Positions 1 to 30,590 of a stretch of 30,590 nt of DNA are shown piece by piece. Each line of letters begins with the position of its first letter. The stretch's first letter is position 1. The DNA is taken from contig JBBCAX010000391.1 in the NCBI GenBank assembly GCA_051382335.1, positions 1-30,590 on the forward strand. Direction: 5' to 3'. The notes beneath the pieces were generated by a model that made no database searches, was not told the DNA's origin, and saw only the letters and a program-made list of their open reading frames with translations. Origin of the DNA: Deltaproteobacteria bacterium TL4 (GTDB lineage Bacteria > SAR324 > NAC60-12). The position numbers were made by a program, and so were the translations under genes.

Positions 1-2
1 TG

Positions 3-350
3 GGTTCCTCTCACGGGAGTCAAAGCTCGTTTGGGCAGGAAGTGGCGGAGTTGATTCGTCAGTATCAGAAGGAAGAAGGGGCTCGCTTATCAGCGGGGAT
101 GAGTCCCCAGCGGATTACGATGTTAGAAAGTGTAGAAGCGGAAAAGCCGTATCAAAACGCTGTCCAACAGACTCAAACGCGGCGAAAGCAACAGGAAGCG
201 TTCTTTCAAAACAGACCTCCTGGACGGGCGCCTGCTTTTGAAAAACGGATCGAGTCTGCCGTGAGCGCTGAGAAACTCGCCCAAGAAAAACTGGAAACAG
301 CGCAAAACCGACAAACCGAAGTCAAAGACGCTCTGGAGCAAATCAGCCAG
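3..350 (+). pseudogene. Fragment of a DUF6399-like (transposase-associated) gene, open at the window edge, apparently internally deleted
   Basis: The frame is open from position 3 (GSSHGSQSSFGQEVAELIRQYQKEEGARLSAGMSPQRITMLE...RPPGRAPAFEKRIE). From memory these resemble two segments that lie far apart in DUF6399-type proteins. The resemblance stops around position 350. Confidence 0.35.
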
Positions 351-587
351 AGAACTCAAGAGGGTGTTGCGCCTGGTGGATCAAAGGAGTGCTTTTTTCC
401 CAAAGGGAATCATGCCTATGCAACCGGAAACCCGCCTATGAAGCTGGTTTGCAGATTGTGTTGATGAATGAATCCCAGGAACAACAGTTAAAAGCCATTC
501 TGCAGCATCTGCAAAAAAATAACGCACAGTGAGAATTCGCAAACCTATTTGCTGATTCAAGGAGTGCCGTTAAAGAAGAGCGATAAT

Positions 588-1298
588 TTATTTTTCCGAA
601 GCGGAAACCTCAACGGGAAACCCCTCTCTTTTCCATTCCGGATAGCCGGTTTTAAAGCGGCGGGCCTGATATCCTTTTTTCCGAAGTTTAGACACCGCAT
701 CAAAGGAAAGCATGCAATAAGGACCGCGACAATAGGCAATAATCTCCTTTTCGGTTGTCAATTTTTGGATACATTCATCGATATCTCTTTGCGACAGTTT
801 CTCAAGATATGCTTCCAAATCCTTCAAGGGCATATTGATTGCTCCAGGGAGATGTCCACTAGCAAATTCTTCTGGAGAACGAACGTCAACCACGGTCACC
901 AGCCCTTCTTGTAACCTCTGAAATAAATCATCAGAAGAAATGGGTTCCAGATGGTCTTTGGCAGTGAGGTAGGTCCGTATCAATAGATCAACTTCAGCAA
1001 GATTATTTTCAGCAATTTTCCTCAAGAGCGACAATAAATCCACGACGGCCTCATCCGCTAGTTGGTAATGTACAAAAAGCCCTTCCTTTCTTGTAGTGAC
1101 CAATCCTGCTTGATGGAGTTGCCTTAAATGTTGGGAAGTATTAGCCATCGTTAACCCAGAAGCCTTTGCCAAAGCTTCTACGCTCCACTCTCCTTGGGCG
1201 AGAAATTCCAACAGTTCCAAGCGGTTCCCGCTGCCCAGAGCCTTGCCCACACGAGCTAATTGTTCAAAAAGTTCTTTTTTCACATTTTTGGTTGACAT
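588..1298 (-). CDS. ArsR/SmtB-family transcriptional regulator fused to a C-terminal rhodanese domain
   Basis: N-terminal wHTH (KALGSGNRLELLEFLAQGEWSVEALAKASGLTMANTSQHLRQL...GLV). Rhodanese motifs VVDVRSPEEFASGHLPGAINMP and active-site loop YCRGPYC. AGAGGAG RBS upstream. Confidence 0.95.
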   Translation of the reverse strand: MSTKNVKKELFEQLARVGKALGSGNRLELLEFLAQGEWSVEALAKASGLTMANTSQHLRQLHQAGLVTTRKEGLFVHYQLADEAVVDLLSLLRKIAENNLAEVDLLIRTYLTAKDHLEPISSDDLFQRLQEGLVTVVDVRSPEEFASGHLPGAINMPLKDLEAYLEKLSQRDIDECIQKLTTEKEIIAYCRGPYCMLSFDAVSKLRKKGYQARRFKTGYPEWKREGFPVEVSASEK

Positions 1299-1320
1299 AT
1301 TCTCCTCTATACTATATTTA

Positions 1321-1340
1321 ATTCAACTAATTAATTGAAT
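1321..1340. promoter_or_regulatory. Palindromic operator, likely bound by the ArsR-rhodanese regulator
   Basis: ATTCAACTAATTAATTGAAT is a 20-bp palindrome with one mismatched pair (ATTCAA-N8-TTGAAT). It lies 22 bp upstream of the ArsR start, in the divergent intergenic region. Confidence 0.7.
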
Positions 1341-1521
1341 AGTTTTTTTAATTTGCTTAAAGCTAACACACACACTTCCCTTCGTCAAGTACGAATGAAT
1401 TAGGGGAGTCATCTGATCAAATGCAATATCTTACTCTGATTTATCAATCGCTGGCACAATACCACAAAAGACAAGATTCACCGTTGGTGATAACAATCAA
1501 CAATCAATATAGGAGGTGAAA

Positions 1522-1875
1522 ATGAACATTTTATTCATCATCAATGACGCCCCTTATGGAAGCGAGAAGGCATATAATGCCTTAAGACTGGCAATGGCCT
1601 TACAAAAAGAAAAAGCGGATGTCCAGATGCGGATTTTTTTAACGGCTGACGCAGTCACCTGCGCTTTAGCCAACCAATCAACACCGCAGGGATATTATAA
1701 TATAGAGCGGATGTTAAAAGCTGTGATTCACAAAGGTGGTAACGTCAAGACCTGAGGTAGCTGTTCTGATGCTCGTGGTCTACGAGAACTGCAACTGATC
1801 GAGGGGATGGAAATCAGTGGAATGGCTCAATTGGCGCAATGGACCATTGAGGCGGATAAAGTACTTACCTTCTAA
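1522..1875 (+). CDS. ychN: DsrE/YchN-family sulfur-relay protein, probable selenoprotein (UGA 1753-1755 = Sec; 117 aa)
   Basis: AGGAGG RBS at 1511-1516 and ATG at 1522. Reading through TGA 1753 gives ...GGNVKT-U-GSCSDARGLRELQLIEGMEISGMAQLAQWTIEADKVLTF-TAA(1873-1875). This is colinear with E. coli YchN as I recall it (VKLCKTCTDGRG...LAQWTLSADKVLTF, 117 aa). The UGA falls on the first Cys of the CxxC motif. Confidence 0.88.
1756..1792 (+). promoter_or_regulatory. Bacterial SECIS-like stem-loop
   Basis: CTCGT-GGTCT-ACGAG hairpin at 1772-1786, with a G-first loop about 21 nt after the UGA. The GGUCU core matches the E. coli fdhF SECIS apex. A lower stem is possible between 1760-1765 and 1787-1792. 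Confidence 0.75.
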
Positions 1876-1892
1876 CTATAAGGAGAACGATC

Positions 1893-2311
1893 ATGGGTAA
1901 AAAAATTATTGTTTTAGGTGGTGGTGCCGGAGGATTGGTAGTCGCCAACCGGCTGCGAAAAGCCTTATCTCAAGAGCATGAGATTACCCTTGTTGATCAG
2001 GGGAAAAATCATATTTTCTATCCTTCTTTTCCTTGGTTGATGCTGGAATGGAGGAACAGCCAACAAGTTCAAAGAGTTTGATGGGAATGGATATCCTTGG
2101 TTGATGCTGGAATGGAGGAACAGCCAACAAGTTCAAAGAGTTTGATGGGAATGGATATTGTTTTCTTGAGTTGGGCGATGGTCGGGCCGGTTATGCCAGT
2201 GGCAACTTTTATGCGGATCCCAAGCCCACAGTGAATTTGAAAAATCCGTCCCGATGGTGGCATTGGGGAAAAGTGCTTTTTGAAAAATGGTGGCTCTGGA
2301 AATGGTTTTGA
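1893..2311 (+). pseudogene. sqr: Sulfide:quinone oxidoreductase-like FAD oxidoreductase pseudogene (N- and C-termini only)
   Basis: N-terminal Rossmann motif MGKKIIVLGGGAGGLVVANRL...HIFYPSFPWLM stops at 2081. In another frame, about 2135-2311 encodes KEFDGNGYCFLELGDGRAGYASGNFYADPKPTVNLKNPSRWWHWGKVLFEKWWLWKWF*, a typical type III SQR-like C-terminus. The central region is missing. Confidence 0.8.
2031..2158 (+). repeat. Perfect 64-bp tandem duplication (2031-2094 and 2095-2158)
   Basis: CCTTGGTTGATGCTGGAATGGAGGAACAGCCAACAAGTTCAAAGAGTTTGATGGGAATGGATAT occurs twice head-to-tail. Confidence 0.97.
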
Positions 2312-2345
2312 GAACTGTGCGCAAACAACAATAATGAGGAATCTC

Positions 2346-2680
2346 ATGTTACAGAAACTACTGATCAACTTTTCGGTCAAACATCCTAAGCGGGTACTGG
2401 GATTGTCGGGAGTAATCACGCTTTTTTTCCTGGCGGCGTTCCCCAATATGACTATTGACACCGATCCGGTACACAGCTTCCCCAGGACAATCCGGCGATT
2501 GTGCTCTATGAGCAGATGAAGTAGGAATTTGAGCTGTATGACATGGTGGTGGTCGGCATTCACAAGACGGATGGTTCCTCCCTGTTCACTGGGATGGATT
2601 GACGAAGATTTACAATATCACCAAAGAGATTCTGAAAGTTCAGGATCATCCCCCTGCGCCTTCCTGGTGGCAAAGCGTTT
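2346..2680 (+). pseudogene. MMPL/RND-family transporter N-terminal remnant
   Basis: GAGGA RBS, then MLQKLLINFSVKHPKRVLGLSGVITLFFLAAFPNMTIDTDP. After a frameshift: PQDNPAIVLYEQMK*EFELYDMVVVGIHK. After another: DGLTKIYNITKEILKV. Multiple lesions, then truncation. Confidence 0.7.
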
Positions 2681-2700
2681 TAGGATACTGTGCGATCAAG

Positions 2701-2925
2701 TTATGGAAGCCTTGTTTTTGGCACTCTCCACATCAATAATTCTTCTAAAGTCAGCAGTCTATCGAGTAAGCCTTCCACCATAGCTGGAGAATTTTTTTAT
2801 ATTTCGTTTGGAAACGTTGGCATCGGGATTGATACACTCTCTAAAAGCTAAACATTCATTAACGAAGTTATAGACGGCAGTAATCCAATCGATTTGAGCA
2901 TCATGGATGTCCGTTTCCTTAGATC
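2701..2925 (-). mobile_element. IS1-family-like transposase C-terminal remnant
   Basis: The minus strand reads SKETDIHDAQIDWITAVYNFVN..., then after frameshifts SPAMVEGLLDRLLTLEELLMWRVPKTRLP*. This matches the 'YNF...TPAMxxGLxD..xTLxELL' tail of IS1-like transposases. Confidence 0.6.
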
Positions 2926-3217
2926 TCCTATTCTTAACCTGAAAATGCCTTCTGGAAAAGTACAGAAATATAACTACGGTTACCAGTTGTACGGTACGCA
3001 ATATGAAAAAATTCAATGTCCCTGATGAAGTAAAGATGAAATACAATAAAAATGATTTCATAGTTTGACATCGCGTTCTTCTTTTGATTAAAGAAGATAA
3101 GAGCGTCAAACAAATAAAACGAAAACGTTTGTATAATCTGATACAAATGCTATGGAACAAAGAGAGGCAATCAGCACTTGTCCTTAGCTATTCAAAGAGA
3201 AGTTCAATATTACGGAG

Positions 3218-3703
3218 ATGATGAAAACACCTTTGCTCCAGTGGGCTGTTGAAAAGAATGATACGATCATTACTGTTGCTCTTAACGGTATTATCAACGA
3301 GGAATTTGATTATAAGCAATTGGCGAACGAGTTGAAAGAAGCAAATGTTGAGACACTTAGATTAAACCTCCAGAACATACGCCGTATCAACTCCATGGGA
3401 ATTCGGGAATGGTTTAATTTTCTAAAGGAAGTTGCGTGGTCGGGGTCGGTTGTATTAAGTGAATGTTCTTTGATTTTTACCGAAGTCCTTTCTCAGATTG
3501 AAGAAATGGGACATGGCAGCACGATTGAGTCTTGTTATCTTCCTGTTTGGTGCAATGACTGTGAGGAAGAGTTTGAGCTTAGAATCGATATGACGGTTTC
3601 TTTGTCACAACAGCCTCAAGAAGTCTTATGCCCTGATTGTTCTGCGGTGTGTCCCGTCGAAATCTGGAGTATTGAAGAAATCATTCAAAGACAAACAAGG
3701 TGA
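3218..3703 (+). CDS. STAS-like domain protein with a C-terminal CxxC...CxxC zinc ribbon
   Basis: STAS-like LNGIINEE...LNLQNIRRINSMGIREW motif, followed by CNDC and CPDC. Confidence 0.75.
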   Translation: MMKTPLLQWAVEKNDTIITVALNGIINEEFDYKQLANELKEANVETLRLNLQNIRRINSMGIREWFNFLKEVAWSGSVVLSECSLIFTEVLSQIEEMGHGSTIESCYLPVWCNDCEEEFELRIDMTVSLSQQPQEVLCPDCSAVCPVEIWSIEEIIQRQTR

Positions 3704-3704
3704 C

Positions 3705-4664
3705 ATGCAAGTTACACTGTATGGCGTTCGGGGATCGCTCCCCTCTGGGATTTCAGGGAAAGCGTTAGAAGCTAGAATTGAGCATGCTTTACAACTGTTT
3801 TTTCAACTGGGGTATACTCGCGCCGAAGAGATCCACCCTTTTTTGGAAAATCTGGCCTTTTATCAAAAAGGAACTTATGGTTCCAATACCATGTGTGTTG
3901 AGTTACGAAATGAGAAAGGGTCTATTATTTTTGACTCAGGTTCAGGCATCCGGGAGATTGGTTCCAAATATTATCTGACCCAACAAACTTTTCACATCTT
4001 TCAAACTCATTTTCATACAGATCACACGTGTGGCTTGCCTTTCTTTATTCCAATTCATATGTCGGGAAAGGAGTTGCATTTTTATTCTCCTCACAGTTCC
4101 TTTCAACAGGGCATAGAAGATTTGTTTAAAGCGCCTTACTTCCCTGTTAATTATGCGGACCTGGCCTCCAAACATTATTTTCATAATGTCAAAAAATATA
4201 AAGCGATCAAGCTGTTCGACATGGTGATTACGCCTTTTCAACTGGATCATCCGAATGACGCTTATGGATATCATGTTCAGGAAAAGGACAAGCGACTGGT
4301 CATTTGCTTTGATGCGGAGTTTAAACGCATGAGTCGTCAGGATCTGGGGGAAGATCTGAAGTACTATCAAGGCGCAGATGTTATCTTATTTGATGGTCAA
4401 TATACGATGTCAGAAGTCTTACAAAAAATTGACTGGGGACATTGTACGGCACAGGTCGGAGTCGACCTTTGCTTAAGGGAAGCAATCAAGCATTTGGTGG
4501 TGGTCCACCATGATCCTCAGTCTTCAGACGAAAAACTGCACGAACTCGAACATATTGTCAATCGATACTATAAACGTCTTTATAAAACCCTTAAGACCGA
4601 AAATCCAAAACAAATACCGCTGGAAATCACCTGGGGGTATGAGGGGTTGACTTTGGAACTATGA
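3705..4664 (+). CDS. Metallo-beta-lactamase-fold hydrolase (RNase Z/cyclic-nucleotide phosphodiesterase-like)
   Basis: YGVRGS, GSNTMCVE, DSGSG, THFHTDH (HxHxDH), WGH and HHDP motifs. ATG at 3705 directly follows the upstream stop. Confidence 0.9.
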   Translation: MQVTLYGVRGSLPSGISGKALEARIEHALQLFFQLGYTRAEEIHPFLENLAFYQKGTYGSNTMCVELRNEKGSIIFDSGSGIREIGSKYYLTQQTFHIFQTHFHTDHTCGLPFFIPIHMSGKELHFYSPHSSFQQGIEDLFKAPYFPVNYADLASKHYFHNVKKYKAIKLFDMVITPFQLDHPNDAYGYHVQEKDKRLVICFDAEFKRMSRQDLGEDLKYYQGADVILFDGQYTMSEVLQKIDWGHCTAQVGVDLCLREAIKHLVVVHHDPQSSDEKLHELEHIVNRYYKRLYKTLKTENPKQIPLEITWGYEGLTLEL

Positions 4665-4753
4665 AAGAGGATTCCATCCTCTGGTCATCTGTGTTGCTTC
4701 GCTTTCTTCAGAATTTTTACGTTACCAACCCTTGCACAACATAAAGGAGCACT

Positions 4754-6955
4754 ATGAAAGAAATCATCAGTATCAGTTTAGGCCCTAGCAGTAACGATTA
4801 TGAATTTGAAATCGAGTTTTTAGGTCATGATTTTCGGATCCGACGTTTTGGAACAGACCGGGATGAAGAAAAAGCGGCAAAATTATTATCGCACTGGGAA
4901 TATGAAGCGGACGCGATTGGTTTGGGAATGGTCCGAGAGCACTATTCCATCGGGACGCGACGTTTTATACAGAAGGATACAGCTCGGCTTGAAAGCCTGG
5001 CCACTCGAGTTCCTGTCACCACAGGTTCTCATGTCCGGGCCATCTTACAAAAATGGGCTGTTCGACATACGCAGTTGGAGTTAAAGAATAATTTTAATAA
5101 TGCCAGAGTTCTCTTTTTATCAGGCATGCTCAACTATGAAATGGCGACTGTGATGTCAGAGTTTACGGAAAACCTGACGTTTGCGGATCCCGTATTGCAA
5201 CTGGGGATTCCCAAAGTGCTGACCTCGCTCAAGTCGCTGGAACTGTACTCACGGGGCAGTCATGAATTACTCAAATGGACTCCAAGTAAAGTCATCTTTC
5301 CTTCGCTCCCTACAGGTAAAAAATGGAATAAACTCATTCTGCGCAAGGCCATGCAAAAAGCGAGTATTATTGTTGGCCCTTTCGCTCAACTCGAAAATTA
5401 CACGTTGGAGGAATTAGGAGGAAAAACCGTCATCACCTCAACACTTTCCGAAGACAGAATCCAATTTTTTAAAGAGTGTGGCGTAAAACTGGCGATAGAT
5501 GTTTCGCCTCAAACCATGAAACACGTGATTGGCATGAATGTGTTGGAAGCCATGATTATGGTTGCCTTGGGTAAATCCATTGAGGATATTACCAGTGAAG
5601 ATTATTTGGAAATCATCCGGGATTACAATATGGAGCCTCGGTTAATTTACCCTAGCGGGGCATATAACCGTGTTAATCGCTTTGCTTTTGTCATTCATCC
5701 GTTGTCTCAAGAATATTTCAAAAAAATCAAACCTGTCAGAATTCTGTCTGAAGTCACCCCTAACCACTTTATGACTGTGGTCGAAAAAGTCATTGCGCAT
5801 TCACCACCCTTTGTTTACTCCACGGTTTCCGGTATTAAATCCCCGACAGGCGACGAAGCGGAAGGCTGGTTGATTTCTGTAGGCGGAACCCCCCGCGAAA
5901 TGCTGGCCCGCAGCCCTGAATTTACTTATCGCCGATTGCTGGCCGCAGCCAAAATGGCTGAGCGAATGGGTGCCTCCATCATGGGGTTGGGAGCCTTTAC
6001 CAAGGTAGTCGGAGACGCAGGGGTAACCGTCTCAAAACGATCCACACTGCCCATTACGTCAGGGAATAGTTATAGCGCTTCAGGTGCGCTCTGGGCTGCC
6101 GCGGATGCCGCCAGACGGATGGGGATTATCGCCATGACTTCTGGTAAAAAAATCAAAGGAAAGGCCATGGTTATTGGTGCGACCGGTTCTATCGGCGCGG
6201 TTTCGGCCCGACTTTTGGCAAAGGCCTGTGAAATCGTGTATTTGATCGCGCCTCGTCCTGATAAACTGTTGGAATTAAAAAAATCCATTGAAAAGGAAAC
6301 CCCCGATGCTTGTTTGGTAGTGTCCACTGAGGGGGATGAGTTTCTGGCGGATATGGATATGATTGTGACAACCACGTCAGGCGCAGGTAAGAAAGTCTTG
6401 GATATCACCAAAGTCAAACCGGGATGCATCATCACCGATGTGGCACGTCCCCTGGATTTACCGCCCAGTGAGGTTGCAAAACGCCCGGATGTCCTGGTGA
6501 TTGAGTCCGGTGAGATTCTAATACCAGGAACGTTAAAAATGAAAAATATTGGACTTCCTGAAAATGTGGTTTTTGCGTGTATGGCAGAAACTATTGTTTT
6601 GGCGTTAGAAGGACGATATGAAGTGTTTACGATTGGACGGGAGATTGAGTGGGAAAAAGTCAAAGAAATTTACGCCTTAGGCTTAAAACATGGAATGCGG
6701 TTAGCCGCAATTTCAGGAGTGAATGGGGTTTATAGCGATGAAGATATCCTCAGGGTTCGAGACTTGGCACTCAAAGAACGTAAGCGGCTTGGAATTCCAA
6801 CGCCTGGGATAGATCAGGATACCAGTGAGGAATCCTCCGCAAAAACTGACGGAGCCAGTGAACCTGCTGTCGCGAAAGCGACGGGTGCCACAAAAAAGGT
6901 ACCGGCAGCGAACCCCAAGGCACCCATAACCCCTGATAAAACCACAACTCAGTAG
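4754..6955 (+). CDS. Two-part NAD(P)-dependent dehydrogenase with a C-terminal acyl-ACP-reductase-like domain
   Basis: RFAFVIHPL, LGAFTKVVGD, TSGNSYS, GATGSIG (Rossmann), DVARP and FACMAETIVLALEG motifs. N-terminal ~300 aa 'ISLGPS' domain, low-complexity tail, AAGGAG RBS. Confidence 0.75.
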   Translation: MKEIISISLGPSSNDYEFEIEFLGHDFRIRRFGTDRDEEKAAKLLSHWEYEADAIGLGMVREHYSIGTRRFIQKDTARLESLATRVPVTTGSHVRAILQKWAVRHTQLELKNNFNNARVLFLSGMLNYEMATVMSEFTENLTFADPVLQLGIPKVLTSLKSLELYSRGSHELLKWTPSKVIFPSLPTGKKWNKLILRKAMQKASIIVGPFAQLENYTLEELGGKTVITSTLSEDRIQFFKECGVKLAIDVSPQTMKHVIGMNVLEAMIMVALGKSIEDITSEDYLEIIRDYNMEPRLIYPSGAYNRVNRFAFVIHPLSQEYFKKIKPVRILSEVTPNHFMTVVEKVIAHSPPFVYSTVSGIKSPTGDEAEGWLISVGGTPREMLARSPEFTYRRLLAAAKMAERMGASIMGLGAFTKVVGDAGVTVSKRSTLPITSGNSYSASGALWAAADAARRMGIIAMTSGKKIKGKAMVIGATGSIGAVSARLLAKACEIVYLIAPRPDKLLELKKSIEKETPDACLVVSTEGDEFLADMDMIVTTTSGAGKKVLDITKVKPGCIITDVARPLDLPPSEVAKRPDVLVIESGEILIPGTLKMKNIGLPENVVFACMAETIVLALEGRYEVFTIGREIEWEKVKEIYALGLKHGMRLAAISGVNGVYSDEDILRVRDLALKERKRLGIPTPGIDQDTSEESSAKTDGASEPAVAKATGATKKVPAANPKAPITPDKTTTQ

Positions 6956-7064
6956 CAACTGATCGCTACCGTTGTTTGCTCTTGTTGGGCGGAAATCTAT
7001 CCAGAGAAGAAAGAAGTCTCTTTCTTCTCATCCCGGTAACCTCAAGCTCAGTGATTATAAGAAT

Positions 7065-7466
7065 ATGGATGATGTTTTTGATCCAAAGGAATATCAGGCT
7101 CGGAAACGTCGTGAAAAATGGCAGGCATGGAGCGCACTCATCTTTGGTGCGATCGTGTTGTTTGACAGTGCGGCCCCCATTCCGATTCCGCTGGTAGGAT
7201 TGCCTTCCATCATCTTGGGGCTAGGCCTGTTAGGCTATGGGTATGCGCAATATAAGTCTTATCGCGCTTTGCCTTTGCATGAAGCCTTGCGCTTAGGAAA
7301 ACTCCGTGATGGAAAACTGACAAGAACCGATATCTTTCTCAGTTTGAAATTAACCCCCCAACAGGCGGATCAAGTGCTTCAGGTTCTGGTCTCAGAAGGA
7401 TTTATTGAACCCTTTGAAAGTGGACTGCCTCCAGAACATGAGCTTTGTTATCGATTGCTTTCCTAG
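7065..7466 (+). CDS. Hypothetical membrane protein with two TM segments and a possible C-terminal wHTH-like region
   Basis: Hydrophobic AWSALIFGAIVLF and IILGLGLLGYGY segments. The ORF abuts lpxK. ATG 7065 is preferred over TTG 6972. Confidence 0.65.
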   Translation: MDDVFDPKEYQARKRREKWQAWSALIFGAIVLFDSAAPIPIPLVGLPSIILGLGLLGYGYAQYKSYRALPLHEALRLGKLRDGKLTRTDIFLSLKLTPQQADQVLQVLVSEGFIEPFESGLPPEHELCYRLLS

Positions 7467-7469
7467 CCT

Positions 7470-8558
7470 ATGAAAACCTCAACACTTTTTGGATTAAAAT
7501 TAACCTGGAAAACAGCGCTTCCTTATAGCCTCTTGTTTACGTTGGGGTTGATCTATGAAGCGATGGTTTTGTTACGGTTATGCCTCTATCAAAAAGGAAT
7601 CCTTTCTTCATACCAATCCAGTGTTCCTGTCATCTCTGTGGGCAATATCACTGTAGGAGGTTCCGGAAAAACTCCGATAGTGGACTATTTGCTCGCGCAA
7701 CTCAAAAAAAAGCAGATCACCTCAAGTGTTCTTAGCCGGGGCTACAAACGTCAGACACGTTCCACCCTACAGCGCATTAAAATGAGTGAAAAGGTTCCTG
7801 TGCATCCGCTCTCTTTTGGGGATGAACCTTATTTCCTGGCATCGGCGCACCCTGAGGTCCCTGTCTATGTCTGCAGTAAGCGAAGTTGGTCAGCACGCCT
7901 GGCAGAAAAATGGGATCAGCCTCAGCTCATGATTATGGATGATGGGTACCAACATGTAGCGTTGCATCGTGATTTAAACCTGTTGCTGATTGATGCTGAA
8001 CGAGGGTTAGGAAATCGCCGATTATTACCGTTGGGAGAACTCCGGGAGCCAGAGCCTCATTGGAATCGCGCGGATGCCATTTTCATCACAAAGTGTAATT
8101 TGGGTTTTTCGTCACGGGTGATGTACCAACTTCAAAAAGAACTTAAAGTAACCTGTCCGATTTTTCAATTTGACTATCTCCCTAAAGTACTATCCCGCCT
8201 GGATAAAAAAGAGACGGTTGTGCTTTCTGAACTCAAACAGAAAAGAGTGATGCTTTCCTCGGCCATTGCGCAACCTCAGGGATTTTCCTTGTTGCTTAAA
8301 CATCAAGGGGCAGAGGTCTTGCCTCCCGTTATTTTTGAGGATCATCATGTCTATACTTCCGAAACAGTACAGTTTCTGCTCAGGCAATATCACCATTTAA
8401 AGCCGGATTATTGGATTACCACTGAAAAAGATGCGACAAAGCTTCAATTCTTTAAGGAAATTCAGGAAATTTTATGGTTTGTTGAAATGGAAGTCGTTCC
8501 TGAAGCAAAATGGGATGACTTCTTTATTGATTTTTTACGAGAACATAAGCTATTATAG
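7470..8558 (+). CDS. lpxK: Tetraacyldisaccharide 4'-kinase
   Basis: VISVGNITVGGSGKTP, LSRGY, GDEP, DDGYQH, LLPLGELRE, FEDHH and TTEKD motifs. Confidence 0.97.
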   Translation: MKTSTLFGLKLTWKTALPYSLLFTLGLIYEAMVLLRLCLYQKGILSSYQSSVPVISVGNITVGGSGKTPIVDYLLAQLKKKQITSSVLSRGYKRQTRSTLQRIKMSEKVPVHPLSFGDEPYFLASAHPEVPVYVCSKRSWSARLAEKWDQPQLMIMDDGYQHVALHRDLNLLLIDAERGLGNRRLLPLGELREPEPHWNRADAIFITKCNLGFSSRVMYQLQKELKVTCPIFQFDYLPKVLSRLDKKETVVLSELKQKRVMLSSAIAQPQGFSLLLKHQGAEVLPPVIFEDHHVYTSETVQFLLRQYHHLKPDYWITTEKDATKLQFFKEIQEILWFVEMEVVPEAKWDDFFIDFLREHKLL

Positions 8559-8721
8559 CCCTCCTTTTAATGCTATTTCGGTAAAGGAACACAACAACAC
8601 ACTTTTAAAATAGGTGTTCCTATAAAATTTACAGGGCCATGTGAGTCCGCAAAATACGCGTTGCGTGGACTGAGTAGTTATAGCAAAGCAATTAATCAAG
8701 GGGAATGAAACGAGGATTTTT

Positions 8722-9246
8722 ATGGCAATCATGCAAATACGAACTTTTCCAGATCCTGTTCTGAAACAAAAAGCAAAGCCCGTGCGAGTTTTTGATGACG
8801 CGCTTAAAAGTTTAGCGGAGTCCATGTTGGAAACCATGTATGAGGCTGAGGGGATTGGACTTGCGGCAAATCAGGTTGCGGTATTGAAATGTATTGTTGT
8901 TATTGATCTTAACAGTTGCTCTGATGATAGAGAACTGGATCCGCATGTCTTCGTTAATCCCAAAATTGTAGCTCAATCGGGGGAGTGCTATGATGAAGAG
9001 GGATGCTTGAGTGTTGTTGATTATCGTGCTGAGGTTAAACGCTCACAGGAGATTACCGTTGAATATCAGGATCTCACAGGGGCACACCAGAAAATGAGCG
9101 CAACAGCGATAATGGCGATTTGTTTGCAGCATGAAATAGATCACTTGCAGGGAATCCTTTTCATTGATCATCTCTCACCTCTGAAGCAAAAAATAATAAA
9201 AAAACGCTTAACCAAACAGGCAAAACAACCGCAAAAGTCCGAATGA
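8722..9246 (+). CDS. def: Peptide deformylase
   Basis: GIGLAANQV, EGCLSV and QHEIDHLQG motifs. Confidence 0.98.
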   Translation: MAIMQIRTFPDPVLKQKAKPVRVFDDALKSLAESMLETMYEAEGIGLAANQVAVLKCIVVIDLNSCSDDRELDPHVFVNPKIVAQSGECYDEEGCLSVVDYRAEVKRSQEITVEYQDLTGAHQKMSATAIMAICLQHEIDHLQGILFIDHLSPLKQKIIKKRLTKQAKQPQKSE

Positions 9247-9716
9247 AGCAACGTAATAGACCCATCCTCTTGCTAGTGATAAGCCTCCTGTTTCTAGCCC
9301 CCTCATTTTTGTGGGCACAGTCCCAAGGGCAAACCTTTCGTTATGATCAAGCCAAAGTGATCTTGCCCAGGCAGGTGATTCAGGTCGATATTGCGGATAC
9401 GCAGGAGAAGAGAACGCTAGGACTCGGATTTCGATCGCATCTCCCTCAGGGGCGAGGGATGCTCTTTATTTTTGAACAACGGGAGCTCCACGGATTTTGG
9501 ATGAAGAACATGTCCTTTCCCATCGATATCATCTGGTTGGATAACTATCGGATCATCCATATCGAACCGAATATACAACCTTCACCTGAGGGAGAACCCC
9601 TTCCGACCTTCAAACCCGACAAGCTTTCTAATTTTGTCTTGGAAATAGGGGCGGGAGAAGCCAAAAGAATGGGGCTGGAGGTGGGACAAAAACTTAAATA
9701 TCAATTTGCTCCTTAG
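9243..9716 (+). CDS. DUF192-family exported protein
   Basis: Signal peptide plus IADT..R..GL, GMLFIF, FWMKNM.FPIDIIW and VLEI motifs. ATGA overlap with def. Confidence 0.92.
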   Translation: MKQRNRPILLLVISLLFLAPSFLWAQSQGQTFRYDQAKVILPRQVIQVDIADTQEKRTLGLGFRSHLPQGRGMLFIFEQRELHGFWMKNMSFPIDIIWLDNYRIIHIEPNIQPSPEGEPLPTFKPDKLSNFVLEIGAGEAKRMGLEVGQKLKYQFAP

Positions 9717-9834
9717 AGCATGAGCGCAAAAAAGCGTCCAAACCTGCAAGGGACCCCAGGCTTTCTGAAGCCCAAACTTGATACTTGGGGACCTCTTTGA
9801 TTGAGCAACGGCTATGAGTCAACACGCTCTAACG

Positions 9835-10122
9835 CTAATGTTTAGGATTACTGATAACGGTCATCGCCGCACTTTTCACCGCTTCAATGATTTCATGATC
9901 AGAAACATCTTCCCGTAATACAATACTGCCCATTTGAACGTATCGGGGAGGCAGTTTATTGAGGACCAATGCGTAAATATCCTCAATATCCAGAGGATCG
10001 GGTTCTGCTTCAAAAAACTCTTCCAGAACTCTGGGCATCAAATCAACAACACGAACTTCGTTTCTGTTACGAATTTTATAAACAGAAACATTTCCAATTT
10101 TGTATTTATCTTCTATTTTCAT
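9835..10122 (-). CDS. ComFB-family protein
   Basis: N.NE..V, EDIYALVLNKLPPRYV and terminal 'V.SNPKH' motifs typical of ComFB domains. Confidence 0.88.
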   Translation of the reverse strand: MKIEDKYKIGNVSVYKIRNRNEVRVVDLMPRVLEEFFEAEPDPLDIEDIYALVLNKLPPRYVQMGSIVLREDVSDHEIIEAVKSAAMTVISNPKH

Positions 10123-10144
10123 TTGTGCCCTTGGAGAAACAGAA

Positions 10145-10927
10145 TTGCATGATACGGACTCGTTTATTCTTAAACAAATCGATTACAAAGAAAGAGACAA
10201 AATCCTTACTTTCTTGACGAAAGAATCCGGGAAAAAAGCGGGGATTCTTCGAGGGGCAAAAAGCTTTAAATCCCAAAATGTTTCCCTCACAGAATTATTT
10301 AGCCATGTTCATTTGCATTATGTTGAAAAATCAAATCAAGACTTAGTTTCTATTCGTAAATGCAATCCCATTGAAAGCTATTATCCACTAAGGCAAGATT
10401 ATGAAAAATATTTGTATGCGTCATATTTCACAGAGCTGATACTTCTTTTTGAAATTCCGCCCCAAGATTCCCCGGCCTTTTTTCAGTTGTATCAAACTTC
10501 ACTGGAACATTGTCAAAATAAGAACACCTACCCTTTGATTAAATTTGAATTTGAAATGCGGTTTTTGCATCTTTTAGGAATTTTCCCTAATTTAGAGTGC
10601 TGTATTCAGTGTCAACAAAAGCTATGGGATTCCACCAGAACCTCTTCCCTACAACGCATCAGAAAACCCTTGCTTCATCAGCTTGACAGCAGAGAAGGCG
10701 GAATACGGTGTCCTGACTGTTACCATCAACATCCAGATCTGGTGTCCCTCTCTCCTGGAACTTTAGCTTATTTACAGCACCGCTATGTTAATCTTTTGGC
10801 ATCTAATTCAATAAAAATCAAAGAAACTCTACAAAATTTAATAGAATTGGATCAAGCCTTTGGTGTTTATTTTAGACACATCCTTGGAAAAAAGCCCAAA
10901 TCCCATGCTTTCTTAAGCATCCAATAG
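10145..10927 (+). CDS. recO: DNA repair protein RecO
   Basis: FILKQIDYKERDKILTFLT..GK..I.RGAK N-terminus, YASYFTEL, and zinc finger CIQC...GGIRCPDC. Likely TTG start at 10145 behind GGAG. Confidence 0.93.
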   Translation: MHDTDSFILKQIDYKERDKILTFLTKESGKKAGILRGAKSFKSQNVSLTELFSHVHLHYVEKSNQDLVSIRKCNPIESYYPLRQDYEKYLYASYFTELILLFEIPPQDSPAFFQLYQTSLEHCQNKNTYPLIKFEFEMRFLHLLGIFPNLECCIQCQQKLWDSTRTSSLQRIRKPLLHQLDSREGGIRCPDCYHQHPDLVSLSPGTLAYLQHRYVNLLASNSIKIKETLQNLIELDQAFGVYFRHILGKKPKSHAFLSIQ

Positions 10928-11992
10928 CTCATTGAATTTCATCAAGGTTTCTATGTTATAAACCTCTTTGGAAATAATGGGGACTTTATGAACGAAAGCT
11001 TCTTGTGGGAACTGAGCCAACAGGGACAAAAGCATTTTGGACTCATGAGTAGAATGTCTTTGCTGTTGAACAATAACATGTCTCAGCGAAAGGTAAAGTG
11101 CTGGTGGCAGCTGGGGATTCAGGTACCCGCCAAAATTGGGAGTGCATTTATTGACGATAAATCCCTTAAACGGCAAGTGAAATTCAACTAATTTTTCTAA
11201 CAAGATTCGTGATTCCATTAATTGCTGTTGATCGGGACCGGTCACAATTAAAAATCCGGTTTTTGGACTTGCGAGCAAGTCTGAAACCAGGGTCGCCTCA
11301 TTTCGAATATTTTCGTACATGCCATAAAAATTTTCCAGGAAGAATGAAATCTCGCCCAGGAAATGAGACCCTGTCAGTTTTTCAAAATACTTAAGGGCCA
11401 TATTCTTCCCCATGCTTGTGAGGGACTGTTTTCTCTGTTGAACCGCTTCTTTTCCGTGTGTTCCTTCTAGAAAATATTTAAACCAGGATTGACTAAAAAA
11501 CTCTTTCAAATTCAAAGGCGCGGTCACAAAATCAATCACATGTTGTGAAGGCGGTGTATCCAAAATAATAAGTTCGTATTGGTTTTCTGTATAAATCTGA
11601 AACAGTTGTTCCATTGCGCCATATTCCTGTGCGCCGCCCATCGCTTGAGAGCCCTGCTGGTAAATATGACTGCTGAAAATGGCTTTTGCCTGACTTTCGG
11701 AATGAGCATTTCTGCTGATTAAAGTGTCAATGGTATTTTGGACATCAAGCATCATCGCCCACATTTCCCCCGGAACCTCTGGGGGTAAAGGCACTCTTTT
11801 CGGGATTCCGCTTAACGCGCCAATACCTAAACTATCGGCTAAGCGTTTTGCAGGATCAATGGTGAGGACAATAACTTTGAGCCCAAGGCTTGCCGCACGA
11901 ATTCCCAATGCGGCACTGGTCGTCGTTTTCCCAACGCCCCCACAGCCGCAGTTAATGATCACCTGATGGTTTTGCAACGTTTCATTTAACAC
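10913..11992 (-). CDS. ArsA/GET3-family ATPase
   Basis: GCGGVGKTT deviant Walker A, TIDPAKRLADSLG, LDTPP and IVNK motifs. Confidence 0.92.
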   Translation of the reverse strand: MLNETLQNHQVIINCGCGGVGKTTTSAALGIRAASLGLKVIVLTIDPAKRLADSLGIGALSGIPKRVPLPPEVPGEMWAMMLDVQNTIDTLISRNAHSESQAKAIFSSHIYQQGSQAMGGAQEYGAMEQLFQIYTENQYELIILDTPPSQHVIDFVTAPLNLKEFFSQSWFKYFLEGTHGKEAVQQRKQSLTSMGKNMALKYFEKLTGSHFLGEISFFLENFYGMYENIRNEATLVSDLLASPKTGFLIVTGPDQQQLMESRILLEKLVEFHLPFKGFIVNKCTPNFGGYLNPQLPPALYLSLRHVIVQQQRHSTHESKMLLSLLAQFPQEAFVHKVPIISKEVYNIETLMKFNELLDA

Positions 11993-12111
11993 AATGCTTC
12001 CTTTGTTGTTAAAAGTGATAAGGTTGTGAATTTCAATGCCGACGGATCCTGCCTATTCAAAGAGAACCTCTTATTTATGCAGTTTAAACGAAACTCTGTA
12101 ATTCCTGAACG

Positions 12112-13323
12112 TCAGTGGTTTGAAAAATACTGAAACGCTAAAATCGTCAAATCATCCTGGCAGCGTACCCCCTTGGCAAACTCTTTGATATGAACCATTA
12201 AATCATTCAAAATTGTATCCAAATCCGAATTCCGGTTTGCGGATAAAAAATTAACGAACCGCTGCTGTCCAAAGAGTTCGTGTTTATCATTCATCCATTC
12301 AATAAAGCCATCCGTGTAAACAAAAAATTTATCGCCAACCTGCAATTGGTAATGCTCTTCTTTGTAAGGCACGACCTCCTTAAAAAAAATGCCTAAAGCC
12401 AAACCGCAATGACTCAATAACACCGGCTCAGAACCATCCTCGGGAATAATGACGATGGGAAGATGTCCCGCCAGGGTCACTTTTAATTCGCCCTTCGGAG
12501 AGACACGGAGATAGGCTCCCGTAATGAATTTACCGGTTTCACGGGACGCAAAAAGATGGTTCAGTGTTCGAATAGCCTCCGCTGTAGAAACATCAGCTCT
12601 CAAATTATCCAGCGCAATCTGTACCATCATGGTCATGAATCCTGCGGCAATGCCATGTCCTGTGGCGTCCCCCAAAAAAATATTTAAGGCGCCGTCACGA
12701 TTAAAATCCAGATCATAAACATCACCGGAGACCCCTCCGTAGGGAATGTATCGGGAGGTTATCTTTAAAAAAGCACAGTCTCTCACTTCCGGCAGAATCG
12801 AGTGTTGAAACTCTATCGCAAGTTCCAAGTCTTCCTTCATTTCATCATTATGACGTTTCAGTGCAAGGGTTTGTTGCTGAATCAGTCTTTTTTGCTCTTC
12901 AAGCTGCAACTCAATCTTTTTACGCTTGATGGCATAGCGAATGGAACGGATCAACATGCCATGTTTTACATCACCTTTGACTAAATAATCTTGTGCCCCG
13001 GCTTCTACAATTTGAACGGCTAAAGCCTCATCATTGTAAGTAGTCATGACGATGATGGGAATTTTGTGGATACGTTGGTGAACACTGAAAAAAGTGTCAA
13101 TGCCGTTTGAGTCAAGTAAGGACAGGTCCAGAACGACGACATCAAAGGACTGTTTTGACAAAATATCCAAGGCTTTTGATAAACAATTCGTGTGTGTGAT
13201 CTTGAAGTCCACCAGTTTGGATTCCTTTAAGAACTGACTCATCAGAAATTGGTAGTTGGGGTCATCTTCAACCATCAATACATGAATCGTTTCTTGAAAG
13301 GTTTGTAGTTCTGAAGCACTCAT
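12112..13323 (-). CDS. Response regulator receiver fused to a SpoIIE/PP2C phosphatase (RsbU-like)
   Basis: REC motifs VEDD, VLDLSL and YLVKG, a coiled coil, and PP2C motifs VSGDVY, GDATGHG, AGH, YTDG and DDLT. Confidence 0.95.
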   Translation of the reverse strand: MSASELQTFQETIHVLMVEDDPNYQFLMSQFLKESKLVDFKITHTNCLSKALDILSKQSFDVVVLDLSLLDSNGIDTFFSVHQRIHKIPIIVMTTYNDEALAVQIVEAGAQDYLVKGDVKHGMLIRSIRYAIKRKKIELQLEEQKRLIQQQTLALKRHNDEMKEDLELAIEFQHSILPEVRDCAFLKITSRYIPYGGVSGDVYDLDFNRDGALNIFLGDATGHGIAAGFMTMMVQIALDNLRADVSTAEAIRTLNHLFASRETGKFITGAYLRVSPKGELKVTLAGHLPIVIIPEDGSEPVLLSHCGLALGIFFKEVVPYKEEHYQLQVGDKFFVYTDGFIEWMNDKHELFGQQRFVNFLSANRNSDLDTILNDLMVHIKEFAKGVRCQDDLTILAFQYFSNH

Positions 13324-13863
13324 GTTGAAGACCTTTATTCCTTATTTTCGCATTGTAATTAATTTTAATTCCCCGTGGACCTTATAATATTCAGCCAGTA
13401 CCGGCAACTCAAATTTTGGTTTTGGAAATGAGCCTTATGCTAAGTCTGTTATAACAGTAAAGCTCATAAATAAAGCTCTTTTTTGAGGGAAGCGTAAAAC
13501 TGATGTCGGCATAGCTCTTTGAAACAGGAAAAAACGCTGCAAGAAATTGTATTGGAAGCAATTCTCAAATGGAGAGATCAGAATATCCCAGACGGACTTG
13601 ATGCTTCTGAAGAACACCGGGCTTAAGTCATTACCACGGTGAATCAGGTTTTGGGATGGGGAATACCGCGTTTTTCGATGACTGGGGGCAAAGGCCAGTT
13701 GGAAACTCGCCAAAAGGAAGCGCAGACACGCTATAGTGTGAAAATTTTACGTTTGCTTTGGAAGAGGACAAGTTCGGGATGAACGCTGGTACCTACCGCA
13801 AAATGACGCTTAAATCGGCTTATCACCAAATAAATTTACAGCAGGATATTTTTTGAACGTTCC

Positions 13864-14211
13864 TTAGAAGGCGTTTTTCATCCAGGCTATCGCGGTTTCT
13901 TCCGTATCAAAGGTAGGGATGATTTTATCTAACCCCAGTAATTGAAATACCTCAAAAACTTTCCGTTGAAAATTAGAGATGGCCAAAACAGCATCGCGTT
14001 CACGAATTGTTTTGAGAATGGAGACAATCATACCAACGCCCTTGGAATCCAAAGTTTTGACTTCTTTTAAATTAATGATCAGTCCACGAATACTGGGATC
14101 GGTTGCGATAGGTTTGAGATATTCTCGTGCTTGAATGACGCCATCCAAGGCAATATTCCCAATTACGTTGACAACACAAATGTCATTAGTTTTGATATGA
14201 TTAAGTTCCAT
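13864..14211 (-). CDS. STAS anti-sigma-factor antagonist
   Basis: LIINLKEVKTLDSKGVGMIV (phospho-Ser motif) and VFQLLGLDKII..FDTEE.A. Start MELNHIK at 14211. Confidence 0.9.
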   Translation of the reverse strand: MELNHIKTNDICVVNVIGNIALDGVIQAREYLKPIATDPSIRGLIINLKEVKTLDSKGVGMIVSILKTIRERDAVLAISNFQRKVFEVFQLLGLDKIIPTFDTEETAIAWMKNAF

Positions 14212-14452
14212 AGATTTCACACTTCCAAGTATTACAGTCCCCAAAACAATCACTCCTTCTTCAGAAGCTGACTCCTTCAAGGAGTACTTCAAAAACTTTA
14301 ATGGAGAGTCAACGCTGACACAAAAGTTAATAAAAACACGGTCCCACAACTAGAACTCTTTTATAAGATACTTCTGTTGCTTTTTCAAGTGTCTTCGCAA
14401 AAATAAAGCATTATTTGTTCAGCGAGTTATTCGTGATACTACGTGGTTGCTC

Positions 14453-15700
14453 CTATTTAAGCGCAAATTCAACAATATTCAGTCCCCCCTTTTTCACTTT
14501 TCCCCGACTGTCCCGTTCTACTTGAATCGTTGCCTGAACTTCCGCCTGAATGCCTGAAACTTCCGTAATCAAGCGGATTTCATACCATTGATTGTAAATG
14601 ATAAAAAAATCCCCTACCCGACTGATGGTATCCAGGTTCAGAGGTGCAAGTTTTGCGGAGATGTCTCGAAGCGTTTTAAATTGCTTACGCTGTCCGCTCT
14701 CTTCCTTGGTCGTCAATTCTTGATCAATGCTTTTCGCAATATCCGGACTCGAAAATTCCTGAAGATACCGGTATTGTTCGGTAACCCAGTCGCTTGGAAC
14801 AATGCATGGGGTTTCTGTATTGAAGCTTAATAAAAATTGCTCTATCTCTCCAGGAGAGGCCAGATTCACATTCAAACTAGGCTCAAAAGAATTATTTTTT
14901 TCTACGCCAACAGGGTGAATGGTAAATGATTTTCTCCACGTCGCTTCCCATAATTGCTTTGTTGGAAATAATTGGGAGACGCCTTTGACTAAACGAACCT
15001 CATTCAATTCATCAAACATCCTGTTTTTGATGCGAAATTCAGGCTCCAAACCTAAATAATCATTTTGCTCCGCACCATAATCCACGGAATAAGGTTCGTC
15101 GTCTTTATCAATCCAATCCCAGATTGCGCCGTAAATGGAAAGGACTTCATTAGCTTCCAGCGCGCGCATCGCGCTCTTTGCCTCCGCGCCTGGTTTAGCG
15201 TTCAGATCAATGACCTTTGCGGAAGATAACGTATTAAAAAACTGATTGCACAAGAGATATTCCCTCGAACTTCCGGGGAGGCTGACAACGGTATCGAATT
15301 GCTGTAAGCGGTTCAGGTTAAAAAGGTGATCAATCGGACGAATGTAAGGACTGTAGATAGAAACTTCCTCAAAATCGGGGATCAGTCCTGGCGGCATGGG
15401 TAATGGCGGTGGTGGATTAAGAATCGAAGCGGAAGTGAGACCCGCTAACTGATAGATACGGGATAACCCTCCAAAGAAAACAGACTCCTCTTCTGATTCC
15501 AATCCAACCAAAACCGCCTTAAACATGGATTTTGCGGCACTTTGCGCTTGAAACGCGGACTGAAAATTTTGCATGGATTTGACTTCCAGCGTGGTTTCAA
15601 AAGAAAACTCTGTTAAAAACATGGCCATGAGAACGAGTATCACCAACGTGAGTAACAAGGCGATCCCTTTTTTTCGTGAGGAAGCGGTATTGGAAAGCAT
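14453..15700 (-). CDS. gspK: Type II secretion minor pseudopilin GspK
   Basis: Prepilin site KKG|IALLLTL, FNLN, AIWDWIDKD, KNRMFDELNEVRLVKG and LNVNLAS motifs. Start could be 15700 (ATG) or 15709 (TTG). Confidence 0.88.
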   Translation of the reverse strand: MLSNTASSRKKGIALLLTLVILVLMAMFLTEFSFETTLEVKSMQNFQSAFQAQSAAKSMFKAVLVGLESEEESVFFGGLSRIYQLAGLTSASILNPPPPLPMPPGLIPDFEEVSIYSPYIRPIDHLFNLNRLQQFDTVVSLPGSSREYLLCNQFFNTLSSAKVIDLNAKPGAEAKSAMRALEANEVLSIYGAIWDWIDKDDEPYSVDYGAEQNDYLGLEPEFRIKNRMFDELNEVRLVKGVSQLFPTKQLWEATWRKSFTIHPVGVEKNNSFEPSLNVNLASPGEIEQFLLSFNTETPCIVPSDWVTEQYRYLQEFSSPDIAKSIDQELTTKEESGQRKQFKTLRDISAKLAPLNLDTISRVGDFFIIYNQWYEIRLITEVSGIQAEVQATIQVERDSRGKVKKGGLNIVEFALK

Positions 15701-15705
15701 GTTAT

Positions 15706-16278
15706 TCAAGTCTCCTGTGTGTAGACTTCTGCTCTTGAAAAAAAATCTTGAATCCCCCGGTGAGTTCGGGAAAAGAGGAGACCAAAAAACAACAAACCGC
15801 CTGTAACCACTCCCAGGAAAATTCCAATTTCTCGAAGTAAATTGGAGATAATCCCGGGAATCCGGTCTCCGTCTTTAAGAACAATAATCTGGCAGCACAC
15901 TTTTCCGGGAGTTTGTCCGCTTAAACTATGGAAAATAATAAAGTATCCAATCAACAACAGTAATTCCAGCATCGATGCGAAATTTACTTGAGGCAAGTCT
16001 CTGAGGCCTTCACTCATCAACTCCAATCCGTCAAGAAACGCACCTCCTGTCAACCAGTCACAAAGACAGACGAGAATACCAATCAGGGTATAATCAATCA
16101 GCCGAGCCAGTAATCGCGCAAAAATGGGCGCAACCTGTTCATGGTGAACAGACCCCATCTCCGTGTGCTCCTTCAAAGGTAAGTTGCAGATGGGGCAGTA
16201 TTTTAAAGCCATTCCCAAAATTCCGTTTTGTTTTAAGGGAAGTGGGCGCTGACAATGAGGACAGTTTTGTAAGGCCAT
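15706..16278 (-). CDS. RDD-family membrane protein with an N-terminal zinc ribbon
   Basis: CPHC...CPIC, then RLLARLID, GQTPGK and RGIQD motifs. Confidence 0.9.
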   Translation of the reverse strand: MALQNCPHCQRPLPLKQNGILGMALKYCPICNLPLKEHTEMGSVHHEQVAPIFARLLARLIDYTLIGILVCLCDWLTGGAFLDGLELMSEGLRDLPQVNFASMLELLLLIGYFIIFHSLSGQTPGKVCCQIIVLKDGDRIPGIISNLLREIGIFLGVVTGGLLFFGLLFSRTHRGIQDFFSRAEVYTQET

Positions 16279-16288
16279 AAGTCCGCTT

Positions 16289-17575
16289 TTATATTCGTTT
16301 AATATTAGCACCAAGAGCATTCAAGCGTTGATCAATATGCTCATAACCCCGATCAATCTGATGGATGTTCTGAATGACACTTTGCCCCTTTGCTCCGAGT
16401 GCCGCAATGAGTAAGGACATTCCCGCACGAATATCCGGAGATGAAAGACTGGTGCCATGGAGACGTGACGGTCCTGTGACCACAACGCGATGCGGATCGC
16501 AGAGAATCACATGGGCTCCCATGGCGATCAGTTTATCCACCCAAAAAAGGCGGCTTTCAAACATTTTTTCAAAAATCAACACCGTTCCTGTGCATTGAGT
16601 TGCCACGACAGTCATAATGCTGGTTAAATCCGCGGGAAAACCAGGCCAGGGGGCATCATCAATTTTGGGAACACCTAACGCGGGGTCATTGATGACTGCC
16701 ATTTTCTGGGCTTGAGGAACGAACAGGTCATTGCCTTGAACGTGTGTTTCCACGCCAAGTCGCTCAAACATCATACGAATCATTCGCAAATGTTGAACAC
16801 CGGCTTGTTTAATCAATAGTTCCCCATTAGTCACCGCAGCCAAACCGATGAAGGAGCCAACTTCAATATGATCCGGTTGAATCGTATAATCACATCCGTG
16901 CAAACGGGAGACACCATCAACATGGATCAGATTACTTCCAATCCCTGTAATATGGGCCCCCATTGCGGTGAGCATATGACACAACCCCTGAACATGCGGT
17001 TCACAAGCCGCGTTGTAAATCGTAGTTTGCCCCCAAGCCATCACAGCCGCCATAATCACGTTTTCAGTGGCCATCACACTGGCTTCATCCAAATAGACAT
17101 CAATGCCGTGAAGCCCCTCGGTTCGCATCAGGTACATGCCCTTGTCATCCAGTTCAATCTGAGCTCCCAAACTTTTTAACGCCAGCAGATGCGTATTCAC
17201 CGGACGAATGCCAATTTTATCCCCCCCAGGCGCAGGAAGATTAATGGCTCCTTTTCGATTCAGCATCGGACCTGCCAACAGGAATGAGCCTCGAATACGG
17301 GAGGCTAATTCCGTTGAGGGGGTGCTGGTATGAAGCGTTTTGGCTTGAAAGCGATAGGTGTGGGGTTCCAGACAGAGGACTTCGACGCCAAGATTTACCA
17401 GTAATTCACGCATGTCCTCAATATCGGCAATTTGGGGGACATTCCTTAAAATCACAGGCTCTTCTGTGAGCAAAACTGCCGCTAAAACGGGTAAGGCTTC
17501 ATTTTTATTGCCGGCAGGGGTAATTTCTCCAGAAATCGGAGTTCCCCCCTCAACTACAAATTGTGCGATATCCAT
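16289..17575 (-). CDS. murA: UDP-N-acetylglucosamine 1-carboxyvinyltransferase (Asp at the Cys115-equivalent position)
   Basis: GNKNEALP, RGSFLLAGP, PGGDKIGIRP, SVMATEN, PWPGFPAD, FESR, DIRAG and IDRGYE motifs. Confidence 0.98.
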   Translation of the reverse strand: MDIAQFVVEGGTPISGEITPAGNKNEALPVLAAVLLTEEPVILRNVPQIADIEDMRELLVNLGVEVLCLEPHTYRFQAKTLHTSTPSTELASRIRGSFLLAGPMLNRKGAINLPAPGGDKIGIRPVNTHLLALKSLGAQIELDDKGMYLMRTEGLHGIDVYLDEASVMATENVIMAAVMAWGQTTIYNAACEPHVQGLCHMLTAMGAHITGIGSNLIHVDGVSRLHGCDYTIQPDHIEVGSFIGLAAVTNGELLIKQAGVQHLRMIRMMFERLGVETHVQGNDLFVPQAQKMAVINDPALGVPKIDDAPWPGFPADLTSIMTVVATQCTGTVLIFEKMFESRLFWVDKLIAMGAHVILCDPHRVVVTGPSRLHGTSLSSPDIRAGMSLLIAALGAKGQSVIQNIHQIDRGYEHIDQRLNALGANIKRI

Positions 17576-17576
17576 A

Positions 17577-18401
17577 TCATCCTACCCCATAACATTCGTT
17601 CCGTTGGTGATTTTGCACAGGCATATCCCTACGTACTTTCATTAAATAATCGAGATCCAGCTTGCCAATAATCAATCCCGGACAATCCGGCGCACAGGCC
17701 ACAATAGTTCCCCAAGGGTTGATCAATACGGTACGTCCATAAGAGATTCTTGTGCCATAATGCCACCCCCACTGAGCGGGTGCCGCAATAAAAACCTGAT
17801 TTTCTATAGCACGGGCCTGGAGTAAAGGAAACCAATGATCCTTGCCTGTGTGTAGAAAAAAGGCGGCAGGAACAAAAATAATTTCCGCACCCTTGGCCAC
17901 CAAATGTTGGTATAACCCAGGAAACCTTAAATCATAACAAATGCTCAACCCTATTTTCCCAATTTCATGCTCAACCACCACCACCTCACTGCCCGCTTTG
18001 ATGTGCTGGGATTCTACGTTCTTAAGCTGGGGTGAATCAATGTCACATAAATGAATCTTGCGATAAACGCCTTTGATTTCTCCCTCTCGATCAATTAAAA
18101 CCGAAGTGTTGTATGTTCTGAAACGTTCATCAGAAACTTTCTCATAAAAGCTTCCCATCAGAATGGAAAGGTTATACTGTCGGGCATAGCCCTGAAACCG
18201 TTGAACAAATTCTCCGTCAAGGCTTTGTGCAAGGCGCAGTTTTTCAGCTTTATCTTCACCCACATAAAGGAACATTTCCGGGAAAGCAATCAGGGAGACC
18301 CCGGCTTCATGCGCCTCTTGTATTAAATGGAGCGCATAATCCAGGTTATCTTGTAAAGGGGCACTGGCATTGACTTGTGCCAGACCAATGAGATGCGTCA
18401 T
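17577..18401 (-). CDS. Carbon-nitrogen hydrolase (Nit1/deaminated glutathione amidase-like)
   Basis: E-K-C triad in FPEMF, YRKIHL and ICYDLRFP, plus PAAF...TG..HW and ARAIENQ. Confidence 0.93.
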   Translation of the reverse strand: MTHLIGLAQVNASAPLQDNLDYALHLIQEAHEAGVSLIAFPEMFLYVGEDKAEKLRLAQSLDGEFVQRFQGYARQYNLSILMGSFYEKVSDERFRTYNTSVLIDREGEIKGVYRKIHLCDIDSPQLKNVESQHIKAGSEVVVVEHEIGKIGLSICYDLRFPGLYQHLVAKGAEIIFVPAAFFLHTGKDHWFPLLQARAIENQVFIAAPAQWGWHYGTRISYGRTVLINPWGTIVACAPDCPGLIIGKLDLDYLMKVRRDMPVQNHQRNECYGVG

Positions 18402-19681
18402 GCCATTTCTCCTACAATGCTGATCGGCTTAAGCTGATGACAAAGCTTCTGTATATTTTCCGGTAAAGCCGTAAGTTTTAAATGGATGCCATCTTCCTTA
18501 TATTCAATTTGATCCACACGTGTCCATTCATAAATTTGCGCGAGTTGATGTGTAGATTGGTAATCCAGTATGATCCATAAGGTTTCCATTTTTTGCTCAA
18601 AAAACGTAATGATTTTTTTTTGAAGTGCTTCAACCTGACCACTTGAGGCTGAAACAAAAATGGCCTGTTCATATTTTTTTTCCAGGATCAACTGACGATA
18701 AGGCTCTAATTGATCAATTTTGTTAAAAACCAACAAAACAGGGACACAATGAGCACCGATCTCCTCAAGGACCGTTACTGTCGTTTTAATATGCGCCTCA
18801 TAATCACCGTTAACATCAACGACGTGTAATAACAAGTCCGCATCTCGAATGATTTCAAGCGTTGAACGAAAGGAAGCAACCAATTCATGGGGAAGATTCC
18901 TGATAAAACCGACGGTATCGGAAAGCAAGATCTTGGGCCGGTTGTGGGTGTCCATTAAGCGGGTGGTTGATTCGAGTGTGGCAAAGAGTTTATCTTCCAC
19001 CAAAAAATCGGAATGAGTCAGCGCATTCATCAGGGTTGACTTCCCGGCATTGGTATAACCGATCAAGCTGATCTGTAAACAATCCTGGCGACGTTTTTTC
19101 TGAGTGTTACGCTCATTTTCCAGTCGCTTTAATTCCTGCTTGAATTGGGTAATTCGATCCTTCAGAACTTGACGGTCTTTTTCAATCTGTTTTTCTCCTG
19201 TACCCCGAGACAGACTGATTCCTCCACGTTCCCGATCCAAATGCTGCCACATTCCCACCAACCGCGGGAGTAAATATTCCGCCTGAGCCAGGCTGATTTG
19301 CAGTTTGGCTTCACGGGTCTGTGCGTTAATGCCAAAAATCTCAAGAATCACCTGAGTCCGGTCGTAAATAAGACACTCTAACGCTTTCTCGAGAGTTTGA
19401 TACTGTTTTGGTGACAATGCGGCGTCAACAATCACAGTTTCTATCTGTTTCTGTTCCACTAATTCCTTGATCTCCTGCAATTTCCCTTTACCAATATAGG
19501 TCCCAGGATGAATCTTGGGTCGTGCTTGAATGAGTGTGTCCTCGATAGTGCATCCCATCGTCGTCGCTAACGACTTTAATTCTTCAAGCGAATGCAAAAC
19601 GTCTGCTTCAGATTGCTCAGGCAATTGGATTGCCACTAATATGGCTTTTCTGAGACTGATCCTTTCGTTTTCTGGTTTCAA
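18398..19681 (-). CDS. hflX: Ribosome-splitting GTPase HflX
   Basis: GKGK, DRTQVILEIF, GYTNAGKST, LFATL, DTVGFI and NKID motifs. Start uncertain: TTG at 19681 behind AGAGGAG, but the ORF is open to 19780. Confidence 0.96.
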   Translation of the reverse strand: MKPENERISLRKAILVAIQLPEQSEADVLHSLEELKSLATTMGCTIEDTLIQARPKIHPGTYIGKGKLQEIKELVEQKQIETVIVDAALSPKQYQTLEKALECLIYDRTQVILEIFGINAQTREAKLQISLAQAEYLLPRLVGMWQHLDRERGGISLSRGTGEKQIEKDRQVLKDRITQFKQELKRLENERNTQKKRRQDCLQISLIGYTNAGKSTLMNALTHSDFLVEDKLFATLESTTRLMDTHNRPKILLSDTVGFIRNLPHELVASFRSTLEIIRDADLLLHVVDVNGDYEAHIKTTVTVLEEIGAHCVPVLLVFNKIDQLEPYRQLILEKKYEQAIFVSASSGQVEALQKKIITFFEQKMETLWIILDYQSTHQLAQIYEWTRVDQIEYKEDGIHLKLTALPENIQKLCHQLKPISIVGEMA

Positions 19682-19882
19682 AACTCCTCTTTTTTCATAA
19701 AAACCGTCCCCTGAGGAACAAAATAAATGGTTAAAAAGATCGACTACACTCATCATACACGGAAACATTGTGTGATTCAAGATCCTCTCTCGCTCAGAAA
19801 ATTAATTAAATGATCGTGTTTGTGCCTCCGGACCAACTCGCTGAAATCATAGGAATAAAAAATATTTTTTTGTATTTTAGGA

Positions 19883-19912
19883 TTGACATCCTAAAAAAAT
19901 ATGCTAAATAAT
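19883..19912 (+). promoter_or_regulatory. Sigma70-type promoter of the hsp20 operon
   Basis: Perfect TTGACA at 19883-19888 and an AT-rich -10 (TAAATA/AATAAT) at 19905-19912, immediately upstream of the CIRCE. Confidence 0.7.
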
Positions 19913-19917
19913 AGTTA

Positions 19918-19944
19918 TTAGCACTCTTCACTATGAAGTGCTAA
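19918..19944. promoter_or_regulatory. CIRCE element (HrcA operator)
   Basis: TTAGCACTC-TTCACTATG-AAGTGCTAA differs by one base from TTAGCACTC-N9-GAGTGCTAA and lies upstream of two heat-shock genes. Confidence 0.93.
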
Positions 19945-19996
19945 CAATGTGGTTATAATTTTTTTGAACTATTGAACGTCAGATGCAGGAGGTCTT

Positions 19997-20422
19997 ATGT
20001 GGACATCACTATCAAGTACATTGGATACGCTGCTGGCTCTCCAAGACGCAATGGAACGAGCAGGAAGGACTGAATATTTTGGATCGAGTACCACCAGTGC
20101 CGGGGGATATCCCCTTGTCAATATTTTTGACAAGGATGGTGATTATGTGGTGGTTGCGGAGTTACCTGGGATCAAAAAAGAAGATTTGAACTTGGAAGTC
20201 AAAGAGAATTTGTTACGTCTCGCTGGAGAACGCAAGATTGAATACGGAAAAGAGGTCAGCGGACATCGAATCGAGCGTCGACCCTATCGTTTTGATCGTA
20301 CACTGAAGCTCCCCTTTCGAGTGGATCAAAATAAAATCAGGGCGGAATATAATAATGGTCTGCTCGCCATCTCTCTGCCACGGGCTGAATCGGATAAACC
20401 CAAACAAATTGCTATTAACTAA
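19997..20422 (+). CDS. Hsp20/alpha-crystallin small heat-shock protein
   Basis: YPLVNI, AELPGI, GERK, RIER...FDR and AEYNNGLLAISLP motifs, C-terminal IxI, AGGAGG RBS. Confidence 0.97.
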   Translation: MWTSLSSTLDTLLALQDAMERAGRTEYFGSSTTSAGGYPLVNIFDKDGDYVVVAELPGIKKEDLNLEVKENLLRLAGERKIEYGKEVSGHRIERRPYRFDRTLKLPFRVDQNKIRAEYNNGLLAISLPRAESDKPKQIAIN

Positions 20423-20440
20423 TTTTTGAATGGAGGTCCT

Positions 20441-20851
20441 ATGAGCACGCAAAACAAAGAAATTTCAAAAAAAGAAAATGAGGAACTACAAAAGCAAGAA
20501 ATTAAAGAAGAAAAAACGGTAGCGGGACGTTATTACCACCCGCAAACCGATATTGTTGAGACCCAGAACAGCCTTTTGGTTACGATGGATATGCCTGGAG
20601 TCAAAAAGGAAAACGTGGAAGTTAAACTGGAAAGTAACGTTCTGGAAGTTGAAGGACATATTGATTTTTCACCGTATCAAAACATGAAACCCGTTTATAG
20701 TGAGTACAATGTAGGACATTATACTCGGAAATTTACGGTGTCCAATACGATCGATACGGCAAAAATTGAGGCAAACATGGTGAATGGCGTGTTGACTTTG
20801 ACACTTCCTAAAGCACCTGAAGTTCAACCTAGGAGAATTTCGGTTAAGTAA
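20441..20851 (+). CDS. Hsp20/alpha-crystallin small heat-shock protein (second of pair)
   Basis: PQTDIVET, DMPGV, EY..GHYTRKF and NGVLTLTLPK motifs, C-terminal ISV, GGAGG RBS before ATG 20441. Confidence 0.97.
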   Translation: MSTQNKEISKKENEELQKQEIKEEKTVAGRYYHPQTDIVETQNSLLVTMDMPGVKKENVEVKLESNVLEVEGHIDFSPYQNMKPVYSEYNVGHYTRKFTVSNTIDTAKIEANMVNGVLTLTLPKAPEVQPRRISVK

Positions 20852-20872
20852 AAGATTAAGGTAGATAATTTT

Positions 20873-20912
20873 CAAGGTCGCCTGGCACAAGTGAGGCGAC
20901 CTTGTCGGTTTT
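20873..20912 (+). terminator. Probable intrinsic terminator after the hsp20 pair
   Basis: CAAGGTCGCCT / AGGCGACCTTG perfect 11-bp stem (20873-20904), followed by TCGGTTTT. Confidence 0.7.
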
Positions 20913-21376
20913 CGTGATTATTGAAAAAGAGTCCCATCCTGCCTGGTGGGAGGAAACCGGACGGAAGAATGATGAAAACTTGTGCGTGTGAGTAACAGTT
21001 TCTTTTAGATCAAATCAAAGAAATTCGTCGCTATTTAAACTATAGAAGATTTGACTTCTTTGACTGCTTGGTTTATTTGAGGACGAGCAAAAAGCATATC
21101 AAATTTATTAAAAAAATAACGGATCCTTTTATCACAGAGTCGCAAAGAGCGCAGAGGAATGAATAATCGTTTTTTTGCGGAATTTAGTGTTCACTGTATT
21201 AGATGGATAGTTGTTTTTGTGATTGTCCTTGTGTAAGGCTTTGCGGGTGGCCTCAAAAAATTATTGCCGTTTTGAAAAGAATTTCAGAACTAAAGGGCGA
21301 GGACGTACCCCCGGTTTTAGTTCGCCGGTTATGTCATGTGATAAAACCGGTTCAAATTTTACAATGCAGGAGCAAT

Positions 21377-23149
21377 ATGACCAAAGAATTATATGATATC
21401 GGTGAATTACCCCCCTTGGGAGAGGTTCCCGAAAACATGCATGCATGGTTAATCCGACCAGAACGGTTTGGAGAACCCAAAGATTCATTTCAACTGGAAG
21501 TCGTAAAAACACCCTCAATTGCTGATGATGAAGTGCTGGTCTGCGTGATGGCCGCCGGTGTCAATTATAACAACGTCTGGGCCGCATTGGGAATCCCTGT
21601 CAACGTGATCGTAGCGAGAAAGAAGGCGGGAGAGCCTGAGGATTTTCATATCGGGGGTAGTGACGCCTCTGGAATCGTATATAAAGTTGGAAAAGACGTC
21701 ACCAATGTCAAAGTTGGAGATGAAGTGGTGATTCATTGTGGAACTTGGTCCCGGGATTGTCCTGTGGTTAAAAGTGGCGAGGACCCCATGTTTTCCCCGA
21801 GTTTTCAAATCTGGGGCTATGAAACCAATTACGGCAGTTTTGCTCAGTTTACAAGAGTCCAGTCTCATCAATGTCTGCCCAAACCCAAACATTTAACCTG
21901 GGAAGGTTCAGCCGCCTATATGCTGGTTGGAGCCACTGCCTACCGAATGCTGCTCGGCTGGGGCATCCATTCATTAAAGAAAAATGATGTGGTATTAATC
22001 TGGGGCGGAGCCGGTGGACTGGGTTCGATGGCAATTCAGATTGTCAAGGCCTTGGGGGGTATTCCCGTTGCCGTGGTTTCAGATTCCTCCAAATTTGAAT
22101 ATTGCATAAAGCTGGGAGCCAAAGGGTGTATCAACCGCAAAGATTTTGACCACTGGGGAATGCTTCCTCACTGGAAGGATACGGCCGGTTATGCCACCTG
22201 GCTGAAAGGTGTTCGAAAATTTGGAGCGGCTATCTGGGATATTTTGGGTGAGAAGCGTAATCCACGGATCATCTTTGAACACCCGGGTGAAACAACCATC
22301 CCCACCTCCATTTTTGCCTGTGAACCCGGAGGCATGGTGGTTATCTGTGCCGGAACCACCGGGTATAATGCCACAGTAGATTTGAGATATCTCTGGATGA
22401 GACAGAAACGTCTTCAGGGATCACATTTTGCCAACGATGACCAATCCGAAGGAGTGAATAATCTGGTCCTGGAGGGACTGGTGGATCCCTGCCTGTCCCA
22501 GTCCTTTACGATTGATCAACTGCCGTATGCCCATCAGTTAATGTATGAGAACAAACATCCGCATGGAAATATGTCTGTTTTAATTGGAGCCACTGAGTTT
22601 GGAACGGGAAAATCAGCAAAATCGCCAGTGAAGCGCAAGCCCGTAGATACCAGTGTTTACGAGCGGCCTGCCCGCAATTTTCCACCTCAGGTCCCCAATG
22701 CGGCGGGAACTCAACTGCCCTCAGATCTGTTCAATCCCGATATTTTCCCTGAGGAAGTTTTGCCGATCCGGGACATGGTAACCAGTGGCGTGATTTCATG
22801 TGGTTTAGCAACCACGCTGGGTGAAGTTTCGGATATTATGCTGGAAAAACAGATTCATGCGGTAGTTGTTGTTGAGAATGATCAGCCTGTTGGCGTTGTC
22901 TCTCAAACAGATTTGGTATTAGCGTACCAGACTCGTACCCTGGAGCAGCTCAGACAGACACCCGCCAGTGAAGTCATGAGCAGGGGCTGTATTACCTGTG
23001 GCCTGGATACATTATTATCAGACGCCATTACCATCATGACCCGAAATGGAATTCATCGCATTGTCGTTGTCAGTGAAAAGGAGGGGAAAAGCGAAGTTTA
23101 TGGCGTGCTTTCCATGACAGATATTATTGGTAAGTTCATCCGTAAATGA
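21377..23149 (+). CDS. ccr: Crotonyl-CoA carboxylase/reductase with a C-terminal CBS-domain pair
   Basis: AGGAG RBS and [15 protein letters not shown] start. Ccr motifs [39 protein letters not shown] and [15 protein letters not shown]. After a Pro-rich linker, two CBS repeats ([12 protein letters not shown]...[21 protein letters not shown]...GVLSMTDI). Confidence 0.95.
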
Positions 23150-23158
23150 GAAGAAACA

Positions 23159-23187
23159 GACGCAACGTTGAAAAGAAGCGTTGCGTC
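23159..23187. terminator. Hairpin between convergent genes, possible bidirectional terminator
   Basis: GACGCAACG ... CGTTGCGTC perfect 9-bp stem between the ccr stop and the lipoprotein stop. Confidence 0.6.
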
Positions 23188-23207
23188 AACAGGTTTAAGC
23201 AACAAGG

Positions 23208-26200
23208 TCAGTCGTTATCTTTGTTGACCACTTTTATGTTTGGAGGATTAAGTCCCAAATACTTCAAGTCCAGACTTTTTGCCATTTCAAGAGAAACCGT
23301 ATATTTCTGGTCTCCATCTTTTTTGGAGTCATCCACTCCCGTCACACTTACTTTTTGAGGTTGATTCCAATTCAGCGGCGTGAAGGTGAGTGCTGAAACA
23401 GCAAGACTGCCTTCCGTTTTGTCAGAGACGGATAGAGGGATGGTGACCTCTTTGGTGGGTTGACTGTCAAGTCGAACCGTAAATATTGCCACATCACCGT
23501 TTTCGCTGGTGTCCGAGCTTATTTCGCTGACGGTGATCCCATGACTGTCATTATCCATGTTGGTGATTTTGATATCTTTGGGAACAATATTCTTATAAAG
23601 CTCATCCGTACTATCCAGCGCACCCAAAACCACAATAAATTTTTGATTTCCATCGGCGACCAGATCATCAACACCTGTGACGATGACTTCAAGTTCTTTC
23701 CAGTTCGCGGGAGTAAAGACCAGTTCTGAGGAGGTTACTGTTCCTTCTGAGGTGTCACTGCTGGTAATGGGTAAGGTGACGTTGGCTGTGGGTTGACTTT
23801 TCAGGCTAAGGATTATCGTATTGGTCGTACCTTCTTCTTTAACAGCGGAAGTGCCTGCAAACCAGTTTACTTTTTCTTTTAAGGAAACCTCAACCCCCGC
23901 ACTATCATCATCAATATTGGTCAAGAGCACATCCCCCGGATCTCTACTCTGATAATTGGAGTCCTGACTGCTTGCCGCACCGATCTCAATCACATAATTC
24001 TGGTCACCATCATCAATACCCTCATTGACCCCCATAACTGTGATTTTGTGTTCCGCATTCCAATCCTCAGGAGTAAAAACAAGCTCTGAAACGTTAACTG
24101 CGCCTTCTGTGGGTTTACTTGAGGCGATGGGAAAGCTGACATTGGACTTCGGTTGACTGGTAAGACTGACGGTAATGGACGTACTCCCACCCTCTTCCGT
24201 GGTGGTTGTCACTTCCCGCCACCAATGTTTTTCCACACTCAGGATCACACCAGGACTATCATTATCGACATTGACTAGGGAGATATTCGCGGGATCCAAT
24301 CCATTGTAATGCTCATCCTTACTTTGGATTACTCCCAGATCAATCGTAACGGATTGATCTCCATCTGCGACCTCGTCATTCACACCGGTTACAGTGACTT
24401 TGTGACTGGTTGAATTCCAATTTTTTGGAGTAAATTTGAGTTCTGCAGGACTTACGGCAGCTTCATTGTGATTGCTGCTGGAAAGAGAAAGAACCACATC
24501 CTGAAGGGGTTGGCTTTTCAGACGGACAGTAAACGTCACCGTATCCTGATTTTCGCTAAGTTGTCCTGAAGGTTCACTGACGAGGATTCCGGAACTGTCG
24601 TTATCAATATTAACTATCGTAATATCGTCAGGGTTGATGGCTTGGTAACCTTTATCCGCACTGCTGATTTTTTCTAAAATCACTTTAAACTCCTGATCGC
24701 CGTCAGCAATTGAATCATCAACACCTGAGACTTTAATGCGGTGATCGGTGGCGTTCCAGTTGGTGGGAGTGAAGACTAATTTGGAAGGCGTGACCTTTCC
24801 TTCCTTCTCATTGCTGCTGGAGATCGGAATCGTCACACTTTTTGTAGGCTGACTTGTTAATCGAACACTGAAGGTTGCGGTGTCTCCGTCTTCGGCTGTT
24901 TTTCCTGACAACTCACTAAGCAAAACACCCGTGCTATCATCATCTGTATTAACCACGAAGACATCTTGAGGCTTTTCTTTGTTATACTTACCATCATTGC
25001 TGCTTGCCTTGGCCAAGACAACCTTAACCTTTTGATCCCCATCGGCTACATGATCATTAACCCCGGTAACAGTCACAATATGACTCGTCGCATTCCAGTT
25101 TTGAGCAGTGAACACCAATTTGTCAGGTTTAACCGTGGCTTCTGTGGTATCATTACTGCTAACTCCGACGGAGACATTCGACGTGGGTTCACTATTCAAC
25201 TGTACCCTAAACGTAGCGGAGGTTCCTTCCTCATTGACGTTATTGCTGATTGAGCTTACTGTGAATCCCGCGGAATCGCCATCAACATTGGTGACACTGA
25301 CATCCTCGACATCCATCCCTTCATAGTTTGGATCCTCACTCATAGCGACCCCCAAAACGATACGGTATTTTTGATTGCCATCATCTATTGAATCATTCAC
25401 TCCCGTAAGTGTCACCACATGCTCCGTAGCATTCCAGTTTTGAGGCGTGAATACCAGTTGACCAGGGCTCACAATCCCTTCGGAGGTGTCACTGCTTGCA
25501 ATGGGGAGGGTTACCGCTGAGGTCGGCTGACTGTTTAAGCGCACAGAAAACGTGGCTTGGGTTCCCTCTTCTCTGGTTTCTCCACTGAGCGTGCTTACGG
25601 AAATACCCGCAGTGTCGTCATCTTGATTGCTTAATTGGATTTCTTTTAATTTGACTCGGTTATAAGTGGGATCCTCACTAATGGATTCAACAAAGACGAC
25701 ACGATAGGCTTGCGTTTCATCATCAATCGAATCATCAACGCCGGTGACGGTCACTTCATGATTCACCGCTTTCCAATTTTCTGGAGTAAAGATCAACTCG
25801 GAGGGGTCCACGATCCCCTCTTCCGGATTACTGCTATTCAAGGGAATGGTCACATTGGAAGTCGGTTGGCTTTCAAGACTGACCGAAAATTTAATAGCTT
25901 TTCCCGACTCGGAAGTGCTGGACGTGGAACCAAACAGGCTTTGTTTCAGAAGCACAGTAATTCCAGGACTATCATTATCCGCATTGCTGAGGGAGACATC
26001 CTCAGGATCCAGCTCATTGTAATTGAGATCTCTGCTGTTCGCGGCACCAAGCATAATGGCATACGCCTGATCCCCATCGGCAACATCGTCATTTATCCCG
26101 GTAACCGTAACCCAGTGGTTTGACGCGTTCCAATTATCCGTGGAGAAAGTCAGGGTTGAGGGGGTCACTGTGGCTTCAGTCTCATCGCTGCTGGAAACGG

Positions 26201-28316
26201 ACACGGTTACATCAGCGGCGGGTTTGCTCTTTAAACGCACGTTAAAGGAAACCTGGTCTCCGTTTTCATTCGTTTCAACCGTGTCGTTCCACCATGAAGT
26301 TTTGAGCTGGAGTTCAAATCCCGCGCTGTCATTATCCACATTGATGATTTCGAGATCACCTGGTTTGAAACCATCATAATCTTTATCCGAGCTATTGGCT
26401 TCTCCCAACAGGATTGAATAATTTTGATCTCCATCAACCAGGTCATCATTCACCCCCGTCACGGTCACAAGATGGTCTTCGGAGCTCCAGTTTTCTGAAG
26501 TAAAGGTGAGTTTTGAGACACTCACGCTACCCTCATTTTCATTACTGCTGGATACGGGGAGGGTTACTTTTTTTGAAGGTTTGCTGGTAAGTTTCACCCT
26601 AAAAACGGCTTTATCTCCCGCTTCAGAAGTGTTCCCGCTTATCTTACTGACGCTAAAGCCAGGACTGTCATTGTCCAAGTTTGTCACCATGACATCCTCA
26701 GGATCCTGTTCGTGATACCCGAGATCCTTGCTCTCCACTTTCCCCAGTTCTACCTTAAATTCCTGGGGACCATCAGAAACATCATCGTCAATGCCTGTGA
26801 TCGTAACGACATTACTGGTCGCATTCCAGTTATCAGGCGTAATCACCAGTTCCGCGGGAGAAACCGTTCCTTCCGACAAGTCTTTACTTTTTACTGGAAT
26901 GACTACATTGGCCTTTGGTTTAGACGCAAGCTGCACTGAAAAAGAGGCGGTACTTCCCTCTTCAGAACTTGCACCACTGACCTTACTCATCAAAAAGCCC
27001 GGACTGTCATTGTCCTTATTAGTCAAACTCACAGCCTCTGCATCCAAACCCGAATAATTGTGATCTTCACTCACTGCGGGCGCAAGTATAACTTTGTAAC
27101 TCTGGTTTCCATCAAGCGCCTCATCATTGACGCCTGTCACTGTAATTTGATGATTGGACGCATTCCAATTGTCAGGAGTGAAAACCAACTCAGCAGGTTT
27201 AACTGTCCCCTCCGTAGGAGCACTACTCGTCACCGCAATGGTTACTGTGGAAGAAGGTTGACTGTTTAATTTAACAGAAAAACGGATGGTTCCTCCAGAC
27301 TCTGTGGTGATCGTTTGTAATTTAAACCAACGTTTTTCCAGGATGACGGAAATCCCCGCTTTATTGCCATCAATCGTTGTTACCTGAACATCCTCCGGTT
27401 TTAAGCCGTTATAAGTATCATCTTTACTCACAGCGGGTCCGAGTAAAATAGCATAAGTCTGGTCGCCATCGACACTCATATCTTTGATTCCGGTAACAGT
27501 AACTTCATGGCCGGAAGAATCCCAGTTTTTTGGAGTAAATACCAATTTTGAAGGCTTAACGGTCCCTTCCGTGGGATCATTACTGACAAGGGGAAGGGTT
27601 ACATTCTGTGTAGGCTGACTATTCAGTTTTATTTTGAATGTCGCTTTCCCGCCGCCTTCGGTGATGCTGCCCTCAGCCGCACTGACGGTAAAACCAGCGG
27701 ATTCATTATCAATATTTTTTAAAGTGATATCGCCGGGAGTTATGCCAAAATAGTTTGAACCGAAAGTCATGATTTTTTTTAGGCTTACGGTATATTCTTG
27801 ATCCCCGTCTTTGACATCATCATCAACGCCTGTTACCGTAATGATTTGTTCCGCATTCCAGTTTTCCTTTGTGAAAAAAACTTTTACGGGGGCCACTGTT
27901 GCTTCATTCTCATTACTGCTTTCAAGCTTCAAATTAATATCTACCGTAGGCGCGGCCGTTAATTTAAGACTGAAGGTAGCTACGCCTCCGGCTTCAGTAG
28001 TTTCTCCCTGGATTTCACCTATACGCACACCAGGTTCAACGGAACCAGCCGTTTCGGTGCCTTCACCAGCGGTTCCACTTGAGGCGCTGCCTTCTTTTGT
28101 TGTAATGGATGAATTGGCGGCGCCTCCAAGCTCTTCACGGGACATATCTTCTCCGCTGTCCTGCAAACCTCCAATTGTATTTTCAGAAGTCCCCGGTGTT
28201 TGTTCCTGCTTTACTAATTTTTTGCTGCCTCCTGATTCCTCCTTAAGCAAATCACAGGAGGCAAACATAAACACGACTGCTATAATGAATCCCCCTAACA
28301 CGCGTAAATTTTTCAT
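23208..28316 (-). CDS. Large surface lipoprotein with 14 tandem Calx-beta/cadherin-like Ca2+-binding repeats
   Basis: Signal peptide MKNLRVLGGFIIAVVFMFAS|C (lipobox), a Ser/Gly/Glu-rich linker, then 14 repeats of about 113 aa (E.G....F.V.L.S.P...V...FTP.NW....VTVTGV.D...DG.Q...N.DND). Confidence 0.9.
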   Translation of the reverse strand: MKNLRVLGGFIIAVVFMFASCDLLKEESGGSKKLVKQEQTPGTSENTIGGLQDSGEDMSREELGGAANSSITTKEGSASSGTAGEGTETAGSVEPGVRIGEIQGETTEAGGVATFSLKLTAAPTVDINLKLESSNENEATVAPVKVFFTKENWNAEQIITVTGVDDDVKDGDQEYTVSLKKIMTFGSNYFGITPGDITLKNIDNESAGFTVSAAEGSITEGGGKATFKIKLNSQPTQNVTLPLVSNDPTEGTVKPSKLVFTPKNWDSSGHEVTVTGIKDMSVDGDQTYAILLGPAVSKDDTYNGLKPEDVQVTTIDGNKAGISVILEKRWFKLQTITTESGGTIRFSVKLNSQPSSTVTIAVTSSAPTEGTVKPAELVFTPDNWNASNHQITVTGVNDEALDGNQSYKVILAPAVSEDHNYSGLDAEAVSLTNKDNDSPGFLMSKVSGASSEEGSTASFSVQLASKPKANVVIPVKSKDLSEGTVSPAELVITPDNWNATSNVVTITGIDDDVSDGPQEFKVELGKVESKDLGYHEQDPEDVMVTNLDNDSPGFSVSKISGNTSEAGDKAVFRVKLTSKPSKKVTLPVSSSNENEGSVSVSKLTFTSENWSSEDHLVTVTGVNDDLVDGDQNYSILLGEANSSDKDYDGFKPGDLEIINVDNDSAGFELQLKTSWWNDTVETNENGDQVSFNVRLKSKPAADVTVSVSSSDETEATVTPSTLTFSTDNWNASNHWVTVTGINDDVADGDQAYAIMLGAANSRDLNYNELDPEDVSLSNADNDSPGITVLLKQSLFGSTSSTSESGKAIKFSVSLESQPTSNVTIPLNSSNPEEGIVDPSELIFTPENWKAVNHEVTVTGVDDSIDDETQAYRVVFVESISEDPTYNRVKLKEIQLSNQDDDTAGISVSTLSGETREEGTQATFSVRLNSQPTSAVTLPIASSDTSEGIVSPGQLVFTPQNWNATEHVVTLTGVNDSIDDGNQKYRIVLGVAMSEDPNYEGMDVEDVSVTNVDGDSAGFTVSSISNNVNEEGTSATFRVQLNSEPTSNVSVGVSSNDTTEATVKPDKLVFTAQNWNATSHIVTVTGVNDHVADGDQKVKVVLAKASSNDGKYNKEKPQDVFVVNTDDDSTGVLLSELSGKTAEDGDTATFSVRLTSQPTKSVTIPISSSNEKEGKVTPSKLVFTPTNWNATDHRIKVSGVDDSIADGDQEFKVILEKISSADKGYQAINPDDITIVNIDNDSSGILVSEPSGQLSENQDTVTFTVRLKSQPLQDVVLSLSSSNHNEAAVSPAELKFTPKNWNSTSHKVTVTGVNDEVADGDQSVTIDLGVIQSKDEHYNGLDPANISLVNVDNDSPGVILSVEKHWWREVTTTTEEGGSTSITVSLTSQPKSNVSFPIASSKPTEGAVNVSELVFTPEDWNAEHKITVMGVNEGIDDGDQNYVIEIGAASSQDSNYQSRDPGDVLLTNIDDDSAGVEVSLKEKVNWFAGTSAVKEEGTTNTIILSLKSQPTANVTLPITSSDTSEGTVTSSELVFTPANWKELEVIVTGVDDLVADGNQKFIVVLGALDSTDELYKNIVPKDIKITNMDNDSHGITVSEISSDTSENGDVAIFTVRLDSQPTKEVTIPLSVSDKTEGSLAVSALTFTPLNWNQPQKVSVTGVDDSKKDGDQKYTVSLEMAKSLDLKYLGLNPPNIKVVNKDND

Positions 28317-28612
28317 AGTATCCCCTTGGTTGTTTTGACTTAACAAAATACGCTATTTCTAGGTGAAACAGCATCCTTTCTTATTTCATAGTAAAATCTT
28401 CGTAACATTACCATAAAAAACATAAACTATATTTATATTCTACAAAAAAATGTTGTTTTATATTGAAACAGTACTAAATAGGTGCTATTTTAAAATCAAA
28501 TAGACTAGCTTAATATCCGATTAAACGTTATCCTGTTTTAATTGTGATGAATAGGCGCGTTCTGAAATAGCACTATTATAGTGCTGTATGAAGGGTATTT
28601 AGAGGAGGAATC

Positions 28613-28801
28613 ATGACTGCGAGAATAATAAAAGTAAATAATGACGATATTGATCTGAATACGGCAATGAACAGTTTTTTAAAAAAGGGCGGCAAAATTA
28701 CGGTCTTGCCACCTCAAGTAGCGGTAAACAGAACTGTGATAGGCGCAGAACAATGGGAGGCTTATGAATCCATTGACGATTTGGATGTCGCTAACCATTA
28801 A
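28613..28801 (+). CDS. Small protein resembling the SutA RNA-polymerase-binding domain
   Basis: Strong GAGGAGG RBS. LNTAMNSFLKKGGKITVLPPQV resembles the SutA core (LAKAMEEFLSRGGKVQEIEPNV, recalled). Confidence 0.65.
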   Translation: MTARIIKVNNDDIDLNTAMNSFLKKGGKITVLPPQVAVNRTVIGAEQWEAYESIDDLDVANH

Positions 28802-29045
28802 CGTGGTGACTGTTCAAGAACTCCGCTCTTGGCGAAAATTCAAAGGGCAATTGAGAGCCTGTCCGATCGGGCATGGAATAATCGGTGATCAACAATTGGA
28901 AGTCTTGAGGCTTCGCTTCAAAGGCCTTCAGGGCACCTTGACTGTCAGTAAAACTAGTCACTTTATACCTCAAGGCTTCCAAAATGGTGGTTCTCATCTC
29001 ATTCACCAACGTTTCGTCATCAACCAAGAAGAACCTACCAGAGGA
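28791..29045 (-). pseudogene. Response-regulator receiver domain remnant (hybrid kinase C-terminus type)
   Basis: FLVDDETLVNEMRTTILEALRYKVTSFTDSQGALKAFEAKPQDFQLLITDYSMPDRTGSQL, after which homology is lost. The second half with the conserved Thr and Lys is absent. Confidence 0.75.
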
Positions 29046-29355
29046 CTCAACCTCCTTGTTCCGCTTTAGAGGTGTTCCTTCTACAAAAAGGAGTCAATAC
29101 CACCATTTTTAGTCTTCAAATAAGATCCAATTAATGATATGTGTGTGCTTGGCATGTTTCTGTCCTGCTTTGAATGGTTGAATTTGTTACCTTTTCTGCG
29201 AGGTACAACTTGACTGTCTCTCCCTGTGAAGGTAGGGGTAAACACTTCATAATCACAATTTTTTTTACTTCCAAGTCAGTGGACTGGATACCCGCCTTTG
29301 AGTGAGGGCAAAGGCACTTTGTCTTTGGTAAACAATTGTTACAATATGAGTCGAA

Positions 29356-30228
29356 ATGACACTGGATCAGCTAAAGGTTTTATTAACGGTTGTAGAAACG
29401 GGAAGTTTTCATGCCGCCTCAGAAGTTCTTTACCGTTCACGCCCTGCGGTAAGTATCTCCATCAAAAATCTTGAAGAGGAGTTAGGAATATTACTTTTTT
29501 CAAGAGAGGAATATCGGCCTAAACTGACACATGAAGGAAAAATTTTTTGTGAAAAAGCTCAAAAAGTAATTAACCACGCAGAAGCGCTACAGCGGTTGGG
29601 GGAACAATTAGCGATTGGTGTGGAACCTTCAATAACCATTTCCATTAACGCGTTATGCCCGCTACCCGCTGCGATGACGATTCTGCATTTCTTTCGGATT
29701 GATTACCCTTCAGTCAAAATGAATTTAGTCGTGGATTATGGAAAAAAACCGTTGAAATTATTATTAGCGGGTGAAGCGCATTTAGCCTTAACGGAATTAG
29801 AAGATGAAACAGGACAACTTGAAACTTTGAAGTGGAGTACGATCAAACTCCTTCCCGTGGCAACACCGTCTTTTCCTCTGCTGGAAATGAAGACGGAACA
29901 TAGTTTAGAAGACATCTTGGACTACGTACAGATTGTAATCAAGTCAGGGTATAATGATCCCACAGAAGCAGTCGAAATACTGCATGAAAAATATGGCAAC
30001 AATTATTGGGAAGTCAGTGATTTTTATATACAAAGACAAATTATTCTGTCAGCGTTGGGATGGGGGATTATGCCACAGCATTTAATTCAAAATGAACTTG
30101 AAAATGGTAGTCTTGTCCCACTCAATAGCAAAAACATAAGAGAAAAAGAAATCGATATTTTCCTTACAAGAAGAGTTGACCGTGCAATTGGACCTGTCGC
30201 CCAGAAAATCTGGGAGGCCTTTCGCTAG
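29356..30228 (+). CDS. LysR-family transcriptional regulator
   Basis: MTLDQLKVLLTVVETGSFHAASEVLYRSRPAVSISIKNLEEELGILLFSR HTH plus a full substrate-binding domain. Confidence 0.97.
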   Translation: MTLDQLKVLLTVVETGSFHAASEVLYRSRPAVSISIKNLEEELGILLFSREEYRPKLTHEGKIFCEKAQKVINHAEALQRLGEQLAIGVEPSITISINALCPLPAAMTILHFFRIDYPSVKMNLVVDYGKKPLKLLLAGEAHLALTELEDETGQLETLKWSTIKLLPVATPSFPLLEMKTEHSLEDILDYVQIVIKSGYNDPTEAVEILHEKYGNNYWEVSDFYIQRQIILSALGWGIMPQHLIQNELENGSLVPLNSKNIREKEIDIFLTRRVDRAIGPVAQKIWEAFR

Positions 30229-30339
30229 CCCAACTAAAAGCTCATCAAACGACAGCGATCGATCAAATGTAGGTCGTCCAAATCAGTTTATTTTTTTCCA
30301 CTTTTTGGAACTCTCACCAATGTAGCTCAACAGGTCTAC

Positions 30340-30463
30340 TGTTGACACGGGTCCAGATTTCGCCATTTCTACGCAGGCTCCTCAACTACATCAGGCCGAA
30401 TCGAGTTCGTTATCCTATGGACTGGCCGCTCACCTTCTGTTGCTCTCCACCCCACCTTGCGGC
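30340..30463 (-). mobile_element. Group II intron ribozyme fragment (5' domain I region), no RT ORF
   Basis: The plus strand GGCCGAATCGAGTTCGTTATCCTATGGACTGGCCGCTCACCTTCTGTTGCTCTCCACCCCACCTTGCGG closely matches the reverse complement of a conserved bacterial group II intron 5' segment as I recall it. Confidence 0.65.
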
Positions 30464-30590
30464 CAATGTCAGTAACTTAAGGATTTGACAAAGACAATGA
30501 TTTTAAAAGCTACTTTTTTCCTGAAAATTTGATTGGAATAAAGATAACGTTTCGCTAGCAGAGCGTAAATAATACCGAAGACGAGCCCGT
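30464..30590 (+). mobile_element. Probable end of an IS4-family element (terminal inverted repeat 30464-30481)
   Basis: CAATGTCAGTAACTTAAG resembles IS231/ISH8-type IS4 ends (CA...AACTTAAG). Intron similarity stops exactly here and composition turns AT-rich, with a TTGACA. Confidence 0.5.

Follow-up and report, generated by a model that had tools for sequence, protein, structure and literature searches.

Several described systems resemble parts of the locus presented here. Persulfide-sensing ArsR repressors, including SqrR, BigR, HlyU, and YgaV, form SSN cluster 4 and contain a persulfide-sensor Cys pair (PMC10054925). DsrE-like selenoproteins with a UxxC motif are an already known family (PF02635; PMC1088965, also in PMC13188914), and Rv1674c has been termed a rhodanese domain protein (PMC11439070). 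How bacteria transport zero-valent sulfur (S0) across two membranes, whether to get rid of it once sulfide has been oxidised or to make use of it, is not well explained, and the main candidates in the accessible parts of the literature are YeeE-type inner-membrane carriers. The cst-type operons, which place SQR and sulfur carriers under a sulfur-responsive repressor, are like the present module in that respect.

This paper describes a locus in a DNA stretch of 30,590 nucleotides (the window) from Deltaproteobacteria bacterium TL4. A preliminary description had proposed a selenium-dependent module for sulfide and persulfide handling, in which an ArsR-rhodanese regulator and an operator are placed opposite a selenocysteine (Sec)-containing DsrE, a broken SQR, and a broken MMPL gene. 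All of these elements were found, as follows:

588..1298, minus strand: ArsR-rhodanese fusion regulator, 236 aa, intact
1320..1341, no strand assigned: palindromic operator (predicted binding site), TATTCAA-N8-TTGAATA
1522..1875, plus strand: YchN-type DsrE, predicted selenoprotein, 117 aa, intact
1753..1755, plus strand: in-frame TGA, predicted Sec78
1772..1786, plus strand: SECIS-like hairpin, 5-bp stem, GGUCU loop
1893..2311, plus strand: SQR pseudogene, type III-like, approximately 263 codons lost
2030..2157, plus strand: 64-nt perfect tandem duplication across the SQR deletion junction
2346..2682, plus strand: MMPL-family RND transporter pseudogene remnant, first 113 of approximately 880 aa

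The locus can be read, with evenly balanced confidence, as a decayed copy of a persulfide-induced sulfide-detoxification operon, in which a transporter trio that includes the MMPL protein would export zero-valent sulfur. The gaps between DsrE, SQR, and MMPL measure 17 and 34 nt. The SQR remnant comprises residues 1-61 and 325-381, out of frame, of a 381-aa intact relative, and the deleted residues 62-324 include the first catalytic Cys. The MMPL remnant holds residues 1-113 of 880, with 1-nt deletions near 2476 and 2592 and a TAG at 2522-2524, and it shares 82% nucleotide identity with the genome's own paralogue on C11, where the paralogous locus includes a methyltransferase. The breaks in SQR and MMPL, like the 64-nt duplication, are those of the assembled sequence. 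In this genome neither of the two SQR copies of the module is intact, nor is either of its two MMPL copies, and it is predicted that only the regulator, the operator, and Sec-YchN can still work at this locus. The window copy represents ordinary decay and matters only as a pointer to intact sets.

The regulator matches Pfam HTH_5 (ArsR) and Rhodanese (PF00581; 62.4 bits versus a cut-off of 22.2), and its fold resembles rhodaneses. Its alignment-based model reached a pLDDT of 86, against 38 for a fold from the single sequence. The nearest solved pieces are fragment 1-100 of Mb0332, of which the full-length protein presumably bears a rhodanese, and the rhodanese BH2092. The ArsR half lacks Cys and the rhodanese carries the loop C190-R-G-P-Y-C195, while a third Cys is located within a 12-aa insert that occurs in 0/31 relatives. 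Both loop Cys are present in all 33 fusions, C190 being invariant, and no Cys column of the ArsR domain exceeds 12/33. The fused rhodanese is the only conserved Cys site of the regulator, in line with the preliminary description. Assignment as a BigR-like protein was ruled out, with a BigR model score of 41 versus a cut-off of 155 and the alpha2/alpha5 Cys pair absent. The inducer is probably sulfane sulfur or a persulfide. Literature searches, covering mainly open-access main texts, retrieved no paper on the fused regulator, and no sensing mechanism or operator for Mb0332-type mycobacterial proteins.

The proposed operator between the divergent genes was corroborated by its conservation. The core of the palindrome, which lies approximately 40 nt before the start of the regulator gene, matches perfectly in 22/33 promoters of fusions versus 0/20 promoters of stand-alone ArsR genes and 0.03% of shuffles. 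With an operator matrix trained without this genome, this site and that of the paralogue ranked 1 and 2 in 6.6 Mb, and in an independent plasmid sample the operator was perfect in 6 of 10 fusion loci. Scans of the locus for sigma-70 promoters and terminators gave no more matches than shuffles. The fused regulator and its 22-bp operator could serve directly as a reporter and help to catalogue regulons across many genomes.

The DsrE protein (PF02635; 98.1 bits versus a cut-off of 22.7, Pfam E 5e-28) is a clear orthologue of E. coli YchN (1jx7; E 6e-32) of equal length. It is not the TusD/DsrE of DsrEFH, since it scored 47.6 versus 89.25 bits on TIGR03012 and the locus lacks dsrF and dsrH. The in-frame TGA encodes residue 78 of a U78-x-x-C81 motif, and the frame remains open to the normal end. 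The predicted Sec78 aligns with Cys78 of YchN, and the same codon is TGC or TGT in 162 of 169 homologous loci; TGA occurs at this codon in eight other loci of several lineages (five relatives, two further loci, and G1010). The SECIS-like hairpin starts 21 nt past the UGA. A 5-bp stem with a GG loop is present in 5/7 TGA loci versus 3/162 Cys loci, and two of its pairs are changed on both sides (covariation 0.336, reached in 1/500 shuffles). The folding energy of the region was not above that of shuffles (z 0.3 to 1.3), and therefore only the comparative hairpin pattern carries weight. This genome contains selA, selB, and selD over the cut-off and tRNA-Sec, and selA was detected in 6/6 TGA genomes tested, plus G1010. 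The proposed Sec reading of the UGA was thus supported by the UxxC motif, the Cys in homologues, the covarying hairpin, and the Sec machinery. The term selenium-dependent is nevertheless too strong for the module, because Cys occupies this position in 162/169 YchN loci, including relatives that possess selA, and because Sec-DsrE is already a known family; an obligatory dependence on selenium was not upheld. Sec-YchN was also encountered without any sulfur neighbour (G010, G021, and L105 and L178, where it lies between smc and ftsY). In a YchN tree of 92 rows the Sec label needs 5 changes, and the starred branches force only 2; this tree, built from a quick search with metagenome loci excluded except L178, is too unresolved for an order of gain and loss. 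A sulfur relay on residue 78 is fairly probable.

The gene set is kept in other genomes, MMPL included, and the preliminary proposal thereby withstood its own test of conserved gene order. Six other genomes of the phylum have ArsR-rhodanese, YchN, and SQR within approximately 3 kb of each other; in three of them YchN contains TGA (G004, G043, and G042, where a masked stretch interrupts the gene), and two relatives contain intact Sec-YchN, SQR, and ArsR-rhodanese. All four parts are intact in G803, with a Cys-YchN, in the order SQR-YchN-ArsR-rhodanese-MMPL-LolA-OMP on one strand (L350). Other combinations include a divergent fusion with DsrE, SQR, and the trio (G480, L324), operator, YchN, SQR, and the trio (G643, L326), and fusion, YchN, and MMPL (L325, L347, L348). 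The exact four-gene set with Sec-YchN was intact in no genome searched and is represented by overlapping intact subsets. Among 32 fusion loci, mostly found through YchN, SQR occurs in 17 and YeeE in 3; other recurrent neighbours are desaturase-family genes (11/32), methyltransferases, CusA-type genes (6), and chromate transporters (5). In the plasmid sample, 3/10 fusions face an MBL-fold gene, with ETHE1 further down; among solved proteins, the MBL-fold product is closest to the beta-lactamase/rhodanese proteins 3tp9 and 3r2u. SQR accompanies 0/10 plasmid fusions, and several of these lie within mercury, copper, or chromate islands. The operon appears to be mobile and mix-and-match. The full set of an FAD-binding start and two catalytic Cys is absent from the SQR remnant in the window and present in the SQRs L034, L037, L041, and L055, and both catalytic Cys of the intact relative L034 align with solved SQRs. 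The best NCBIfam model for the intact relatives is type III NF049943, at 218-254 bits, under the cut-off of 525. Neither dsrA nor soxB scored over the cut-off in this genome, and the notion of a dissimilatory sulfur oxidiser as host was dropped on that basis.

MMPL, the exporter in the preliminary proposal, is conserved with the set and forms one third of an MMPL/LolA-like/outer-membrane beta-barrel trio. Twelve further genomes of the phylum carry intact orthologues, in every case with a LolA-like gene next downstream, and these orthologues match PF03176 as full-length two-repeat proteins. Their 98 conserved columns include 9 Met and no invariant Cys. Four lineages show the association of the trio with sulfur genes, which between them involves two classes of SQR, no fewer than three types of DsrE, and three of ArsR; this genome has it twice. 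The view of MMPL as a local accident, suggested by its presence in 3/169 YchN loci, was dropped once the trio had also been found linked to SQR and DsrE elsewhere. Sulfur genes accompanied 0/13 distant MMPL paralogues and 3/150 random 15-kb windows of this genome. Of the 13 other MMPL orthologue loci in the own phylum, 5 come after an ArsR that has both Cys known from YgaV/BigR/HlyU, and none contains SQR. In Myxococcota (the phylum of G091), 15/15 trio loci lack sulfur neighbours and SQR is found in 0/15; many trios therefore work without SQR. Sulfur neighbours are likewise absent from 12/20 trio loci in the class of G092 and 11/16 in the phylum of G093. Elsewhere, the trio comes after selD-yedF-DUF3343 in Ilyobacter and adjoins polysulfide reductase genes in L213. 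The survey sampled lineages other than Desulfobacterota, Bacteroidota, and Campylobacterota, and searches of the literature, covering mainly open-access main texts, found no paper on a link of the trio to sulfur.

In Nitrospirota, the loci are kin and counts not independent. In 25 of 40 trio loci MMPL is in an operon with another SQR class, Aquifex-like (E 9e-97), and with DsrEFH, in the order dsrEFH-sqr-(arsR-dsrE2)-mmpL-lolA-omp. The DsrEFH-type DsrE has a TGA in 25/25, with hairpins, and selA was present in 5/5 genomes tested. SQR, in most cases the first large gene upstream of MMPL, occurs in 29/40 loci, any sulfur gene in 36/40, and the methyltransferase family in 9/40. Ordinary gene calling splits this DsrE at the UGA, so DsrEFH surveys may miss or truncate the selenoprotein form. 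As a transporter of three parts that accompanies SQR in different phyla, the trio is a concrete and testable candidate for S0 transport.

The sequences themselves show the parts, the operator conservation, the UGA and hairpin pattern, the repeated pairing of the trio with SQR and DsrE genes, and the fact that SQR and MMPL have been lost here. For the intact operon we infer a sequence of events. The predicted SQR would convert H2S to sulfane sulfur, which YchN/DsrE likely takes on residue 78, predicted to be Sec here and Cys in most organisms. ArsR-rhodanese likely detects sulfane sulfur through its CRGxxC loop and would then be released from the palindromic operator, and the trio would move zero-valent sulfur out across both membranes. 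That the trio cargo contains sulfur is somewhat favoured; that it moves S0 outward is put forward tentatively.

Other accounts have to be weighed against S0 export. An operon that senses sulfane sulfur could have a trio with another cargo, such as a methylated thiol or selenide, a thio-metalloid, a soft metal, or a modified lipid, the product of a neighbouring methyltransferase or desaturase-family enzyme. Methyltransferases inside several trio operons and in the paralogous C11 locus would fit such a cargo, as would the selenium-related neighbours in Ilyobacter, the 9 conserved Met, which would suit a soft metal no less than sulfur, and the solved relatives HpnN, MmpL4/5, and Dispatched, weak matches that move lipids or siderophores. 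However, methyltransferases are outnumbered by SQR in Nitrospirota (9/40 versus 29/40), and the usual position of SQR as the nearest large gene before MMPL also makes this unlikely. Uptake of zero-valent sulfur or polysulfide as an energy substrate, feeding DsrEFH/TusA, is still less probable. RND and MMPL proteins are exporters, and the absence of dsrA and soxB over cut-off leaves no evident use for imported S0 here, although in Nitrospirota the trio shares operons with DsrEFH-like genes, YeeE, and TauE, the trio in L213 lies beside polysulfide reductase genes, and DsrEFH type II has been proposed as an inward sulfur relay (PMC13293266).

Marginally less probable again is a trio that rides in stress islands as a generic envelope transporter, with regulator, YchN, and SQR as the only functional unit. 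The trio loci without sulfur neighbours in three other groups and the rarity of MMPL near YchN agree with a passenger role; the recurrence of the link with different SQR, DsrE, and ArsR types, twice in this genome, and its absence from distant paralogues argue against it. Finally, the TGA in DsrE might be a further inactivating mutation of a dead operon, given that both downstream genes are pseudogenes and that the hairpin is weak by energy. This is highly improbable, in view of TGA at the same codon in the other YchN loci, the open frame, the covarying hairpin, and the presence of selA in the TGA genomes.

Compared with known systems, the putative S0-exporting operon combines familiar and distinct elements. 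Like SqrR, BigR, HlyU, and YgaV, the regulator has an ArsR winged helix and adjoins sqr and sulfur-transferase genes; unlike these, it lacks the alpha2/alpha5 Cys pair, has its invariant Cys only in the fused rhodanese, and has its own operator. The closest solved ArsR domain, that of mycobacterial Mb0332 (PDB 2kko/3gw2; E 1e-19, 42-45% identity), is a DNA-binding fragment solved alone. With the DsrE-like UxxC selenoproteins, the DsrE shares the Pfam family, the UxxC motif, and a downstream G-loop hairpin, a likeness judged by these features; that family is functionally uncharacterised according to the literature, of which the available parts name neither SQR, nor a fused regulator, nor an RND trio as operon partners. 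The MMPL protein shares the Pfam MMPL family and two repeats with MMPL/HAE3-type RND proteins (HpnN, MmpL4/5), but its matches to solved members are weak (bacterial ones E 1e-5 or worse) and below NCBIfam cut-offs, and it is always accompanied by a LolA-like protein (PF17131) and usually by a DUF1302-like protein. The main text of PMC13293266 contains none of the terms 'selen', 'UGA', 'RND', or 'efflux'. It is conceivable, if doubtful, that the trio is an undescribed trans-envelope S0 conduit that SQR feeds through DsrE-type carriers, that these carriers acquired Sec at the residue bearing the sulfur on two or more occasions (in YchN here and in the DsrE of DsrEFH in Nitrospirota), and that the conduit is switched on by a persulfide sensor of a new class, in which an ArsR repressor contains a two-Cys rhodanese and has an operator to itself. 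The S. aureus cst-type operons and the sHdr/DsrEFH relays (PMC11094781, PMC13293266) have SQR and Cys-based carriers (DsrE, TusA, rhodanese) in common with the locus, which differs from all of them by a predicted Sec at the carrier position and by the MMPL/LolA-like/beta-barrel trio in the operon.

The genome that holds the window, that of strain TL4 (6.59 Mb in 445 contigs), belongs to a phylum (SAR324) of which 88 genomes, all of one class, were available. The two intact module genes of the window are:

588-1298, minus strand: ArsR-rhodanese fusion of 236 aa (domain search)
1522-1875, plus strand: DsrE-family protein of 117 aa if the in-frame TGA at 1753-1755 is read through

Alignment identified the DsrE-family protein as the orthologue of Escherichia coli YchN, with the TGA standing for Cys78 of its CxxC motif. 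As assembled, the SQR-like gene 17 nt 3' of ychN has kept residues 1-61 and 325-381 with an out-of-frame joint, its deletion junction being spanned by a perfect 64-nt duplication, and the MMPL remnant 34 nt further on represents the first eighth of the gene and carries two frameshifts plus a TAG. The preliminary description had reported the fusion, a DsrE gene read as Sec-containing, and broken SQR and MMPL genes, and it agrees with what is present. The MMPL gene was probably cut by the element at 2701-2923, a stretch of 223 nt with 94% identity to contig C145, whose long frame resembles a transposase. Elsewhere in the window, positions 1-464 at the contig start hold a copy, shortened by an internal deletion, of an element that is present several times and has a transposase-like frame, positions 4754-6955 encode a 733-aa protein whose C-terminal half resembles, below cut-offs, the PigE N-terminus or acyl-ACP reductase, and positions 23208-28346 encode a Calx-beta repeat protein of 1712 aa.

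A second copy of the module, including the fusion with its operator, lies on contigs C97 (end of locus L001) and C11 (L002) of the same genome. In this copy an insertion sequence, with a target duplication of 11 bp, interrupts SQR, and MMPL has an internal deletion of residues 162-514; the copy also holds a methyltransferase, a Cys-containing DsrE of another subfamily and a LolA-like gene, followed by Tn3 transposase pieces. No further SQR was found in the genome with one SQR query (E 1e-8), and neither dsrA nor soxB gave a match over the cut-off. Because both copies are broken and these searches were negative, the oxidation step and the transport step appear each to have been lost two times in this organism, which has kept the regulators and carriers. 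At C147:14275-14556, behind an unassigned 262-aa frame, a third related regulator is represented by its rhodanese half alone (loop CRGTYC), the ArsR half being absent.

The UGA at codon 78 of the window YchN very likely encodes selenocysteine. Genes selA, selB and selD pass their cut-offs in the genome, which also has a tRNA-Sec; its selD (C310:7917-8840) carries an in-frame TGA of its own. Codon 78 is TGA in 6 of the 11 own-phylum genomes with a close YchN, the window genome counted, and Cys in the other 5. The homologous loci, 169 in all (10 own-phylum loci, the 80 top-ranked of 594 GTDB matches, and 79 from the 80 top-ranked of 563 metagenome matches), have Cys in 162 cases and TGA in 7, the latter being under-sampled because one metagenome search pattern demanded a Cys codon. 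Approximately 21 nt past the UGA, a stem of 5 bp closed by a GG loop is present in the window, in 5/7 TGA loci and in 3/162 Cys loci; its covariation (0.336; 1 of 500 shuffles), with two pairs altered on both sides, derives from 8 TGA sequences and is inflated by relatedness and codon choice. The selA gene was found in all TGA-YchN genomes tested and also in three relatives with Cys-YchN, so that selenium is optional for YchN; together with the predominance of Cys at codon 78, this runs against the selenium dependence initially proposed for the module. Flanked by smc and ftsY, Sec-YchN genes with the window-type hairpin also occur in one genome of the Zixibacteria (L105:7001-7351) and in a syntenic metagenome contig (L178:3323-3673), with no sulfur gene near either. 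According to the available parts of PMC1088965 and PMC13188914, DsrE-like UxxC selenoproteins are a known, largely uncharacterised family.

Fusion, YchN and SQR genes lie within approximately 3 kb in six other own-phylum genomes, three of which have the TGA, and genome G004 combines the divergent layout of the window with TusA and an intact SQR, without MMPL. Locus L350 encodes intact SQR, Cys-YchN, fusion and transporter trio (MMPL, LolA-like protein and outer-membrane protein) in one operon; overlapping gene sets occur at L324, L325, L326, L347, L348 and L055, and L344 has ArsR, TGA-YchN, MMPL and LolA-like genes as one operon in a genome with selA. The expected conservation of the module in other genomes was observed, in overlapping subsets; the exact four-part set with Sec-YchN was intact in none of the genomes searched. 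MMPL is near YchN at 3 of the 169 loci, and the link looks incidental when viewed from YchN but not when viewed from MMPL.

Every intact MMPL orthologue has a LolA-like gene (PF17131) behind it and, in most cases, a DUF1302-like outer-membrane gene as well. At the 13 other orthologue loci of the own phylum, SQR is absent (0/13), 5 have an upstream ArsR that carries the Cys pair of YgaV/BigR/HlyU, and neighbours of the rhodanese and TusA/DsrEFH/YeeE kinds occur in 4. Stand-alone ArsR genes with this type of Cys pair lie directly upstream of intact trios at L206, L207, L208, L210 and L216. An MMPL orthologue is present in 56 of 301 Nitrospirota genomes, and among 40 of the 55 new loci (those skipped being mostly at contig ends) SQR accompanies the trio at 29 and some sulfur gene at 36, typically in the one-strand order dsrE-dsrF-dsrH-sqr-(arsR-dsrE2)-mmpL-lolA-omp (L284-L323). 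These SQRs closely resemble the solved enzymes of Aquifex and Acidithiobacillus, whereas the window enzyme is type III-like. All 25 scored Nitrospirota DsrE copies, each in an SQR locus, have TGA at the equivalent of residue 78, with two hairpin types downstream, and selA was present in 4/4 genomes tested; the main text of PMC13293266 does not mention a selenoprotein DsrEFH. With every listed match taken, SQR and any sulfur gene were found at 5 and 8 of 20 loci in the class of genome G092, at 2 and 5 of 16 in the phylum of G093, and at none of 15 in the phylum of G091. Sulfur neighbours were seen at 0/13 distant MMPL paralogues and in 3/150 random windows of the TL4 genome. Although related loci are not independent, the association has arisen with SQRs of two classes, DsrE proteins of several types and ArsR proteins of three types, and this variety argues for a functional link. 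On an Ilyobacter polytropus plasmid (L283), selD, yedF and a DUF3343 gene precede the trio on the same strand.

In the fusion, both Cys of the CRGxxC loop are invariant among 33 full-length proteins (one, with an internal stop, was left out of a later alignment), and no ArsR-domain position has Cys in more than 12. The structure model has high confidence (pLDDT 86), with structural matches to rhodaneses and to the DNA-binding fragment of Mb0332. A perfect TTCAA-N8-TTGAA core lies upstream of 22/33 fusions (20/31 without the two that suggested it), 0/20 stand-alone ArsR genes and 6/10 plasmid fusions drawn from the 25 best among 73 matches; shuffled sequences yielded it in 0.03% of cases. A matrix trained on 25 sites, all from other genomes, ranked the window site (1320) and that of the C97/C11 paralogue first and second in the TL4 genome. 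Promoter palindromes, matrix ranks and plasmid loci together point to a predicted operator specific to the fusion, which is probably autoregulated. Fusion neighbours include SQR (17/32 loci), the desaturase family (11/32), methyltransferases, YeeE, and CusA-type and chromate transporters. Plasmid fusions, often in metal islands, adjoin MBL-fold and MFS genes or desaturase-family genes, and SQR at 0/10 loci. Reactive sulfur is the common thread, but a metal or metalloid may be the inducer instead.

Enzymes of the SQR family convert H2S to sulfane sulfur and deliver the electrons to quinone. In the proposed scheme, SQR would carry out this step and YchN would take over the sulfane sulfur on residue 78, where selenocysteine would be a more reactive option; the available parts of PMC11094781, PMC13047784 and PMC13293266 describe sulfur acceptance by DsrE proteins on the equivalent Cys. 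Persulfidation of Cys190 in the regulator rhodanese, followed by bridging to Cys195, would release the operator, and the trio, as gene order and the behaviour of the RND/MMPL family suggest, would take zero-valent sulfur, a hydrophobic cargo, out of the inner membrane and via the LolA-like shuttle to the barrel. The scheme as a whole stands about an even chance of being correct. Met occupies 9 of the 98 columns conserved at ≥95% in 57 aligned MMPL proteins (L055:1442-3763 and orthologues), clustered around residues 222-288, and may form a soft-atom pathway; this excess, and the lack of an invariant Cys in the same alignment, make a non-covalent cargo probable. Other candidates for the cargo are a lipid, a soft metal, and a methylated thiol or selenide, and transport may be inward.

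None of the domains in the module is new, and the listed selenoprotein families include Sec-DsrE. In the literature, covered as listings and opening lines of abstracts, no account was found of the ArsR-rhodanese regulator and its operator, of the trio-SQR link or of Sec-DsrEFH, nor in the available parts of PMC1088965, PMC13188914, PMC10054925, PMC11094781, PMC13047784, PMC13293266, PMC11439070 and PMC5322559. The significance rests on the transporter link and repeated selenocysteine use, not on the broken copy in the window. The fusion lacks the alpha2/alpha5 Cys pair that, in the accessible part of PMC10054925, defines known persulfide sensors, and falls outside the SqrR/BigR class, whereas the module as a whole would work like a sulfide-detoxification operon of the cst/sqr type.

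Follow-up and report, generated by a model that had tools for sequence, protein, structure and literature searches.

A predicted selenocysteine codon within a YchN-type dsrE gene

We identified a gene that very probably (probability about 0.93) encodes a full-length, 117-residue YchN-type DsrE selenoprotein with a U78-x-x-C81 active site. It lies in a 30,590-nucleotide stretch of DNA (the window), which is contig C391 of the 6.6-Mb genome (G000, rated 100 % complete) of Deltaproteobacteria bacterium TL4. From its ATG the frame runs through 77 codons to an in-frame TGA and then through a further 39 codons to a TAA at 1873-1875; with this single TGA and no further stop the read-through product ends in ...LAQWTIEADKVLTF. 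Retranslation agrees with an earlier reading made from the sequence alone (the sequence-only reading), in which the frame was said to stay open beyond the TGA with no other lesion. The 79-residue ORF of the ORF track is counted from a GTG at 1516. ATG 1522 is the likelier start because it is preceded by AGGAGG and residue 1 of the homologues aligns there (Table 1).

The Pfam model DsrE (PF02635) covers the read-through protein over its whole length (1-116/116, E 4.9e-28). E. coli YchN (1JX7), the sole solved-structure match by sequence search, aligns over residues 3-117 (E 5.8e-32) and places the TGA on Cys78 of VKLCKTC, the CxxC motif that the sequence-only reading had given for this site. 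An AlphaFold model of the protein, with cysteine at the U position, reached a pLDDT of 95.9 and had YchN (1jx7) as its top structural match (TM 0.91), followed by DsrEFH and TusBCD (TM 0.69-0.83).

Table 1 Positions of the dsrE gene, its signals and its neighbours in the window
Feature	Position	Strand	Basis
Intact, divergent gene for a 236-aa ArsR/SmtB-rhodanese fusion regulator whose rhodanese domain has CRGPYC	588..1298	-	Profile matches
Inverted repeat ATTCAA-N8-TTGAAT between arsR and dsrE, putative operator	1321..1340		Conservation
Shine-Dalgarno-like AGGAGG ahead of ATG 1522	1511..1516	+	Sequence
YchN-type DsrE gene, U78-G-S-C81 if TGA is read as Sec	1522..1875	+	Translation, Pfam, YchN alignment, AlphaFold
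In-frame TGA, predicted Sec codon, in the column of YchN Cys78	1753..1755	+	Alignment of 110 loci
Predicted bacterial SECIS, apical stem-loop with a 5-bp stem and a GGUCU loop	1772..1786	+	Covariation, folding
Broken type III SQR-like flavoprotein gene	1893..2310	+	Comparison with the intact SQR of G004
Membrane-gene remnant, with two single-base deletions and a nonsense codon relative to the contig C11 copy	2345..2670	+	Comparison with C11

Conservation of the TGA codon

The search for homologues with UGA or Cys at the active-site column yielded an alignment of 110 loci in which 26 have TGA at column 78 and the remaining 84 have TGC or TGT. The same column thus carries TGA in 25 loci other than that of the window, at identities down to 49 %. 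Every TGA row contains exactly one stop, and none of the 84 Cys rows contains TGA or any other stop. All three of the other strong matches from the same family carry TGA (63-71 % identity) and group with the window protein in the tree with support of 94/84, so that the close relatives have TGA and not TGY at the site. Across the phylum a strong homologue was present in 11 of 88 genomes, with TGA in six of the 11, our own genome included.

Further TGA loci were obtained from wider searches. A scan of genome contigs, in which 80 of 440 confirmed relatives were kept and which is biased towards Cys and so yields no Sec frequency, gave TGA in one locus, that of Zixibacteria RBG-1, and Cys in the other 79. 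We found a match in 12 of 61 genomes among relatives of RBG-1 itself, with TGA in RBG-1 only. A pattern search of metagenomes, which forced TGA and so likewise provides no frequency, returned 89 matches, comprising 19 true homologues with TGA and 70 unrelated chance matches that were dropped. The best 120 protein matches all have Cys at the site. A selA gene was found above cut-off in all seven testable TGA genomes. Outside the phylum it was found in 15 of the 42 genomes with Cys, which are incomplete genomes in which misses do not count as absences. Among the Cys relatives within the phylum three of five genomes have a full selA and two more have selA fragments.

The region beyond the TGA shows continued constraint. 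In 68 full-length ungapped homologues mean identity was 63 % downstream of the TGA versus 71 % upstream, with pN 0.24 and pS 0.83 downstream versus pN 0.19 and pS 0.91 upstream; selection beyond the codon is therefore not relaxed. Every one of the 109 aligned rows has C81, and 85 of them have a third cysteine, Cys47.

Selenocysteine machinery of the genome

The selABCD system that had been named as a check on a Sec codon is present, with selA, selB, selD and tRNA-Sec each identified above cut-off in the genome. Contigs C168, C250, C154 and C310 carry selA, selB, selC and selD, respectively. The selD gene itself has one in-frame TGA, and a SelW/Rdx-family gene with a CxxU motif encoded by TGA (L218, G000:C77:28404-28637, minus strand) is a candidate for the third selenoprotein of the genome. 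The second version of an ab initio selenoprotein scan recovered selD, dsrE and the Rdx gene, a partial selenoproteome; the first version had missed selD owing to its coding-score filter. Five molybdopterin oxidoreductases of the genome had no TGA within their matched parts. As 1037 long ORFs terminate in TGA, the codon does not serve as a general Trp codon in this genome.

A covarying hairpin downstream of the TGA

As the sequence-only reading had stated, bacterial Sec is specified by UGA together with an immediately 3′ SECIS. A conserved, covarying stem-loop that starts 16 nt after the TGA, and that encodes part of A-R-G-L-R, is consistent with such an element. In the nine TGA sequences sharing the register of the window all 45 stem cells pair and five cells are compensatory, a score that none of 500 shuffles reached, although these sequences are related loci that are not independent, and the shuffle result is not a probability. 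Two of the five stem pairs change from U-A to C-G on both sides at synonymous third positions, and slid registers pair at 27-58 % in the same comparison. All 15 nt of the stem-loop are shared by the window and Zixibacteria, between which overall nucleotide identity is 65 % and that of third positions 46 %.

Using a threshold of -4 kcal/mol and a loop placed 19-23 nt after the codon, both chosen after the hairpin of the window had been seen, we found such a hairpin in 23 of the 25 distinct TGA loci as opposed to 4 of the 84 loci with Cys; by the same measure it occurred at 28 of 1037 true TGA stops of the genome, and at 2.1-2.7 % of true stops overall. At -5 kcal/mol the counts were 17/25 and 2/84, a cut that the hairpin of the window itself fails, and a perfect 5-bp stem in two fixed registers was found in 20/25 TGA versus 1/84 Cys loci. 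The accessible text of PMC13188914 gives a bacterial SECIS consensus with a loop of 3-9 nt, an upper stem of 4-16 bp, a G at the first two positions of the loop, the loop 16-37 nt after the UGA and an MFE of at most -7.5 kcal/mol. The dsrE hairpin fits this geometry, with a stem of 5-6 bp, GGUCU or GUC as its loop and a spacing of 21-22 nt, and the selD SECIS of the same genome also has a GGUC loop. The stem-loop of the window has a stability of -4.2 to -5.5 kcal/mol alone and -8.7 to -8.8 kcal/mol with a lower stem, relative to the consensus limit of -7.5, and is no stabler than shuffles. Folding alone was set aside as a means of identifying the SECIS, the hairpin not being singled out (z -0.25 to +0.77 against shuffles, about +0.5; pairing probability 0.1-0.5). 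Ten per cent of synonymous recodings reach the stability of the window hairpin; across the TGA loci this control covered 6 of 25.

Taken with the contrast between TGA and Cys homologues, the hairpin makes a fresh nonsense mutation very unlikely. A single base separates TGC or TGT from TGA, the neighbouring genes are decayed, and some database entries (protein cluster 5: P0129, P0137, P0140-P0142) read Trp at the site, so that a nonsense mutation, a sequencing error or a Trp codon unrelated to Sec would in principle account for the stop, and the sequence-only reading had itself raised a TGY to TGA change. The Trp entries are likely due to a gene caller picking a code with TGA as Trp on short contigs. 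Recurrence of the codon in one column of the 25 further loci, the freedom of all Cys rows from stops, the covarying hairpin that accompanies the TGA and the many ORFs that end in TGA largely refute these explanations.

Possible switching between Sec and Cys

The full tree requires five Sec/Cys changes, and none of 200 bootstrap trees has one change. When columns 78-90 were removed the AU test did not reject a single Sec clade (p 0.39), and a repeated origin of Sec is therefore not established by these trees, both of which omit three partial TGA rows; several origins as a firm result were accordingly set aside. Three hairpin registers exist among the Sec-DsrE genes. One of them, falling on A-R-G-L-S, is found in a clade of Clostridia-labelled relatives (L132, L146, L164, L167, L194). 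The Cys homologue L037, which has TGC, keeps a perfect SECIS-like stem in the register of the window, and a contig of its genome ends in a partial selA; the homologue is possibly a Sec-to-Cys reversion or a pre-adaptation. We would tentatively suggest, as the more doubtful of our proposals, that YchN-type DsrE proteins have switched between Cys and Sec several times, A-R-G-L-R and A-R-G-L-S needing few synonymous changes to form a SECIS, and that the Sec form acts as an Se-SH relay under an ArsR-rhodanese sensor. If true, this would be a chemistry that we found for no DsrE protein in the literature searched.

Genomic surroundings of the dsrE gene

The divergently encoded ArsR-rhodanese regulator is separated from dsrE by an inverted repeat, ATTCAA-N8-TTGAAT, which was seen again at 14 of the 17 full-length ArsR-rhodanese loci that we checked and has seven matches in the whole genome, both cassettes described here among them. 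From its sequence and conservation the repeat is likely the operator of the ArsR-rhodanese. A scan for sigma-70 promoters and terminators in the window gave matches at chance level only.

Downstream of dsrE the sequence-only reading had warned that the neighbouring genes are decayed, and this proved correct for both the SQR and the membrane gene. In the SQR gene the N-terminus is fused to the C-terminus with the loss of about 260 codons, leaving residues that match 5-70 and 334-390 of the G004 SQR, and a 64-bp tandem duplication (2030/2094) is also present. The membrane-gene remnant belongs to what we take to be an MMPL/RND-like family. A second cassette, spread over G000:C97:19005-20761 and G000:C11:7213-10425, encodes an ArsR-rhodanese, an SQR, a methyltransferase-like protein, a distant, Cys-bearing DsrE and a membrane protein. 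The SQR of this cassette is divided at a repeat that has terminal inverted repeats and more than 20 copies in the assembly, and both SQR copies of the genome are thus broken. For TusA this genome gave no more than a sub-threshold match. Positions 1-560 and 2700-2920 of the window hold multi-copy repeat fragments that flank the cassette and are likely insertion-sequence remnants; many such multi-copy repeats lie at contig ends across the genome.

In G004 the gene order is arsR-rhodanese, Sec-dsrE, tusA and sqr, and G043, G042 and L181 also pair the dsrE gene with an SQR. The dsrE gene precedes sqr in the window and in G004 and follows it in G043, G042 and L181. In the flanks available, SQR adjoins 5 of the 26 loci with TGA and 22 of the 84 with Cys, and an SQR or ArsR match adjoins 8 of 26 and 39 of 84, respectively; 18 of the 26 TGA loci, many of them short, lack a match to SQR, TusA or ArsR in the DNA available. 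Since the cassette also occurs with Cys and Sec-DsrE also occurs outside it, the cassette is neither specific to Sec nor needed by Sec-DsrE. In the Zixibacteria loci L096, L128, L168 and L173 the Sec-dsrE gene is closely flanked by an smc-like gene on one side and ftsY on the other, in a housekeeping setting, while the Clostridia-labelled clade has its genes near selD-like, NifS-like, SLAC1-family and small ArsR genes.

The decay of the neighbours bears on the present use of dsrE in this strain and not on the nature of the TGA. The codon could be an inherited Sec codon in a gene that is now an unexpressed or unselected relic of the decaying cassette, as the broken SQR and the broken gene next to it, together with the splitting of the second SQR at a high-copy repeat, would suggest; L136, a metagenome homologue with TGA, is itself broken upstream. 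Yet dsrE (351 bp), arsR-rhodanese (711 bp), the RBS, the operator and the hairpin are free of lesions, whereas about 750 bp of adjoining remnant has five. If all had died together the chance of zero lesions would be roughly 0.1 for dsrE alone and 0.001 for both genes. With a length of 0.13, the end branch of the window protein does not exceed the branches of its Sec sisters (0.16-0.28). We therefore consider a relic improbable, although the present-day use of dsrE in this strain is less sure than the identity of its TGA, the SQR and membrane genes being broken.

Relation to known DsrE proteins

A UxxC "DsrE-like protein" selenoprotein (PF02635) was predicted by Zhang, Fomenko & Gladyshev 2005 in a survey of the Sargasso Sea (PMC1088965), and recurs in PMC1794560, PMC2398784 (as DsrE 1 and DsrE 2), PMC9312934 and PMC13188914, reviews up to 2026 included, where it stands in the accessible text as predicted and functionally uncharacterised; the sequence-only reading had described it in the same terms. 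The supplement of PMC5029168, in its accessible part, records it in 17 organisms. As far as these texts go, the family shares PF02635, the UxxC motif and an in-frame TGA with a downstream hairpin with the gene of the window. By eye, the Sargasso entries of PMC1088965 read U-G-G-C-A-E-A-R-G...ADRVVTF where the window protein reads U-G-S-C-S-D-A-R-G...ADKVLTF, and their tail after the UGA is 40 residues compared to 39 here. The gene is thus very likely one more member of this catalogued family of predicted selenoproteins, in a new genome and lineage, and no new kind of system; what it adds is a covarying SECIS, a putative operator and an SQR partner that has been lost. SaoD, a separate DsrE family, never has Sec according to the accessible part of 10.1101/2022.07.06.499078.

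Among characterised structures E. coli YchN (1JX7) is closest, with 47 % identity, a TM of 0.91, the same length and a CxxC at 78-81 like the UxxC of the window; it has Cys in place of the Sec and lacks the third cysteine, Cys47. DsrE of DsrEFH and TusD of TusBCD share the fold (2HY5, 2D1P; TM 0.80-0.83) and, as far as the accessible literature describes it, the catalytic column Cys78, but at 21 % identity, and the window protein scores 47.6 bits against the TusD equivalog, below its cut-off of 89.25. Their F and H partners were not found near the gene, neither of the two PF02635 genes of the genome lies in a triad, and no dsrA was found above cut-off in the genome. Like the DsrE4 group, which in the accessible descriptions is encoded beside SQR, the dsrE genes of the window (with its SQR remnant), G004, G043, G042 and L181 adjoin an SQR. 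Among relatives the SQR-adjacent gene also lies beside TusA. The likeness to DsrE4 is one of gene neighbourhood, and the gene of the window differs in lying upstream of sqr. The protein passed no specific NCBIfam model, and the literature searched, mostly open-access, contained no biochemical study of Sec-DsrE or YchN.

Standard pipelines misannotate these genes, as the sequence-only reading had expected. Public records cut relatives at 76-77 residues (EQB63852.1, "hypothetical protein"; MDF2839480.1 and others) or read Trp at the site, and either the truncation or the Trp hides the catalytic residue, which the annotation given here corrects. The family also offers a compact test system for a YchN/DsrE-like selenoprotein: Sec and Cys forms occur naturally as pairs of 70-80 % identity, covariation defines the SECIS, and the regulator has a candidate operator.

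Proposed function

The sequence-only reading had proposed a Sec-containing sulfur carrier or redox protein, of which the Sec part is upheld by the machinery, the homologues and the hairpin, while the sulfur or redox role is one that we infer. The persulfide role of Cys78 and the work on DsrE3 and DsrE4 favour a Sec-based persulfide carrier or quencher. The whole explanation that we prefer, and hold to be probable though well short of assured, is that Sec-DsrE acts as a persulfide carrier or reactive-sulfur quencher under a persulfide-sensing ArsR. In the accessible parts of the sources, the persulfide of DsrE/TusD forms at Cys78 (PMC3397948), DsrE3 proteins assemble as trimers, accept sulfur from polysulfide and donate it to TusA and rhodanese (PMC11094781), a role in detoxifying reactive sulfur has been proposed for DsrE4, whose gene adjoins SQR (PMC11094781, PMC4175335), and YchN itself is functionally uncharacterised (PMC3878590).

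On this proposal SelB carrying Sec-tRNA would bind the hairpin with its GGUCU loop and Sec would, with high confidence, be inserted at the UGA. The product would adopt the DsrE fold, likely as a trimer or hexamer like YchN and DsrE3. With slightly better than even odds, the selenolate at position 78 would attack a polysulfide or persulfide, for example one supplied by the neighbouring SQR, to give Se-SH, and the sulfur would then pass to TusA or rhodanese or be released through a Se78-S81 bond that is re-reduced. The ArsR-rhodanese may repress the operon at the inverted repeat and let go once its rhodanese cysteine is persulfidated. Since the SQR partner is broken in this genome, DsrE would serve, if at all, as a stand-alone buffer of reactive sulfur.

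The main rival, which we judge unlikely but well ahead of the other alternatives, accepts Sec insertion and takes the protein to be a thiol/selenol oxidoreductase that cycles between Se78 and S81 against oxidants or disulfides. Such a cycle would fit the invariance of C81, whereas a single cysteine suffices for canonical DsrE proteins (PMC11094781, accessible text), and the Sec form is often found apart from SQR or TusA, as in the Zixibacteria loci. In Salmonella, according to the accessible part of PMC3878590, wraB/ychN and ychN/yajD double mutants are more sensitive to H2O2, but the ychN single mutant has no phenotype. The fold and catalytic column match proven sulfurtransferases, and SQR, rhodanese and TusA all sit in the cassette, which speaks for the persulfide carrier or quencher that we prefer. 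That the Sec form instead handles selenium, as a carrier of selenide or perselenide tied to SelD or a Sec lyase, seems very improbable. Members of one TGA clade have selD-like genes (L132, L167) or a gene for a NifS-like class-V aminotransferase (L146, L164) nearby, but such neighbours are lacking in the window and in its same-family relatives, and the same cassette is common with Cys, also in genomes where selA was not found.

Elsewhere in the window we identified two ORFs on the plus strand that lie apart from the cassette. The product of 4754-6955 has 733 residues and no Pfam match, its C-terminal half resembling PigE and acyl-ACP reductase models below cut-off. Positions 21203-23146 encode a crotonyl-CoA carboxylase/reductase, matched above cut-off, that is fused to two C-terminal CBS domains.
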